From an uncultured Acidobacteriota bacterium (GTDB lineage: Bacteria > Acidobacteriota > Vicinamibacteria > Vicinamibacterales > UBA2999): 64,000 nt of DNA. Each line of letters starts with the position of its first letter. Positions within the stretch are counted from its first letter, which is position 1. Of this stretch, positions 1 to 64,000 are shown in pieces. Location of the stretch: contig CAVTMO010000009.1 of NCBI GenBank assembly GCA_963735875.1, positions 29,592 to 93,591 of the forward strand. Reading direction: 5' to 3'. Both the position numbers and the translations under genes were made by a program. Below the pieces are notes generated by a model. It had not been told where the DNA came from, ran no database searches, and saw only the letters and a program-made list of their open reading frames with translations.

Positions 1-117
1 CCCCGTCAGGCACGCCTGGGCAGGCGTGATGCTTGACAGGGGTCTCGTCCACGTGCGAGCTGTCCGGCCGGGAGGCCGGGCGGACCGCCGTGGTCGCTCG
101 CCGCGCGTCCGCCGCGC

Positions 118-600
118 CTACGGCGCGACGGTCAGCTGGCCGCGGATCTCGCCGCCGGGGTTCACGGCGGTATGGATGTTGAGGTACGTCTGGCCGCCGA
201 CCAGCGACTGGATGAAGTCTTCCCAGTCGCGGATGCCGCGCTCGGCGTTCGGACGCAGCGACGCGGCGGTGGCCGTGCCGGTCAGGACGAAGTCGTTGGA
301 GATGTTGGCTGGCGGCGCCAGATCGACCACGACCGGACCGGCGACGCCCGCCGGGCCGACGTGGAAGTGGCCGGCCGTGGTGCCGCTGGGGATATTGAAG
401 ATCCGGACCGTGTAGGTGACCTCCCGAGTGGCCATGTTCACGAACACTTCGCCGGTGCCGGTGGCCCCGGTGTTGATCAGGGCCGGCGCTTCTTGTCCGC
501 CCGACAGAACGGCGGTGAGCCGTACGGTCTGGGCCTGGGCCTGGGCGCTCAGTCCCACCAGAAAGGCGGCGGCGATCAGGCTCTTGGTCGTTGGTCGCAT
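118..600 (-). CDS. CHRD domain-containing secreted protein
   Basis: ORF 118..624. Internal ATG at 600 is preceded by a GAAGGAGAG RBS. Signal peptide MRPTTKSLIAAAFLVGLSAQAQA. CHRD hallmarks HFHVGPAGVAGPVVV and YLNIHTAVNPGGEIRGQL. Confidence 0.8.
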   Translation of the reverse strand: MRPTTKSLIAAAFLVGLSAQAQAQTVRLTAVLSGGQEAPALINTGATGTGEVFVNMATREVTYTVRIFNIPSGTTAGHFHVGPAGVAGPVVVDLAPPANISNDFVLTGTATAASLRPNAERGIRDWEDFIQSLVGGQTYLNIHTAVNPGGEIRGQLTVAP

Positions 601-669
601 GAGAGACTCTCCTTCGAGGGGCAAGTCAAGGTGCCGCGGCCTGTCCGCGGCAAGTATGCAGTCATGGCA

Positions 670-712
670 GGATTCGCGCCAGCGCCTGCCCCGTGAGGAC
701 AGGCGCGAATCC
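670..712 (-). other. perfect 11-bp inverted repeat (stem-loop) in the trkA-CHRD spacer; possible trkHA terminator or 5' UTR structure
   Basis: GGATTCGCGCC (670-680) pairs with GGCGCGAATCC (702-712) around a 21-nt loop. A second 7-bp hairpin GCCGCGG/CCGCGGC lies at 633-651. There is no U-tract, so the function is not established. Confidence 0.3.
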
Positions 713-790
713 GACAGGTCCCACCGCGCACGGCGCCCGCCACTTTACGCTCCCCGGAAACGCCTTACGCAGACGGTAAGAGAACTCACG

Positions 791-814
791 CCCACCAGCC
801 CCTAGCCCCTAGCC
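791..814. repeat. C-rich member of the GGGGCT repeat family
   Basis: CCCACCAGCCCCTAGCCCCTAGCC (minus strand GGCTAGGGGCTAGGGGCTGGTGGG), just downstream of the trkA stop. Confidence 0.6.
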
Positions 815-827
815 GCTGCGCAGGGTT

Positions 828-1517
828 CTAGCCTCCCTTTGTGGGCTTGAGCATCTGTTCGAGCTGGCCGAGCCGTTCGTTACTGCCGAGCAAAGCCAGG
901 ATATCGCCTTCGATGACCCGGTCGTCCGGCCCCGGCGACACGGTGGCCACGTCGCCCGGGCCGGCCTTGGCCCGCTTGATGGCGATGGTGGTGAGGCCGA
1001 AGCGGGCCCGCAAGCCGATCTCCCGCAAGGTCTTGCCGAAGAATTCCGCCGGCGCCGGCACTTCCACGATCGAGAAGTCGCCCGACAGCTCGATGTAGTC
1101 GATGACGTTCGGGATGACCAGGCTGTGCGCCACCCGCACGGCCATTTCCCGCTCGGGGAAGACCACCCGCGACACGCCCAGCTTCTCCAGGATTCGCCCG
1201 TGCAGCGGCGTCACCGCCTTGGCCACGATGTTGGGGATGCCCAGCTCCTTCACCAGCGTCACGACCAGCAGGCTCGACTCGATGTTCTCGCCGATCGAGA
1301 CCACCGCCACGTCGACGTCCTTGATGCCGGCCGCGCGCAGCGCCCGCTCGTCGGTGGCGTCGAGCTTCACCGTGTGCGACATCTGGTCGGCCAGCGCCGC
1401 GACCCGGTCGTCGTCGCCGTCGATGCCGATCACTTCATGGCCGAGCTGCGACAGCGTCGTGGCCATGGCGGCGCCGAACCGCCCTAATCCGATCACCGCG
1501 AACGTACGTTTGGCCAT
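828..1517 (-). CDS. trkA: TrkA/KtrA-type potassium uptake regulatory subunit (RCK domain)
   Basis: 229 aa. Rossmann GxGxxG (VIGLGRFG) in TrkA-N, followed by a TrkA-C domain. Starts 12 nt downstream of trkH on the same strand. Confidence 0.9.
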   Translation of the reverse strand: MAKRTFAVIGLGRFGAAMATTLSQLGHEVIGIDGDDDRVAALADQMSHTVKLDATDERALRAAGIKDVDVAVVSIGENIESSLLVVTLVKELGIPNIVAKAVTPLHGRILEKLGVSRVVFPEREMAVRVAHSLVIPNVIDYIELSGDFSIVEVPAPAEFFGKTLREIGLRARFGLTTIAIKRAKAGPGDVATVSPGPDDRVIEGDILALLGSNERLGQLEQMLKPTKGG

Positions 1518-1529
1518 GGAGGTCTCGCC

Positions 1530-2882
1530 TTATCCGATCAGAATCTTGCCTTCGGGGTACCGCAGCCGGGGCCGGGCGCCGTATCGCTTCGCCACCGCGA
1601 TGGCCAGCGTCAGCGGACCGACCCGGCCGATGAACATCATCGCCATCATCAGCAGCTTGCCGGCCGGGGAGAAAACCCCCGACAAGCTCACCGGCGTCCC
1701 GGGCTGGCCCATCGACAGCCCGACCGTGCCGAAGGCCGACGTGGTCTCGAACAGCGTCTCGAGCAGGCTCCGGCCCTCGGTCAGCAACGCCAGCCAGGCC
1801 ACGGCGTTCAGCGCGACGAAGGCGATGAGCGAGATGAAGAAGGCCTTGGCGACCACTTCCGGCGCCAGCCGGCGCTTGAAGATCACCGTGTCGTCGGCGC
1901 CGCGCACCGTCGCCCAGAGCGCCGCCAGGGTGATCGAGAAGGTGGTGGTCTTGACGCCGCCGCCGGTGCTGCCCGGCGAGGCGCCGATGAACATCAGCGC
2001 CATCATCACGAACAGCGCCGGATGAGTCATGCCGCCGATGTCGATGGTGTTGAAGCCGGCCGTCCGGGCGGTGACCGACTGGAACCAGGCCGCCAGGAAC
2101 CGCTCGCCCATCGGCAGCCCGGCGAGCGTCCGCGGGTTGTTCCACTCGAGCAGCAGGAAGGCCAGCGTGCCACCGGCCAGCAGTGCCGAGGTGGCCACCA
2201 GCACCAGGCGGGTGTGCACCGACAGCCGGATCTGCCGCCGGTTCAGGCGGATGAGCTCGGCCCAGACGAAGAAGCCGAGGCCGCCGGCGATGATGAGGCC
2301 GGTGATCACCAGGTTGACCACGACGTCGCCGCGCCACGACGACAGGTTGTCGCTCCACAGTGCGAAGCCGGCGTTGTTGAATCCCGACACGGCGTGGAAG
2401 ATGCCGTGCCACAGCGCCTGCCCGAAGCCCATCTCCGGCCACCAGCGCAGGGTCAGGATCGCGGCGCCGATGCCCTCGATGACCAGCGTCAGTTTCAGCA
2501 CCGTGCCGGCGAAGCGGACCAGCCCTTCCATGTCCTGGACGTTCAGCGCCTCCTGGAGCGTGAGGCGTTCCTGCAGCGAGACCGAGCGGCCGATCGCCGC
2601 CACGAACACCGTGCTGAGGGTCATGTAACCCAGGCCGCCCGCCTGGATCAGCAGCATCAGCACGACCAGGCCGAACGGAGAGAAGTCCACCGGGGTGTCG
2701 AGCGTGATGAGTCCGGTGACGCACACTGCCGACACCGACGTGAAGAACGCGTCGAGCGCCCCCACGTGCCGGCCCTGGGCGGCCGAGATCGGCAGCGACA
2801 GGAGCAGGCCGCCGACGGCGATGATGGCGAGGAAGCTCGACGCCAGGAACTGCGACGGCGACAGCTGACGGCGGCGGGGCAA
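1530..2882 (-). CDS. trkH: TrkH/KtrB-family potassium transporter membrane subunit
   Basis: 450-aa polytopic protein with repeated pore-loop glycine motifs (AGGLGY, SGFNNAGF, RTAGFNT, STGGGVKT, SAFGTVGLS). TTG start. Confidence 0.9.
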   Translation of the reverse strand: MPRRRQLSPSQFLASSFLAIIAVGGLLLSLPISAAQGRHVGALDAFFTSVSAVCVTGLITLDTPVDFSPFGLVVLMLLIQAGGLGYMTLSTVFVAAIGRSVSLQERLTLQEALNVQDMEGLVRFAGTVLKLTLVIEGIGAAILTLRWWPEMGFGQALWHGIFHAVSGFNNAGFALWSDNLSSWRGDVVVNLVITGLIIAGGLGFFVWAELIRLNRRQIRLSVHTRLVLVATSALLAGGTLAFLLLEWNNPRTLAGLPMGERFLAAWFQSVTARTAGFNTIDIGGMTHPALFVMMALMFIGASPGSTGGGVKTTTFSITLAALWATVRGADDTVIFKRRLAPEVVAKAFFISLIAFVALNAVAWLALLTEGRSLLETLFETTSAFGTVGLSMGQPGTPVSLSGVFSPAGKLLMMAMMFIGRVGPLTLAIAVAKRYGARPRLRYPEGKILIG

Positions 2883-2929
2883 GGGGGGATTCTACTAGGG
2901 GCTGGGGGCTGGGGCTAGGGGCTGGGGCT
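2883..2929 (+). repeat. G-tract repeat (GGGGCT family), strong G-quadruplex motif
   Basis: GGGGGG at 2883-2888, then CTAGGGGCTGGGGGCTGGGGCTAGGGGCTGGGGCT. That gives five further G4-5 tracts separated by 2-3 nt loops, in the spacer upstream of trkH. Confidence 0.8.
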
Positions 2930-2959
2930 CGACCAGAACGGCACGCCGCGCGCCGCCAG

Positions 2960-3656
2960 TCAGCGCAGGGCGCCGAAGTCGAAGGCGGCGGACCCGAGCG
3001 TCCTGGCGCCTTCCTTCACCGTCACGTCGAAGCGGCCAGCGGTCACCGTTCCGGCCTCGAACCGCGCCAGCACCCAGCCGCCGGTCATCGGCTCCTTGGC
3101 GGCGGCGATGACCGTGGACGCCGGCGGGAAGGGCCACCACGGCGCGTCTGGCGGCGAGCGGATTCCAGAACAAGCCGAAGCGAGGGATGCGGTCGGTGGC
3201 GTCGGCGATGAGCGGCATCGCCGTGGCCGGCGAGTCCAGGGGCACCAGCAGCACGTCGATGAGCGGAACGCCGACGTAGGTGTTCTGCGGGTGGAAGCTG
3301 AGCTCCACGATCACCTCGAGCAGCCCCCGCCACGGGTTGAGGTCGCTGGTCATCTGCCGCACGCTGTAGTTGCGGTCGCCGAGCCGGATGTGTTCCTCCG
3401 CACGCAGCACCACGCGGCGATATTCGCTGACGATCGAGATGCGGTTGACCGGCGCGGCGCCGACCGCACGGGCGTAGCGGTCGTGGAACTCCTGGCGCGC
3501 GCCGCGCCCGGCCATGCGCGCAAAGACGATGGCGTCGTCCACGCCCTGGGTCGTGAGGTTGGCCTCGACGGCGCGGGGCCGAGGCGCCAGCGCCGTGACG
3601 ACGGCCAGCGTCACCATCGCCACGCGCAGCATCCCGCCGGCCATCGGACCGAGCAT
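2960..3656 (-). CDS. hypothetical secreted protein, reading frame broken once (~3150)
   Basis: The N-terminal part lies in ORF 2895..3728: signal peptide MLRVAMVTLAVVTALAP, then ...RIPRFGLFWNPLAA. After ~3150 that frame becomes Arg-rich nonsense. An adjacent frame reads DAPWWPFPPASTVIAAAKEPMTGGWVLARFEAGTVTAGRFDVTVKEGARTLGSAAFDFGALR and stops at 2960. This is consistent with one extra G/C. Start codon uncertain (3656/3644/3632). Confidence 0.5.
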
Positions 3657-3731
3657 ACCGCCGGTCGGACGCCGCCCAGCCGGCGAGACGCTACCATGGG
3701 CGCCGGGCACCCTCGCCCGAGGAGGCAACCA

Positions 3732-4472
3732 GTGAATCTACAGGGAAAGGCCGCGCTCATCACCGGCGGCGCGCGGATGGGCGACGCCGTGGCCGGCGTC
3801 CTGGCCGGCGCCGGCGCCGACGTGGCGTTCACCTATCGCCTGTCGGCCGATGCGGCGGAGCGGGCGGCGGTGGTCGTCAAGGCGCGCGGTCGGCGGGCGC
3901 TCACCCTGCAGGCCGACCTCGGCGACCCACTGGAGTGCCGTACGGCGGTCAACGAAGCGGCGGCGGCGTTCGGCCGGCTCGACGTCCTCGTCAACATGGC
4001 CTCGGCCTACAAGCACGTGCCGTTCGACGACCAGGACGAGGACCACTGGGACCGCCAGCTGTCGGTGGATCTGCGGGCGGCGTTCCTGTGCAGCCGCGCC
4101 GCGGTGCCGCACATGCGCCACGCCGGTGGCGGCCGCATCGTCAACTTCTCGGACTGGATCGCGGCCAGTAGCCGTCCGCGCTACCCCGGCTACCTCGCCT
4201 ACTACGTGGCCAAGGCCGGCGTGAAGGCGCTCACCGAGGCCCTGGCGCTGGAACTGGCGGCCGACAACATCCTCGTCAACGCCATCGCCCCCGGGCCGAT
4301 CGTCGCGCCGCCGGGCACCACCGCCGACGAGCACGCCGCCGTAGAGAAGGCCACCCCGCTCGGCCGGTGGGGCGGCGAGGACGAGATCGCCAAGGCGGTG
4401 GGGTTCCTGGTGACGAGCGACTTCGTGACCGGCGAGACCATCCGGGTGGACGGCGGCCGGCACCTGAAGTAG
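3732..4472 (+). CDS. SDR-family oxidoreductase
   Basis: GTG 3732 with GGAGG 6 nt upstream. TGGARMG cofactor motif and catalytic YxxxK (YYVAK). The upstream part of ORF 3096..4472 is a shadow of the opposite-strand gene. Confidence 0.85.
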   Translation: MNLQGKAALITGGARMGDAVAGVLAGAGADVAFTYRLSADAAERAAVVVKARGRRALTLQADLGDPLECRTAVNEAAAAFGRLDVLVNMASAYKHVPFDDQDEDHWDRQLSVDLRAAFLCSRAAVPHMRHAGGGRIVNFSDWIAASSRPRYPGYLAYYVAKAGVKALTEALALELAADNILVNAIAPGPIVAPPGTTADEHAAVEKATPLGRWGGEDEIAKAVGFLVTSDFVTGETIRVDGGRHLK

Positions 4473-4495
4473 ACGTGAAGTAGAGTAGCCGGCGC

Positions 4496-5763
4496 ATGCG
4501 GCGACACCCCGCTCTGATCCGCGCCAGCCTGCTCGCCGCCGCGGTCGTGGCGGTGACCGACTCCCGCGGGGAACCCGATCGCCGCGTCGCCGGCGCAGCC
4601 GCCGGCCGAGGAGTCCGGGACCGCGATCCGCCCCTTCCGCATCGCCGTTCCAGACGCGGTGCTCGCCGACCTCAAGGCTCGTCTCGCCGTCGCCGCGCCT
4701 GATTCGCGCACTGAACGGCGGCGGCTGGCAGCTCGGCACCGACGTCGACTACTTGCGCGATCTGGTCACTTACTGGCGCGATCGTTTCGACTGGCGGGCG
4801 CAGGAGCGGCGGCTGAACGCGATGGAGCAGTTCACGACGACCATCGACGGCCTGCAGGTGCACTTCGTCCACCGGCGGTCGGCGCACGCCGGCGCGTTGC
4901 CGTTGCTCGTCACCCACGGCTGGCCGGGCTCGATTGCCGAGTTCACGAAGATCATCGGGCCGCTCACCGATCCGCCGGCCCACGGCGGCGACCCCGCCGA
5001 CGCCTTCCACGTGGTGATGCCGTCGATCCCCGGGTTCGCCTTCTCGGGCGCGCCGACGGCGCCCGGCTTCGACCCGGCGCGCATCGCGCAGATCGAGGCG
5101 GCGCTCATGGCCCGTCTGGGCTACACGCGCTACGGCGTGCAGGGCGGGGATTGGGGCGCCATCATCGGCACCCAGGTAGCCGCGCGCGACGGCGCCCACG
5201 TCGCGGGGCTCCACCTGAACATGTGCATCGCGCCGGCGCCCGCCAGCGATCCGGAGGCCGGGCTGTCGGCCGCTGAACTGGCCCGGTTGAAGGTGCGGCA
5301 GAACTTCCTGGCCGAGGAAACCGGCTACCAGCAGATCCAGGGCACCAAGCCGCAGACGATCGGGCTCGCTCTCAACGACTCCCCGGTGGCGCTGGCGGCG
5401 TGGATCGTCGAGAAGTTCCGGACGTGGTGCGATTGCGATGGCGATCCCGAAAGGGTGTTCACGAAGGACGAGCTGCTGACCAATATCACCCTCTACTGGG
5501 TGACGCAGACCGCCGGGTCGTCGGCGCGGATCTACTACGAGAACCGCCACCCGACGACGCCAGCAGTGCCGGGCCGGATCGAGACGCCGACTGCCTGCGC
5601 CGACTTCCCGAAGGAGATCATCTGGACGCCACGGCGCTGGCTCGAAGCGCGCTACAACATCACCCGCTGGACGGCGATGCCCAAGGGCGGGCACTTCGCC
5701 GCCCTCGAGCAACCGCAGCTTCTCGTCGACGACGTGCGGGCGTTCTTCCGGACGCTGCGCTGA
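4496..5763 (+). CDS. epoxide hydrolase (EHN + alpha/beta hydrolase), 5' end interrupted by two 1-nt indels
   Basis: 4753..5763 is a clear EH: HGWPGS, GGDWGA nucleophile elbow, C-terminal GGHFAALEQP. The expected N-terminus (..IRPFRIAVPDAVLADLKARLA..) is in frame 0, and a signal peptide (MRRHPALIRASLLAAAVVAVT, ATG 4496) is in a third frame. Shifts are at ~4558 and ~4697. Total length is 3n+2, consistent with two extra bases. Confidence 0.7.
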
Positions 5764-5824
5764 GCTGAAACAGGAACGGCCGCGTTGCCGCGGCCGTCCG
5801 TGTTCTGAAGCCGATGGGCGACGT

Positions 5825-6935
5825 TCAGCGGGTGGCGGCGCCGCCCTTCAGCGACACCTTCTGCACGCGCCAGTTGGTCAGCTCGCCGACCAGCAGTTCG
5901 TTCTCGTTGCGGCAGTCGATCGAGTTGGCGAGCCCGAACTCCTTGGGCCGCTTGCCGGCGCTGCCGAACTTGCCGATGACCTTGCCGTCGAGCCCCACCT
6001 TGTAGATGGCGGCATCGTCCATGCCGTCGGTGTCGCCGGCGTGCGAGATGTAGAGGTACTGCGTGGCCCCGCGGGTCATGCACATCGTCAGCGGCGTGCC
6101 GCTGAAGGCGAACTCGCGCTTGAAGGACCCCTGCGCGTCGAAGACCTGCACGCGCTTGTTGCCCGCGTCGAGCACGAAGACGTCGCCGGCCTTGTCGATG
6201 GCGATGGCCTTGGCGCCGTTGAACTGGCCCTGGCCCGCCCCGGTGGAGCCCCACTGGCTGATGAAGTGGCCGAGCTTGTCGGTCTTGACGACGCGGTTGT
6301 TGGCGCCAATCCCGTCGGTGACGTAGATATTGCCGGCGCTGTCCCACGCGACGTCGGTCGGCTTGGCGAAGCCCGTTCCGGGCACGCCCTCGCCGGGTTT
6401 GCGGTTGGCCGCCGCGGCCCCGCCGCCGCCACCACCACCGCCCCCGCCGCCGGGCGCGCCGCCCTCGCGCGGTCGCACTGCCATCACTTCAGGCTTGCGC
6501 CCGAGCACCAGCGCGACGCGACCCTCGGCGTCGAACTTCACCACCTGGTTGGCGCCGACGTCGATGGTCCAGACGTTGTCCTGCGGATCGATGCGCAGGC
6601 CGAAGGCGGCGTTGAAGCCGTAGACGTCCTGGCCGAGCTCGCGCACGAACTTGCCGGACGGGATCGAACTGGAAGAGCTTCGCGCCGCCGCGGTAGAACG
6701 TGCGGTTGTCGCCGAGCGTCGCGTAGGGATGCCCGGTGCGGGTGTAGACGTAGATCTGGCCCTTCGAGTTGGCGGCCACGCCGCCCACTTCGCCGACGAA
6801 GACGTCGAGCGGCGTGCGCAGCAGATCGGCGTTGGAATCGAACGCGATCTCTGGGACGGCGCCCTGGGCGCCGACCAGCACGCCGCCGGCGACCAGCGCC
6901 GCGGCCAGGCCGTAGAGCAGGCGGCCGCGGATCAT
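5825..6935 (-). CDS. NHL-repeat beta-propeller protein (PAL-like), one frame break at ~6661
   Basis: The signal peptide and first blade lie in ORF 6489..7247 (MIRGRLLYGLAAALVAGG...AKLFQFDP). The rest lies in ORF 5825..6646 (..RELGQDVYGFNAAFGLRIDPQDNVW..). Removing one C from GATCCCGTCC restores FDPSGKFVRELGQ, which matches the paralog. ATG 6935 has a GGAGG RBS and overlaps the upstream stop (ATGA). Confidence 0.75.
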
Positions 6936-8017
6936 CGCGCACCTCCCTGGCTGGTGGTCGCGGTCGGCTTGAGGATGATCTTCTGCGACCGCCAGTCGTT
7001 GATCTCGGCGGTGAAGATCACGTTCGGGTCGCGGCAGTCCATCTGGTGGATGGTCGCGAACTCGCCCGGCGCCTTGCCTGCCTTGCCGAACTTGCCGACG
7101 ATGGTGCCGTCGAGCTCCATCTTGTAGACCTCGCCGGTGTACTCCGCCGGTCCGGCCGGTTGGCTGTCGGGCCAGGAGTTGGTCGAGTAGAGATACTGCT
7201 TGCCGGGGTTCTTCGGACCCGGGCCGCCCGACACGCACACGCCCCACGGGTTGCCGACGTTGGTGTAGTTGGCTTTCCAGTTCAGGTCGTTGTCGAGCAC
7301 CTGGACGCGGGCGTTGCCGCGGTCGCCGACGTAGACGTTGCCCTGGAAGTCGGTGGCGATCGAGTGCGGGGTGTTGAACTCGAGGTTGGCGTTGCCGCGC
7401 TTGCCGACCGCCTTGATGAAGCGGCCGTTCTTGTCGTACTTCACTACCCGGGCGTCGAAGTAACCGTCGCTCACGAAGATGTTGCCCTGCTGGTCCCAGG
7501 CGATGTCGGTCTGTCGGCCGAAGCGGTACTTCTCGTTGCGTCCGTGGTAGACACCGGGGCCGGGCATGTTGAGCAGCGACTGCGTCGGGTCCTCGCGCCG
7601 CCCTATCACCATGAGCACCCTGCCCTCAGGGTTGAACTTGATGAGCATGTCGGTGCCTTCGTCGACCGCCCAGATGTTGTCCTCGGCGTCGACGCGGACC
7701 GAATGCGCGAAGGCGAAGCCGTAGTTGTTGCGGCCGATCTCGCGGATGAACTGGCCCTGCGGCGAGTACTCGAACAGCCGCGTCTCGTAGGCGCGGTGGT
7801 AGATGTAGATGTTCCCCTTCGAGTTGGTGGCGATGCCCATGTTCTCGCCGGTGTAGATCCCCGGCGGGTTCTTGAAGAAGTTGGGCACGGCCTCGTGCGG
7901 AATCACCGGCACGTTGGTGGCCGTCGCGCGTGACTGGGCGACGACCGGCGGCGAGGTGACCGACGCCGCACCGGCCAGCGCGATCAGGATCGGGACGAAC
8001 GGCAACAGGCGCTTCAT
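6932..8017 (-). CDS. NHL-repeat beta-propeller protein (PAL-like)
   Basis: 362 aa from ATG 8017 (GGAGGA RBS). Signal peptide MKRLLPFVPILIALAGAASV. Repeated NHL blades (GNIYIYH.., NIWAVDEG, GNIFVSDGY, GNVYVGDRGNARVQVLD). Confidence 0.85.
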   Translation of the reverse strand: MKRLLPFVPILIALAGAASVTSPPVVAQSRATATNVPVIPHEAVPNFFKNPPGIYTGENMGIATNSKGNIYIYHRAYETRLFEYSPQGQFIREIGRNNYGFAFAHSVRVDAEDNIWAVDEGTDMLIKFNPEGRVLMVIGRREDPTQSLLNMPGPGVYHGRNEKYRFGRQTDIAWDQQGNIFVSDGYFDARVVKYDKNGRFIKAVGKRGNANLEFNTPHSIATDFQGNVYVGDRGNARVQVLDNDLNWKANYTNVGNPWGVCVSGGPGPKNPGKQYLYSTNSWPDSQPAGPAEYTGEVYKMELDGTIVGKFGKAGKAPGEFATIHQMDCRDPNVIFTAEINDWRSQKIILKPTATTSQGGAR

Positions 8018-8249
8018 ACGCGCGGTCCTCCAAAGGGCGGCCGCCGGGGGCAGGCCGGACTCCAATTACGAGCGAAGCATAAGCGGCCAACGCCGCCTGG
8101 GGCCACGCCCTCAGCGCCGAATTGTCCCGGGAAACCGGTCTCCGGGATGTCTACAAGATGTAATATCTGCGCCGCCACCGGCCCGGACTCGCCGCCCGCG
8201 GTCCGCCGTCAGCCGCGGCTTTTTGCGCGAATTGGCGCTACCATTTTCC

Positions 8250-8694
8250 ATGCCCAGCATCTGGGACGACGGGGCTCGCGCCAGCCTGGTCTCGCGGGCC
8301 CGCACGCTCACCACCGACCATCGCGCCCGCTGGGGCAAGCTCTCGGTCGCCGGCATGCTGGCCCACTTGAACGACGCCACCCGGATGGCGCTCGACGAGC
8401 TGCCGGTTCAGGCTAAAGCCCCGCCATTCTTGAAGATCGCGCCGGTCCGCTACCTGGTCATCCACGTCCTGCCGTTTCCCAGGAGCGCGCCGACCGCCCC
8501 CGAGCTGCTGGTGCGGTGTGACGCCGCCGATCTCGCCAGCGAACAGGCGACGTTTGCGACGCTGGCCGAACGGCTGAGTGCTGCCTCGGCGCTCGCCGCG
8601 CGGCACCCGGCCTTCGGCCCGATGACGCGCCGCGACTGGGGGGTGCTCGTCCTACCGGCACGCCGACCACCACCTGCGGCAGTTCGGCGTCTGA
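8250..8694 (+). CDS. DUF1569 (DinB-superfamily) protein, one frame break at ~8651
   Basis: MPSIWDDGARASLVSRARTLT...WGKLSVAGMLAHL.., then HPAFGPMTRRDWGVLV. Deleting one C in GTCCTACC restores the family-typical C-terminus YRHADHHLRQFGV-stop (TGA 8692-8694). Confidence 0.7.
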
Positions 8695-8710
8695 GCACAC
8701 GAGGCTGGCC

Positions 8711-9460
8711 GTGCGCATCGCCGCCCTCTACGACATCCACGGCAACCTGCCGGCCTTGGACGCAGTGCTGGAGGAGGTGCGCCACGCCGGCGTCGACGCG
8801 ATCGTCGTCGGCGGCGACGTCGTGCCCGGGCCGATGCCGCGCGAGACGATCGACCGCCTGGCAGCCCTCGATCAGCCCGTCCACTACATCACCGGCAACG
8901 GCGAGCGCGTGGTGTGCGCCGAACGTCGCGGCGACGACGTGACCGCCGAGGTGCCGGCGGGCTTCCGCGACGTCATCCGCTGGTCGGCGGCCACCCTCAC
9001 CGACGACGACGCGGCGCGTCTCACCGCCTGGCCGGCCACGCTGCGCCTGCACGTGCGCGGCGTCGGCGAGGCACTCTTCTGCCATGCCACGCCGCGCAGC
9101 GACGTCGAGATCTTCACGCGGCTCACCGCCGAGGAGCGGCTCTTCGCGGCCTTCGACGCGGTGACCTCGCCGCTGGTCGTGTGCGGCCACACGCACATGC
9201 AGTTCGACCGGACGATCCGCGGCATCCGCGTGGTGAACGCCGGCAGCGTCGGCATGCCCTTCGGCGAGCCCGGCGCCTACTGGCTGCTGCTCGGTCCCGA
9301 GATCGCCCCGCAGCACACCCGCTACGACCTCGACGAGGCCGCGGCGCGGATTCGCGCGTCGGCCTACCCCCAGGCCGAAGCGTTTGCCGCCGGCAACATC
9401 CTCCGGCCGCCGGCCGAAGTCGACATGCTGAGGGTGTTCACGCCCGCCGAGTCGTCGTAG
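8711..9460 (+). CDS. metallophosphoesterase family protein
   Basis: MPP motifs DIHGN, GGDVV, GNGE, CGHTH. Confidence 0.85.
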   Translation: MRIAALYDIHGNLPALDAVLEEVRHAGVDAIVVGGDVVPGPMPRETIDRLAALDQPVHYITGNGERVVCAERRGDDVTAEVPAGFRDVIRWSAATLTDDDAARLTAWPATLRLHVRGVGEALFCHATPRSDVEIFTRLTAEERLFAAFDAVTSPLVVCGHTHMQFDRTIRGIRVVNAGSVGMPFGEPGAYWLLLGPEIAPQHTRYDLDEAAARIRASAYPQAEAFAAGNILRPPAEVDMLRVFTPAESS

Positions 9461-9481
9461 CGCCGGCCGCGCCCTCCGTGG

Positions 9482-9949
9482 TCAGCGCCGGTCCAGGTGC
9501 CGCGTCATCACGATGTAGGGGGCGACGCTGAAGCCGCAGCGTTTGTAGGCGCGCAGGGCCCGCTCGTTGCTGTCGTGGCCGTAGAGCCGCAGATCCAGCG
9601 CCCCGGCGTCGCGGGCCTGGTCGGTGAGATGGGCCAGCAGGGTGTCGACCAGGCCCTGGCCGCGATGCTCGGGCGTGACGTAGAGGCTCTGGATCCACCA
9701 GTAGTCGCCGCCGCGGAAGTTGCTCCACTCGGTGACGATGGAGGCGCTGGCCACCAGGCCGCCCTTGGGACCCTCCACGACCCAATAGCGCGCTTTCGGC
9801 GCCGGCGCGAAGGCGCCCTCGACACCCCTCCTGGCCTCAGCCGGGTCGAGCCCGCGGCGCTCGGCGTCCATGGCCTCGGCGTGGGTGAAGGCCACCAGGG
9901 TGTCGATGTCCGCGGCGGTGCCAGGGCGGATGGTGTAGGCGATCGTCAT
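9482..9949 (-). CDS. GNAT family N-acetyltransferase
   Basis: 155 aa. Acetyl-CoA motif A HRGQGLVDTLL and typical C-terminal RAYKRCGF. Confidence 0.85.
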   Translation of the reverse strand: MTIAYTIRPGTAADIDTLVAFTHAEAMDAERRGLDPAEARRGVEGAFAPAPKARYWVVEGPKGGLVASASIVTEWSNFRGGDYWWIQSLYVTPEHRGQGLVDTLLAHLTDQARDAGALDLRLYGHDSNERALRAYKRCGFSVAPYIVMTRHLDRR

Positions 9950-9994
9950 CGCTGGTCAGCATGTGCCGACCGAGCCCGTGTGGTCCAGCCCCGG

Positions 9995-11173
9995 TCAGAT
10001 CAGCGGGTAGACCAGGGCGCACAGGGTGGCCACCCGGCAGGCCACGGCCACCCTCGGGTGCACGCGCTGGATCCTGTTCCAGACCAGCGCGAGGGTGGTC
10101 ATGGCCAGCAGCATCACGGCCACCCAGACCAGCACCACGCCGGGTGGCTGGGGACCGAGCCGCTGGCCGAGTCCGACCGTCCACAGCGACCCGTACAGCA
10201 TCGCCACGTGCACCGCGTAGACCAGCAGCGATTCCTCGGCCAGTCCTTGCAGCGGCGGCGTCAGCCGGGTCACGTAGTGCCCGATCGTGGCGACCAGCGA
10301 CAGCAACAGCAGCACCGAGCCGAGGCGCTGGATGAACGACAGCGGGCTGGCGCGCCACCAGTCGTGGACGCCGTAGTCGAACCACCCGTACTCCCCGAGC
10401 AGGCCGGCCCCGATGGCCAGCGCGGCCCCGACCAGGAACAGGCCCCGCGCCAGCGGCTGGAGATGGTCGCGCGTCGCCCACGGTCCGGCGGTCACGCCGA
10501 AGGTGGCGCCGAGCAGCGTGAAGCCGGCCCACGGAAACAGCGGGAAGATCGAGCCCGTGCCGTGGTTCATGTACGACGCCAGCCACAACGGCAGCCAGGC
10601 CGTCCAGTCGACCCCGTGGACGACCGGTGTGAGCCCGACCACGAGCCCCGCCACCCACGCGCACACCGTGGCAAACGACCGCGGCGTCCGCGTGATCCAG
10701 ATGAGGGCCTGGAGGAGCAGCAGCGTCAGGGCGACGTTCTGCAGCACGTCCGCGGCAAGGAACGACCGCCAACGATCGTCGGTGGCGAACGGCAAGTGGA
10801 CGAACTTGCCCATCGGGAAGCGGACGAAATAGCCGAGGGCCAGGAAGAACGCCAGCCGCCGGATGCGCTTGAGCGAGCGCCGCGAGAACCGCCGCTGCTC
10901 CTCCCAGTGCCGCATCGCCGTCAGGCTGAAGGCGGCGCCCGACAGGAACAGGAACGTGCAGGAGGTGAGGCCGCGCAGGTAGAGCCAGGCGTTGTACTGC
11001 AGGCTGGTGCGGAAGTCGGGATGCAGCAGCGCGTCGATGGTGTGGCCCTGCACCATCAGCAGCACGGCGATGGCGCGGGCCAGGTCGACGAACAGGATCC
11101 GGCCGCCGGAGACGGCCGGCGCATTGGGGGAGGGCGCGGCCCCTGCCGCTCCCCCCGATGTCACGGCCGCCAC
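9995..11173 (-). CDS. membrane acyltransferase-like protein (DUF1624 / HGSNAT-like)
   Basis: 392-aa polytopic protein with the N-terminal RILFVDLARAIAVLLMVQGH motif typical of DUF1624. GTG start. Confidence 0.7.
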   Translation of the reverse strand: MAAVTSGGAAGAAPSPNAPAVSGGRILFVDLARAIAVLLMVQGHTIDALLHPDFRTSLQYNAWLYLRGLTSCTFLFLSGAAFSLTAMRHWEEQRRFSRRSLKRIRRLAFFLALGYFVRFPMGKFVHLPFATDDRWRSFLAADVLQNVALTLLLLQALIWITRTPRSFATVCAWVAGLVVGLTPVVHGVDWTAWLPLWLASYMNHGTGSIFPLFPWAGFTLLGATFGVTAGPWATRDHLQPLARGLFLVGAALAIGAGLLGEYGWFDYGVHDWWRASPLSFIQRLGSVLLLLSLVATIGHYVTRLTPPLQGLAEESLLVYAVHVAMLYGSLWTVGLGQRLGPQPPGVVLVWVAVMLLAMTTLALVWNRIQRVHPRVAVACRVATLCALVYPLI

Positions 11174-11206
11174 TCGACGATTGTGCCACCCGCGACGGCG
11201 TATCGT

Positions 11207-11292
11207 GTAGCGCGGCTCTTCAGAGCCACCCAGGCGGAACTGAAGTTCCGCCCGACGTACCGTCAGTCGTAGGGCGGCTCTTGAGAGCCGCC
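11207..11292. repeat. cluster of three REP-like hairpins
   Basis: GTAG-CGCGGCTC-TTCA-GAGCCACC (1 mismatch), GGCGGAAC-TGAA-GTTCCGCC (11233-11252), and GTAG-GGCGGCTC-TTGA-GAGCCGCC (11273-11292). Confidence 0.8.
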
Positions 11293-11302
11293 GTCGGAAT
11301 CC

Positions 11303-12493
11303 CTAGACCGTGGCGGCGAGCGCGACGCGCATCGACGCCAGGGCGCCGGTCAGCTCTTCGCGGCTGCGGGCGGTGCAGAAGCGGACGTAGCCCTCGCTCT
11401 GCGGCCCGAAGTCCTGGCCGGGCACGCAGCCGATGCGGCCGTGCTTGATCAGGTACTCGACCACCGCCCACGACAGCGATTCGGTGCGATCGAGGTGCAT
11501 CTCGCGCGCCCAGTCCGGGTTGATCTTCACGAAGGCGTAGAAGGCGCCCTCGGGCGGGTTGCCGGAGAACACCTGGGGCGCCACTTCGCGCAGGCCGGCG
11601 TAGAAGAGGTCGCGGCGGGCCTTCAGCTCCGTCTTGAAGTCGGCCAGGCACTGCTGCGGGCCCTCGAGGGCGCCGATCGCGCCGTACTGGGCGATCGAGC
11701 TGACGTTGCTGGCGGTGTAGAGCACCAGCTTGGTCGCCCGGGCCCGCATCGCCTGGTCCTTCATCGCGAAGTAGCCGACGCGGACGCCGGTCATCGCGTA
11801 GGACTTGCTCAGCGTGTAGACCGGCACGGTCCGCTCGTACATCCCGGGCAGCGAGGCGATGCTGATGTGCTCGGCGTTGAAGAGCACGTCCTCGTAGGCC
11901 TCGTCGGACACCACCCACAAGTTGCGCTCGCGGGCGATCGCCGCCAGCCGCTCGAGGTCGGCGCGGGTCAGGCTGCCGCCGCTCGGGTTGTTCGGTGAGT
12001 TCAGGTACAGGATCCTGGTCTTCGGGGTGATCGCCCGCTCGAGCTCGTCGAGATCCCAGCGGAACGCCAGCGACTCGTGCAGCGGCACCTGCACCGGCAC
12101 GCCGCCGGCCCACTGGATGATGGCCATGGTCGGCGGCCACTGCGGATCGGGGAGGATCACCTCGTCGCCGGGCTCGAGCAGCGCGTGGAACGTGGCGAAC
12201 AGGCCGTGGATGCCGCCGTTGGTGACAATCACCTCGTCGTCGCGCTCCACCGGCACGTGGTTCTTGTCGCGCAGCTTCTGGGCGGCGAGCTGACGCAGGC
12301 GCGGCAGGCCGGTGGTCGGCAGGTAGTGCGTGTGGTTGTCCTGCACCGCCTTGATGAACGCCTGCTTCACGCTGTCGGGGGCGTCGAAGCTGACGTCGCC
12401 CTGATCGAGGCGGAACGGATTCTTGACGGTGAACATCATGTCGCGGATGCGCACGATGCCGGACATCGGGACGGAATCGAGAAAGTTACCCAT
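11303..12493 (-). CDS. pyridoxal-phosphate-dependent aminotransferase (class I/II, aspartate aminotransferase-like)
   Basis: 396 aa. NSPNNPSG motif and PLP-lysine motif SKSYAMTGVRVGY. Confidence 0.9.
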   Translation of the reverse strand: MGNFLDSVPMSGIVRIRDMMFTVKNPFRLDQGDVSFDAPDSVKQAFIKAVQDNHTHYLPTTGLPRLRQLAAQKLRDKNHVPVERDDEVIVTNGGIHGLFATFHALLEPGDEVILPDPQWPPTMAIIQWAGGVPVQVPLHESLAFRWDLDELERAITPKTRILYLNSPNNPSGGSLTRADLERLAAIARERNLWVVSDEAYEDVLFNAEHISIASLPGMYERTVPVYTLSKSYAMTGVRVGYFAMKDQAMRARATKLVLYTASNVSSIAQYGAIGALEGPQQCLADFKTELKARRDLFYAGLREVAPQVFSGNPPEGAFYAFVKINPDWAREMHLDRTESLSWAVVEYLIKHGRIGCVPGQDFGPQSEGYVRFCTARSREELTGALASMRVALAATV

Positions 12494-12494
12494 A

Positions 12495-12557
12495 GGCGGC
12501 TAGGGGCTGGCGGCTAGCGGCTAGAGAGTTAGCGGCCAGTCGGCGAGCGGCTAGAGC
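12495..12557. repeat. degenerate CGGCTAG / GGCTAGGGGCTGG repeat tract
   Basis: GGCGGCTAGGGGCTGGCGGCTAGCGGCTAGAGAGTTAGCGGCCAGTCGGCGAGCGGCTAGAGCC, containing four CGGCTAG copies. Shares the GGCTAGGGGCTGG core with 2895-2929. Confidence 0.6.
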
Positions 12558-12607
12558 CGAAAGCGTACTACGAACCCGCGCGCGATGGCGCCAGGGGAAC
12601 GGAAGTG

Positions 12608-13507
12608 TTACGCGGCGCCGGTCATCACGCCGGCGCGGTCGAGGATGGCGCGCAGCACCGCCGCAGTGCGCGTGAGCGGCAGGTTGCTGACGTAGAAGTG
12701 CCGCACGCCGAGCGCGCGCAGCTCGCGGATCGTGCGCGCGCAGACGTCCACCGGCGTGGCGCCGGCCGCGAACTCCGCCTTCAGCGCCTCGGCCGGCACC
12801 GGCAGGAACCGGCTCAGGACGTCGAGCGTGGCCGGCTTGGCGCTGCGGTAGTAGAACACCCCGAAGATCCCCGGCAGGGAGACGCCGGCCCGGCCGGCCG
12901 CCTCCAGGAAGTGCTCCACTTCGCCCAGGCGATGGTGCGAGACGATCTGGGTCAGATAGAAGTCGGCCGTGAACTCGTCCCCGCCAACGAAGGCCACCTG
13001 CCGGACCGGATCGGACGCCGGGTTGGCCCATCCCCCGAGCGGCAGGTCTGGATGGCGCTGGCGGATCAGGCGCCGCAGCTGCCAGGCGTGCTCCACCGAC
13101 CGGGAACGGCCCACGTGCTTGTCGCCGCCGAGGACGACCAGCGCCGGGAAGTCGTGCTGCACGACCTGGTCGGCATAAGCCAGGCAGAACTCGACCGAGT
13201 GCTTGGTCGTGAGGAACGGCACCACGCGGCTACGGGGCACGTCGGGGCCCAGGTTGTTGACCAGGTGCCGGAGGTTGTTCTCCTCCTGGGCGCCGACGGC
13301 GCTGTCGGTGACCATCACCTGCACGCCCTGGCGGACCAGGCCGCGAATGGCGTGGTAGGTGTCGATCCAGGCGTCGATGCCGGCGGCGGCCTCGAGCTCG
13401 GCGCGGGGCGGGCGCAGCTCGACGGAGACCACGGAGAAGTCGGAGCGGAGAGACTCGAGCACAGTGTTCTCTGGGCGAAGGCGCGCTGCGCGCGCCCGCG
13501 GCGTCAC
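12608..13507 (-). CDS. methylenetetrahydrofolate reductase-family protein
   Basis: 299 aa with an MTHFR-like TIM-barrel pattern (SVELRPP.., LVVLGGD, FYLTQIV). The annotated GTG start sits inside a tandem repeat, and GTG at ~13462 (VLESLRSDF) is an alternative. Confidence 0.65.
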   Translation of the reverse strand: MTPRARAARLRPENTVLESLRSDFSVVSVELRPPRAELEAAAGIDAWIDTYHAIRGLVRQGVQVMVTDSAVGAQEENNLRHLVNNLGPDVPRSRVVPFLTTKHSVEFCLAYADQVVQHDFPALVVLGGDKHVGRSRSVEHAWQLRRLIRQRHPDLPLGGWANPASDPVRQVAFVGGDEFTADFYLTQIVSHHRLGEVEHFLEAAGRAGVSLPGIFGVFYYRSAKPATLDVLSRFLPVPAEALKAEFAAGATPVDVCARTIRELRALGVRHFYVSNLPLTRTAAVLRAILDRAGVMTGAA

Positions 13508-13574
13508 CGAAAGGCTAGCTCGCGCGCCCGCGGCGTCACCGAAGGCGCGCGCGCGCCGCGCCCGCGGTCGTCAG
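13477..13574. repeat. about three copies of a 32-bp tandem repeat
   Basis: The 23-mer CGCGCGCCCGCGGCGTCACCGAA is exact at 13489-13511 and 13521-13543. GAAGGCGCGC occurs at 13477 and 13541 (64 nt apart). The third unit is degenerate. Confidence 0.75.
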
Positions 13575-13595
13575 TATATCTGCGGGATTCGCCGG

Positions 13596-14225
13596 TCAGG
13601 GGCGCGTCACGGGGCTGCCGCGCACCCACGGGTACTCGATGTAGCGCGCGGTTTCGGTCGCCACCGCGTCCCCACACACCTTTTCCACCACGCGGAAGGC
13701 CATGTCCATCCCCGCCGAGACCCCGGCCGACGTGATCACCCGGTCGTCGACGACCCGCGCCTCGCGATCGACGGCGATAGTGGCGTCAATCGAGGCCAGC
13801 AGGTCGAGAGCGCCCCAGTGGGTGGTCGCCCGCCGATCGCGCAGCAGCCCGGCCCGCGCCAGGAGCAGCGCCCCCGTGCACACCGACGTCGTGTGCGACG
13901 CTGCCGCCGCGGTGGAGCGAATCCACGACAGCACGCGCGGGTCCTCGAGCAGGGGGCGGGTGCCGAAGCCGCCCGGCACGACCAGCACGTCGATGGGCGG
14001 GCAGGTGTCGAAGGCGAAGTGCGGCTCCACCCGCAGGCCGCCGGTGGCGACGACCGGCTCCGGGCTGCGCGCCACCGTGAAGACCTTGAACGGCGCCGAG
14101 TCGTCGGAGCGCCGCGAGTCGACGCCCGGGGTCAGCCGGGTGCGCGAGAACACCTCGAACGGCCCGGCGAAGTCGAGCAGTTCGACGTCGTGGAAAATCA
14201 GGATCCCGACAGAGGTACGCAGCAC
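13596..14225 (-). CDS. DJ-1/PfpI family protein
   Basis: VGILIFHDVELLDFAGPFEVF at the N-terminus and nucleophile-elbow Cys in TSVCTGALLLARAGLL. Confidence 0.85.
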   Translation of the reverse strand: MLRTSVGILIFHDVELLDFAGPFEVFSRTRLTPGVDSRRSDDSAPFKVFTVARSPEPVVATGGLRVEPHFAFDTCPPIDVLVVPGGFGTRPLLEDPRVLSWIRSTAAAASHTTSVCTGALLLARAGLLRDRRATTHWGALDLLASIDATIAVDREARVVDDRVITSAGVSAGMDMAFRVVEKVCGDAVATETARYIEYPWVRGSPVTRP

Positions 14226-14339
14226 GAATACGACGGCTCGCGCCGCGACGGCGGGCGAGTGCGCTCATCTTATCGTCCGCTACCTCATCCGCATGAGAGC
14301 CGGCCGCAAGTTGTGTGCAACCCCTGCGAACGGCACCGC

Positions 14340-15984
14340 TCAGCGGCGGTTGCTCAGAGCCCTGAGTTCGTCCCGCAGCGCGGTCAGTGCGTCGCGAAGC
14401 GCCCGATTCTCGTCGCGGAGCTCGCGCGTCCGGGCCTCGAGGGCGCGGACGCCGGCGAGCGCGACGCCGTCGGCGTCGATGGTGCTGATGCGCACGGGTC
14501 TCTCGCCCAGGCCGAAGGCGCGCGTGGAAGTCCTGCGCGGTGGGACCGACGTGGCGGATGGCGGCGTCCTGGCTTTGTAGTTCCATTCGCGCACCGGCAT
14601 CGCCGGCGAGCTGGCCAGCACGTCCTCGCCGACCAGATCGACGAAGTTCTCCTTGGAGTTGGCGTCGGATACCGTGACCAGGCCGAGTCGTCGGTGAACA
14701 AGGCGACGCCAGGACGGTCGAGGCACATCGTGGTGACCGGACTCGACCAGAACACGACTCCGCCGGCCGCGCGCACCAGGAACTGGTTCGGGGAGATGGA
14801 CGTGACCGATGCCGGTGCCGGCACCCGCGTCGACCGGTCGCCGTAGACGAACGACCCCGGGGCGGCCGCCGAGGCTTCTGCAAAGGTCCCCATGACCGTG
14901 CTGCCCAGGCCAGCCGCGGTTGTCAAGATGCCCATGGCCGAACTGGAGACGCCGCTGGCCGTGGGTCTGAAACCCATCGCCGTGCTGTAGGTGCCGCTGG
15001 CGATTGTCTGAATACCCATCGCCGTGCTGTAGTTGCCGCTGGCGACGGTGCCGACTGCCCATCGCCGTGCTGTAGTCGCCGCTGGCTCTACTCCGGTCGC
15101 CCATCGCCGTGCTCGGAAGCGCCGCTGGCGGTCGTTTGGAGACCCATCGCTGTACTGGCGTCTTCGCCGCTGGCAGTTGTCTGTAGCCGAGGGCTGTGCT
15201 CGCATATCCGCCGGCACGCGTCTCGAGGCCCATCGCGGTGCTGTTGCCTCCGTTGGCGAGCGTGTCAGCCGCCCAGCGCGGTGCTGTTGCCCCCGCTGGC
15301 GGTCGTGCCGTAGGCACCCAGTGCCGTGCTGGCGCCGCCGTCAGGCGACCGTGTTCGAGCCCATCGCGATGCTGTACGCCGCCGACGTTGGCGTCGTCCC
15401 ACTGGGTGCCAGTCACGTTGCCCACACGGAAAGCGGCCTTGTTCGGGTGCCACATCATCCGCGTGCCGGCACCCGACGCCGGAATGGCGCCGACGTTGAG
15501 CGCGCCGCGAGCCAGGAACCCGCCGTCTGCGAGCAGGGCAAACGTCGACGGGATGGTCGTCCCACCTCCCGCTGGCGGCGGGGCCGGCCGCGGACTGCCG
15601 CCCGTGCTCGCGCCGAAGGCGAACGTGCCGCTGTTGCCGGCGCTGTCGGTCCAGGGACCGCCGAGCGTCGGCCATCGTGATGCGCGCGTCGACCTGCACG
15701 CCGCGCCCGCCGGGCACGGTCACGATGTTCAGCCCGAAGCCGATCGTGCCGTCAGGATTGGGCGTGGCCAGGCCGACCAGCGCCGCCCGCTGCGCGGCGC
15801 CGCACTGGTCGTCGTAGCCGTCCAGGGTGTAGACCGCACCCTCTGGGTCACGTTCACCGTGACGACGTTGCAGAACGGCTGCAGCTGCCAGCGGAACGTG
15901 CCGAGAGACTGCGCTTCGGCCGCGGCCGCCATCAAGGCCGCAGCGACGACAGCGCCGGCGAAGCGCACGCAATCGTCGTGACAT
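14340..15984 (-). pseudogene. tail-fiber-domain surface protein (YadA-head-like STAMG repeats + peptidase S74 intramolecular chaperone domain), ~12 frame breaks
   Basis: The conserved sequence can be followed only by hopping between all three minus frames. It runs signal peptide/AEAQSLGTFRWQLQPFCNV.., GAVYTLDGYDDQCG.., GTRMMWHPNKAAFRVGNVTGTQWDDANVG, many xxSTAMG repeats, SISPNQFLVRAAGGVVFWSSP, then SDANSKENFVDL..WNYK..IRHVGPTAQDFHA..FGLGE..ISTIDADGVALAGVRALE. Probable start is ATG 15984 with a GAGGA RBS. Confidence 0.7.
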
Positions 15985-15992
15985 CGGCGTCC

Positions 15993-17401
15993 TCACCGCT
16001 TGTCGAGCAGCGCCTCGAGGCGGGCCAGCCGCGCCCGCAGTTCGTCGTTCTCGCGCGTGAGCCGTTCATTGGTCTCGCGAGTCCGTGCCTCGAGCGCCCG
16101 CACGGCGGCCAGCGCCACGCCGTCGGCGTCGATGGTGCTGATGCGCAGCGGGTCTTCGCCCAGGCCGAAGGCGGCGTGGAAGTCCTGCGCTGTTGGTCCC
16201 ATGTGCCGGATCGCCGCGCCCTGCGCCTTGTAGTTCCACTGCCGCACGGGCATGCGCGCGATGCGGCTCAGCACGTCTTCGTCTGCCAGGTCGCGGAAGT
16301 TCTCCTTGCTGTTGACGTCGGACAAGGACGACCAGGCAGCTGGCGTTGGTGAACAGAATGACGCCGGGGCTCGTCGGCGTAGACGGTGTCCGGGCTCGAC
16401 CAGAAGACCAGCAGCCGCCTGAGGCCCGTGACGAAGAGAACTCCGGTTGCCGGGCTGATCGACTGGATCGAAGCCACCGGCCGCCTGCGGTTCGACGCGT
16501 CGCCGTACCGACGAAGCGAGCCCGGGGCCGCCGCGGTCGTCCTCGCGAAGAATCCCGAACGCCGTGACCGGCGTAGCCATCGGCGTTGGTCGTGCTGCCT
16601 CCGAGCCGGCGCAGCGAGTAGTCGTCCACCGGCCCTCGTGGTGGCGCCGAAGGCCGTGCTGTAGTCGCCGAGGGCCCGGGCGTTCAGTCCGAACGCCGTG
16701 CTGGCAATGCCGGTGGCCTCGGCGCCGACACCCGCGGCGAAGCTGTATTGCCCGACGGCGAACGTGTTGAGACCGAAGGCCGTGCTGTGCAGCCCCGACG
16801 TTGGCGTCGTCCCAGGCGGGAACGGTGACCTGGCCAGCTCGGAACGCCGCCTTGTTGGGATGCCACATCATCCGGGTGCCGATGTTCCGACGCGGGAATC
16901 ACCCCGGTGCCCAATGTGCCGCGAGCCACGAAGCCGCCGTCCTGCAGCAGGCGCGAAGGTGGGCGGAATCGTCGTCCCGCCGCCACCCTCCGGCGCCGGT
17001 GGCGCCGGCCGTGGACTGCCGCCAGTGCTGGCGTTGAAGGCGAAGGTGCCCGAGTTCCCGGCACTGTCACTCCACGAGCCGCCGAGGGTGGCCAGGGTGA
17101 TCCGCGCGTCAATCTGCACGCCTCGCCCGCCGGGCACCGTCACCACATTGAGCCCGAAGCCGATGGTGCCGTCGGGATTCGGCGTGGCCAGGCCGACCAG
17201 CGGCGCCCGCTGCGCCGCCCCGCACTGGTCGTCGTAGCCGTCGGCGGTGTAGACCGCTCCCTGCTGGGTGACGTTCACGACTACCACGTTGCAAAACGGC
17301 TGCAGCTGCCAGCGGAAGGTGCCGAGCGATTGCGCCTCGGCGCGAGCGGCAAGCACGAGCGACGCGGCCAGGACGGCCAGGACGGCGAGTGGACGGGTCA
17401 T
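15993..17401 (-). pseudogene. paralogous tail-fiber-domain surface protein (S74 chaperone C-terminus), at least 8 frame breaks
   Basis: MTRPLAVLAVLAASLVLAARAEAQSLGTFRWQLQPFCNV.. (ATG 17401, GGAGGA RBS). Then LLQDGGFVARGTLGTGVIPAS, MMWHPNKAAFRAGQV, STAFG repeats, and SDVNSKENFRDL...IRHMGPTAQDFHAAFGLGEDPLRISTIDADGVALAAVRALE plus a coiled-coil tail. The pieces lie in different frames. Confidence 0.7.
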
Positions 17402-17507
17402 GAGTCCTCCGAAGCCCAAAAACAGGGCCTTCACTCTGCCGATCGCAAACGGCCCGCGGATTCGGCCATCCCTGCTGTAGGCTAGGCACCTCGCGAGCAG
17501 GGCTCAC

Positions 17508-18089
17508 ATGGATACGCTTCCCGGCCCCACGCTCGCGCTGCTCTTCTCTTCGGCGGAGCGGGGAGACTCGGCCTCGGGCTCGGCGCTGTTCGCGGCGCTC
17601 TACACGGAACTGCACCGCATCGCCGCGAAGGAACTGGCCAGAAACGGCTGGGGCGTGTCGCTGGGCGCCACCAGCCTGCTGCACGAGGCTTACCTCGATC
17701 TGTCGAGCCGCGACGGCGCGATGTTCCCGGATCGCCACCGCTTCATGGCCTACGCCGCCCGGGTGATGCGCGGGCTGATCGTGGACTACGCGCGCAACCG
17801 GCGCGCCCAGAAGCGCGGCGGGCTCTTCGAGCTGACGGCGCTCTCCACCGATGCCCTCGACGTGGCGTCCGAGACCGCCGAGCTTGGCCGGATCAGCGAC
17901 GCGCTTGACGATCTGTCCAGTGTGGAGCCGGTGCTGGCCGAGATCGTCGACCTCAAGTACTTCTGCGGCTTCTCGTTCGAGGAGATCGCGGTGATGAAGG
18001 GGCTGTCCGAGCGGACGATCCGCCGCCACTGGATCAAGGCCCGCGCCTACCTGCACGCCACGATCCACGACGCCGATCTGCCAGGCTAG
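17508..18089 (+). CDS. ECF-type RNA polymerase sigma factor (kinase-associated PF07638/TIGR02999-like class, from memory)
   Basis: 193 aa. Region 2 LLHEAYLDL and region 4 HTH EIVDLKYFCGFSFEEIAVMKGLSERTIRRHW. No anti-sigma gene is present. The next gene, 10 nt downstream, is a Ser/Thr kinase. Confidence 0.85.
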   Translation: MDTLPGPTLALLFSSAERGDSASGSALFAALYTELHRIAAKELARNGWGVSLGATSLLHEAYLDLSSRDGAMFPDRHRFMAYAARVMRGLIVDYARNRRAQKRGGLFELTALSTDALDVASETAELGRISDALDDLSSVEPVLAEIVDLKYFCGFSFEEIAVMKGLSERTIRRHWIKARAYLHATIHDADLPG

Positions 18090-18099
18090 ACGGTCCCGC

Positions 18100-20853
18100 A
18101 TGTCCAACCCTCACCACGAGAGCTGGCAATCGGCGAGTCCGTACCTGGACACCGCCCTCGACCTCGCCCCGGCGGAGCGTGCCGAGTGGCTGGCGTCGAT
18201 TCACGCGCGCTCACCCGAGCTCGCCGACCAGATTGCCCGCTGGCTCGCCGAGTGCGACGCCGTCGAGCAGCACGACTACCTCGAGGGCGCCGCCGCCATC
18301 GAGCCGACGCGCTCGGCCTTGACCGGGCTGCAACTGGGCGCGTATCGGCTGGTCGAGCCGATCGGTCACGGCGGGATGGGCAGCGTGTGGCTGGCCGAAC
18401 GCACCGACGGGCGGTTCGAGGGCCGAGTGGCGGTGAAGTTGCTGAACGCCGCGCTGGTCGGCCGTTCTGGCGAGGAGCGCTTCTCGCGCGAAGGGCGGAT
18501 CCTCGGCCGGCTGACGCATCCGCAGATCGCCCGGATCGTCGACGCCGGCGTGTCGCCGATCGGCCAGCCCTATCTCGTGCTCGAACACGTCGACGGCGAG
18601 CCGATCGATGCGCACTGCGACCGCCAGCGGCTGAATGTGGCCGATCGTGTGCGTCTGTTCCTCGACGTCCTGGGGCCAGTGGGGCATGCCCACGCCAACC
18701 TGGTGGTGCACCGCGATCTCAAACCCTCCAACGTGATGGTCACGGCCAGCGGCGAGGTGAAGCTGCTGGATTTCGGCATCGCCCGGTTGCTCGAGGTCGA
18801 CGAGGGCCACGCGCTCGGCACCCGCCTGACGGTCGCCGGCGACAGCTTGCTGACGCCGGCCTACGCTGCCCCCGAACAGGTGAGCAGCGGAGAGGTCACG
18901 ACCGCGACCGACGTCTATGCCCTGGGCGTGCTGCTCTACGTGCTGCTGGCGGGCCGGCACCCGGCCGAACCCGTGCTCGACAGTCCGGCCGGGCTGCTGC
19001 GCGCGATCGTCGACATCGATCCGCCGCGCCTGTCCGACCGCGCCACCGACCTCAGCACGCAGCTGCGCAGCACGCCATCGGCGATCGCCGAGGCGCGTCG
19101 CACGAGCCCCGATCGCCTGCGGCGGGCACTGCGCGGCGACCTCGACACCATCGTCGCCACGGCGCTGAAGAAGGCGCCGGCCGAGCGCTACGTGTCGGTG
19201 GTGGCGTTGGCCGAGGACCTGCGGCGCTGGCTGGCCCACCAGCCAATTGCGGCACGCGGCGATGCCCTGAGCTACCGGCTCGCGAAGTTCGTGCGTCGCA
19301 ACCGGGTGGCGGTGGCTCTGGGCAGCGCCGTGGTGGTCGCCGTGCTCGCCGGCACTGCCGGCACCTGGGTGCAGTCGGTCCGCGCCGCCGCGGAACGCGA
19401 CTTCGCCCTGCGCCTGCTGGCGCGGGCCGAGTCGGTCAACGACATGAATGCCTTTCTGCTCTCGGACGCCGCGCCGCAAGGTCGGGCGTTCACGGCGGGC
19501 GACCTCCTGAGCCGGGCCGAACAGCTCGTCAACCGCCGTCCGGCCAACCCTCCTGACGAGACCACCGTGGAGGCGCTGATCTCGATCGGCCGGCAGGACC
19601 GGTCCCAGGACGAGGATGACAACGCCCGACGGGCGCTGACCCGCGCCTTCGAACTGTCCCGGACGCTCCCCTCGGCCAGCGCCTCCACCCGCGGCAAGGC
19701 GGCGTGCGCGCTCGCCAGTGCGCTGGCCCGCGGCGACGAGGTGCCGCGGGCGATCACCCTGGTCCGCGACGGGCTGGCCGAGATGCCCCCGGGTCGCCCC
19801 TTCCTGCTCGACCGCGTGTTCTGCGAGCTGCGGGCGAGCGAGGTGGCGCGCGAGAGCGGCAACAGCGGGGCAGACGTCGCGCATACCCAATCGGCCGACC
19901 GGCTGCTGCGCGAGTCCGGACTGGGGTCGGAGCTGGCGAATCTCAACGTCGCCATTCACCTGGCGGAGTCGTTTCGCTCCGCCGGCCGGAACACCGAGGC
20001 CAGCACTGCGTTTGAATCCGCCTTCGCGCAACTCGCGGCGATGGGGCGGGACCGCACCGAGATGGCCGGCACGCTGCTGAACAACTGGGGGCTGTCCCGC
20101 TATCTGCTGGGCCAGCCGCGGGAAGCGGAGCGGCTGTTCCGGCTCGCCGTCGAGATCGGCAGCGCCGACCAGGCCGGCGCCAGTGTCTCCCCGATGCTGC
20201 TCAACAACCTGGCCCGTCCGATCCTCGAGCAGGGTCGGGCCGCCGAGGCGCTGGCGATTGCCGATAAGTCCGCCGCGGAAGCGGTGCGGCTCGGCAACGA
20301 CGTGTCCCGGATGCAGTCGATGCTGCTGCGGGCGACCGCGCATCGCGTGCTCGGCGATCTGACTGGCGCGAGCGGGCTGTTGAACGAATTCGAGCGGCTG
20401 CAGGCCGATCGACTTCCACCCACGCACGTGGCCTTCTCGGCGCTGGCGTCCGAACGGGCGCTCCTTGAAGAGGCTCGCGGCGACATCGCCGCGGCCGCCA
20501 CCGCCGCGGATCGCGCCGTGGCGATTGCCGAGGCCAGTTCGCAGGGGCGCGAGCTGCTCGCGCGGGGCCTGCTGCGGCGGGCCAGCCTGGACCTGGCCCG
20601 AGATCGAGTGGACGAGGCGCTGAACGATGCGACGCGGGGCCTGGCGCTGGAAGTCGCCAGGAGCGAAGCCGGTTCGCTGTCGAGCATCCTGGGCCGGGCC
20701 CACCTCACGATGGGCCGGGTGTTTCACGCCGCGGCGCGTCCCGCCGAGGCGCGCGAGTCGTTGTCAGAGGCGGCGCGTCACCTCGAGTTCGCACTCGGCG
20801 CCGAGCACCGCGACACACAGGCGGCCCGGTCGATCCTGGCCGCGCTCGATTAG
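18100..20853 (+). CDS. Ser/Thr protein kinase with transmembrane segment and C-terminal TPR-like repeats
   Basis: Hanks motifs GHGGMGSV, VAVKLL, HRDLKPSN, DFG, APE. A TM helix lies around residues 405-425, followed by a ~480-aa helical repeat region. Confidence 0.9.
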   Translation: MSNPHHESWQSASPYLDTALDLAPAERAEWLASIHARSPELADQIARWLAECDAVEQHDYLEGAAAIEPTRSALTGLQLGAYRLVEPIGHGGMGSVWLAERTDGRFEGRVAVKLLNAALVGRSGEERFSREGRILGRLTHPQIARIVDAGVSPIGQPYLVLEHVDGEPIDAHCDRQRLNVADRVRLFLDVLGPVGHAHANLVVHRDLKPSNVMVTASGEVKLLDFGIARLLEVDEGHALGTRLTVAGDSLLTPAYAAPEQVSSGEVTTATDVYALGVLLYVLLAGRHPAEPVLDSPAGLLRAIVDIDPPRLSDRATDLSTQLRSTPSAIAEARRTSPDRLRRALRGDLDTIVATALKKAPAERYVSVVALAEDLRRWLAHQPIAARGDALSYRLAKFVRRNRVAVALGSAVVVAVLAGTAGTWVQSVRAAAERDFALRLLARAESVNDMNAFLLSDAAPQGRAFTAGDLLSRAEQLVNRRPANPPDETTVEALISIGRQDRSQDEDDNARRALTRAFELSRTLPSASASTRGKAACALASALARGDEVPRAITLVRDGLAEMPPGRPFLLDRVFCELRASEVARESGNSGADVAHTQSADRLLRESGLGSELANLNVAIHLAESFRSAGRNTEASTAFESAFAQLAAMGRDRTEMAGTLLNNWGLSRYLLGQPREAERLFRLAVEIGSADQAGASVSPMLLNNLARPILEQGRAAEALAIADKSAAEAVRLGNDVSRMQSMLLRATAHRVLGDLTGASGLLNEFERLQADRLPPTHVAFSALASERALLEEARGDIAAAATAADRAVAIAEASSQGRELLARGLLRRASLDLARDRVDEALNDATRGLALEVARSEAGSLSSILGRAHLTMGRVFHAAARPAEARESLSEAARHLEFALGAEHRDTQAARSILAALD

Positions 20854-20862
20854 ATCCCGCGG

Positions 20863-21795
20863 CTATCTGGCTAGCCGCGCCTGGGTCGCCGCGCGCGTCG
20901 TCAGGGCCACGCCGGCCAGCACCAGCAGCCCGCCGGCAAGCGCGCTGGCCGGCAGGCGCTCGGCCAGGAAGATCGCGCCCCAGGTGACGCCGAACATGGG
21001 AATCAGGTAGGTGACGGCCAGCGCCGTGACCGCGCCCGTCCGGGCGATCAGCCGGAAGTACAGCAGGTAGGCAAGGGCAGTGCAGCCCACGCCCAGCGCG
21101 ACCGCACACGCCCACGCCCGCGCCGACGGATTCGCCGCCGGCCAGAACCCGACGCCGAAAGGCAGGGCGATGGCAGTGGCCGCGATCAGGCTGCCGGTGG
21201 CAACCGTGAGCGGAGGGACACCGCCCAGGCGGCGGCGGGTGAAATGCGCGGCCAGCGCGTAGAGCACGGTCGCAGCCAGTGCGGCCAGCACCGCCAACCC
21301 GTCGCCTCCGGCCGAGAGTCTCGACCAGGCGAGCACGACCACCCCGGCGAAGCCGGTCAGCAACCCGGCGCCGCGCGCCGCGGACAGCCGGTCACCGAAC
21401 CAGACGGCGCCGGTCACGGCGCCGAAGAGCGGCACGGTGGCGTTCAGCACCGAGGCGAGACCCGCTGGCAGCGTGACCGTGGCGAAGGCAAAGAGCGTGA
21501 ACGGCACGGCGGTGTTCATGGCTCCGAGGACGACCAGCGGTCGGGCGCAGGGTGCCAGCGTCCGCAAGCCGCCTCTCCAGGCCATGAGGGCGGTGAGCAC
21601 GACCGCCGCCACGGCCACCCGCACCAGGATGAGCGCGATTGGTCCGAACTCGGGGACGGCGATGCGCGTGAACAGGAACGCCGCGCCCCATAGCGCGCCG
21701 AGCAGGACGAGGTCGACGACGTCGCGGGCGGCCATGTTGGGAAGCGACCAGTGTCGATCGAGCGGTTCGGCGCGATCGAGAGCCGGCAGCGACAA
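20863..21795 (-). CDS. EamA/DMT-family transporter
   Basis: 310 aa, about 10 TM helices arranged as two EamA halves. TTG start. Confidence 0.85.
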   Translation of the reverse strand: MSLPALDRAEPLDRHWSLPNMAARDVVDLVLLGALWGAAFLFTRIAVPEFGPIALILVRVAVAAVVLTALMAWRGGLRTLAPCARPLVVLGAMNTAVPFTLFAFATVTLPAGLASVLNATVPLFGAVTGAVWFGDRLSAARGAGLLTGFAGVVVLAWSRLSAGGDGLAVLAALAATVLYALAAHFTRRRLGGVPPLTVATGSLIAATAIALPFGVGFWPAANPSARAWACAVALGVGCTALAYLLYFRLIARTGAVTALAVTYLIPMFGVTWGAIFLAERLPASALAGGLLVLAGVALTTRAATQARLAR

Positions 21796-21841
21796 CCGAC
21801 GTCAAGATCCTGCCATCGGAGCGGGCGCGTCGTCTGGACAA

Positions 21842-21886
21842 GGCGGCTCTTTCAGAGCCGCCTCCTGGCGGAGCTGAAGCTCCGCC
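21842..21886. repeat. two REP-like hairpins
   Basis: GGCGGCTC-TTTCA-GAGCCGCC (21842-21862) and GGCGGAGC-TGAA-GCTCCGCC (21867-21886), in the divergent spacer. Confidence 0.8.
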
Positions 21887-21992
21887 CTGCGCCGAATCGC
21901 AAACCGCTCTAGAATGCGGGCCGGTCCTGCGCGTCGACGTGGCGCGCGACGCTCATCGCGGGGCCACGGAGGCCGACGTGCTCCCCAACGCA

Positions 21993-22931
21993 ATGCACTG
22001 CCTCGTCGTCGTGGTGGTCGCCGGGATCGGCCTGGCGCCGCTGCACGCCGCCGCCGGCCAGCAGGTCGAGGTCGCCACGACCGTGGCCTTCACCGAAGGA
22101 CCGACCGTCGCTCCCGACGGATCGGTGTATTTCACCGACATCATCACCCAGCGCATCATGAAGCTCGGCGCCGACGGCGTGCTGTCGGTGTTCCGCGAGC
22201 GGAGCAACGCCGCCAACGGATTGCTCATCGACCCGCAGGGCCGCCTGATCGCCTGCGAAGGGGCCGAGTTCACCCGTCCGGGCGTCAAGGTCAGCGGCAT
22301 CCCGCGGGTCACGCGCACCGATCTCGCCACCGGCGCGGTCGAGGTGCTCGCCGAGCGCGTCGACGGCCGTCCGCTGGTCGGTCCCAACGACATCACCATC
22401 GACTCGAAGGGGCGGCTCTACTTCACCGAGCTGAACGGCGCCGCCGTCTACCGCATCGATGCGCCCGGCCGGGTCGAGCGTATCCTCGCCGCGCCCGACG
22501 TGCAGCGGCCCAACGGGATCCAGATCTCGCCCGACGACCGTTCGCTGTACCTGGTCGAGGCCAACGGCGCCGAGGGCGGGGCCCGGCTGATCCGCCGCTA
22601 CGACCTCCAGCCCGATGGCACGGTGCGCAATATGCGCGTGCACTACGACTTCTCACCGGGCCGCAGCGCCGACGGCATGAGCATCGACACCCAAGGCAAT
22701 CTCTACGCGTCGGCGGGGATGAACCAGCTGCGCGGCACGGCCGAGACCCTCGATACCAAGACGGGCGTCTACGTCATCTCGCCACAAGGCACGCTGGTGA
22801 AGTTCATCCCGATTCCCGAGGACTACATCACCAACAACGCCTTCGGCGGATCCGACATGCGGACGCTGTACGTGACCGCGGGCAAGACGCTGTACAAGCT
22901 GCGCACGGAGGTCCCCGGGCTGCCCCGCTAA
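21993..22931 (+). CDS. SMP-30/gluconolactonase/LRE-family protein
   Basis: FTEGPTVAPDGSVYFTD, NGLLIDPQGRLIACE, PNDITIDSKGRLYFT, PNGIQISPDD. Signal peptide runs from ATG 21993. The ORF could start at GTG 21939. Confidence 0.85.
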   Translation: MHCLVVVVVAGIGLAPLHAAAGQQVEVATTVAFTEGPTVAPDGSVYFTDIITQRIMKLGADGVLSVFRERSNAANGLLIDPQGRLIACEGAEFTRPGVKVSGIPRVTRTDLATGAVEVLAERVDGRPLVGPNDITIDSKGRLYFTELNGAAVYRIDAPGRVERILAAPDVQRPNGIQISPDDRSLYLVEANGAEGGARLIRRYDLQPDGTVRNMRVHYDFSPGRSADGMSIDTQGNLYASAGMNQLRGTAETLDTKTGVYVISPQGTLVKFIPIPEDYITNNAFGGSDMRTLYVTAGKTLYKLRTEVPGLPR

Positions 22932-22937
22932 GGCGCT

Positions 22938-22974
22938 GTAGGGCAGCTCTTCAGAGCTGCCTCGAGGCCGCTAC
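22938..22974. repeat. REP-like hairpin with GTAG/CTAC flanks
   Basis: GTAG-GGCAGCTC-TTCA-GAGCTGCC-TCGAGGCCG-CTAC. The CTAC overlaps the stop codon of the permease gene at 22971. Confidence 0.8.
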
Positions 22975-24161
22975 AGCTCGCGCAGGGCCGACGGGATCGG
23001 GAGCCGCGCGGCGCGGATCGCCGGGAAGAGCCCGCCGACCAGGCCCATCATCAGCGCGTAAGCGAGCCCGAGCCCGAGCAGCTGCGGGGTGACGCGGAAG
23101 GCGAACGCCACCTGGCTGAAGGTCTGGAAGTTCATCGTCGAGGTCTGGTAGCCGTTGAACGCCAGGTAGGCCAGCACACCGCCGATCACCCCGCCGATGG
23201 CCGCCAGGGCCAGCGATTCGGCCATCACCGACACCACCACTGAGGTGGAGTTGAAGCCGAGGGCGCGCAGCGTCGCGATCTCCCGCGACCGCGTCGAGAC
23301 CGCGGTGTACATCGTCAGGATGGCGCCGAACACCGCGCCGATGCCCATCAGCGCGGCGATGCCGAAGCCCACCGTCTGGATCAGGCTGGAGAGCGCCCGC
23401 GACTGCTGCGCGTAGTACTCGGTCTCGCGCCGCACCTGCACGTTCAGCTGCGGGTTGGCGGTGAGCCAGTCGCGGAAGGTATCGAAGGTGTCCGACGAGT
23501 CGAGCCGGGCCACCACCAGCTGGTAGGTGTTGCCGCGCCGATAGGCGCCCTGGAGCACGCGCACGTCGCACCAGATCTCGGTCTCCTGCACGCCGCCGTC
23601 GGCTTCGAAGATGCCGACCACGTTCCACGTGTTCTGGCCCGAGCGCACCTGGCTGCCCAGGGTGAGGCCCTGGAACTGCGCGCTGGCACCGCGGCCGACG
23701 ACGATCTCGTTGGTGCCGAACTCCAGCATGCGGCCCTCGACGATCGAGGCGTTGTCGCGTACCGCGAGGGTCTGCGGACCGATGCCGCGCATCGGCACGT
23801 TGGCCGCCGTGCCGGTGCTGATCTTCGGCAGGTCGATGATCACGTAGAGCTCGGAGGAGGCCAGGGCGGCCTGGCCGTCGCGGCGGATGCCCGGCGCCTG
23901 CCGGATCAGATCCGACTCGGTGCCGCTGACCCCGCTGGTCATCTCGCTGTCGGCGCCGCTGCGCATCACCAGCGCCCGGCTCGGCGATCCGGCCTCCGAC
24001 ATGGCGGCGGTGAAGCCCGAGGCGATCGACAGCACCGACACCAGCACCACGACCACGCCGGCGATGCCGATGATGGCCACGCCCGAGGAGCCGAGCCGCA
24101 GCGGAATGGTCCGCAGGTTGAGCAGGGTGACGGCGACGGTCTGAGCAATCCAGTGGAACAT
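22971..24161 (-). CDS. ABC transporter permease (FtsX/MacB-type, with periplasmic domain)
   Basis: 397 aa from ATG 24161 (MFHWIAQTVAVTLLNLRT..). Layout is TM1, a large periplasmic domain, then three C-terminal TMs, which is typical of the MacB/LolCE fold. Confidence 0.85.
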   Translation of the reverse strand: MFHWIAQTVAVTLLNLRTIPLRLGSSGVAIIGIAGVVVVLVSVLSIASGFTAAMSEAGSPSRALVMRSGADSEMTSGVSGTESDLIRQAPGIRRDGQAALASSELYVIIDLPKISTGTAANVPMRGIGPQTLAVRDNASIVEGRMLEFGTNEIVVGRGASAQFQGLTLGSQVRSGQNTWNVVGIFEADGGVQETEIWCDVRVLQGAYRRGNTYQLVVARLDSSDTFDTFRDWLTANPQLNVQVRRETEYYAQQSRALSSLIQTVGFGIAALMGIGAVFGAILTMYTAVSTRSREIATLRALGFNSTSVVVSVMAESLALAAIGGVIGGVLAYLAFNGYQTSTMNFQTFSQVAFAFRVTPQLLGLGLAYALMMGLVGGLFPAIRAARLPIPSALREL

Positions 24162-24169
24162 TTGCGTCC

Positions 24170-25318
24170 TCAGCCTCTGCGCAGGGCGTCGGTGATCTTC
24201 AGGTTCATCGCCGTGGCCGCCGGTAGCGCTCCGGCGACCAGACCGAGCACGACGATCAGCGCGGCGCCGATCGCCACGTCGCGGCCCGGCAGGACGAAGA
24301 TCGGCAGCATGCCGTTGGTGGGATCGCCCTGCTGGACGATGAGCCATGCCAGGCCGAGTCCGGCGGCGCCGCCGAGCAGGGCGATGAGCACCGATTCGCC
24401 AAGCACCAGCCCGAGGATAGAGCCGTTGGAAAAACCGAGCGTCTTGAGCACGCCGACCTCGCTGGTGCGCTCGCGCACCGACTGCGCCATGGTGTTGGCG
24501 GCGACCAGCAGCATGGTGAAGAGCACGGCGACGAGGATGGCGATCATGATCGCGCCGATGTCGCCGATCTGCTTGGCGAAGCCTTCGACGAAGCCCTTCT
24601 CGGTGGTGGTCTTGGTTTCAGCGGCCGAGTTGGCGAACATGTCGTCGAACCTGGCGCCCATCGCCTGGGCCTGACCGGGATCGGCGATCTTGACCACGTA
24701 CCAGCCGACCAGGCCTTCCCCCTGGCGCCGGTTCTCGTCGAGGTAGTCGTAGCGGAAGAAGAACTGCGTCTTGTCCACGCCCTGGCCGCCGTCGTACATC
24801 CCGACGATGTTGAACTCCCAGGTCTGGCCGCTCTTCGGCTGCCAGATCGTGCCGGTGATCGGGATGCGGTCGCCGACCTTCCAGTTGAAGCGCCTGGCCA
24901 GATCGACGCCGACGACCGCCCCCTGCCGGTCGCCGTCCCAGGCCGCGACCTGGTCGGGCGGCACCTGGAACTCCGGGTAGATCTTCAGGAACGAGTCGGG
25001 CTCCACGGCCATCTGCGCGAAAAAATTCGCGGGGTCCTGGTAGACGCCGCCGAACCACGACTGGTGCGTGGCCAGCGTGACGCCCTCGGTGGCCCGCAGC
25101 CGTTCGAGGTAGCTGACCGGCAGCGGCATGATCAGGCTGACCTTGTGGATGAGGATCAGCCGGTCGAGCCCGGCGATGTCCACGCCGAAGCTGAACGCCT
25201 GCTTGATGGTCATCAGCAGGCCGAACAGCAGGAACGCGACGAAGATCGACAGCAGCGTGAAGACGGTGCGAACCTTCTTCCGCCACAGACTGCTCCACAG
25301 CAGCGGGAGGTACTTCAT
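24170..25318 (-). CDS. ABC transporter permease (FtsX/MacB-type)
   Basis: 382 aa (MKYLPLLWSSLWRKKVRTVFTLLSI..) with the same architecture as the downstream paralog. Overlaps the ATPase gene by 4 nt. Confidence 0.85.
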   Translation of the reverse strand: MKYLPLLWSSLWRKKVRTVFTLLSIFVAFLLFGLLMTIKQAFSFGVDIAGLDRLILIHKVSLIMPLPVSYLERLRATEGVTLATHQSWFGGVYQDPANFFAQMAVEPDSFLKIYPEFQVPPDQVAAWDGDRQGAVVGVDLARRFNWKVGDRIPITGTIWQPKSGQTWEFNIVGMYDGGQGVDKTQFFFRYDYLDENRRQGEGLVGWYVVKIADPGQAQAMGARFDDMFANSAAETKTTTEKGFVEGFAKQIGDIGAIMIAILVAVLFTMLLVAANTMAQSVRERTSEVGVLKTLGFSNGSILGLVLGESVLIALLGGAAGLGLAWLIVQQGDPTNGMLPIFVLPGRDVAIGAALIVVLGLVAGALPAATAMNLKITDALRRG

Positions 25319-26001
25319 GCCATCGCCTCCTCCAGCAGCACGCCCTTCTCGAGGTGCAGCGTGCGCTTGGCGCGCTCGGCGGCGCGCGGGTCGTGGGTGA
25401 CCATCACGATCGTCTTGCCGTGCTTGGCGTTCAGTGTGGCGAGCAGATCGAGAATCTCGTCGCCGGACTTGCGGTCGAGGTCGCCGGTGGGCTCGTCGGC
25501 GAGCAGCAGCGTCGGGTCGGTGACGATCGCCCGGGCGATGCCGACGCGCTGCTCCTGGCCGCCGGAGAGCTGCCGCGGGTAGTGCTTGGCACGCTCGGAC
25601 AGCCCGACGACGTTCAGCGCGATGCCGACCCGCTTCCTGCGCTCGGCCTTCGACAGGTTGGTGAGCAGCAGCGGCAGGTCGACGTTGCGTTCGGCGGTGA
25701 GCACCGGGAGCAGGTTGTAGAGCTGGAAGACGAAGCCGATGTGGTGGGCGCGCCAGCGCGAGAGCTGCCCGCCGGAGAGCGCGCCGATGTTGGTGCCGGC
25801 CACCTCGACCGAGCCGCCCGACGGCGTGTCGAGGCCGCCCATCAGGTTGAGGAGCGTCGTCTTTCCCGAGCCCGACGGCCCCATCAAGGCCACGAAGTCG
25901 CCCGGCGGGATCTGCAGGTTCACGCCCTTCAACACGTCGATCCGCTCGCTGCCTCGGGTGAAGTACTTGTGGACGCCGCTGACCTGAACGAGTGCGCTCA
26001 T
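25315..26001 (-). CDS. ABC transporter ATP-binding protein (MacB/LolD-like)
   Basis: Walker A GPSGSGKTT, signature LSGGQEQR, Walker B LLLADEPTGDLD. Confidence 0.9.
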   Translation of the reverse strand: MSALVQVSGVHKYFTRGSERIDVLKGVNLQIPPGDFVALMGPSGSGKTTLLNLMGGLDTPSGGSVEVAGTNIGALSGGQLSRWRAHHIGFVFQLYNLLPVLTAERNVDLPLLLTNLSKAERRKRVGIALNVVGLSERAKHYPRQLSGGQEQRVGIARAIVTDPTLLLADEPTGDLDRKSGDEILDLLATLNAKHGKTIVMVTHDPRAAERAKRTLHLEKGVLLEEAMA

Positions 26002-26014
26002 GAACGCGTGCTCC

Positions 26015-27292
26015 TCACTTGATGACGATGGGCGTGCCCTCGACGAGCTCGGCCGGCGGCGCCACGACGACCCGGTCGCCCGACGACAGCCCGCCGGTGA
26101 CCTCGAGGCGGTCGCCGTCGGTGCCGCCGGTCTGCACGGCCCGCCGCTCCACCGTGTCCTGCTTCACCACGAACACATAGCTCGACCCGCCCTCGGCGCC
26201 GGCCTTGACGGCACTCTTGGGCACCAGCGCCACCGGGCGGGCGGCGGGGGTGGCGTCGGCCACGGCCTCGCGCAGGAAGGTCACCTTCACGCCCATGTCG
26301 GGCAGGATGCGCGGGTCGAGCGCATTGAAGCCGATGCGCACCAGCACGGTGGCCTTCTGACGGTCGGCGGTCGGCACCACGGCGATGACCTTGGCCGGGA
26401 TCTCGAAGTCCGGATAGGCGTCGAGGATGGCGGTGACCGGCTGCCCGGCCGCGACGCGGTTGATGTAGCTCTCGTTGACGTCGACCTCGACCTCGAGCGA
26501 GCGCATGTCGACGATGGTGCTGATGCCGGTGCGCGTGAAGCCGCCGCCGGCCGACACCGGCGACACCATCTCCCCGGGTTGGGCGTCCTTGGAGATAGCC
26601 ACGCCGCTGAACGGCGCGCGGATCACCGTGTCGTCGAGCGCTGTCTGCTGGAGCGCCACCTGCCGCTCGGCGACCAGGACCTGCTCGCGCAGCGAGGCGA
26701 TGCGGGCGGTGAGCGAGTTGACCTCCGCCTGCGCCTGGTCCATGTCGGCGGCGGTGGCAAGCTGCTCTTTGAAGAGCCGCTCACGCCGACCGAGGTTGAT
26801 CTTCGCTTCGTCGAGCCGCACCTCGGATTCGGGAATGGCACGACGCGACGCCTCCAGCTGCGCCCGCGCCAGCTCGAGCGTTGCCCGAACGGTGGAGTCG
26901 TCGAGCCGGGCCAGCACCTGGCCCTCGCGTACCGCCATGCCCTCTTCGACGTTCACCTCGATGACCTTGCCGGTGACCTTGGACGAGACCGTGGCGCGGC
27001 GCCGGGCCGTGACATACCCCGAGGCGTTGAGCACCGACGCCTGGGTGCCAGCGGCGCGCGAGGTGACGGCGGCCACTTCCACTTCGAGCGGCACGACGCG
27101 GTTGGTCCACCACCAGGCGCCGCCGCCGACTGCGGCCAGCAGCACGAGCAGCGCCACCCAGCGGCCCCAGCGCCTGCCGCCGGTATGCAGCGGGGCTCGC
27201 TCGATGCGCAGTGCGGACAAGTCGTCGTTCGTGTCGCTCACACCTGCTCCTGGAAGCCGTCCACGATATTGCGAATGAAAAGCGAAAGTCAA
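26015..27292 (-). CDS. efflux periplasmic adaptor (HlyD/MFP family)
   Basis: N-terminal TM (WVALLVLLAAVGGGAWWW), a coiled-coil hairpin and a beta-barrel domain. It is the first gene of the MFP-ATPase-permease-permease operon. The exact start is uncertain. Confidence 0.85.
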   Translation of the reverse strand: MTFAFHSQYRGRLPGAGVSDTNDDLSALRIERAPLHTGGRRWGRWVALLVLLAAVGGGAWWWTNRVVPLEVEVAAVTSRAAGTQASVLNASGYVTARRRATVSSKVTGKVIEVNVEEGMAVREGQVLARLDDSTVRATLELARAQLEASRRAIPESEVRLDEAKINLGRRERLFKEQLATAADMDQAQAEVNSLTARIASLREQVLVAERQVALQQTALDDTVIRAPFSGVAISKDAQPGEMVSPVSAGGGFTRTGISTIVDMRSLEVEVDVNESYINRVAAGQPVTAILDAYPDFEIPAKVIAVVPTADRQKATVLVRIGFNALDPRILPDMGVKVTFLREAVADATPAARPVALVPKSAVKAGAEGGSSYVFVVKQDTVERRAVQTGGTDGDRLEVTGGLSSGDRVVVAPPAELVEGTPIVIK

Positions 27293-27482
27293 TCGAGGCC
27301 CGAGCGCGGCTGCCGCGCGGTCCTGGTTCGGAGACGACCGGCAGACCGCCGGGGGTTCAATGGGACCCGCTGGATGGCCGCAGGAGTGCGCCAGGCGGCG
27401 TGAATCGCCAGCCGTGCGGCGAACCGCCCCCGACGCGCGTTACTTAACGTCTTGGTTCAATATCCCGACCAGCCGAGGGCCG

Positions 27483-28703
27483 TCAAGCCGTCCGCGCGGC
27501 GCCGCGGCCGGCGGCGCGCCCCGTCGACCAGGCCCAGCTGAAGTTGTGGCCGCCGATCGGCCCGAACGCATCGAGCACTTCGCCGCAGAAGAAGAGGCCA
27601 GCCGCCCGGCGGCTCTCGAGCGTGCCGCGGTGGACTTCGTCGAGGGCCACGCCGCCGCCCGTGACCTCCGCGGTGCGGTAGCCCTCGTCGCCCGTCCAGG
27701 GGAGATTGTAGGCCGTGAGCGCCCGCAGCAGGCGCGTTCGCTCCTCGCGACGCAGCTGGACACAGGGGCGATCGTCGGGCACGCCGGCCTCGCGCACCAG
27801 CAGATCGGCCAGGCGCTGCGGCAGGTGGCGCCCCACGGCCGTGACGACGCGCCCGCGGGCGCCGGCCAGGTAGGCGGTCCAGGCGGCCGCGTCCATCGCT
27901 GTCCACGCTGCCTGCACGGTCGCACGCGCGGCCTCGGGCCACTGGCTGCGAACAGCCACGTGCGAGACGTCGAGCACGGCCGGCCCGCTGTAGCCGCGGT
28001 GGGTGAAGAGGAAGCCGCCGGTCGATCGCGCCCGTTCGCGGGCCGACGCGGCGCCGAGCGACGCCTCGAGGGACACGCCGGCCAGCCCGGCGTGCACCGC
28101 CGGGACGGTCGTCAGCGGGGTGAGCGCGGCATAGGTCGGGTGGATGCGGTGACCGAGCGTGCGGGCCAGCTCGAGCCCGAAGCCGTCGCTGCCGGTCGAG
28201 GGCACCGAGAGCCCGCCGGTGGCGACGATCACGCGCGCGTGGCCGATCTCGCCGCGCGATGTGCGAACCATCCACCCGTCGCCGTTCCGGCGGACCTCGA
28301 CCACCGCCGCGCCGAACTGCAGCGTCACCCCGGCGCCTCGCGCGTGCGCGACCAGGCCGTCGCGAACGTCGCGGGCCCGGTTCGAGGCTGGAAAGAGCTT
28401 GCCGCTCGCCGCCTCGAGCGCCAGCGGGATTCGCAGCGTCTCCTCGAAGAACCGCCGCTGCTCGCGAAGCGGCCAGGCGCCGAGCAGCGCCGCGACCAGC
28501 GGGCGAGGCGAGTCGCTGACGAATCGCCGGGGCGCGGCGGTCGACGGCAGCACGTTGCACCGGCCGCCGCCGCTGATCAGGATTTTGCGGCCGCCGTCGG
28601 CGGTGCGCTCGACCAGCGTCACCTCGGCCCCGGCGTCGCGGGCGGCAATCGCCGCCATCAGCCCGGCGGCGCCGGCGCCGATCACCACGACCTGCGGCGT
28701 CAC
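27483..28703 (-). CDS. HI0933/BaiN-like NAD(P)/FAD-dependent flavoprotein
   Basis: GTG 28703. VVVIGAGAAGLMAAIAA dinucleotide fold, ISGGGRCN, and C-terminal GEVLDAFGPIGGHNF. The remainder of ORF 27483..29951 is a shadow. Confidence 0.85.
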   Translation of the reverse strand: MTPQVVVIGAGAAGLMAAIAARDAGAEVTLVERTADGGRKILISGGGRCNVLPSTAAPRRFVSDSPRPLVAALLGAWPLREQRRFFEETLRIPLALEAASGKLFPASNRARDVRDGLVAHARGAGVTLQFGAAVVEVRRNGDGWMVRTSRGEIGHARVIVATGGLSVPSTGSDGFGLELARTLGHRIHPTYAALTPLTTVPAVHAGLAGVSLEASLGAASARERARSTGGFLFTHRGYSGPAVLDVSHVAVRSQWPEAARATVQAAWTAMDAAAWTAYLAGARGRVVTAVGRHLPQRLADLLVREAGVPDDRPCVQLRREERTRLLRALTAYNLPWTGDEGYRTAEVTGGGVALDEVHRGTLESRRAAGLFFCGEVLDAFGPIGGHNFSWAWSTGRAAGRGAARTA

Positions 28704-28772
28704 CCGGCTGGTCCCGGATCCACGCGGGAAGCGGTCGCGAACGCCACGGCAGTCATCGTATCGTGTTCGTCG

Positions 28773-29702
28773 ATGAGCCTCGCCCGTGCCGCCCTGCTCA
28801 AGATCTCCGACAGCCAGTGGATGCGCGAGCACGGCGTGAAGGCGCCGTTCGTGCGCCGGGCCGTCGCCACGTTCATGCCCGGCGAAACCGCCGCCGACAT
28901 GCTGGCCGCGGCCACCGCCCAGGCCGCCAGCGGCATCGGCGCCATCTTCACGCGGCTCGGCGAGAACGTCGTCGACATGGCCGAGGCCGAGCGCGTGACC
29001 GACCACTACCTGTCGGTGATCGACCAGGTGCAGGCCCGCCGCCTCGCCTGCGAGCCGTCGATCAAGCTCACCCAGCTCGGTCTCGACGTCGATCCCGACC
29101 GGGCCTTCGCCAATGCCCTGGCCATCGGGCGCAAGGCCGACGAGGCCGGCAACTACTTCTGGGTCGACATGGAGCAGTCGCCCTATGTCGATCGCACGCT
29201 CGACGCCGTGCGGCGCCTGCGCGATCAGGTGCCGCACATCGGCGTGGCGCTGCAGGCCTACCTGCACCGCACCGCCGACGATGTGGCGTCGATGATCGCC
29301 CGCGGCATCGGCATCCGGCTGGTGAAGGGCGCCTACGCCGAACCGGCGGCGATCGCCTTCCCGAAGAAGGCCGACGTCGATGCCAACTACTTCAGGCTGG
29401 CGCAGCTGATGCTCAGCCCCGGCGCCCGCGCCAGCGGATCGCGGGCCGTGTTCGGCACCCACGACACCGCGATCATCCGCGCCATCGAACAGCACGGCGA
29501 CGGGCAGCGGCTGGCGCCAACCGACTACGAGATCCACATGCTCTACGGCATCCAGCGCGGCGAGCAGCGCCGCCTGGCGCGCGAACGCAAGAACGTGCGG
29601 GTGCTCATCGCCTACGGCACCTACTGGTTCCCGTGGTACATGCGGCGGCTGGCCGAACGGCCGGCCAACGTCTGGTTCGTGGCCAAGAGCCTCTTCCGCT
29701 AG
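28773..29702 (+). CDS. proline dehydrogenase
   Basis: 310 aa from ATG 28773. Monofunctional ProDH pattern (SIKLTQLGL, VDMEQSPYVD, ALQAYLHR, IRLVKGAY, THD, MLYGI). Confidence 0.85.
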   Translation: MSLARAALLKISDSQWMREHGVKAPFVRRAVATFMPGETAADMLAAATAQAASGIGAIFTRLGENVVDMAEAERVTDHYLSVIDQVQARRLACEPSIKLTQLGLDVDPDRAFANALAIGRKADEAGNYFWVDMEQSPYVDRTLDAVRRLRDQVPHIGVALQAYLHRTADDVASMIARGIGIRLVKGAYAEPAAIAFPKKADVDANYFRLAQLMLSPGARASGSRAVFGTHDTAIIRAIEQHGDGQRLAPTDYEIHMLYGIQRGEQRRLARERKNVRVLIAYGTYWFPWYMRRLAERPANVWFVAKSLFR

Positions 29703-29710
29703 GAGCGGAG

Positions 29711-30238
29711 CTACCAGCCCTGCCGCGCGCGCAGCGAGGTGATGTGCGCGGTGTGATGGCGGCAATGCCATTCGTAGAGCGCCAGCACGTCGTGCAACGT
29801 CATCGACCCGCGGTCGGGGTGGAGCAGCGTACGCTTCCACTGCACGTCGCTGAACGAGCGCAGCAGCATCACCCAGCGGGTGTGCAGCGCGTCGAGCAGG
29901 TCGAGGGAGACCACGACCGGCGCGGTCTTCGCGTCGACGAACTCGGCCCATACCGCCTCGGGGTACGGCTTGATCGTCGGGTGGTCCTCGCTCAGCGCGA
30001 ATTTGGTGCGCAGGTAGGCATTGAGATGGCTGTCGACCACGTGGTGCACCACCTGGCGCGAGGTCCAGCCCTCGGGACGATACGGCGTCTCGAGCTGGGC
30101 GTCGGTGAGGCCGGCGACGGCGAGGCGGAAGCGGGCGGGCGCCTCGGCCAAGGTGGTCAGGGCGGTGGCCTGGAACGCCGGGGTGAACGCCGCGGGGGGC
30201 GTGAAGTCGCCGACGGGGTAGCGGAGGTCTGCGGACAT
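29711..30238 (-). CDS. DinB/YfiT-family metal-dependent (thiol) transferase-like protein
   Basis: MSADLRYPVGDF.., TPYRPEGWTSRQVVHHVVDSHLNAY, YEWHCRHHTAHI. Close pattern match to Bacillus YfiT. Confidence 0.85.
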   Translation of the reverse strand: MSADLRYPVGDFTPPAAFTPAFQATALTTLAEAPARFRLAVAGLTDAQLETPYRPEGWTSRQVVHHVVDSHLNAYLRTKFALSEDHPTIKPYPEAVWAEFVDAKTAPVVVSLDLLDALHTRWVMLLRSFSDVQWKRTLLHPDRGSMTLHDVLALYEWHCRHHTAHITSLRARQGW

Positions 30239-30309
30239 GCCGGCCAGTGTGGCGTGGGGCCGCCCGCCCGTCGAGTGGCAGGAATGACAGCTTACGTTAA
30301 AATCCTGCC

Positions 30310-31287
30310 ATGCCCGCACGCGTGCCGTCCGGTCCCGCCAATCGCCTCGTCGTCGTGCTCGCCTGCGACGGCGTGAGCCTGTTCGAGTTCGGCATCGTCG
30401 CCGAGGTGTTCGCCCTCCGCCGGCCCGAGCTCGGCGTGCCGTGGTACGACTTCGCGGTGGTGAGCTACGACCCGCCGCCGCTCCGGGCCACTGGCGGCGT
30501 CCGCCTCCTGCCCACGCATTCCGTACGGGCGCTGGCTCGCGCCGGTACGATCGTCATTCCCAACTGGCGCGACCTCGACGAAGCCCCGCCCACGGCGATG
30601 CTCGACGCGCTGCGCGCGGCCAACGCCCGTGGAGCGCGGCTGATGTCGGTGTGCTCGGGCGCCTTCGTACTGGCCGCCGCCGGCCTGCTCGACGGCCGGC
30701 GTGCCACCACGCACTGGCGCCACGCCAGCAAGCTGGCCGCGAAGTACCCGACGGTCCGGGTCGAGCCGTCGGTGCTCTACGTGGAGGACGGCAGCATCTA
30801 CACCGCGGCCGGCAGCGCCGCCGGCATCGACCTCGGCCTGCATCTGGTCCGCCAGGACTACGGCTCGGCGATCGCCAACCAGGTAGCGCGGCGCATGGTG
30901 GTGCCGCCGCACCGCGAGGGCGGGCAATCGCAGTTCGTGGCCACGGCGATGCCGGCGCCGGACGGATCGCTGGCGCCGATCATGGAGTGGGCCAGCGGAC
31001 GTCTCGATCAGCCGCTCGACGCGGCAACGCTGGCCCGCAAGGGCCGGATGTCGATGCGGACGCTGGCCCGCCGGTTCGAGGCCCAGGCCGGGACCACGCC
31101 GCACCAGTGGCTCACCCATCAGCGCGTGCTGGCGGCGCAGCGGCTGCTCGAGACCTCCGACGCGTCGATCGAGCGCGTCGCCGAACTGTCGGGATTCACG
31201 ACGCCCGAGACGCTGCGGCATCACTTCCGGCGCCGCGTCGGGACGTCACCGGGCGCGTATCGGCGACGGTTCGCGCAGTCCGCGTAG
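30310..31287 (+). CDS. GlxA-family transcriptional regulator (DJ-1-like domain + AraC HTH)
   Basis: SVCSGAFVLAAAGLLDGRRATTHW in the N-domain and an AraC-type double HTH at the C-terminus. Confidence 0.85.
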   Translation: MPARVPSGPANRLVVVLACDGVSLFEFGIVAEVFALRRPELGVPWYDFAVVSYDPPPLRATGGVRLLPTHSVRALARAGTIVIPNWRDLDEAPPTAMLDALRAANARGARLMSVCSGAFVLAAAGLLDGRRATTHWRHASKLAAKYPTVRVEPSVLYVEDGSIYTAAGSAAGIDLGLHLVRQDYGSAIANQVARRMVVPPHREGGQSQFVATAMPAPDGSLAPIMEWASGRLDQPLDAATLARKGRMSMRTLARRFEAQAGTTPHQWLTHQRVLAAQRLLETSDASIERVAELSGFTTPETLRHHFRRRVGTSPGAYRRRFAQSA

Positions 31288-31312
31288 TCAGGCGGCGCAC
31301 GAGCCGGCCGTA

Positions 31313-32824
31313 TCAGCGCATCACGTCGTCGACCGGGACGATCGTGACCGGGCCCAGGTTGGTCGCCCGCACCGGCGCCTCGATGGTAGCGCGGTCGCCG
31401 ACGATCACCACCGCCAGGCGGTCCATCAGCAGGTACGACTTGGCGACCCGGGTCATGTCGGCGGCGGTCACCTTCTGCACCTGGGCGACGTAGCTCGTGA
31501 AGACGTCGTCGGGCAGCTGGTAGGTGACCATCTCCTCGAGCTTCACCGCCAGCTGGCCGGTGGTCTCGAACTCGCCGGCGAACGACAGCGCCGCGTAGCT
31601 CTTGGCCTTCTCGAGTTCCTCGGCCGGGATCGGCTGCAGCATGCCGTTCAGCTCGTTGAAGAACTCTTTCAGCGCGTCGGCGGTCTTGTCGGTCTGCACG
31701 CCGGCGCCGGCCTGGAACGGCCCGGCCGACCGCCGCATGTCGAACCGCGACGACGCCCCGTAGGCGTAGCCGTTCTTCTCGCGCAGGTTGGTGTTGAGCC
31801 GCGAGGTGAACGAGCCGCCGAGAATCGTGTTCCACACGTCGAGGGCGATGTAGTCGGGGGTCGAGCGCGGCACGCCGACCAGCCCGATCCGGATCTGCGA
31901 CTGCGCCGCGCCCGGTTTGTCGACGATGAAGATCTGGCGCTTGCCGGGCTGCGGTGCGACCCGCGTGGGAAAGGCTGGCGCAGCCGGGGCGGCGGCCTTC
32001 CACGCCCCGAAGCGCTGGTCGACCAGCGGCCGCAGCGCCGCCGCCGTCACGTCGCCGACGACGATGAGCACGGCGTTGTCGGGACGGTAGTGGCCGCGAT
32101 GGAACGTCCGCAGCTCGTTGACCCCCATCGCCTTCAACGACGCCTCGGTGCCGCCGGCCGCCGTACCGTAGCGATGTTCGGGACCATAGAGCAGCCGCGG
32201 GAAGGCGATCCCGGCCAGCGACTGGGGCTCGTCGCGCGCTTGCAGCAGCGTCGTGAGGCGGTCGGTGCGCAGCCGCTCGAGCTCTTCGGTGGGAAAGTCG
32301 GGCGTCAGGGTGACGTCGGCCAGCAGGCCGAGCGCCTCGCTGAGCTTCGATGCCGGCGTCGAAAGGCGCACCACCGACGCGTCGAACGACGCGCCTGTGG
32401 TGATCTCCGCGCCCAGGAACTCGACCTCGTCGGCCAGGGCGAGCGCGGCCTTGCCGGCGGCGCCCTCGTCGAGCATCGCCGCCGTCATGCTGGCGGCGCC
32501 GAACTGTCCAGGGACATCGGCGGCAGCGCCCGACAGCACCACCAGGTTCGCCTGCACGATCGGCACCTCGTGGTTCTCGAGCAGCCACAGCCGCAGGCCG
32601 TTGCCCAACGTCAGCTTCTGCACCTCGGGGAGGCGCAACGCCGGCGCCGGGCCGAGCGCCGGCGGCTTCGAGCGATCGGGCCCCTGCTGGGCGCCAAGCG
32701 TCGCGGCTAGTGCGACGGCAATGGCCACCACCAACCCCAGGTAGTGGGGTCTGGCACCGTTGACACAGGGCGTTGCCGTGCCTATGCGGGTGGCAGATTC
32801 TGGGCCCACCAGCCGCGCGCTCAC
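31313..32824 (-). CDS. M16-family peptidase, non-catalytic-type subunit
   Basis: 503 aa with an insulinase fold but no HxxEH motif. Overlaps the upstream M16 gene by 4 nt. Confidence 0.85.
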   Translation of the reverse strand: MSARLVGPESATRIGTATPCVNGARPHYLGLVVAIAVALAATLGAQQGPDRSKPPALGPAPALRLPEVQKLTLGNGLRLWLLENHEVPIVQANLVVLSGAAADVPGQFGAASMTAAMLDEGAAGKAALALADEVEFLGAEITTGASFDASVVRLSTPASKLSEALGLLADVTLTPDFPTEELERLRTDRLTTLLQARDEPQSLAGIAFPRLLYGPEHRYGTAAGGTEASLKAMGVNELRTFHRGHYRPDNAVLIVVGDVTAAALRPLVDQRFGAWKAAAPAAPAFPTRVAPQPGKRQIFIVDKPGAAQSQIRIGLVGVPRSTPDYIALDVWNTILGGSFTSRLNTNLREKNGYAYGASSRFDMRRSAGPFQAGAGVQTDKTADALKEFFNELNGMLQPIPAEELEKAKSYAALSFAGEFETTGQLAVKLEEMVTYQLPDDVFTSYVAQVQKVTAADMTRVAKSYLLMDRLAVVIVGDRATIEAPVRATNLGPVTIVPVDDVMR

Positions 32825-34185
32825 TTCGCGCCTCCTGGCAGGACGATCATCTCCACGCGCCGATCCTTGGGCAGGTAGCGCTGCACGATCGACGAGATGT
32901 CAGTGGCGTCGAGCGAGCGGTAGCGGGCCAGGTCCTCGTTGAAGAAGTCCGGCATCCCGGTGTTGGTGTAGTACGCGTTCAACTGGTTGGCCTTGCCGCC
33001 GAACCCGCCGACCCGCTCGGCCTGACGCAGGAACGATGCCTCGATCTGGTTGAGCGCGCGCTCGAGCTCGCGCGGCTCAGGAGGCGCCGCCGCCAGCTTG
33101 TCGATCTCTTCGTCGATCACCTTCTGCAGCTCCTCGACCGTCTTGCCGGGCCGCGCCGTGGCCTGCAGGTAGAAGGCACTGCCGAGCACCTGCGACTGCT
33201 GGAAGGCGGCCACGTCCTGGGCGATCTGCAGGTCGTAGACGAGGCGTTTGTAGAGCCGCGAGTTCTTGCCGCTCGTCAACAGCGACGAGACGACGTCGAG
33301 CGCGGCGTCGCCCGGCCGGTGCAGTCCCGGCGTGAGCCACGCCAGGTAGAGCCGCGGCAACTGCACGCGATCGGTCACGGTCTTGCGGGTTACCGCGGTG
33401 AGCATCGCCGGCGGCGGGGCCACCGGCGGCACCGGCTTGCCGGTGGGCACGTCGCTGAACCACTTCTCGACCATCGCGCGGGTCTTGGCAAAATCGAGAT
33501 CGCCGGCGATCACCAGGCTGGCGTTGTTCGGCGCGTAGTAGGTGCGGAAGAACTCCTGCACGTCCTGGTGGCTGGCGGCGGAGAGATCCTCCATCGAGCC
33601 GATGGTCGACCAGCTGTAGGGATGGCCCTTCGGCCACAGCAGCGTGTCGAGCTCGAGCTCGGCCATCCCGTAGGGACGATTCTCGTAGCTCTGGCGGCGC
33701 TCGTTCTTCACCACGTCGCGCTGGCCGTCGACGCGCGCCGGGCTCATCGTGTCGAGCAGGTAGCCCATGCGATCCGATTCCAGGAAGAGCATCAGATCGA
33801 GCGCGTTCGACGGGCCGTCGATGTAGTAGTTGGTGCGGTCGGTATTGGTCGAGCCGTTGTTGTTGGCGCCGGCCCCCTCGAGCCAGGTGTCGAACGACCC
33901 CTCGGGAACGTGCTTCGAACCCTCGAACATCAGGTGCTCGAAGAGGTGCGCGAAACCGGTCCGCCCCAGCTTCTCGTTGCCCGAACCCACGTGATACCAG
34001 ACGTTCAGCGCCACCACCGGCACGCTGGTGTCACGGTGCAGGATCACGTGCAGGCCGTTGGGCAGGGTGAACTCCTGGAACGGCACGATGAGATGGGCGG
34101 CCGGCGCCTGGGCCCGGGCGTCGGCGCCGACGAGGCACGCCAGGATCGCAAGGCCGGCGACGTCGAGACGGCGGCTGGTGAACAT
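32821..34185 (-). CDS. M16-family zinc peptidase (catalytic subunit)
   Basis: ATG 34185 (MFTSRRLDVAGLAILACLVGADARAQ signal peptide). Inverted zinc motif HLFEH (HxxEH). Confidence 0.85.
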   Translation of the reverse strand: MFTSRRLDVAGLAILACLVGADARAQAPAAHLIVPFQEFTLPNGLHVILHRDTSVPVVALNVWYHVGSGNEKLGRTGFAHLFEHLMFEGSKHVPEGSFDTWLEGAGANNNGSTNTDRTNYYIDGPSNALDLMLFLESDRMGYLLDTMSPARVDGQRDVVKNERRQSYENRPYGMAELELDTLLWPKGHPYSWSTIGSMEDLSAASHQDVQEFFRTYYAPNNASLVIAGDLDFAKTRAMVEKWFSDVPTGKPVPPVAPPPAMLTAVTRKTVTDRVQLPRLYLAWLTPGLHRPGDAALDVVSSLLTSGKNSRLYKRLVYDLQIAQDVAAFQQSQVLGSAFYLQATARPGKTVEELQKVIDEEIDKLAAAPPEPRELERALNQIEASFLRQAERVGGFGGKANQLNAYYTNTGMPDFFNEDLARYRSLDATDISSIVQRYLPKDRRVEMIVLPGGAK

Positions 34186-34222
34186 GGCGCCAGTGTAGCG
34201 CGCCGAAATCGGCGCCGGTCGG

Positions 34223-34256
34223 CCCGGTCCCTGATCCCCGGTCCCCGGTCCCCGCC
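34223..34256 (-). repeat. C-rich (minus-strand GGGGACC) G-tract repeat
   Basis: CCCGGTCCCTGATCCCCGGTCCCCGGTCCCCGCC in the divergent M16/purE spacer. Five C3-4 tracts give a G4 motif on the minus strand. Confidence 0.7.
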
Positions 34257-34291
34257 TTTTGATAAGCTTTCCGCTTCCCGAGACCTCCCAA

Positions 34292-34774
34292 GTGGCCGCA
34301 CCGCTCGTCGCCGTGATCATGGGATCGAAGTCCGACTGGGACACGATGTCGCACGCGGCGGCCGTGCTCGACGAGTTCGGCGTGCCCTACCTGAAGCAGG
34401 TCGTCTCGGCGCACCGCACGCCCGCCTGGATGGCCGAGTTCGCCGAGGGCGCCGAGGCCCAGGGCTTGAAGGTCATCATCGCCGGCGCCGGCGGCGCCGC
34501 CCATCTCCCCGGCATGGTCGCCGCGCTACACCACCCTGCCGGTGCTGGGCGTGCCGGTGCAGAGCGCGGCGCTGCAGGGACTCGACTCGCTGCTGTCGAT
34601 CGTGCAGATGCCGGGCGGCGTCCCGGTGGCGACGCTGGCGATCGGCAAGCCCGGGGCGAAGAACGCCGGGCTGCTGGCCGTCGCGATCCTCGCCACGGCG
34701 CGGCCCGACCTGGCGGCTCGCCTCAAGGCCTTCCGTGAGGCTCAGTCGCGCTCGGTACGGGAAGACGCCTTGCC

Positions 34775-34778
<4 letters not shown>
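34292..34778 (+). CDS. purE: 5-(carboxyamino)imidazole ribonucleotide mutase, one frame break at ~34526
   Basis: [34 protein letters not shown] in one frame, then [39 protein letters not shown] in the next frame (ORF 34542..34778). Length is 3n+1. Start is GTG 34292 or TTG 34259. Confidence 0.85.
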
Positions 34779-35909
<1,131 letters not shown>

Positions 35910-35923
35910 TCCCGGAGCTCCTC

Positions 35924-37448
35924 ATGCCAAGCCGCTACGCCCGTCGTCGCCTTCGTCCTCGTCCGCGCCGTCGCCGTGATGGTGACCGCGGTCGTCATGA
36001 CCGCCGGCCACCCCGTCCACGCCCAGGACGCCGCGGTCCTCGCCGAGATCGATCGCGGGATGGAGCACTACCGCCTCGACGCCCACATCCCGGGCATGGT
36101 GTGGGGCATCGTGAAGGACGGCCGGCTCGTCCACGTGAAGGGCGTCGGCCTGCAGGACGTCGAGTCGAAGCGTCCGGTCACCGCCGACACCCTCTTCCGC
36201 ATCGCGTCGATGACCAAGGCCTTCACGGCGCTGTCGATCCTCAAGCTGCGCGACGACGGCAAGCTCGTCCTCGACGCGCCGGCCGAGACTTACGTGCCCG
36301 AGCTGCGCGGCTGGCGCCCACCCACCGAGGACTCGCCGAAGATCCGCGTGCGCGAGCTCCTCACCCACACCGCCGGACTGGTCACCGACGATCCGTGGGG
36401 CGACCGGCAGACGCCGCTCCCCGAGGAGGACTTCACGCGGCTGCTGCGCGAGGGCGTCCCGTTCACCAGGCCGACCGCCACGGCGATGGAGTACTCGAAC
36501 CTCGGCTACGCGCTGCTGGGCCGGATCGTCGCCAACGTCTCCGGGCAGCCGTACAAGGACTTCGTCCAGCGCACGCTGCTGACCCCGCTGGGGATGAGCT
36601 CCACCGGCTACGACGTGAGCGCGGCGCCGGCTGAACGCCGCGCCCTCGGCTATCGCTGGGAAGACCATGGCTGGAAGCTCGAACCGACGATGGCGCACGG
36701 CGCCTTCGGCGCGATGGGCGGCATCCAGACGAGCGCCAACGACTACGCGAAGTGGGTCGCCTATCTGCTGTCGGCGTGGCCGGCGCGCGACGGCGCCGAC
36801 AGCGGGCCGGTGCGGCGGTCGAGCGTGCGCGAGCTGGCGCAGGGCGGCAACTACCTGTCGGTGCGGCCGCGGCCGGGCGCCAGCGGCGCCTCGGCGTGCC
36901 GCACCGCCGTCGCCTACGGCATGGGGATGGGCGTCGCCGTCGATTGCGAGCTCGGGCTCACGCTGAGTCACGGCGGCGGCTACCCCGGGTACGGCTCGTT
37001 CGTGCTGCTGCTCCCGGAGTTCGGCGTCGGCATCTTCGCGCTCTCGAATCGCACCTACGCCGGACCACGCCCGCCGGTGTGGGACGCCGCGGTCGCCCTG
37101 TACCAGGCCGGCGAGCTGACGCCGCGGCCCGCCGTGGTGTCGCCGGCACTGGCGACGGCCTATGCGGCCGCCATCCGGATGTTCGAGTCGTCCTCGGTCA
37201 CCGCGTCGTCCGGGACCCTGGCGATGAACTTCCTGATGGATCGCGACGCCGAGCACTGGGCGCGCGACCTGGCCGCGCTCAAGTCTGAAGTCGGGACGTG
37301 CGATACGGCGGCGTCGATCACTGCCACCGGTGCGCTGTCGGGCGAGTTCACCTGGCGGTGCGAGCGGGGACGCGTTCGCGGGACTGTGCTGCTCGCCCCC
37401 ACACGCGCGCCACAGATCCAAGCGCTCAGCTTGGCTCGCATTCAGTGA
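35924..37448 (+). CDS. serine hydrolase / beta-lactamase-family protein (class C-like); probable frame break at ~35941
   Basis: SxxK (SMTK) and YxN (YSN) motifs. ORF 35976..37448 lacks a proper start. ATG 35924 with GGAG 6 nt upstream gives MPSRYA, and deleting one C gives a continuous signal peptide ..VVAFVLVRAVAVMVTAVVMTAGHPVHA. Confidence 0.8.
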
Positions 37449-37460
37449 TGGGTTCACTCA

Positions 37461-37716
37461 ATCTGGTGATCTATTGATGTGGTGATCTAGTGATCGATCT
37501 GGGGATCGGGTGATCTGGTGATCTGGTGATCGATCTGATGATCTGACGGTCGCGTGCTCTCGCACCGCGCAGAGACCCTGACGCTGCCGCCGATGGCGCG
37601 CGGCCGATCACCAGATCTGCAGATCGCCAGATAGATTGCTAGATAGATCACAAGTTCAAGAGATCACCCGATCGACAGATCGATCACCCGATCACCAGAT
37701 CAAGAGATCAAGAGAT
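37461..37716. repeat. GATC-saturated imperfect palindrome built from 8-bp units (ATCTGGTG / CACCAGAT) around a GC-rich core
   Basis: Left arm 37461-37546 has about 10 tandem 8-mers. Right arm 37606-37716 has the reverse-complement units. I count 21 GATC by hand in 37468-37709. Local GC is clearly below the surrounding sequence. Confidence 0.9.
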
Positions 37717-37733
37717 GTGCCACGAACATCTCT
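37711..37733 (-). terminator. candidate stem-loop terminator of the S9 peptidase gene
   Basis: AGAGATGT-GCCACGA-ACATCTCT (8-bp stem) lies 16 nt past the stop. It is followed on the minus strand by the U-containing tract TGATCTCTTGATCT. Confidence 0.35.
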
Positions 37734-37748
37734 ATGCCACTGACATCT

Positions 37749-40166
37749 CTATCTCTGAGCTGTCGATGTCGTGAGCTTCGTCCACTCGTTGGCCCAGTTG
37801 AGCATCTCCGCCACGGTGTGCAGCACCGATTCGCGCGCGGCGTAGCCGTGGGCTTCGTGCGGCAGGGTCACGTAGCGCACCGTCGCGCCGTGGCCCTTCA
37901 GGGCCACGTAGAACCGCTCCGACTGGATCGGGAAGGTGCCGCTGTTGTCGTCGGCCTCGCCGTGGATGAGCAGCACCGGCTCCTTGATGAGGTGCGCGTG
38001 GTTGAAGGGCGACATCCGCGCGTAGATCTGCGGCACCTCCCAGAACGTCCGCTGCTCGTTCTGGAAGCCGAAGGGCGTGAGCGTGCGGTTGTAGGCGCCG
38101 CTCCGGGCGATGCCGGCGCGGAAGAGATCCGAGTGCGCCAGCAGGTTGGCGGTCATGAAGCCGCCGTAGCTGTGGCCGCCGACGATGAGACGCGCCGGGT
38201 CGGCGACGCCCATCGACACCACCTTGTCCACGGCCGCCTTGGCGCTGGCGACGAGCTGCTCGACGTAGGTGTCGTTGGCGGTCTCGCCGGCGCCGACGAT
38301 CGGCATCGACGGGTCGTCGAGGATGGCGTAGCCCTGCGTGAGGAGCAGCAGATGGCTCGGACCGCTCACGCCGGTGAAGCGCTGCGGTGATCCGGTGACC
38401 TGGCCGGCGGCATTGGGATCGACGAACTCGCGCGGATAGGCCCACAGCAGCAACGGCAGCCGGCCCTGCGCCGGCGTCCACCCGGCCGGGGTGTAGAGCG
38501 TGGCCGAGAGCTGCACGCCGTCGGCCCGCGCATACGTGAGGAGCTGCTTCTGCGCGCCCGAGATGAGCGGCGCCGGATCGGTGGACGTCGTCAGCGTCAC
38601 GCGCCGGCCGTCGGCGGTCGAGCGGGCCAGCGTCGCCGGCGGCGTGTTGCGCGTCTCGAAACGGGTGAGCACGCGCGATCCGTCGTCGGACAGGAGGCCG
38701 ACGACGGGCTCGTAGCCCTCGGCCATCTGGTACTTGCGTGTCGGCCGCAGCGTGCCAAGGCTCAGCGTGTCGAGGAACGGCTTGTCGCCCTGCGGCGAGG
38801 CCCCGGCGCCGGCCAGGAAGATGGTGTCGCCGCTCTGCACGATCGACTCGGTGCCCGAGGCCCGGGTGCGCCGCAACGCCGCCCCCGGGTCGCTGTAGCG
38901 ATCCTCGGCGCTCCGGTCCCACAGCTTGCGCGGGGCGGCGCCGGGCTTGTCGAGCACCCAGGTGCGGGTCCAGCGGCGCGTGCGATCGGATTCCGAGTAG
39001 AGCGCCACGCCGGCATCCGTCCAGTTGAGGCCGCTGAAGCGGTACTCCGTGCGCGCCAGCTCGGCGGGCTCGCCCTTGAACGGCGCCGCCAGCGTGCTGA
39101 TTCGATCGCGCTGCGGCACTTGAGCCTTCGGGTTCCCGCCGTCGAGCGCCTCGACCCACGCCAGGGTCGCCGGCTCGAGCGGGTGCCACCGGAAGCTGCG
39201 CGGGCCGGGCAGGACGCCGCCGTTGGGCACGTCGTCGGCCACCGGAAGGGTGGCGATCGTCCGGCTGATCGCACCGACCCGGTCCCACACCTCGACGGTC
39301 TTGGCGAAATCCCCGTACGGCACCAGCCGCGAGAACGGCTTGCTCAGCCGCGTGACCGCCGTGTGCTGGCCGTCGGGCGACGGCAGCACCTGCGTGTGCA
39401 GTCCCGGCCGGCCGAGCGCGGTGCGGGCGCCGGTGGCCGCATTCACCGTCACCAGCTGGCTCGTGGCGTAGTACTCGAAGAGCGCTTCGTCGTGCGCCGA
39501 GGCCAGCAGGTCCTGGTACGTCCGCACCGGCGAGACGCCGCCGCGATGCTCCTGCACGTTGGGGCCGGTGGGCACGGTCGGCAGCGCGGGAGCGGCGCCC
39601 CGTCCGGCCACCGTGGTGGCGCAAAGGAGCGACGCGCCGGTGCCCACCCAGGTGCACGGCGTTGCCAGCACGGCGTTGAGGTCGGTGCCCGGCAGGGCGG
39701 TCGCGCGTCCGGTCGCGCTCTCGCCGACCCACAGCTCGATGCCGGTCGGCCGCGTCTGGGTGAACGCGAAGCGCGCGCCGTCGGCGGAGAAGCCGAGCCA
39801 GGTCAGCGCCGGCGACGGTGGCAGTGTCACCGCCCGCGTGGCGCCGTCGGCCACCGCCTTCAGCACGAGCGCCCGGGCGGCGCGGGCGCGGTGCCGGCCG
39901 TTGCTTGCCGGATCGATGCGCAACCCGGCGAGCCGCAGCATCGGCCGCGACAGCTCGGCGATGGTCGGCATCGCCGCGTGCTCGAGCACGGCCACCACGT
40001 CGCGCGACGGGCTGAGGAACACCTCGGGCGGCGGCGGCTGGTCGAGGATGTCGACGATCACCTTCGGTGGCAGCTGGTAGCCCGGTCCATCCGGGGCCTG
40101 CGCGGCGCTCATCGAGGCGAAACCGCACAGCACGACGACGGCGATCACCGGGCGCAGACTCCGCAT
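37749..40166 (-). CDS. S9-family (prolyl oligopeptidase/DPP-like) serine peptidase with N-terminal beta-propeller
   Basis: ATG 40166 with an AAGGAG RBS. Signal peptide MRSLRPVIAVVVLCGFASMSAAQA. Catalytic triad context GGHSYGG, HGEADDN, EAHGY. Confidence 0.85.
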   Translation of the reverse strand: MRSLRPVIAVVVLCGFASMSAAQAPDGPGYQLPPKVIVDILDQPPPPEVFLSPSRDVVAVLEHAAMPTIAELSRPMLRLAGLRIDPASNGRHRARAARALVLKAVADGATRAVTLPPSPALTWLGFSADGARFAFTQTRPTGIELWVGESATGRATALPGTDLNAVLATPCTWVGTGASLLCATTVAGRGAAPALPTVPTGPNVQEHRGGVSPVRTYQDLLASAHDEALFEYYATSQLVTVNAATGARTALGRPGLHTQVLPSPDGQHTAVTRLSKPFSRLVPYGDFAKTVEVWDRVGAISRTIATLPVADDVPNGGVLPGPRSFRWHPLEPATLAWVEALDGGNPKAQVPQRDRISTLAAPFKGEPAELARTEYRFSGLNWTDAGVALYSESDRTRRWTRTWVLDKPGAAPRKLWDRSAEDRYSDPGAALRRTRASGTESIVQSGDTIFLAGAGASPQGDKPFLDTLSLGTLRPTRKYQMAEGYEPVVGLLSDDGSRVLTRFETRNTPPATLARSTADGRRVTLTTSTDPAPLISGAQKQLLTYARADGVQLSATLYTPAGWTPAQGRLPLLLWAYPREFVDPNAAGQVTGSPQRFTGVSGPSHLLLLTQGYAILDDPSMPIVGAGETANDTYVEQLVASAKAAVDKVVSMGVADPARLIVGGHSYGGFMTANLLAHSDLFRAGIARSGAYNRTLTPFGFQNEQRTFWEVPQIYARMSPFNHAHLIKEPVLLIHGEADDNSGTFPIQSERFYVALKGHGATVRYVTLPHEAHGYAARESVLHTVAEMLNWANEWTKLTTSTAQR

Positions 40167-40242
40167 GACGGGCTCCTTCGTGACGTGCCGGACGATCCGG
40201 TCCAGCGTGGCCGATTGTAGCCCCGCCGCGGCAGTTGGTACT

Positions 40243-40295
40243 GTAGGGCAGAGCTTCAGCTCTGCCATCTCGGCGGCTCTGAAGAGCCGCCCTAC
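40243..40295. repeat. REPIN-like doublet (two inverted REP hairpins)
   Basis: GTAG-GGCAGAGC-TTCA-GCTCTGCC-ATCTC-GGCGGCTC-TGAA-GAGCCGCC-CTAC. The CTA of CTAC is the GGDEF gene stop codon. Confidence 0.85.
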
Positions 40296-41572
40296 GCCGA
40301 GGTCGGCAGGTCGTGCCAGACGACGCGGTCGCGGCCGGCTCGCTTGCCGACATAGAGCCGGTTGTCGGCCAGCCGCACCAGGTCGTCGGGCGAGGCCACC
40401 GAATCCTCGAGGAAGGTGGCGATGCCGACCGTGGCCGTCACCTCCTGCAATGGCAGCTGCGGCACTGCCGCCCCCACCCGTTCGCGCAGGCGCCGGCGGA
40501 AGCGCTCAGCGAAGGCGCTCGCCGCCTCCGAGTCGGCCGACGACAGGATCACGACGAACTCGTCGCCGCCGTAGCGGCACACCGTGTCGGCCGCCCGCGC
40601 GTGTTCGCCCAGCGTCTCGGCGACCAGCCGCAGCACGCGGTCGCCCACCAGGTGGCTGTGCGTGTCGTTGATGGTCTTGAAGTGGTCGGTGTCCACCAGC
40701 AGCACGCTCAGCGGTTCCTGGTAGCGGGCGGCATGCGCCACCGCGCGCGGCAGGATCTCGTCGAAGTAGCCGCGGTTGTAGAGGCCGGTGAGCGCGTCGC
40801 GCACCATGCGCTGGCGGGCCTCCTCGTAGCGCTGCCGATAGGTGAGGGTCTGGAACACGTCGTGCACGTCGCCGCTGCCCACTGTGGCCTGATCGGGCTC
40901 GAAGAACCGGAGGTAGACACACAAAGCCGCGGTGTAGAGAAGCGCGGCGGCGGCCTTGCCGGCGAAGCCGGCCAGCAGCAGCGGCTGGAACTGCGGGTTG
41001 CTCGGGCCCTGCACCAGCATCGTGAACCAGGCGTTGTCGAACGAGACGACGAGCAGCAGCGCCAGGAACGCCCGCACGAACAGCGGCCGGACGAAGCGGC
41101 TCACGTACTCGAACACGAGGATGATGCCGATCACGTCGAGCAGCAGCAGCGTGGTGCCCACCGCGGCGACCCAGGCGTTGGCCTGCAGCGCCGACGTGCT
41201 GAGGCCGGCCGGCACGGCACTGCCCGGGATGCGCATGTGTTCGCTGACGATCAGCGCGACGATCGTCAGGCCGGCGTTGGCCAGCACCAGGCCGTAGACG
41301 AGCTTGCGGGCCTCGGTGATCTCCTCCTTGATGTAGACGAGCAGCACGGCGAGGAGCGTGGCCGTGAACATCACCGTCGACGCGGGATAGATCAGCCAGC
41401 CTGGCGCCACCTCGACTTTCAGGCTGAGCGAGGCTTCGAGGTACTGGAAGCCGCCCAGCACGATGTACAACGGCGACAGGCCGAGCACGGTGCGGCTGCG
41501 GAACAGGCCGAGCACCAGCACGGCCATCACCAACGCCTCGGCGCCGAGCAGGGCGAGCTGGACGGGATACAT
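40292..41572 (-). CDS. diguanylate cyclase (GGDEF) with N-terminal multi-TM sensor domain
   Basis: About 7 TM helices, then a GGDEF domain with an intact RYGGDEF active site. Confidence 0.85.
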   Translation of the reverse strand: MYPVQLALLGAEALVMAVLVLGLFRSRTVLGLSPLYIVLGGFQYLEASLSLKVEVAPGWLIYPASTVMFTATLLAVLLVYIKEEITEARKLVYGLVLANAGLTIVALIVSEHMRIPGSAVPAGLSTSALQANAWVAAVGTTLLLLDVIGIILVFEYVSRFVRPLFVRAFLALLLVVSFDNAWFTMLVQGPSNPQFQPLLLAGFAGKAAAALLYTAALCVYLRFFEPDQATVGSGDVHDVFQTLTYRQRYEEARQRMVRDALTGLYNRGYFDEILPRAVAHAARYQEPLSVLLVDTDHFKTINDTHSHLVGDRVLRLVAETLGEHARAADTVCRYGGDEFVVILSSADSEAASAFAERFRRRLRERVGAAVPQLPLQEVTATVGIATFLEDSVASPDDLVRLADNRLYVGKRAGRDRVVWHDLPTSA

Positions 41573-41740
41573 CGCGACCCGAGGAGCGCCAGCCTACCAT
41601 TTCGCCGAGCGCTTTTTGCCGCTCGACAGCGGTGAAATTGTGACCCGTCGGCTCATCGTGAAGGGCGATCACGAAAGCGTCTGTGTCGTCGGTTTTCCGG
41701 CGCGCGAACCCGCCGGGAAGACGGGCTCGGAGCTCCGGCC

Positions 41741-44233
41741 TCAGGGCACGAGGGTCAAATTGTGCACCGCCGTGCCCGGCAACAGCGGCACCGGCGTACC
41801 CTCCACCCAGGCCCGCTGCTGATCGCCGAAGTGCGGCGACAACGGGTGGCCGCTCTGGCCGCCGGGCATGTGCAGAATCCCGGTCGCTTCATGGCCGGGC
41901 GACGCCACGAGCCGCTGCGACGCCCCGGTGCGCGGCGTGAGTACGCGCGGCACGTAGGTGTCGCCGGGCAGCGCGTCGCGCGGCATCGACAGGAACCGGG
42001 CCAGCCACGGCACTGCCGCGGCCAGCGGATGCGCGATATCGGCGGCGTTGGCCTCGCCCCACGTCCGTTCGTTCAGGGCGCGCCCGCCCGCGGTCATGGC
42101 CTCGATCGTCCGGTCGATGGCGGCGAGCAGAAACGCGTTCCACGTCGAATACGCCGGGTCGAGCAGGTTGGCGGGGCGTTCGCTGACGAGACGCCAGAGC
42201 GGACCCTCGATCCGCCGGATGGTCGAGTAGTCGAAACCCGGCGCCGCGGCCTTCACGTGCGCCGTCAGGGCGTCGAACGCCATCCGCGATACGGTGAGCC
42301 GGAAAGTGCGCACGAGGCGATACGCCACCGACTCCGCCGCCGCATGACCCGGCCAGGCGCCCTCGACCAGTTGCCGGGCCGCCGCGCGCGCCGGCGATCC
42401 GCGCGCCACATCGGGCGTGAGCGCGTCGAGGAAGACCCCGCGCCAGCGGTTCAGAAACAGGGAGCGGTTGTCGAGCTGGATGTCGAAGAGCGCCCGCTCG
42501 TCGGCGGCGTCGAGCCGCTGCAGGTCGTCGCGGATCATCCAGGCCCGGATGCCGTCGCTGTAGCCGCCGTCGCCGACCCTCCGGAGCATCTCGCCGCCTA
42601 CCACGCGGGCATTGGCCGACCACAGCCGGCCGTCGGGCGGATCGACGACCCGCGGGTGCTCGTCGAAGTCCAGATAGCCGTCCCAGCGATGCGATCCGTC
42701 GGCCCACGACGTGGGCACGCCGCCCCAGCCGCCTTCGGCCGTGCCTGGTCCGGCGACGCCGACGCGCCGGGGGACCGCGCCGTAGATGGTCCAGGCGATA
42801 TGGCCCTCGCGGTCGCCGACGACGAGGTTCTCGGCGGCCAGCGCCGCGCCGACCGACAGGCGCATCGCTTCGTCCACGCTGCGGGCCTCCGCGATCCGCG
42901 CGGCGTCGGTGGCCAGCACGCGCGGGTCGTGGGCCACCCACTTGAGCACCAGCTCGCGGCCGTGGTGATCGCGGGCGACGACCGGCCCCCAGATCGTCCA
43001 GCGCGCCTCGATGGTGACCGGGGCGGCACCCTTCACCGCAATCGACTCGGCGTGCACGTCGAAGCCGCGCGGTCCCTCCGGCGCCTGGTACTTCGTGGGA
43101 TCGCCGGGCACCGGCTCCACGATCACCAGGTCGGACCAGTCGCCGACCGAGTTCGTGAAGCCCCAGGCGATGTCGCCGTTGCTGCCCACCGCCAGCTGGG
43201 GCCCGCCGGGGAGCGTCACGCCGACGAGGCGCCGCGTCTGGCCCGGCGCCCGTTCGTCGGGGTATTCGAACGCCGCCCGGAACCAGATGTTTGGCACCGA
43301 GAGGCGCAGGTGCATGTCGTTGGCGACGATGGCGCTGCCGGTCCGCGACCGCGCGCCCGACACCGCCCAGTTGTTGCTGCCGAGGGTGGCCTCCTCGGCG
43401 CGCGGTAGCCGCGCCCACCAGGGCAGCGACTCGCCGGGCCGCGGATCCGGACCCCGCGACGACGTCTGGCCGGGTGACCGTGGACGAATGGGGCCGAGGT
43501 GATGCTCGCCCCTCCGAATCTCGAACTCCTCGGCCCGCGGAGCCGGCGGAACCGGATGCGGCTCGCCGACGATCGGGCTCTCCCAGTCGCTCGCCCGTCC
43601 AGCCAGGAATTCGAACATCGGCTCCGGCAGCAGGTCGTGCATCGTGCCGAGCGTGTTTTCGTACTCCCACTGCGCGCCTTGCAGCGTGACGAACATGGCA
43701 ATCGCCGTGAGCATCGAGTCTTCGGCGCGCCACTCCTCGGGCGACGTGCGCAGCACCAGGTACTCGAACGGCGGTGCGTCCATCGCCGCCAGCCCGGCGT
43801 TCACGCCCCCGGCATAGGCCTCGAGTTCGGCGCGATAGCCGGGCGGCGAGAACCTGAGCGCCTCGCCTGCGATCGCCCGGAAGCGATGCACCCGCATCGT
43901 GCGGTCGGCGTTCAAGGCGACCGCGCCGACCAGTGCCGACAACTCTCCGGCCGGCTGCCGCCGCTGCAGATCCATCTGGAAGAACCGCTCCTGCGCGTGG
44001 ACGAAGCCGGTCGCCCGCGCCAGATCGAGGCGCGAGCGGGCACGGATCGTCGGCACGCCCAGAGCGTCGCGCGACACCGTCACCGGCTCGGCCAGCCCCG
44101 GGACCTTCAACTGCCCGTCCATCACCGCGAGGCTGCGCCCGAGCACGACCCGCGCGTAGCCGGCGCCGCCGGCGACGATGAGCACCAGCGCGGCGAGGAC
44201 CAGCAGGAAGAAGCGGAGGACGTGGCGCCGCAT
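41741..44233 (-). CDS. penicillin/AHL acylase-family protein (peptidase S45, Ntn hydrolase)
   Basis: 830 aa. N-terminal TM/signal segment and the beta-chain nucleophile context LGSNNWAVSG. Confidence 0.9.
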   Translation of the reverse strand: MRRHVLRFFLLVLAALVLIVAGGAGYARVVLGRSLAVMDGQLKVPGLAEPVTVSRDALGVPTIRARSRLDLARATGFVHAQERFFQMDLQRRQPAGELSALVGAVALNADRTMRVHRFRAIAGEALRFSPPGYRAELEAYAGGVNAGLAAMDAPPFEYLVLRTSPEEWRAEDSMLTAIAMFVTLQGAQWEYENTLGTMHDLLPEPMFEFLAGRASDWESPIVGEPHPVPPAPRAEEFEIRRGEHHLGPIRPRSPGQTSSRGPDPRPGESLPWWARLPRAEEATLGSNNWAVSGARSRTGSAIVANDMHLRLSVPNIWFRAAFEYPDERAPGQTRRLVGVTLPGGPQLAVGSNGDIAWGFTNSVGDWSDLVIVEPVPGDPTKYQAPEGPRGFDVHAESIAVKGAAPVTIEARWTIWGPVVARDHHGRELVLKWVAHDPRVLATDAARIAEARSVDEAMRLSVGAALAAENLVVGDREGHIAWTIYGAVPRRVGVAGPGTAEGGWGGVPTSWADGSHRWDGYLDFDEHPRVVDPPDGRLWSANARVVGGEMLRRVGDGGYSDGIRAWMIRDDLQRLDAADERALFDIQLDNRSLFLNRWRGVFLDALTPDVARGSPARAAARQLVEGAWPGHAAAESVAYRLVRTFRLTVSRMAFDALTAHVKAAAPGFDYSTIRRIEGPLWRLVSERPANLLDPAYSTWNAFLLAAIDRTIEAMTAGGRALNERTWGEANAADIAHPLAAAVPWLARFLSMPRDALPGDTYVPRVLTPRTGASQRLVASPGHEATGILHMPGGQSGHPLSPHFGDQQRAWVEGTPVPLLPGTAVHNLTLVP

Positions 44234-44267
44234 CGGGCTCTGATCCTAGCAGCCCGATGCGACCGGC

Positions 44268-44300
44268 GGGGCTGGGGACTGGGGGCTGGGGACTGGGGCT
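44268..44300 (+). repeat. G-tract repeat arm (GGGGCT/GGGGACT)
   Basis: GGGGCTGGGGACTGGGGGCTGGGGACTGGGGCT, five G4-5 tracts. Confidence 0.8.
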
Positions 44301-44317
44301 CGAGGCGTCTCACGTTC

Positions 44318-44345
44318 GCATCGCCGCAAGCTCTCGCGGCGATGC
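44318..44345. other. perfect 10-bp inverted repeat in the acylase/ada divergent spacer
   Basis: GCATCGCCGC-AAGCTCTC-GCGGCGATGC. Confidence 0.7.
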
Positions 44346-44393
44346 ACAAGCCCGGCTCTTGGAGCGCTTCTCTTGACGCGTGACGACCGCACG

Positions 44394-44426
44394 CCCTAGT
44401 CCCCAGCCCCCAGCCCCAGCCCCCAG
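44394..44426 (-). repeat. C-rich arm, inverted copy of the G-tract repeat
   Basis: CCCTAGTCCCCAGCCCCCAGCCCCAGCCCCCAG, the reverse-complement orientation of 44268-44300. Confidence 0.8.
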
Positions 44427-44481
44427 ATTCGGCGCAAGGCGCGGATCGCGCGCCGAGCCGCGCCGCAGCTACCGTCATGTC

Positions 44482-45597
44482 ATGATTCTTCCAGCCTTTC
44501 TCACCAGCTCCGATCCCATGCCACGCCAGTTGGACGACGACCCGCGCTGGGCGCAGGTGCTCGCACGCTCGGCCGATGCCGAGGGGCGGTTCGTCTATGC
44601 CGTCCGGAGCACCGGCGTATTCTGCCGGCCCACGTGTCCGAGCCGCCGCCCGCGGCGCGAGCAGGTGCGGTTCTTCGACGGTCCGGCCGCCGCCGAGCGG
44701 GCCGGCTTCCGCGCCTGCCTGCGCTGCCGGCCCGACGGCGCCCGTCCGGTCACCGACGGCGCCAAGGCGGTCGCCAGGGCGGCGTCGCACCTGCGCGCCC
44801 ACGCCGACGAGCCAGTGGCCCTGGCCGACCTCGCCGCGCTCACCGGCCTCAGCCCGTCGCATTTCCAGCGTGCCTTCACCGCGCACACCGGCGTGTCGCC
44901 GCGCGAGTTCCAGGCGGCCTGCCGGGCCGAGCGCTTCCGCGCCTCCCTGCGGGAGGGCAACGACGTGACCACGGCGACCTACGACGCCGGCTACGGATCG
45001 CCGAGCCGGGTGTCGGCGCGCAAGCCCACCGGACCCGGGCTCTCGCCGGCGGCCTACCGGCGGCGCGGCCAGGGCGCGGCCATCGGCTACGCGGTGGTGC
45101 CGTGCTCGCTCGGCCAGCTGCTCGTGGCGGCGACGGAGGCCGGCGTCTGCGCCGTGAAGCTCGGGTCCGCCGACCGGCCGCTGGTCGAGGAACTCCGTCG
45201 CGAGTTCCCCAAGGCCGAGATCTCCGAGGCGGCGCCCCCGGCCGCCTGGACCAGGGCCGTAGCCGGGGCGGCGAACGGGGCCCCGGCCGCGGTGCCCGGC
45301 GTGCCGCTCGATGTGCAAGGGACGGCCTTCCAGTGGAAGGTGTGGAAGGCGCTGCAGGCGATTCCCGCCGGCGAAACGCGAACCTACGCCGAGGTCGCCC
45401 GTGCCGTGGGTCAGCCGCGCGCCGTCAGGGCCGTGGCCGGCGCGTGCGCGCGCAACCCCGTGGCCCTGGTGGTGCCATGCCATCGCGTGGTGCCGGCGAG
45501 CGGCGGGCCGGGAGGGTATCGCTGGGGTGCCAACCGCAAGCGAGCCATCCTCGATCGCGAGCGCAAGGCGGCAGGACACCCCGCGTCGGCTCGGTAG
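44482..45597 (+). CDS. ada: Ada-type regulator fused to methylated-DNA-protein-cysteine methyltransferase (AdaA Zn domain + AraC HTH + Ogt)
   Basis: Cys4 Zn motif FCRPTCPSRRP..CLRCRP, an AraC HTH (LAALTGLSPSHFQRAF), and the Ogt active site PCHRVV. The start could also be ATG 44518. Confidence 0.85.
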   Translation: MILPAFLTSSDPMPRQLDDDPRWAQVLARSADAEGRFVYAVRSTGVFCRPTCPSRRPRREQVRFFDGPAAAERAGFRACLRCRPDGARPVTDGAKAVARAASHLRAHADEPVALADLAALTGLSPSHFQRAFTAHTGVSPREFQAACRAERFRASLREGNDVTTATYDAGYGSPSRVSARKPTGPGLSPAAYRRRGQGAAIGYAVVPCSLGQLLVAATEAGVCAVKLGSADRPLVEELRREFPKAEISEAAPPAAWTRAVAGAANGAPAAVPGVPLDVQGTAFQWKVWKALQAIPAGETRTYAEVARAVGQPRAVRAVAGACARNPVALVVPCHRVVPASGGPGGYRWGANRKRAILDRERKAAGHPASAR

Positions 45598-45704
45598 GAC
45601 CGCACCGCGGGCGATCCGTTACAATTCGCCCTCGTGTCTCGCGGGTTTCCTGCCTTTCTCAACGCTTTCCTGGCTCTCGGCCGCCGCCTGAGGGCGGCCG
45701 CCCG

Positions 45705-46931
45705 ATGAGCCGCACCCGGTACGGCGTCTCGCCGTGGGCGCAGACGGCCCCGGCGAAGTCTCGCGCCTTCGCGTCGGCCGCCGGCCTGGAGACGGCTGAT
45801 GTCGTGGTCGTCGGGGGCGGCCTCACGGGGCTTCTCACCGCGTGGGGGCTCAAGACGGCGGGGCAGGGCGTCGTGCTCGTCGACGCTGGCCGCCTGGGCA
45901 CCGGGCACAGCTTGTCGGCCTCCGGCCTGACCGGCCTGCTGGCCACGGCCGACTATCGGGCTCTCGAGACGATGCACGGGCGCCGCCTCGCGCGGACGCT
46001 GATTACGTCGGTGGCCGCGGCGGGCCCGGCCCTGGCCGCTGGCATGAAGAAGGCCAACGCGGCGGTGAAGTACGACGCGCGTCCGGTCGTCAGTCTCGTC
46101 GATGCGCCGATTCGCGGCTGGGATCGGGAGGTGGCGGCCCGCCAGGCCGCCGGCCTCGAGGCCAAGGGGCTCCTGGCCACCGCGCTGACGCGCGTGACCG
46201 CGGCCGAAGCGCCGGCGGCGATCCGCCTGCCGGGGGCCGGGCTGCTCGAACCGGCCCGTGTGGTGGCAGCGGTCTTGGCCCGGGTGGCCGCCGCCAAGGT
46301 ACCGGTGGCCGAGCGGACGCCGGTGACGAAGATCGCGTTCACGCGCACCGAGGCGATGGTGCACGTCGAGAAGCGGACGATCCGCACCACCCGCGTTGTC
46401 GTCTGCACCGACGCGCCGGGATCGCTGGCCCCCACCCTCGATCGACACGTGCGTGGCATCGAGCGCTTCCACGTGCTGACGGCGCCGATGCCGGCGGCGA
46501 TGCGCAAGGCGATGGCGCTCGGCGCGCTCGTCGTCGGCGACACGACCGTCCCGTTCGCCGCCACCGCCACCGCCGACGGGCGGTTGCTGCTCAGCGGCGG
46601 CGACGGCCCGGTGCTGGCCGATCGCAAGCGCGAGGCGGCGCAGGTGCAGCACACCGGCGACCTGATGTACCAGGTCTTGCGGCGCTTTCCGGTGATGGCC
46701 GGCCTGATGCCCGAGTTCGGCTGGTCGTCGCCCATCGTCGCCGCACCCGACCGTTTCCCGCTCGTCGGCGCGCACCGGCAGTATCCCCACCAGCTCTTCT
46801 CGTTCGGCACCGACGCCGATCCGACGCTGGCGTGGATGGCGAGCCGCATGCTCGTGCGCGCGGTGCTCGGCGCCTCCACGGCCGACGACGCGGCCTTCGG
46901 CTTCGGCCGCGTGCAGGAAGAACGTCACTGA
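45705..46931 (+). CDS. FAD-dependent oxidoreductase (DAO family)
   Basis: 409 aa. Dinucleotide fold VVVVGGGLTGLLTAWGL. Confidence 0.8.
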   Translation: MSRTRYGVSPWAQTAPAKSRAFASAAGLETADVVVVGGGLTGLLTAWGLKTAGQGVVLVDAGRLGTGHSLSASGLTGLLATADYRALETMHGRRLARTLITSVAAAGPALAAGMKKANAAVKYDARPVVSLVDAPIRGWDREVAARQAAGLEAKGLLATALTRVTAAEAPAAIRLPGAGLLEPARVVAAVLARVAAAKVPVAERTPVTKIAFTRTEAMVHVEKRTIRTTRVVVCTDAPGSLAPTLDRHVRGIERFHVLTAPMPAAMRKAMALGALVVGDTTVPFAATATADGRLLLSGGDGPVLADRKREAAQVQHTGDLMYQVLRRFPVMAGLMPEFGWSSPIVAAPDRFPLVGAHRQYPHQLFSFGTDADPTLAWMASRMLVRAVLGASTADDAAFGFGRVQEERH

Positions 46932-47050
46932 CGCCGTGTCGCGTCGGCTGATGAGGCACGGCTCTTGCCTCGTGAGCCTGCAGTCTGCCCCCTGACCCTA
47001 ATGCGCGACCGGAAAGACAGCAGAACGTGGGATTTGTTTCGGTGCCGGCC

Positions 47051-47605
47051 ATGAACGTCGTTTCCCAGACGTTGTCAGGCTGGTTCACACCCGACGGGCG
47101 CATTCGCCAGCGGCTGCAGACTGCTGCACGAAACGTCATCGAGAACGCGTCGTGGCTTCGCGGGTTCCGTCGTCTCTCGGTGCCCATGTCGGCGACACGC
47201 CCGGTTGAGGACCTCACGGCCACCCGCCGTGAAACCTCGCCGGGCGAGTCGCCGGCGCCAACAATCGCCTTTCCCACCGCGGCCGGCTGGATGCCGGCGC
47301 TGCCGCCCGAGCTCAGGCAGCCGCCGCCGGCGCGGCTGACAGCCTCCGGCGTGTACCGCGTCGCCCACGACGAACGTCAGGCTGGACCCGGGCGCCGATT
47401 CCAGGAGCGGCGCGAGCGCAACGACGGCTCGCCCTACGGCGTCGAACGGCGCCAGGGAGCCGAGGGTCGGGCCGGCGAGCGCCGGGCGACTGCCGACGCG
47501 CCCTCCGCTCAGCCGCCGCTGAGTGCGAAGCGGGCGGCGATCGCGCCCGGCGCCGACTACGCGCCTCATCTTCCCGACCTGCTGGCAAGGTTTCATGTCC
47601 GGTAA
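47051..47605 (+). CDS. hypothetical protein with ERR-rich C-terminal half
   Basis: 185-aa ORF with high third-position GC. No motif recognised. Contains RFQERRERNDGSPYGVERRQGAEGRAGERR. Confidence 0.4.
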   Translation: MNVVSQTLSGWFTPDGRIRQRLQTAARNVIENASWLRGFRRLSVPMSATRPVEDLTATRRETSPGESPAPTIAFPTAAGWMPALPPELRQPPPARLTASGVYRVAHDERQAGPGRRFQERRERNDGSPYGVERRQGAEGRAGERRATADAPSAQPPLSAKRAAIAPGADYAPHLPDLLARFHVR

Positions 47606-47954
47606 CACCCGCAGCGAGCGCGGGACCGAACTCGACCAGTGGCAGCGCCAGGCGGTGCTGGCCGCCGCGTCGCTGCTGCGCGAGCGCTACCGTGGCACGC
47701 CCGACGACACGCGGGCGCGCACCGTGCACGATGCGCTGCTCGAGGTCGTGGAGCCCTCCCGCCGCGCCGTGCGCCTGCAGCGCGAGATGGCGTCGGAGGC
47801 GTTGGACGCGGCGCTCACGTTGCGCAGCGAGCGCCGCGCGCGAGGACGTCGCTCCGGCTCCGATCGCCGTCTGTGGGAGCTGGGACCACCGCGCGGTATC
47901 GAGCGGCGCGTCGCCGAGCGCCGCGCGCCGGCCGAGCGACGATCTCGACAGTAG
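47595..47954 (+). CDS. hypothetical small protein with Arg-rich (D/E)RR-repeat tail
   Basis: 119 aa from an ATG that overlaps the previous ORF by 11 nt. Good GC3. Tail is RSERRARGRRSGSDRRLWELGPPRGIERRVAERRAPAERRSRQ. Confidence 0.45.
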   Translation: MSGNTRSERGTELDQWQRQAVLAAASLLRERYRGTPDDTRARTVHDALLEVVEPSRRAVRLQREMASEALDAALTLRSERRARGRRSGSDRRLWELGPPRGIERRVAERRAPAERRSRQ

Positions 47955-48107
47955 GCTCACGCCGCGCTGCGCCTCGGCAGGTCCACGGCTGCGCCGCCAG
48001 CCGGCGACCCTGAGCGCGACCGCCGTGCGGCTACCCAGGACCGGGTAATCCGCCGGCGCCCCTCCCTGTTCCCCGTTTCCTGTTCTTGAGGCGTAACATG
48101 CGCTCTC

Positions 48108-51100
48108 ATGAACGCCCAGCGCTGCTCCGCCCTTCTCATCGCCGTCGCACTGTGCGTCGCCACCGCGCCGCTGTCCTCGCAGGCCCCGGCGCCGGCCAAT
48201 CGGCGCGCCGAGTTCGAACGGCTGGCCAAGGCTGCACTGGCCCAGCATCAGGGCACGCTCATCGTGCGCGGCGTGCGCGAGCCGGTGGAGGTGCTGCGCG
48301 ACCAGCACGGCATTCCGCACATCTACGCGAAGAACACCCACGACCTCTTCTTCGCGCAGGGCTTCACGGTGGCGCAGGACCGGATGTGGCAGCTCGAGCT
48401 GTGGCGCCGGAACGGCGAGGGCAAGCTCGCCGAGGTGCTCGGGCCGAACTACGTCACGCGCGACCGGTTCGCACGGCTGCTCGCCTTCCGCGGCAACTGG
48501 GACGAGGAGATGAAGAAGTACCACCCCGAGGGGCCGGTGATCTTCGACGCCTTTGCCCAGGGCGTGAACATGGCCATCCAGAAGGCCATCGACGAACAGA
48601 AGGTGCCGGTCGAGTTCCGCATCATGGGCTTCCAGCCCCTGCCGCACTGGACCGCCAAGACGCTCCTCACGCGCATGCCCGGCTGGACGCTGTCGCGCAA
48701 CGTAGCCGGCGAGGTGCAGCGCGCGCTCGACGTGAAGACGCTGGGTCTGGAGAAGACGCGCGAGCTGAAACCCACCGACCCCGAGACGCCGTTCGTCGTG
48801 CCGCCCGGGCTGGATCTCGAGGACATCACCGCTGACATCCTCGCCATCACGCGGGGCGCGAACGATATCCGTTGGGATCTGACTCCGGCGGAGCTGAGGG
48901 CGGAAGCTCTGACAAGCCCCAGTCCCCAGTCCCCAGCCCCCAGCCCCGAGAGGGACTACACGCAAGGTTTTGGTAGCAACAACTGGGTGATCAGCGGGAA
49001 GAAGTCGGCCACCGGGATGCCGATCATCGCCAACGATCCGCATCGCGAAGTCGTGAATCCGGCGCTGCGCTACGTCGTCCATCTGAACGCGCCGGGCTGG
49101 AATGCCATCGGCGCCACCGAGCCCGGGTTGCCCGGCATCTCGATCGGCCACAACGATCGGGTGGCGTGGGGCTTCACCATCCTCGGCATGGATCAGCAGG
49201 ATCTCTACGTCGAGGAGACCGATCCGGCCAACCCCAAGCGCTATCGCTGGAAAGGCGCCTGGGAGGACATGAGCGTCGAGCGCGAGTTCATCTGGGTGAA
49301 AGGACGGCCCCAGCCCGACGCGGTCGATCTGTCGTTCACGCGGCACGGACCGGTGCTCCACGAGAACACCGGCCGCAACCGTGCCTACGCGTTGAAGTGG
49401 GTGGGCGCCGAGCCCGGCGGCGCCGGATATCTCGGCTCGCTGAACGTGATGCAGGCGAAGAACCTCGACGAGTTCCGCGCCGCCCTGCCCAAGGCGTGGT
49501 ACCTGCCGTCGCACTCGCTGGTCTACGCCGACGTCGAGGGCACCATCGCCTACTTCGGCGTGGCGCTCACGCCGCAGCGCAAGAACTGGGACGGGCTGCT
49601 GCCGGTGCCCGGCAAGGACGGCCAGTACGAATGGGACGGCTTCGTGCCCTTTGAGCAGTTGCCGTTCAGCCGGAACGACCCGCGCGGGTTCTACAACAGC
49701 TCGAACAACGACGTCGTGCCGAAGATCGTCCCCGGCTACAAGATCCCGCTCGGCTACGAGTACAGCGCGCCCTACCGCTACGAGCGGGCGTTCGAGGTGC
49801 TCAGCCAGGCGAAGACCTTCGCGCTGACCGACATGGAGAAGCTGCAGCAGGACGCCACGTCGCTGCCGGCGCGGGCGCTCGTGCCGCTGCTTCGCCAGGT
49901 GCGCGGGCCCTCGCGGGCGCGGCCGACCACCACGACGGCGCCAGGCGGCGCCGCGCGCAGTGTTGATTTCGCCGCGACGCAGGGTTCGAGCCCTGGCCCG
50001 TCCAGCGACACGCTTCGGGCGATCGATCAACTGCTGGCCTGGAACCACGTGCTCGACAAAACCTCCACCGCCGCGACGATCTACGAGTACTGGCTCCTGC
50101 GGCTGCAGCCGCTGGCGTATGCGCCGCGGGTGCCCGAGGCGCAGCGGGCCGCGTTCCGCGCCTTCGATCCCCGCCGCGTGATCGCGTGGATGACCCGTCC
50201 TGACGCCGCTTACGGCGCCTCGCGGCGCGAACGCGAGGCCACGCGCAACCGCATCCTGCTCGAGGCGATGGATCAGGCAGTGGCCGACCTCCGCAAGGCG
50301 CACGGCGAGAAATGGGCCGACGTCCCCTGGGGGCAGATCCACACCTCGCGCTTCACCCACCCGCTGGCCAATTCGGCCGCCACGCGCGAGCTCTTCGCCA
50401 TGCCGGCGGTTCCCAAGAGCGGCGACGCCTACACGCTGCTGGCCAGCTCGTCGGCCACCGAGGCCGGCGCCGACCAGACCTCCGGCGCCTCCTACTCGTT
50501 CGTCTTCGACGTGAAGGACTGGGACAACTCCACCGGGTTGAACGCGCCGGGCCAGTCGGCACAGCCGCTCAGCCCGCATTACGGCGACCTGGCGCCGCTG
50601 TGGGGCGAGGGCAAGGGCGTGCCGATGGCGTTCTCGCGCGCCAAGGTCGACAGCGTCGTCAAGTCGCGCCTCGTGCTCCAGCCGCTCACCGAGCACCTGC
50701 CAGCGGCGGCGGCGCCCTCACCGGGCCTGCCGGGGTTCGAGCCGCTGCAGCCCGCAACCTTCGCCGCCCACGGCGCCCAGGCCAACGCCTGGGGCGATTA
50801 CGACGGCGACGGCGACCTGGACCTCTTCGTGGGGTTCCGCGGCCGTCTCGACCGGCTCTATCGCAACGACGCCGGCACTTTCACCGATGTCGCGTTGGCG
50901 ATGGGCCTTGGCGACACGAGCGAGACGCGGGCCGCCGCCTGGGGCGACTACGACAACGACGGCGACCTCGACCTCTACGTCGGCTTCTCGGTGAACCAGA
51001 CCACGCCGAACAAGCTCTATCGCAACGACGGCGCCAAGGGCTTCGTGAACGTGGCCGGCGCGCTCGGCGTGGAAGACACCGGCACCACCCGCCAGCCGGC

Positions 51101-52115
51101 GTGGATCGATCTCGACGGCGACAACGACCTCGACCTCTTCGTGGCCTGGCGGGATCGGCCCAACAGCCTGTATCGCAACGACGGCGGCAAGTTCACCGAC
51201 GTGGCCAAGGAGCTCGGGCTGGCCGATCCGCGCAAGAGCGTCGGCGCGGTGTGGTTCGACCTCGACGCCGACGGCGACCTCGACCTCTTCGTGGCCAACC
51301 AGGAGGGCGATCCCAACGGGCTGTTCCGCAACGACGGCGGCAGGTTTACCGATATCGCCGACGCGGCCGGCGTGTCGGGGAAGGGCCGCTCACCGGTGCT
51401 CGGCGGCGTCGGGCCGGCGGTGGCCGACTACGACCTCGACGGCGACCTCGATCTGTTCGTGGCCAACTACGGTCCCGACGAACTGTTCCGCAACGACGGC
51501 AACGGCCGCTTCACCGATGTGGCCCCCGCGCTCGGTCTGGCCGGCGACACCCACGAGACCACGGCGGGGTGGGGCGACGTGGACAACGACGGCGATCCGG
51601 ACCTGTACCTCGCGTCGTTCCTGACCAACGTGCTCAGCTCGCGCGACAAGCTGTTCCGCAACGATCGCACCGGGTTCGTCGACGTCACACCGGCGTCGGT
51701 GCTGAAGTGGGACGCCAGCCACGGCGTGCAATGGGTCGATGTCGACGCCGACGGCAACATCGATCTCTCGCTGGCCGACAATCACCCGCTTGGCCGCCAT
51801 CAGGTACACCGCAATCTCGGCGCCGGGCCGGCTGCGCGCGCCGTCGCGGTCCGCGTGCTCGACGCCAATGGACGGGCGACCACCGCGGGCGCCGAGGTGC
51901 GTGCCTACCGGACCGGCACGCGCGAGCTCGTCGCCAGCGGCACGGTCGACGCCGGCAGCGGCTACTGCTCGCAGAGCGTGCAGCCGGTGCACCTGGGCAT
52001 CGGCGCGCTGACGACCGTGGACGTCGAGGTGTCGCTGCCACGCGGAGGCCGCCGCCTCGTCGCCCGGGCGACGGCATCGCCGGGCGCCGCCGTGGTGGTG
52101 CGGGTCGGCAGCTGA
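48108..52115 (+). CDS. S45 penicillin/AHL acylase fused to a 7-repeat FG-GAP/VCBS propeller with ASPIC/UnbV C-terminus (CRTAC1-like)
   Basis: Signal peptide, then HGIPHIYA, GFGSNNWVISG (Ser290), and the acylase fold to about residue 860. Seven repeats of the type GDYDGDGDLDLFVG...LYRNDxGxFTDV follow. The C-terminus has GSGYCSQSVQPVHLGIG. Confidence 0.85.
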   Translation: MNAQRCSALLIAVALCVATAPLSSQAPAPANRRAEFERLAKAALAQHQGTLIVRGVREPVEVLRDQHGIPHIYAKNTHDLFFAQGFTVAQDRMWQLELWRRNGEGKLAEVLGPNYVTRDRFARLLAFRGNWDEEMKKYHPEGPVIFDAFAQGVNMAIQKAIDEQKVPVEFRIMGFQPLPHWTAKTLLTRMPGWTLSRNVAGEVQRALDVKTLGLEKTRELKPTDPETPFVVPPGLDLEDITADILAITRGANDIRWDLTPAELRAEALTSPSPQSPAPSPERDYTQGFGSNNWVISGKKSATGMPIIANDPHREVVNPALRYVVHLNAPGWNAIGATEPGLPGISIGHNDRVAWGFTILGMDQQDLYVEETDPANPKRYRWKGAWEDMSVEREFIWVKGRPQPDAVDLSFTRHGPVLHENTGRNRAYALKWVGAEPGGAGYLGSLNVMQAKNLDEFRAALPKAWYLPSHSLVYADVEGTIAYFGVALTPQRKNWDGLLPVPGKDGQYEWDGFVPFEQLPFSRNDPRGFYNSSNNDVVPKIVPGYKIPLGYEYSAPYRYERAFEVLSQAKTFALTDMEKLQQDATSLPARALVPLLRQVRGPSRARPTTTTAPGGAARSVDFAATQGSSPGPSSDTLRAIDQLLAWNHVLDKTSTAATIYEYWLLRLQPLAYAPRVPEAQRAAFRAFDPRRVIAWMTRPDAAYGASRREREATRNRILLEAMDQAVADLRKAHGEKWADVPWGQIHTSRFTHPLANSAATRELFAMPAVPKSGDAYTLLASSSATEAGADQTSGASYSFVFDVKDWDNSTGLNAPGQSAQPLSPHYGDLAPLWGEGKGVPMAFSRAKVDSVVKSRLVLQPLTEHLPAAAAPSPGLPGFEPLQPATFAAHGAQANAWGDYDGDGDLDLFVGFRGRLDRLYRNDAGTFTDVALAMGLGDTSETRAAAWGDYDNDGDLDLYVGFSVNQTTPNKLYRNDGAKGFVNVAGALGVEDTGTTRQPAWIDLDGDNDLDLFVAWRDRPNSLYRNDGGKFTDVAKELGLADPRKSVGAVWFDLDADGDLDLFVANQEGDPNGLFRNDGGRFTDIADAAGVSGKGRSPVLGGVGPAVADYDLDGDLDLFVANYGPDELFRNDGNGRFTDVAPALGLAGDTHETTAGWGDVDNDGDPDLYLASFLTNVLSSRDKLFRNDRTGFVDVTPASVLKWDASHGVQWVDVDADGNIDLSLADNHPLGRHQVHRNLGAGPAARAVAVRVLDANGRATTAGAEVRAYRTGTRELVASGTVDAGSGYCSQSVQPVHLGIGALTTVDVEVSLPRGGRRLVARATASPGAAVVVRVGS
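48917..48947. repeat. GGGGCT-family repeat copy embedded in-frame in the acylase linker
   Basis: CCCCAGTCCCCAGTCCCCAGCCCCCAGCCCC encodes SPSPQSPAPSP. The 20-mer AGTCCCCAGCCCCCAGCCCC (48928-48947) is identical to 44398-44417. Confidence 0.8.
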
Positions 52116-52242
52116 CCCGCCAATCCTGAGCGGGACTGTCACGCTCTGTCGCTGAGGACCCGCCGCGTCCGCGCGTCACGCGGTTACTTCCGCGCAATTC
52201 CGATCATCGCGCGGCGGCATCTGCCTTGCACCGCCGGGCGGC

Positions 52243-54015
52243 ATGTCGAGCCCTGTCTGCCGCGCGTCGAGGACGTTTCTGGCCGCGGCGGCGGTCGTGA
52301 TGCTGCTGCCTACGGTCGCGCTGACGTCGTCGCGCACCGTCTCAGACGTCGAGCTGGCCCGCGCGAGCGCGGCCGCAGTCCACGGCCGGGTTGTCGCGAT
52401 CGAGTCCTCGTGGGACACCGCAGTCGACGCCATCTACACCGACGTCACGCTCGACGTGCAGCAGTCCTGGGGCTTGCCGGGTCAGCCGGGGCGCGTCGTC
52501 GTGAAGCAGCTCGGGGGCGTCGTGCGCGACACCGCGCTTCTCGTCGGCGGCCAGGCGCAGTTCGAAGTGGGTGAGGACGTACTGCTGTTCCTCGACGTGC
52601 GGCCGCGCGATCGGACGCTGTCGGTGGCAGGACTCGAGCAGGGCAAGTGGACGCTGTCCGGATCGAGCGGGGCGGCGACGATGACCCGCGACGTGCACGG
52701 TACCGATCCCCGGCACGTCGTCAGCCTCGACCGGCGCTCGCTCGCGGACCTCTACGCCATGGCGGCGCATGTCGGCACGCGCGCCTCGGCGGCCGGGGCG
52801 AGGGTCGACGGTGCCCTTGGCGCAGCGCCGGCGCCGGGCGCCGGCGGCGACCTCCTGCGGCCGGCCTTCACGCTCCTGTCGCCGGGGACGCCGGCGCGTT
52901 GGCACGAGGCCGATACCAACACCCCGGTCTACGTCGACACGCAGGCGGGCGGCCATCCGCAGTTCGCCGGCGGCGGGCTCACGCAGCTGGCGCAGGCGGC
53001 GGCGCTGTGGTCCGGCCCGGGTTCGCTGCGCCTGCAGCCGGGTGTCGCCCGCAGCGCGCGCTGCTTCACCAACAGCGAGCCGAGCGATGGCCGCATCTCG
53101 GTGACCTACGGCGATCCGTGCGGCGAGATCGCCGACGGCAGCTCGACGATCGCCATCGGCGGCGCCTACTACTCCTCGAGTGTGCAGCGGGTCGTCAACG
53201 GAGTGAACTTCTGGAAGATGACCAAGGGGATGGTCGTCACCGACAACCCGGCGTCGAAGTTCTCGGGGATGTCCACCGGCTGCTACGCCGACGTGCTGAC
53301 GCACGAGCTCGGCCACGTCGTCGGCTTCGGCCACGCCGCCGCCCGGCCGGCGGTGATGTATCCGTCGATCGCGCCCGACTGCTGGGGCCGCAGCACCGCG
53401 CTGCCGCTGCAAGCCGACGAACTGGCGGGCATGGCGGCGGTGTATCCGGCGGCGGCCGGGCCCACCCCGCCGCCCGGTGCGCCGACGGGCCTGGGTTCGA
53501 CCGTGGCTGGATCCACGGTGACGATCACGTGGACCGCGCCGGCCGGTGCAGCTCCGACGATGTATCAGCTGACCGCCGGCAGCGCCCAGGGTCTGGCAAA
53601 CTACGGCGCGATCAACGCAGCTGGCACGTCGATCGTCGTGCCCGGCGTGCCCAACGGCGTCTACTACGTGCGCGTCGTGGCGATGAACGCCGCCGGCGTG
53701 AGCGCGCCGACCGCCGATCACGTGGTGCAGGTCGGACCCGCGCCGCCCGGTGCGCCGCGCAGCCTCACCGGATCGGCCGCGGCCGGCGGCATCGTGTCGC
53801 TCTCGTGGCTGCCGCCGTTGTCTGGCAGCGCGCCGACCAGCTACCTGCTCCTGGCGGGCCACACACCCGGCGCGTCGACCTATCAGATCCCGGTGAACGG
53901 CACGTCGCTGGGCGCGGCCGGCATTCCCGCTGCCGTCTACTACGTGCGCATCGTCGCCGTGAACGCCGCGGGCATGAGTGTCGCGTCGAACGAAGTGACG
54001 CTCGTCGTGCAGTAA
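52243..54015 (+). CDS. secreted metzincin (matrixin-like) metalloprotease with two C-terminal FN3-like domains
   Basis: Signal peptide. HELGHVVGFGHA (HExxHxxGxxH) plus Met-turn VMYP. Two tandem ~90-aa repeats (PGAP..LT..V..WTAP...YYVRVVA.NAAG). Confidence 0.8.
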   Translation: MSSPVCRASRTFLAAAAVVMLLPTVALTSSRTVSDVELARASAAAVHGRVVAIESSWDTAVDAIYTDVTLDVQQSWGLPGQPGRVVVKQLGGVVRDTALLVGGQAQFEVGEDVLLFLDVRPRDRTLSVAGLEQGKWTLSGSSGAATMTRDVHGTDPRHVVSLDRRSLADLYAMAAHVGTRASAAGARVDGALGAAPAPGAGGDLLRPAFTLLSPGTPARWHEADTNTPVYVDTQAGGHPQFAGGGLTQLAQAAALWSGPGSLRLQPGVARSARCFTNSEPSDGRISVTYGDPCGEIADGSSTIAIGGAYYSSSVQRVVNGVNFWKMTKGMVVTDNPASKFSGMSTGCYADVLTHELGHVVGFGHAAARPAVMYPSIAPDCWGRSTALPLQADELAGMAAVYPAAAGPTPPPGAPTGLGSTVAGSTVTITWTAPAGAAPTMYQLTAGSAQGLANYGAINAAGTSIVVPGVPNGVYYVRVVAMNAAGVSAPTADHVVQVGPAPPGAPRSLTGSAAAGGIVSLSWLPPLSGSAPTSYLLLAGHTPGASTYQIPVNGTSLGAAGIPAAVYYVRIVAVNAAGMSVASNEVTLVVQ

Positions 54016-54079
54016 GACGAGGAGGCGGCACTCCTCCACTGTGCGAGGCCGTGCACAAAATACCTACCAGGCCCAAACG

Positions 54080-54103
54080 ACGGTTTTCGTAGCTGAAAAC
54101 CGT
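54080..54103. other. AT-rich 9-bp stem-loop in the spacer between the metzincin paralogs
   Basis: ACGGTTTTC-GTAGCT-GAAAACCGT. Confidence 0.6.
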
Positions 54104-54215
54104 ATGGAGCAAGCAAGATGCCCAGGGTGAGTAACGCTTGGCCATACCTTGAGGCCACCCGCTACCGTCCAAATGGGAACAGCCAACGCGCAGAAGTTTC
54201 TTCACAGTAGGCAGC

Positions 54216-55974
54216 ATGACTCGTTTCGTGCTGCATTTCGTCTCGACCTTCGCCTTTGCTGCTGCGATCGGATCGCCGTCGGTCGCGCTGGCATCGTCGC
54301 GGATCGTCGCTGACGATGTGCTGGCGCGCGCCAGCGCGGCGGCGGCGCACGGCCGGGTCGTCGCCGTCGAGTCGTCCTGGGATCCGGCGGTGGGGACGAT
54401 CTATACCTACGTCACGCTCGACGTGCTGCAGTCGTGGCAACTGTCCGGCTCGCCGTCGCGGATCGTCGTGAAGCAGCTGGGCGGCGTGGTGAACGACACC
54501 GCGTTGGTGGTCGGCGGGCAGGCCCACTTCGAGGTGGGTGAAGAAGTGCTGCTCTTCCTCGACGTGCGGCCGCGTGATCGCACGTTGTCGGTGGCCGGAC
54601 TGGAGCAGGGCAAGTGGACGCTCACCGGGTCCACGGATGCGGCGACGGCGATGGCGCGCGAGGTGCGCGGCACCGATCCCGGCCGCGTCGTCTCACGCGA
54701 CTTCACGTCGATGGCGCAGCTGCAGGCGCTGGCCGCGCTCACCGGCGGCCGCGCGGCGGCGGCCGGTGTCAACCTCGCACCGCGGGCCAGCACCGCGGAA
54801 GAGGGTCGCGTAGGAGCGGCCTTCACGCTGCTGACGCCGGCGACGCCGGCGCGGTGGCACCAGGCGGATTCGGGGGCGCCGGTCTACGTCGATACCCAGA
54901 GCGGCGGCCACCCGCAGTTTGGTGGCGGCGGGTTGACCCAGCTGGCGCGGGCGGCCCAGATGTGGGCCACGGCCGGCTCGCTGCCGCTGCAGGAAGGCGG
55001 GTCGCGCGGGCCGCGGTGCTTCAACAACAACGAACCGTCGGACGGGCGCATCTCGCTGACCTACGGCGATCCCTGCGGCGAGATCGCCGACGAGAGCTGG
55101 ACGCTGGCGATCGGCGGCGCGTACTACTCGTCGAGTGAAGTCCGCACGGTCAACGGGGTGAGCTACTGGCAGATCACCAAGGGCATGATCGTGACCGACA
55201 ACTCGCCGTGGAAGTTCTCCGGCATGTCCACCGGCTGCTACGAGGAGCTGGTGGCGCACGAGCTGGGCCACACCATCGGGTTCGGGCACGCCAGCGAACG
55301 CCCGTCGCTGATGTATCCGGCGATCACCTCCGACTGCGGCAGCCGCAGCCGGTCGATTCCCTTGTCGAGCGACGACCTGTCGGGCATGGCGGCGGTCTAC
55401 CCGATCGGTGCCGCCAACGATCCGCCGCCGAACAGCCCGACCGGCCTCGGCACGACGATCTCGGGATCGACCGTCACGATTCGCTGGACCCCACCCGTCG
55501 GCGGCACCCCGCCGCAGGGTTACATCCTCTATGCCGGCAGTGCACCGGGCCTGTCGAACATCGGTAGCGCCGCGACGACGTCGCCCGACGCTGGTGGTGC
55601 CGGGGGTGCCCGACGGCGTCTACTACATTCGTGTCGTCGCGGTGAGCGCCGGCGGCTCGAGCGCCCCGACGGCGGACTACATGGTGAACGTCAACATCGG
55701 ACCGCCAGGGGTGCCGCAGAACGTGATCGGATCGGTGGACGCCAATGGCAACGTGCAGATCACGTGGCAGCCATCGGCCACCGGTGGCGCGCCGAGCGGC
55801 TACTACGTGCTCGCCGGCTACACACCGGGCGCCACGACGTACCAGCTGCCGGTGACGACGCCGTCGCTCGGCGTGGCCCGCGTGCCGCCGGCCACTTACT
55901 ACGTGCGCATCGTGGCGGTGAACGTCGCCGGCGTCAGTGCGCCGTCCACCGAGCTGACGCTCGTCGTGCGGTGA
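54216..55974 (+). CDS. paralogous metzincin-FN3 metalloprotease, one frame break at ~55585
   Basis: HELGHTIGFGHA plus LMYP. After ..SNIGSAATTSP the frame degenerates. ORF 55408..55974 continues with LVVPGVPDGVYYIRVVAVSAGG.. to the stop. Removing one C from TCGCCCGAC restores TSPTLVVPGVP, matching the paralog. Confidence 0.75.
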
Positions 55975-56017
55975 CGGCCCGCACCCCGGCCGGCCCGTGG
56001 TATCACTGACCGGGGCG

Positions 56018-56455
56018 ATGCGGGACGTGGCGTGGCGGCGGATCGGCCGTCTGATCGGGCGGGCCGTGGTGAGCGGCGTGGCGTTGGGCGTCGGCGTCCG
56101 GCTGGCGATGCGCTTCGTCGCGCTCGAGGCCTGCGTGCCCGAGGGCTTCTCGGTGGGCGGATCGCTCGAGGTCGTGGCCGCCACGGCCCTCGTCGGGACA
56201 CCGCTGGCGCTGGTGTTCCTCGGCCTGCGGCGGTGGTTGCCGTCGCGCGCCGCATGGCCAGGTCTGCTCTTCGGCCTCAGCGTGTTCGGCGTGCTGGCCC
56301 TGGCGCCGCCGCCGGCCGCACGGGCGGCGCTGGCCGACACCCCCGACACGCCGGCGGCGACGGCCGCGGCGTTCGCGCTGTGCTTCGCCGTATGGGGTGC
56401 GGGCCTCGAGCACATCGCCCGCCGACCGCCGCGTCCCCGGCCTCAGCGCGTCTGA
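56018..56455 (+). CDS. hypothetical membrane protein
   Basis: About 145 aa with 3-4 predicted TM helices and high GC3. No recognised motif. Confidence 0.5.
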   Translation: MRDVAWRRIGRLIGRAVVSGVALGVGVRLAMRFVALEACVPEGFSVGGSLEVVAATALVGTPLALVFLGLRRWLPSRAAWPGLLFGLSVFGVLALAPPPAARAALADTPDTPAATAAAFALCFAVWGAGLEHIARRPPRPRPQRV

Positions 56456-56673
56456 TTGGGTGCGTATCCGTGTGCTGCGCGCGGTGGCCGTGAACGGCAC
56501 CGGACGACGGCGACATCCAGTCGCGATGGGTCGCCGCTGACCGCGGCATGTCGGCCGTGTCTCCGCTCGTCACGCGCCCGGCCCCCGAGAACGTCGGCGC
56601 CGGCCGGGTCGTCCAAATGCGCACGGTATACTGCGACATTGCGCGGATCGCTGCGCTTGGAGGCTCTCACCCC

Positions 56674-59559
56674 ATGTTCCGTCTGATTCTCGCTCTCATC
56701 CTGGGCATGGCCACGGCCCTGCCCGCCGCCGCGCAGTCCACGGCGATCAACGGCTCGGTCGAAGGGGTGGTCACCGACGTGTCCGGCGCCGTGCTGCCCG
56801 GCGTAACCGTGACGGTGGTCAACCTCGACACCGGTGACACGCGGGTCGTCGTCACCAACGAGAGCGGCCTGTACCGCGCGCCGCTGCTGCCGCTGGGCCG
56901 CTATCGGGTGTCGGCGGAGCTGACCGGGTTCAAGAAGTTCGAGCAGACCGGCATCAACATCTCGGCCGGCCAGACCGCCGTCATCAGCGTGAAGATGGGC
57001 GTGGGCGAACTGAGCGAGACGATCTCGGTGACCGCCGACGCGCCGCTGGTCGACCTGAGCCGCATCGAGGGCGGCCGCACGCTCACCGAGGCCGAGATCA
57101 AGACGCTGCCGCTCACCTCGCGCAACCCCTACAACTTCGCGCTGCTCCAGCCGGGCGTCGTCGGCTTCGAGAACTCGGAGTTCGGCGTGCCGCGGCTCAC
57201 CACCAACGGTGCGCTCCTGCGCGTGAACTACCAGATCGACGGCAGCAACAACACCCAGAAGGACCGGGCCGGCCTGCGCCAGATGCCGATGTCGGAAGTG
57301 ATGATCCGCGAGGTCAAAGTGGTGACCACCGGCTACGCGCCCGAGTTCGGCCAGACGATGGGTCTCATCTACAACGCCATCACCCCGTCGGGCACCAACA
57401 CCTTCAAGGGCCAGGGCAGCTACCGCTTCCAGCGCCAGTCCATGGCGGCCTTCCCGTTCTTCTTCCAGGGCCCGCGCAACGACGACACCAAGCCGCCCAC
57501 CGACGTGAACATCTACACCGTGGACATCGGCGGGCCAATCGTCCGCGACCGCACCCACTTCTTCGGCGGCTACGAGCACACCGAGCGCGACCTGTCCAGC
57601 ACGGCGGTCATCACCATCACACCCACCAACCAGGCGGCGCTCGGCCTCAGCGAGCCGCAGTACCAGGACAAGGGACTCAACACCGAGTTCGCCATCGGCA
57701 AGGTCGAGCACCAGTTCAACGGCAGCAACCGCCTGTCGCTGCGCTACATCTACTTCGACAACTTCATCACCGCCAACGTCGGCAGCGGCATCGGCTCGGT
57801 GGAACGGGCCACCGACTTCGCCGACCGCCAGCACTCCACCGCGGCGCAGCTGATTTCGACGGTCAGCACCAACCTGCTGAACGAGCTGCGCGTGCAGTAC
57901 GCCACCCGCGCGCAGAACCGGGTGCCGGCCGGGCAAGCCGGCACCGGGCCGGCCGTCAACGTGACCAACGTCGCCCAGTTCGGCGGACCCATCGCCAGCC
58001 TCACCGACGCCGGTTTTGGCTTCACCCAGGACGTGTTCCAGGTGAACGACAGCGTCACCTGGCTCTCCGGCGATCACGCGTTCAAGGGCGGCATCGACAT
58101 GCAGCACGTGGCCGACACGCGCACCAGCGCCCAGTTCCAGCTCTACACCTTCGCGAACACGGCCGCCTATCTCGCGGCCCGCAACGGACAGAACGCCTTC
58201 AGCTACCAGTCGTTCGCGCAGTACTTCGGCGAGCCCAACCTCGATTTCTCGTCGAACCTCTACGGGTTCTTCCTGCAGGACGACTGGCGGCTGAGCAACT
58301 CGCTGAAGGTCCTCTACGGCCTGCGCTACGACCTGTATGACCCGCCGACGCCCAACCCCAGCGCGCCGTACGAGACCTCGCGCGACTTCGTCGTCGACAA
58401 GAACAACTGGGCGCCGCGCCTCGGCGTGGTCTGGAGCCCGGGCGACGACGCCCGCACGGTGCTGCGCGCCAACACCGGCATGATGTACGACCAGGCGCTG
58501 CTGGCCAGCTACGAGCAGGCGCTCATCAACGACGGCACCAATACCCGCGCCGCGGCCACGTTCCAGCCGACCACCCCGGGCGCCCCGGCCTTCCCGGCGG
58601 TGCTCTCGGCCGGCACCGGCGCCGTGCCCAACACCGTGACCACCGTGTCGCCCGATTTCGCCGTGGCCTACAACTGGCAGAACAACCTGCAGCTCGAGCG
58701 CCAGCTGGGCAACCGGTTCGCCGCGTCGGTGGGCGTCTCCTATTCGCGCGGCTACAGCCTGCCGTTCATCAGCAACATCAACCTCATCAACCCGACCGGC
58801 CAGCTGGCCGACGGCCGCAACATCTACAGCACGGCCATCAACGCCACGACGCGCGTCGACCCGCGCTACAACGTGGTGAACCAGGTGGAGTCGTTCGGCG
58901 ACTCGACCTACAAGAACCTCACCGCCCAGCTGACCGGCCGCAATGTCTGGGGCATGCAGTTCGACTTCGCCTACACCCTGGGGAAGAGCGAGGACAACGC
59001 GCCGATCACCAACGTGCTGTCGGTGCAGGGTGACCCCGGCCGCGGCGACCCCGACAACCTCGACTACGATCTGGGGCCCAACGTGCTCGACCAGCGCCAC
59101 ACCTTCAGCGGCAGCATCGTGGCGCGGCCGCACATCGACGGCGGCAACGGACTTGTCCGGGCGATCGTCAACGACACGATTCTCGGCCTGGCGATGCAGT
59201 TCGCCAGCGGCGTGCCGATCAACATCCGCTCCACGAGCGAGCTGAACAACGACGGCATCAACAGCGACCGTCCGGTGGGCGCGCCCCGCAACTCGATCAA
59301 CCTGCCGGCGCGCTACAACGTCGACATGCGGCTGTCGCGGCAGTTCGGGCTCGGCGGCGTGCGCAAGGCCGAGGTGATCGCCGAGGTGAAGAACCTCTTC
59401 AACACCGTCCAGTGGATGGCGGTGTCCAACGCCGCCGTCCCAGTGGTGGCAGGCACCGGCGTGCCGGTGGGCGCGCTGCCGACCAGCGGCGACCAGCTCA
59501 CGCCCTCGGCTGGCTACGAGCAGCGCCAGCTGCAGATCGGCTTCCGCTTCGTGTTCTAG
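56674..59559 (+). CDS. TonB-dependent receptor-like outer-membrane protein with CarboxypepD_reg N-terminal domain
   Basis: ATG 56674 (GGAGG 10 nt upstream). Signal peptide MFRLILALILGMATALPAAAQ. GVVTDVSGAVLPGVTVTVVNLDTGDTR..NESGLYR. Long beta-barrel ending QLQIGFRFVF. Confidence 0.85.
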   Translation: MFRLILALILGMATALPAAAQSTAINGSVEGVVTDVSGAVLPGVTVTVVNLDTGDTRVVVTNESGLYRAPLLPLGRYRVSAELTGFKKFEQTGINISAGQTAVISVKMGVGELSETISVTADAPLVDLSRIEGGRTLTEAEIKTLPLTSRNPYNFALLQPGVVGFENSEFGVPRLTTNGALLRVNYQIDGSNNTQKDRAGLRQMPMSEVMIREVKVVTTGYAPEFGQTMGLIYNAITPSGTNTFKGQGSYRFQRQSMAAFPFFFQGPRNDDTKPPTDVNIYTVDIGGPIVRDRTHFFGGYEHTERDLSSTAVITITPTNQAALGLSEPQYQDKGLNTEFAIGKVEHQFNGSNRLSLRYIYFDNFITANVGSGIGSVERATDFADRQHSTAAQLISTVSTNLLNELRVQYATRAQNRVPAGQAGTGPAVNVTNVAQFGGPIASLTDAGFGFTQDVFQVNDSVTWLSGDHAFKGGIDMQHVADTRTSAQFQLYTFANTAAYLAARNGQNAFSYQSFAQYFGEPNLDFSSNLYGFFLQDDWRLSNSLKVLYGLRYDLYDPPTPNPSAPYETSRDFVVDKNNWAPRLGVVWSPGDDARTVLRANTGMMYDQALLASYEQALINDGTNTRAAATFQPTTPGAPAFPAVLSAGTGAVPNTVTTVSPDFAVAYNWQNNLQLERQLGNRFAASVGVSYSRGYSLPFISNINLINPTGQLADGRNIYSTAINATTRVDPRYNVVNQVESFGDSTYKNLTAQLTGRNVWGMQFDFAYTLGKSEDNAPITNVLSVQGDPGRGDPDNLDYDLGPNVLDQRHTFSGSIVARPHIDGGNGLVRAIVNDTILGLAMQFASGVPINIRSTSELNNDGINSDRPVGAPRNSINLPARYNVDMRLSRQFGLGGVRKAEVIAEVKNLFNTVQWMAVSNAAVPVVAGTGVPVGALPTSGDQLTPSAGYEQRQLQIGFRFVF

Positions 59560-59577
59560 GCCGTTCTGGCCACGCAG

Positions 59578-59606
59578 GGGCCCCGCGCACGATGCGTGGG
59601 GCCCTT
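59578..59606 (+). terminator. candidate intrinsic terminator after the TBDR gene
   Basis: GGGCCCCGCGCA-CGA-TGCGTGGGGCCC, an 11-12 bp GC stem with one G-U pair, followed by TT. Begins 19 nt past the stop. Confidence 0.45.
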
Positions 59607-59671
59607 CGCACGTACGGCCGACGCCGAACGCTCCGGCGGCCACAGCCGAGCCGGATTGTATAGTTGATCGG

Positions 59672-62600
59672 ATGGCTTCCCGCGGTCAGGACCGCCCGAC
59701 ACCGAGCTCCGATGCCGAGACGCAGGCCGCGGCGGTGCTTTCGGCGTTCCGGCCGGGCGACGTCCTGTGCAACCGCTTCCGAGTGGAGCGGTTCATCGCC
59801 CGCGGCGGGATGGGCGAGCTCTACGAGGCCGAGGATCTGACGCTGGGCGAGCGGGTGGCGCTCAAGATGATCCGCCCCGAGATCGCCAGGGACGAACGGG
59901 CGACGCAGCGGTTCCTCCGCGAGGTGCAGCTCGCCCGCAAGGTGACCCACCCGAACATCTGCCGCATCTTCGACCTGTTCGAGCACGTGGCGCCCGGGGC
60001 CGGGCCGCCGGCCCCGCCGCCCGCGGCGCTGGTCACCATGGAGCTGCTGCACGGCGAGACGATCGCGCAGCGGCTGCAGCGGAAGGGGCCGTTCTCGATT
60101 CCCGACGCGCTGGTGATCGCCCGGCAGATGGCCGCCGCGCTCACCGCGGCGCACGCCGCCGGCATCATCCATCGCGACTTCAAGAGCAACAACGTGATGC
60201 TGCTCGACGCCCGGGGCAGCCAGCCGCTCCGGGTCGTGGTCACCGACTTCGGGCTGGCGCATCGCGTGGACGAGCACGGCGCCGTCGACAGCGCCATCAC
60301 CGCCACCGGGGATGTCGTCGGCACCCCGGACTACATGGCGCCGGAGCAGGTCGAAGGCAAGCCGCTGACCCCGGCCACCGACGTGTATGCGCTCGGCATC
60401 GTCCTCTACGAGATGATCACGGGCAGCCGGCCCTTCGTGGCCGACAGCCCCTTCGCGGCGGCCCTGCAGCGCGTCACCGGGCCGCCACCGGCGCCGCCAC
60501 GCGAGGTGAACCCCGCGGTGCCAATGGCGTGGGACCGCGCGATCATGCGGTGCCTGGCCCGGCGTCCGGAAGACCGCTTCCAGGACGCGATGGCGGTGAT
60601 CGAGGCGCTCGGCGCCGACACCGCGACGGCGGCGCGCACCGGGACGCCGCGGCGCTGGACGCCGCTGGTGGCGGGCGCGCTGATCGCGGCGGCCGTGGGA
60701 ACTCTGGCCTGGGCCCTGGGCGCGCCAGGCTGGTTGACCCGGGTGAGCACCACGCCGGCGGTGGACGCCGACCCCGCCGAGGCCCTGCGTCCTGCCGTGG
60801 CCGTACTCGGGTTCCGGAACCTCACCGGCCGCGACGACGTGCAGTGGCTGTCGACTGCGCTGTCCGAGATGCTCACCACCGAGCTGGGTGCCGCCGAGCG
60901 CCTGCGCGCGGTGCCGGGCGAGAACGTCAACCGGGTGAAGACCGAGCTGTCGCTCGCCGACGCCGACGCCTACAACGCCGAGACCCTGGCCCGCATCCGC
61001 AGGAATCTCGGCGCTGACATCGTCGTCTCCGGCTCTTACGTGACGGTCGGCGACGGCGACGCTGCGACGCTGCGCGTGGACATCCGCATCCAGGACACAC
61101 AGAAGGGCGAGACCACGTCGCTCGTCAGCGAGTCGGGCCGATCGGCCGAGCTGCTCGAGGTGGTGGCACGGGCCGGCACTCAGCTGCGCGAGCGCCTTGG
61201 CGTCAGCGTCAGTCCCGCCGCCTCGCTGCGAGCCTCGCAGCCGGCGTCGTCCGAAGCGGCCCGTCTCTATGCCGAAGGGCTGATGCGGCTGCGGCGGTTC
61301 GACGCGCTGGGGGCGCGCACGCTGCTGGAACAGGCCATCCAGGCCAATCCGAAGTTCCCGCTGGCCTACTCCGCGCTGGCCAACACGTGGTTCACGCTCG
61401 GCTACGACAGCCGGGCCAAGGAGGCGGCGGGCCGCGCCTTCGAGCTGTCGGCCAGCCTGCCGCGGGCCGACCGGCTGCAGGTGGAGGGCACCTTCCACGA
61501 GATGTCGAGCGAGTGGGGACAGGCGATCGGCATCTGGCAGACGCTGTCGACGTTCTTCCCCGACGACGTCGAGTACGTCCTGCGCCGGGCCAACGCCCAG
61601 ATCGTGTCGGGCGAGGCCAAGGACGGGCTGACCACGATCGAGACCTTCCAGAAGCAGTTCCCGCGGGTGGCCGACCCGCGCCTCGATCTGGCCGAGGCCC
61701 AGGCCGCCGAGACGCTGTCGGACTTCAAGCGCATGCAGGCGGCGGCGGCCGCCGCCGGTGCCGCCGGCCAGGCGCAGGGAGCGACGTTGCTGGTCGCGAC
61801 GGCGCGGCTGCGGGAAGGCACGGCCAGCCTGCGCTCCGGCCAGATCGATCGCGCGGTGACGCTCATCGAGGAGGCTCGGGGCATGTACGCCGAGGCCGGC
61901 GATCGCGCGGGGGTGGCGCGCGCGCTCAACAGCCTGGCCTCCGCCATCTCCGAGGGGCCCGACACGAAGCGGATTCGGGCGCTGTACGACGAAGGTCTGG
62001 CCATCGCCCGGGCGATCGGCAAACAGGATCTGGTGGCGAGCTTCCTGAGCAACATCGCGATCCAGGAGCGGCGCGCCGGCAACCTGCAGGCCTCGTTGGC
62101 GCTCAACCAGGAGGCGCTGGGAATTCGCCGCGAGATCGGCGATCGCATCAACACCTCGGTGTCGCTCAACAACCTCGGCAACGTGCTGCTCGACCTCGGC
62201 GACTTGCAGAGCGCCTCGACGCACTACGAGGAGTCGGCGTCGATGAGCCGCGAGATCGGCGACCGGCGCAGCGTCGCCCGCGCCCTCTTCAATGCCGGCG
62301 AGGCGTTCAAGCAGCAGGGCGAGATCGTCCGGTCCCGTGCCGTCTACGAGGAGTCGCTGAAGATTCGCCGGGAGATCGCCGACCCGGCCGGCATCGCCAC
62401 GTCGCTCTTCGGGCTGGGCCATCTCGCCGCCGTGCAGGGCGACTTCGCCGCGGCGAAGCAGTCGCTCAACGAGGCCCTCGAGATGGACCGCAAGCTCGAT
62501 CGGCGGCGGCCGATGGCATTCTCGCTGTTCCACCTGGGAGAGATCGCGTTGCTCGAGGGCGACGCCGCCACCGCCCGCCACCGGCATCAGGAGGCGCTCG

Positions 62601-63115
62601 ATCTGCGGCTGGCGCTGGGCGAGCATGGCACCGCGGCGGAGAGCCGGGCGGCACTGGCGGTGCTGGCGCTCGAAGACGGCAGGGCCGCCGAGGCCGAGGC
62701 GCTGGCCGGGGGCGCCGCGGCGGTGTTTGCCACACAGTCGGCGCCCGGCGCCGAAGCGATGGCCAGGGCCACGCACGCGCTGGCCTTGCAGGCCGAGGGC
62801 CGGGGCGCGGCGGCGCGGGCCGAGGTCGAGCGGGCGCAGCGCCTGGTCAGGAACCCGCAGCAGGTGCTGTTCCGGCTGCCGGTGCTGATTGCCTCGGCCC
62901 GGATCGCGGGCATGAGCAATCCCACAGGTGCCCTGAAAACGCTCGAAGCCATCCGGGCCGACGCCGCCGGGCGCGGCATGCCGCGTTTCGAGTTCGACGC
63001 CCGGCGGGCAATGGTGGAGATTGAAGTTCGGCGTTCACCGGCTGCGGGCGCGACGATGAAGGCGGCGTTGCAGAAAGATGCGGCGGCTCGCGGGTTCCGC
63101 CTCTACGCGCGGTAG
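59672..63115 (+). CDS. Ser/Thr protein kinase with TM segment, TolB-N-like periplasmic module and long TPR array
   Basis: GGMGELYEA, VALKMI, HRDFKSNN, DFG, APE. A TM helix, then AVAVLGFRNLTGRDDVQWLSTALSEMLTTEL, then repeated TPR units (..ARALNSLA.., ..SLNNLGNVLLDLGD..). Confidence 0.9.
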   Translation: MASRGQDRPTPSSDAETQAAAVLSAFRPGDVLCNRFRVERFIARGGMGELYEAEDLTLGERVALKMIRPEIARDERATQRFLREVQLARKVTHPNICRIFDLFEHVAPGAGPPAPPPAALVTMELLHGETIAQRLQRKGPFSIPDALVIARQMAAALTAAHAAGIIHRDFKSNNVMLLDARGSQPLRVVVTDFGLAHRVDEHGAVDSAITATGDVVGTPDYMAPEQVEGKPLTPATDVYALGIVLYEMITGSRPFVADSPFAAALQRVTGPPPAPPREVNPAVPMAWDRAIMRCLARRPEDRFQDAMAVIEALGADTATAARTGTPRRWTPLVAGALIAAAVGTLAWALGAPGWLTRVSTTPAVDADPAEALRPAVAVLGFRNLTGRDDVQWLSTALSEMLTTELGAAERLRAVPGENVNRVKTELSLADADAYNAETLARIRRNLGADIVVSGSYVTVGDGDAATLRVDIRIQDTQKGETTSLVSESGRSAELLEVVARAGTQLRERLGVSVSPAASLRASQPASSEAARLYAEGLMRLRRFDALGARTLLEQAIQANPKFPLAYSALANTWFTLGYDSRAKEAAGRAFELSASLPRADRLQVEGTFHEMSSEWGQAIGIWQTLSTFFPDDVEYVLRRANAQIVSGEAKDGLTTIETFQKQFPRVADPRLDLAEAQAAETLSDFKRMQAAAAAAGAAGQAQGATLLVATARLREGTASLRSGQIDRAVTLIEEARGMYAEAGDRAGVARALNSLASAISEGPDTKRIRALYDEGLAIARAIGKQDLVASFLSNIAIQERRAGNLQASLALNQEALGIRREIGDRINTSVSLNNLGNVLLDLGDLQSASTHYEESASMSREIGDRRSVARALFNAGEAFKQQGEIVRSRAVYEESLKIRREIADPAGIATSLFGLGHLAAVQGDFAAAKQSLNEALEMDRKLDRRRPMAFSLFHLGEIALLEGDAATARHRHQEALDLRLALGEHGTAAESRAALAVLALEDGRAAEAEALAGGAAAVFATQSAPGAEAMARATHALALQAEGRGAAARAEVERAQRLVRNPQQVLFRLPVLIASARIAGMSNPTGALKTLEAIRADAAGRGMPRFEFDARRAMVEIEVRRSPAAGATMKAALQKDAAARGFRLYAR

Positions 63116-64000
63116 CTATCGCGGCCGGTTTACCACGCTGCTGGCAACCGTTCGCCAGTCCGCAATCACGTTCAGCGAAATGCCAACGGTCACCGGTTCA
63201 TTGATCAGAAACCGCTCTCCATCCCTCGTGGCCTCATAGTCCATCCCACCGTTGGCCTCTCGCACGCGCGCGTCGAACAGCGGCTTGGCCCCATCGAACT
63301 CGAAAGCGTTCATGGTGCGTATCGTGACCGCCATCACCTTCCCGTCCAAGGACAGATAGAAAAGCTCGTTGCCGTCCGACCGCCACCGCGGCGCGCGCCC
63401 GCCGGCGTTGGAGAGGCGCCACTTGCCAGGGCCAGACGGAAATGGCCGCACATAGACTTCGAAGCGACCCGACTCGTCGGATGTATAGGAAAGCCAGCGG
63501 CCGTCGGCCGATACCCGCGCTTCGAACTCATTGAACGGAGAGCGCGCAAACGGCACTGCTGGCCCGTTGCCATCAACAGGAGTCACCCAAATGTCGCTGT
63601 TCGTCTTCGGATCGGATGATTCGTAGACGAGCGTACGCCCATCTCGCGACCAGTCAGAGGCCCTGGGCCGCGCTCCAACTGTGGGAATGGCCGCAGCGCC
63701 GGACTGCGCCACGGTCGATGTGCGGCTCAGCGCTCCTTGGACGCCGCCTCGGTAGACGACCGACGTGCCATCCGGCGACCACAGCGGATTCGTGCTGTGA
63801 GTGCCGACATCGAAGGTCAGCTTCGTAAAGATGCCCTGAGCCGTGGCGGCGACCCAGATGTTGCCTTCAGACTGCCCCGACGCATCGAGCGAATGGATTT
63901 CCGCCGCAACCGATTGCTCATCCGGCGACAACCTCGGGCTCAGGTAATCGCCTGGTTCACCGATCAGGCCGCCGCTGACGCCGGTTCGCGTCGCCCACGC
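63116..64000 (-). CDS. TolB-like WD40/PD40 beta-propeller protein (3' part; gene continues beyond the window)
   Basis: PD40 repeats (WSPDGTSVVY, WSRDGRTLVY, VSADGRWLSYTSDESGRFEVYV, WRSDGNELFY). The frame stays open to position 64000. GC and GC3 are visibly lower than in neighbouring genes. Confidence 0.75.
   Translation of the reverse strand, partial: AWATRTGVSGGLIGEPGDYLSPRLSPDEQSVAAEIHSLDASGQSEGNIWVAATAQGIFTKLTFDVGTHSTNPLWSPDGTSVVYRGGVQGALSRTSTVAQSGAAAIPTVGARPRASDWSRDGRTLVYESSDPKTNSDIWVTPVDGNGPAVPFARSPFNEFEARVSADGRWLSYTSDESGRFEVYVRPFPSGPGKWRLSNAGGRAPRWRSDGNELFYLSLDGKVMAVTIRTMNAFEFDGAKPLFDARVREANGGMDYEATRDGERFLINEPVTVGISLNVIADWRTVASSVVNRPR

Follow-up and report, generated by a model that had tools for sequence, protein, structure and literature searches.

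The short tandem repeats of cyanobacteria that have a heptameric unit reportedly received the name STRR from Mazel et al. in 1990. The closest known class for the locus described here is that of the G-rich GGGNATC heptamers, which are found as tandem repeats in Xanthomonas (GGGAATC) and Nostoc (GGGGA(C/T)T) (Rehm et al., 2015; PMC4692102). Their 7-nt unit is repeated head to tail in 2 to 26 copies with a mode of four units, and the arrays are intergenic, lie at a mean distance of 28 nt from the upstream ORF and have their G-rich unit on the sense strand near the stop (PMC4692102). They form 70–75 convergent pairs, vary in length between relatives and are transcribed; each unit carries a G3+ tract, which allows a G-quadruplex to form from four or more units (PMC4692102). 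Another heptamer, TAACTGA, occurs as intergenic direct repeats in Beggiatoaceae and in some cyanobacteria and Bacteroidetes, and a post-transcriptional role has been proposed for it (MacGregor, 2015; PMC4679880).

Few soil bacteria are more abundant than the Acidobacteriota, and their gene ends and intergenic organisation are almost unknown. In this study we describe an inverted pair of arrays with an 8-nt unit, NGGTGATC, which reads GATCACCN on the opposite strand, in a soil genome of the Vicinamibacterales (Acidobacteriota). The window is the whole stretch of 64 kb that was analysed, and the context of the element in it is chromosomal. We found no description of the NGGTGATC 8-nt array family in the searchable literature, and a dimer of the unit gave no match.

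Anatomy and gene context of the inverted arrays

The element occupies a 300-nt gap between two convergent genes, and its parts and flanks are as follows.

35976..37448, plus strand: beta-lactamase family gene, 490 aa (ORF; PF00144, E 8e-70); its orthologue adjoins the short palindrome in the nearest relative, L001
37461..37546, plus strand: left arm, about 11–12 8-nt units (ATCTGGTG, i.e. NGGTGATC) and two 4-nt half units (ATCG)
37547..37605, no strand: core, 59 nt, GC-rich, unique
37606..37716, minus strand: right arm, reverse complement of the unit on the plus strand (GATCACCA, GATCACCC, GATCAAGA)
37718..37751, no strand: direct duplication of 17 nt (TGCCACGAACATCTCTA / TGCCACTGACATCTCTA), overlapping the S9 peptidase stop codon; single-copy in L001
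37749..40166, minus strand: S9 family serine peptidase gene (ORF; PF00326), with its start set as in the database protein P0001 of 805 aa; the longest ORF extends to 40268

The arms are convergent, in that the G-rich strand of each runs 5' to 3' toward the centre: on the left this is the plus strand and on the right the minus strand, so that each G-rich strand has the sense of the adjoining mRNA, that of the beta-lactamase-family gene on the left and that of the S9 peptidase gene on the right. The first repeat unit follows the TGA stop of the beta-lactamase-family gene by 12 nt, and the last one lies 32 nt from the S9 peptidase stop codon. TRF reported a period of 8 with 9.4 copies of the consensus ATCTGGTG over 37461–37531, a higher-order period of 36 nt over 37461–37544 that is produced by the half units, and period-8 arrays of the reverse-complement unit over 37606–37716. 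A repeat search aligned 37461–37536 with 37641–37716 as inverted arms of 76 nt that are 83% complementary, and the right arm is degenerate at its middle (37630–37660). The GC content is 0.48–0.52 in the arms against 0.63–0.64 over the core. The first-pass annotation, which was made from the letters alone, had described 8-nt periodic inverted arms around a GC-rich core of about 60 nt between convergent genes, and this description is borne out.

Its count of 21 GATC in 37468–37709, where fewer than one would be expected, was also reproduced: exactly 21 are present (at positions 37468 to 37706), 10 in the left arm and 11 in the right, compared with 0.98 expected from the base composition of the region and about 1.8 from the density of the window (467 in 64 kb). 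Their spacings are 16, 8, 4, 8, 8, 8, 8, 4 and 8 nt on the left, 66 nt across the core, and 8, 8, 24, 16, 8, 8, 4, 8, 8 and 8 nt on the right, and every other 300-nt stretch of the window holds at most eight. The extreme density comes with the repeated unit, of which GATC is a part; as such a by-product it is not evidence for a GATC-reading system. The annotation had further seen nothing similar elsewhere in the window. This stands for the unit itself, as the 20-mer GATCTGGTGATCTGGTGATC with up to three mismatches occurs nine times (0 expected), always within the element, but it does not stand for the architecture, as the window also holds analogous arrays with a 7-nt unit (CCCCAGT/CCCCAGC), including an inverted pair at 44268–44298 / 44401–44426, which are of the GGGNATC/STRR type.

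The neighbourhood consists of purE/purK-like, beta-lactamase-family, S9 peptidase, GGDEF, penicillin amidase, Ada and M16 peptidase genes, and gene content was scanned over the 22 predicted genes at 24.2–56.5 kb of the window. The beta-lactamase-family protein had no exact-sequence record in a protein lookup. The core contains neither a sigma-70-like promoter nor an Rfam match, and a search of Rfam with 36900–38300 at E up to 10 returned chance-level matches only. For the assembly itself we compared Logan contigs of related soil runs, one of which contains the same strain at a depth of about 2x; many of the contigs hit by the array segment are unrelated. In run X2, a contig of 151 nt is identical to 37340–37490 with 0 mismatches, and 37668–37947 is covered by a contig from a related strain in run X5. 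Independent backing of the array junctions is thin and consists of these two contigs, and no run containing the core (37547–37605) was found. A single opposite-strand joint was seen among the contigs compared, and it is explained by the match of the arms to each other.

Length variation and dispersal of the arrays

In L001, whose S9 protein is 94% identical, the same site has an intergenic gap of 97 nt with a GATC palindrome of only about 60–70 nt (2 x 3.5 units) and without the 59-nt core; the last ~35 nt of the right arm are about 90% identical to this allele. The array is missing at the element's site in L002, L003, L059 and L060, and also in 80 metagenome loci that share the S9 gene. These metagenome loci were considered as extra alleles and set aside, as the closest of them (92–95% identical) have a different gene downstream of S9 and no array. 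A sister site is seen in L060 and L061, from two samples, where a long direct array separates the GGDEF gene from the S9 gene and lies upstream of the putative promoter of the latter (TACAAT); the two differ by one 36-nt block and their S9 proteins are identical. Arrays of the same NGGTGATC-type unit are found in L001 at 3229–3307 and, downstream of a DAO gene, in L003 (3315–3388) and L002 (3428–3447). In the arrays of L001 and L003 the four bases between successive GATCs vary, and GATC is conserved better than any other part of the unit. Copy number thus shifts between close relatives by units or by 36-nt blocks, and the suggestion of a slippage-prone VNTR agrees with this, both at the element's own site in the window and L001 and at the sister site. 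The comparison in related strains that had been recommended earlier gave a short homologous palindrome in L001 and arrays at other sites elsewhere.

Between the Ada and penicillin amidase genes, paired heptamer arrays are kept in four relatives, and the unit changes in both arms together. Their core block of about 24 nt (AGCGTCAGTTCCGTCGG[A/T]GGTTCT, one mismatch) has opposite orientation in L002 and L003. The terminal 20-mer GATCAAGAGATCAAGAGATG of the element recurs in L156 at an array that we had considered as an orthologous site; tblastn of both flanking proteins found nothing there, which marks it as a different site.

When reference genomes were scanned with (GTGATCNN)x3, at least 120 loci were obtained, at least 71 of them in Acidobacteriota of several classes, often with several loci per MAG. 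By approximate gene calls from a home-made predictor the arrays are mostly intergenic. Arrays of the NGGTGATC unit thus occupy many unrelated intergenic sites and are common in soil Acidobacteriota. Among the matches listed, G stands before GTGATC in 63 of the 71 acidobacterial loci, and GG precedes it in 29 of 49 non-acidobacterial ones, where 25% would be expected; the variable base N of the unit is G in 137 cases, T in 90, C in 28 and A in 12. In the same lineage 67 short arrays were counted in 532 kb, with a period of 7 (38 arrays), 9 (12), 8 (6) or 11 (6), and these 7–11-nt arrays have unrelated units and share position, pairing and polarity with the GATC arrays.

The orientation of the arrays relative to genes is biased. 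In a symmetric test with coding-like ORFs, an ORF ending at most 50 nt upstream of the array was found on the G-rich sense in 29 cases and on the C-rich sense in 6, with 4 further cases on each side counted for both, and crude gene calls gave 27 G-sense against 8 C-sense arrays close to a stop codon. Over 24 nt, G-sense units place a TGA in each of the three frames, so that the number of ORFs ending at an array is inflated; after 8 cases with the stop inside the array were dropped, the ratio was 25 to 9. Arrays therefore tend to begin within 50 nt past a stop, with the G-rich strand in mRNA sense. Inverted pairs of short arrays numbered 61 in 1.4 Mb of related loci, and among the 58 that were informative for skew the G-rich arm came first in 50 and second in 8, so that such G-arm-first pairs are frequent. 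The orientation rule is statistical and not strict: in tandem gene contexts our own tally was 19:15, and L209 and L212 have C-sense arrays directly after a stop.

In their distribution the NGGTGATC arrays closely resemble the STRR/GGGNATC repeats. Both are dispersed on the chromosome at many loci and overwhelmingly intergenic, both have the G-rich sense strand near a stop and lie close to the upstream ORF, and both show convergent inverted pairs, variation of copy number, length and sequence, and flanking genes without a common function. The NGGTGATC arrays differ in having 8 nt instead of 7, a GATC core, 4-nt half units and a 36-nt super-period, and the window locus, with 21 units and a core, far exceeds the four units that are the mode for the heptamers. 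The host phylum Acidobacteriota is not mentioned in the description of that class (PMC4692102). The TAACTGA repeats are similar in being a lineage-restricted short unit, intergenic and present at many loci per genome, but their unit is AT-rich, they lie mostly just upstream of starts, and only 1 of 170 sets is indirect (PMC4679880).

A candidate transcript-end hairpin and its rivals

Our preferred reading, for and against which we see the balance as about even, is that the element represents one locus of a dispersed, slippage-prone family of repeat pairs and probably gives each of the two transcripts a long hairpin at its 3' end. Each of the convergent transcripts would meet its own G-rich arm first, and this arm would then fold with the C-rich arm into an imperfect hairpin of about 100 bp. 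Such a hairpin could act as a bidirectional transcript-end element of the type that lacks a U-tract, either stopping read-through or protecting 3' ends, while slipped-strand mispairing would let the arms grow and shrink and recombination of one arm of the pair against the other may occur. Folding of one strand predicted a single long hairpin of −162.3 kcal/mol (z −9.9) and folding of the other a long hairpin of −153.9 kcal/mol (z −8.6), which suits the very long bidirectional hairpin that had been listed among the candidate roles; the short palindrome of L001 is predicted to fold as well (−50.8 kcal/mol, z −6.7; other strand −48.6 kcal/mol). Termination or stabilisation at the element is purely what we infer from these sequences.

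The element shares with bidirectional terminator hairpins and REP palindromes its place between convergent genes and the predicted folding in both transcripts, and the L001 allele matches an ordinary terminator stem in size. It differs from them in the missing U-tract, in arms of tandem units that are about 5–10 times longer than typical stems and in the absence of REP GTAG or CGTC tags. No T-run follows either arm, and a scan of 36500–38700 with the intrinsic-terminator consensus gave 0 sites; the locus has the hairpin of an intrinsic (Rho-independent) terminator but not its U-tract, and does not fit that kind. Between the two genes of L001 no other candidate terminator was seen by eye. The one other gene end inspected in the window (40268–40292) likewise carries hairpins without a T-run. 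The missing T-run and the looseness of the orientation rule count against the hairpin reading, and a generic hairpin leaves the phylum-wide recurrence of one unit unexplained.

A palindrome of ~250 nt greatly exceeds what a terminator needs and the short L001 allele would suffice, so that the expansion itself may be neutral. Taken further, the whole array might be a functionless, neutral or mildly selfish by-product, in which replication slippage and arm-to-arm template switching expand seeds in weakly constrained DNA behind genes. We regard this as unlikely, though well worth keeping in mind, as it agrees with the quick turnover at the site (long in the window, short in L001, missing in the other relatives and metagenome loci), with the 36-nt indel between L060 and L061, with the very diverse units within the one lineage of 67 arrays, and with the fact that the authors found no function for the closest known class (PMC4692102). 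Neutral slippage does not, however, predict the 50:8 polarity of the pairs, the G-rich mRNA-sense bias beside stops or the recurrence of GGTGATC across classes of a phylum, and the joint change of both arms in the conserved Ada/amidase pair speaks against it as well. We also consider, as a doubtful option of small probability, that NGGTGATC arrays might mark gene ends across the phylum as a polar signal read in transcript sense, with convergent pairs as bidirectional barriers whose arms co-evolve and occasionally flip the core. Its readers might be a GGUGAUC:GAUCACC pairing with the 16S tail, a dedicated protein for the G-strand or RNA, or an R-loop on the G-rich non-template strand. The conserved 3' tail of 16S rRNA reads GAUCACC just 5' of the anti-Shine-Dalgarno CCUCC and is the exact complement of GGUGAUC. 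A ribosome-level RNA element, in which arrays after stops pair with this tail and hold the terminating 30S or 70S, would account for the preference for G-sense arrays and their closeness to stops, for a viral contig (L018/L056) with arrays about 10 nt (TAA GCGGAGAA GATC) and about 2 nt past stops, and for the excess of GG before GTGATC outside Acidobacteriota. We nevertheless consider it very improbable: GATC is more conserved than GG, C-sense arrays after stops exist, and arrays without complementarity to 16S rRNA have the same position and polarity (see also PMC4692102). An A at the variable base would extend the pairing and yet is the rarest there, and on this ground extended pairing with 16S rRNA was rejected.

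At the level of DNA, one reading is a binding-site array, read either by a GATC-reading or methylation-dependent protein of Dam/SeqA type or by a cooperative 8-bp dimer of MetJ or omega/ParR type, and serving as a nucleoid, centromere-like or regulatory site. The first-pass annotation had named a GATC-reading or methylation-dependent protein and an iteron or centromere-like site among its candidates. Plasmid centromeres of short iterated units are known from R1 parC and from the omega heptads WATCACW of pSM19035, MetJ binds 8-bp met boxes, and ribbon-helix-helix proteins of omega/ParR type bind 7-bp ATCAC heptads. The element resembles these centromeres in its blocks of direct and inverted short repeats, in the ATCAC core that its unit shares with the omega heptads and in a 7–11 bp period compatible with cooperative binding; the strong conservation of GATC in the arrays of L001 and L003, the palindromic core of 4 bp that recurs with a fixed period of 8 bp and one unit specific to a phylum among the matches listed also fit. 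Yet the context is chromosomal at gene 3' ends, arrays are scattered in many copies per genome, and no par, rep, methyltransferase or small DNA-binding gene adjoins among the 22 scanned genes, nor is there a dam/DpnII-like or seqA gene among them. There was no match in 72,556 plasmids and none in a phage BLAST, to both of which the low-complexity filter of BLAST may contribute. SeqA uses helically phased GATC spacing on the same face, and GATC clusters read by Dam/SeqA are known from oriC and from the promoter of dnaA; in cyanobacteria the HIP1 octamer, GCGATCGC, is likewise centred on GATC, and this 8-bp word is hyper-abundant in that one phylum. The high local GATC density is shared with Dam/SeqA clusters, whereas a strict 8-bp tandem array differs from dispersed single sites, places successive GATCs about 86 degrees apart on different helix faces and has no origin features around it. 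GATC is moreover the core of only one unit type among the 7–11-nt arrays of the same anatomy, which argues for a cause independent of the unit; orientation relative to transcription is not expected of a palindromic DNA site, and GGTGATC is not over-represented outside arrays. Both the methylation-related and the parC-like or iteron forms of this proposal thus fared poorly, and we judge a binding array to be distinctly improbable.

An invertible or recombinogenic segment, whose arms flip the core as in an inverton or drive hairpin deletion and expansion, would be in keeping with the reversed core block of the Ada/amidase pair and with the loss of the core in L001, as expected from recombination or deletion between arms. 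It seems very unlikely, since no recombinase gene lies among the 22 genes scanned, the core has no promoter-like site, the opposite-strand contig joint is accounted for by the matching arms, and the 3' ends of two genes would be an odd place for a switchable promoter. Contingency SSRs of phase variation have a promoter or 5' coding position, which the locus does not share. Terminal inverted repeats around a unique core, a GC content unlike that of the flanks and the metagenome assembly as source could also indicate a MITE-like non-autonomous insertion, which had been proposed as well, or an assembly artefact of a palindromic repeat. This we take to be the remotest of the readings: 1.4 Mb of related loci contain neither the core nor the flanks a second time, inspection of the array ends by eye revealed no target-site duplication, the independent sample of L001 has a shorter homologous palindrome at the identical site, and the left and right junctions are present in contigs of other runs. 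A genome-wide signal like DUS, Chi or KOPS was rejected, as GGTGATC (16 times) and GATCACC (20 times) are not over-represented outside the element against an expectation of 10–22, and so was restriction avoidance of GATC, whose observed/expected ratio in the window is 0.92, a value that likewise gives no support to a GATC-reading protein.

G-tracts, gene ends and array density

A G3+ tract is present in only 2 of the ~12 left-arm units (atctGGGG, atcGGGtg), and the spacer of the window is TGGT, so that the window arms are without the G-quadruplex property that defines the GGGNATC class. As NGGTGATC arrays match the heptamers in position, polarity and pairing without this potential, the G-quadruplex explanation is weakened for the class as a whole, and attention shifts to what all arrays have in common, namely the G-rich strand in transcript sense and the convergent pairs. 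Should the polar gene-end signal turn out to be true, it would be a new class of sequence-specific marking of transcript or translation ends in Acidobacteriota, and not a generic hairpin. More evidence is needed before GATC-rich palindromes of this type are taken for origins, centromeres or methylation switches. In soil metagenomes the arrays offer hypervariable markers for strain typing, and they are a likely cause of contig breaks. The density of arrays in Vicinamibacterales-like contigs is low, with 2 further arrays in 390 kb. In acidobacterial arrays overall the commonest spacer is GGGT (100 of 267), which qualifies as a G3 tract, and G3 tracts are also present in the Terriglobia variant GGGTGATC.

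Anatomy and gene setting of the element

The element lies at 37461-37716 between two convergent genes, and its parts and neighbours are as follows.

35976-37448, plus strand: beta-lactamase-family gene, left neighbour
37461-37546: left arm
37547-37605: core
37606-37716: right arm
37749-40166, minus strand: S9 peptidase gene, right neighbour

The TGA of the beta-lactamase-family gene lies 12 nt before the left arm and the S9 peptidase stop 32 nt beyond the right arm; in both arms the G-rich strand is the sense strand of the mRNA arriving from the adjacent gene. The GATC-dense, 8-periodic inverted arms around a core that the first-pass annotation had described are confirmed, with exactly 21 GATC tetramers within 37468-37709; about one is predicted for the region from base composition, and elsewhere in the 64 kb no 300-nt stretch has more than 8. 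GATC spacing within each arm is 8 nt, sometimes 4, with a 66-nt gap across the centre. In the left arm, Tandem Repeats Finder (TRF) detects 9.4 copies of an 8-nt period at 37461-37531 (consensus ATCTGGTG) and a higher-order period of 36 nt, in which one ATCG half unit joins four full units; it finds further arrays of period 8, built from the complementary unit, through 37606-37716. The top inverted-repeat pair, 37461-37536 / 37641-37716, has 83% complementarity; the arms have a reduced GC of about 0.5, against 0.63-0.64 over the 59-nt core. Both strands are predicted to fold, to -162 and -154 kcal/mol (z -9.9 and -8.6), in agreement with the long bidirectional hairpin suggested earlier. A 17-nt tandem duplication (TGCCACGAACATCTCTA / TGCCACTGACATCTCTA) at 37718-37751 overlaps the S9 peptidase stop codon and is single-copy in L001, the nearest related locus.

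Variation among related loci

Homologues of the S9 protein carry the annotation Vicinamibacterales (Acidobacteriota), soil. L001, from an independent soil sample, encodes an S9 protein 94% identical to that of the window and keeps both genes, with 97 nt separating them. Its intergenic gap holds a palindrome of about 60 nt, with 2 x 3.5 units of the window's kind and without the GC-rich core (predicted fold -50.8 kcal/mol, z -6.7), and sequence identity to the window is about 90% over the right-hand 35 nt and the neighbouring flank. In the more distant relatives L002, L003, L059 and L060, and likewise in 80 metagenome loci, this position is occupied by other genes and lacks an array. By this comparison with relatives, the site is homologous and expandable and is not an insertion.

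The 8-nt GATC-unit array behaves as a VNTR, and the earlier proposal of a slippage-prone repeat is upheld by the short allele in L001 and by a second site. In L060 and L061, which are from two samples and encode identical S9 proteins, TGGTGATC/GGGTGATC units form a long direct array between the GGDEF and S9 genes, and L061 has one 36-nt block more; the array there is shorter in L001, and the window has none at this site. GATC-period-8 arrays also lie directly downstream of the DAO gene in L003 and L002, a place where the window has no such array. Upstream of the S9 gene a conserved CGCGCTACAATC motif (L001 3320-3335, L059 1385-1400 region, L060 3975-3990) is likely a -10 box (TACAAT). The long direct array of L060/L061 ends about 30 nt upstream of this putative box, and thus a change in copy number there could affect the promoter.

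Spread, polarity and possible explanations

A family scan with GTGATCNNGTGATCNNGTGATC as query, in which each species was represented by a single genome, gave at least 120 loci. Among the matches listed, 71 of 120 are Acidobacteriota by record title (Ca. Angelobacter/Terriglobales, Terriglobia, Vicinamibacterales, Thermoanaerobaculia, Solibacter), often with several array loci per MAG; by our rough estimate, Acidobacteriota account for no more than a few per cent of species in the scanned collection. GGGT (100), TGGT (61) and CGGT (22) lead the 267 inter-GATC spacers among the matches listed, and Terriglobales arrays show a conserved irregular unit, GATC-GCGCGT-GATC, amid other repeated modules. 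In Ca. Angelobacter and other Terriglobia (Terriglobales loci L092, L128, L158, L122, L173, L154, L160, L116, L161) GGTGATC arrays stand in mosaics whose recurring modules include CACGGAGGCACAGAGACACGGAGAAG and AATCAGTGTCATCAGTGTTAATCAGTGGTAAG, and the irregular unit is present in them as well. Similar arrays are sparser in Bacteroidota, Actinomycetota and a few others, and some viral contigs also carry them. Four related viral contigs (L014, L015, L044, L046) have (GATCAGAG)n at the same place in 4 versus 9 copies; an 8-mer containing GATC thus varies in copy number in phage-like DNA.

The majority of arrays are intergenic by self-trained, approximate gene calls. When both senses were treated alike, a coding-like ORF ended within 50 nt upstream of 29 arrays (+4 both) read in the G-rich sense and 6 (+4 both) in the C-rich sense. 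The G-sense unit contains TGA, so that an array can itself supply the stop; without the 8 arrays that do so, the counts are 25 versus 9. The orientation rule is not strict, since tandem gene contexts split about 19:15 in our tally, and L209 and L212 have C-sense arrays directly after a stop. Independently of gene calls, a survey of 1.4 Mb found 61 pairs of short arrays in inverted orientation (periods 7, 8, 10, 11; at most 250 nt apart); the G-rich arm comes first in 50 and second in 8. The window element is a typical G-arm-first pair.

This anatomy is that of the Xanthomonas GGGAATC and Nostoc GGGGA(C/T)T repeats (Rehm et al., 2015; PMC4692102). The two Xanthomonas strains examined carry 183-186 loci per genome, 89-93% of them intergenic; the repeats have a mean distance of 28 nt to the upstream ORF, prefer the sense strand where a stop codon is no more than 50 bp away, form 70-75 convergent pairs, vary in length between Xcc and Xac, and are transcribed, with no function identified by the authors, whose emphasis was on G-quadruplex formation (PMC4692102). 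Lineage-specific TAACTGA heptamer repeats upstream of genes have also been described (MacGregor, 2015; PMC4679880). Two features set the window element apart from the Rehm class: its unit is 8 nt long and has GATC as its core, and the G3 tracts required for a quadruplex are missing in this genome; we found no paper with even a dimer of the unit. The element is a variant of a bacterial repeat type already known but unexplained, and its main value lies in adding Acidobacteriota to the hosts of this type and in uncoupling the type from the G-quadruplex property.

We give about an even chance to the reading in which the convergent array pair would fold into a long hairpin where both transcripts end and serve as a terminator or 3'-end protector, slippage and arm-to-arm recombination would set its length, and the GATC density would be a by-product of the repeated unit. 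Of this reading, the membership in the array family, the VNTR behaviour, the position, the polarity and the potential to fold are shown, and any effect on transcripts is inferred. The main rival takes the arrays as neutral mutational products; it explains their turnover, whereas it leaves the polarity, the strand bias and the phylum-wide unit unexplained, and we consider it rather unlikely. The first-pass annotation had also proposed an array for a GATC-dependent protein and a parC-like site, neither of which is supported. The neighbours are ordinary chromosomal genes (purE/purK-like, M16 peptidases, GGDEF sensor, penicillin amidases, Ada), with no Dam-type methyltransferase, recombinase, partition or replication gene among those surrounding the element, and the DNA-level readings (Dam/SeqA, a cooperative binder or a centromere) are together improbable. 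An invertible segment, or pairing of GGUGAUC with the 16S rRNA 3' tail, each seems highly improbable. The MITE proposed earlier is likewise unsupported and sits poorly with the homologous shorter palindrome at the same site in L001, and either a MITE or an assembly artefact has a very slim chance.

A broader class of short arrays

The GATC unit belongs to a broader class: in 532 kb of Vicinamibacterales-like DNA, an unbiased TRF census found 67 short arrays, chiefly of period 7 and with many different units, including several inverted pairs around a 55-110-nt core. The earlier statement that nothing similar occurs in the window holds for the 8-nt unit, which forms no further array in the 64 kb, and fails for a 7-nt inverted pair in the divergent region of the penicillin amidase and Ada genes, which has the architecture of the GATC element with a different unit.

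44268-44298 / 44401-44426: inverted heptamer pair of the window, GGGGCTG/GGGACTG ... CCCCAGC, core about 100 nt
L002 5892-6016; L003 5847-5978; L059 1287-1438: orthologues of window 44233-44440, paired heptamer arrays persist
L219 3858; L239 3877; L233 1157; L251 1190; L204 3819/3931: examples of heptamer arrays downstream of the same S9 gene

At the amidase/Ada site lineages differ in the four variable bases of the heptamer, jointly in both arms (GGGGCTG, GGGACCA, GGGTCTC), so the arms co-evolve; a core block of about 24 nt is oppositely oriented in L002 and L003, and therefore the core has flipped. Further tandem 7-nt arrays of the window (GGGGCTG/GGGACTG, CCCCAGC/CCCCAGT) lie at 2895-2929, 48917-48947 and 797-814, and CCCCAGT is the cyanobacterial STRR1 heptamer.

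In the L2xx loci, heptamer arrays occupy the first ~100 nt past the S9 stop with units quite different between lineages (AGGCAGG, GGTTCCT, GGTTCGT, GGCTTGG, TAAGAAC), in most with the G/T-rich strand as sense; the position stays and the unit does not. On two Vicinamibacterales contigs, palindromic or tandem arrays of 9-nt units (L190 3865-3950 and L137 ~4840-4908; GTGCCAAGA ... CTTGGCACC; GGCACCCCT) follow immediately after stop codons, and that of L137 directly adjoins a GATCACGA array.
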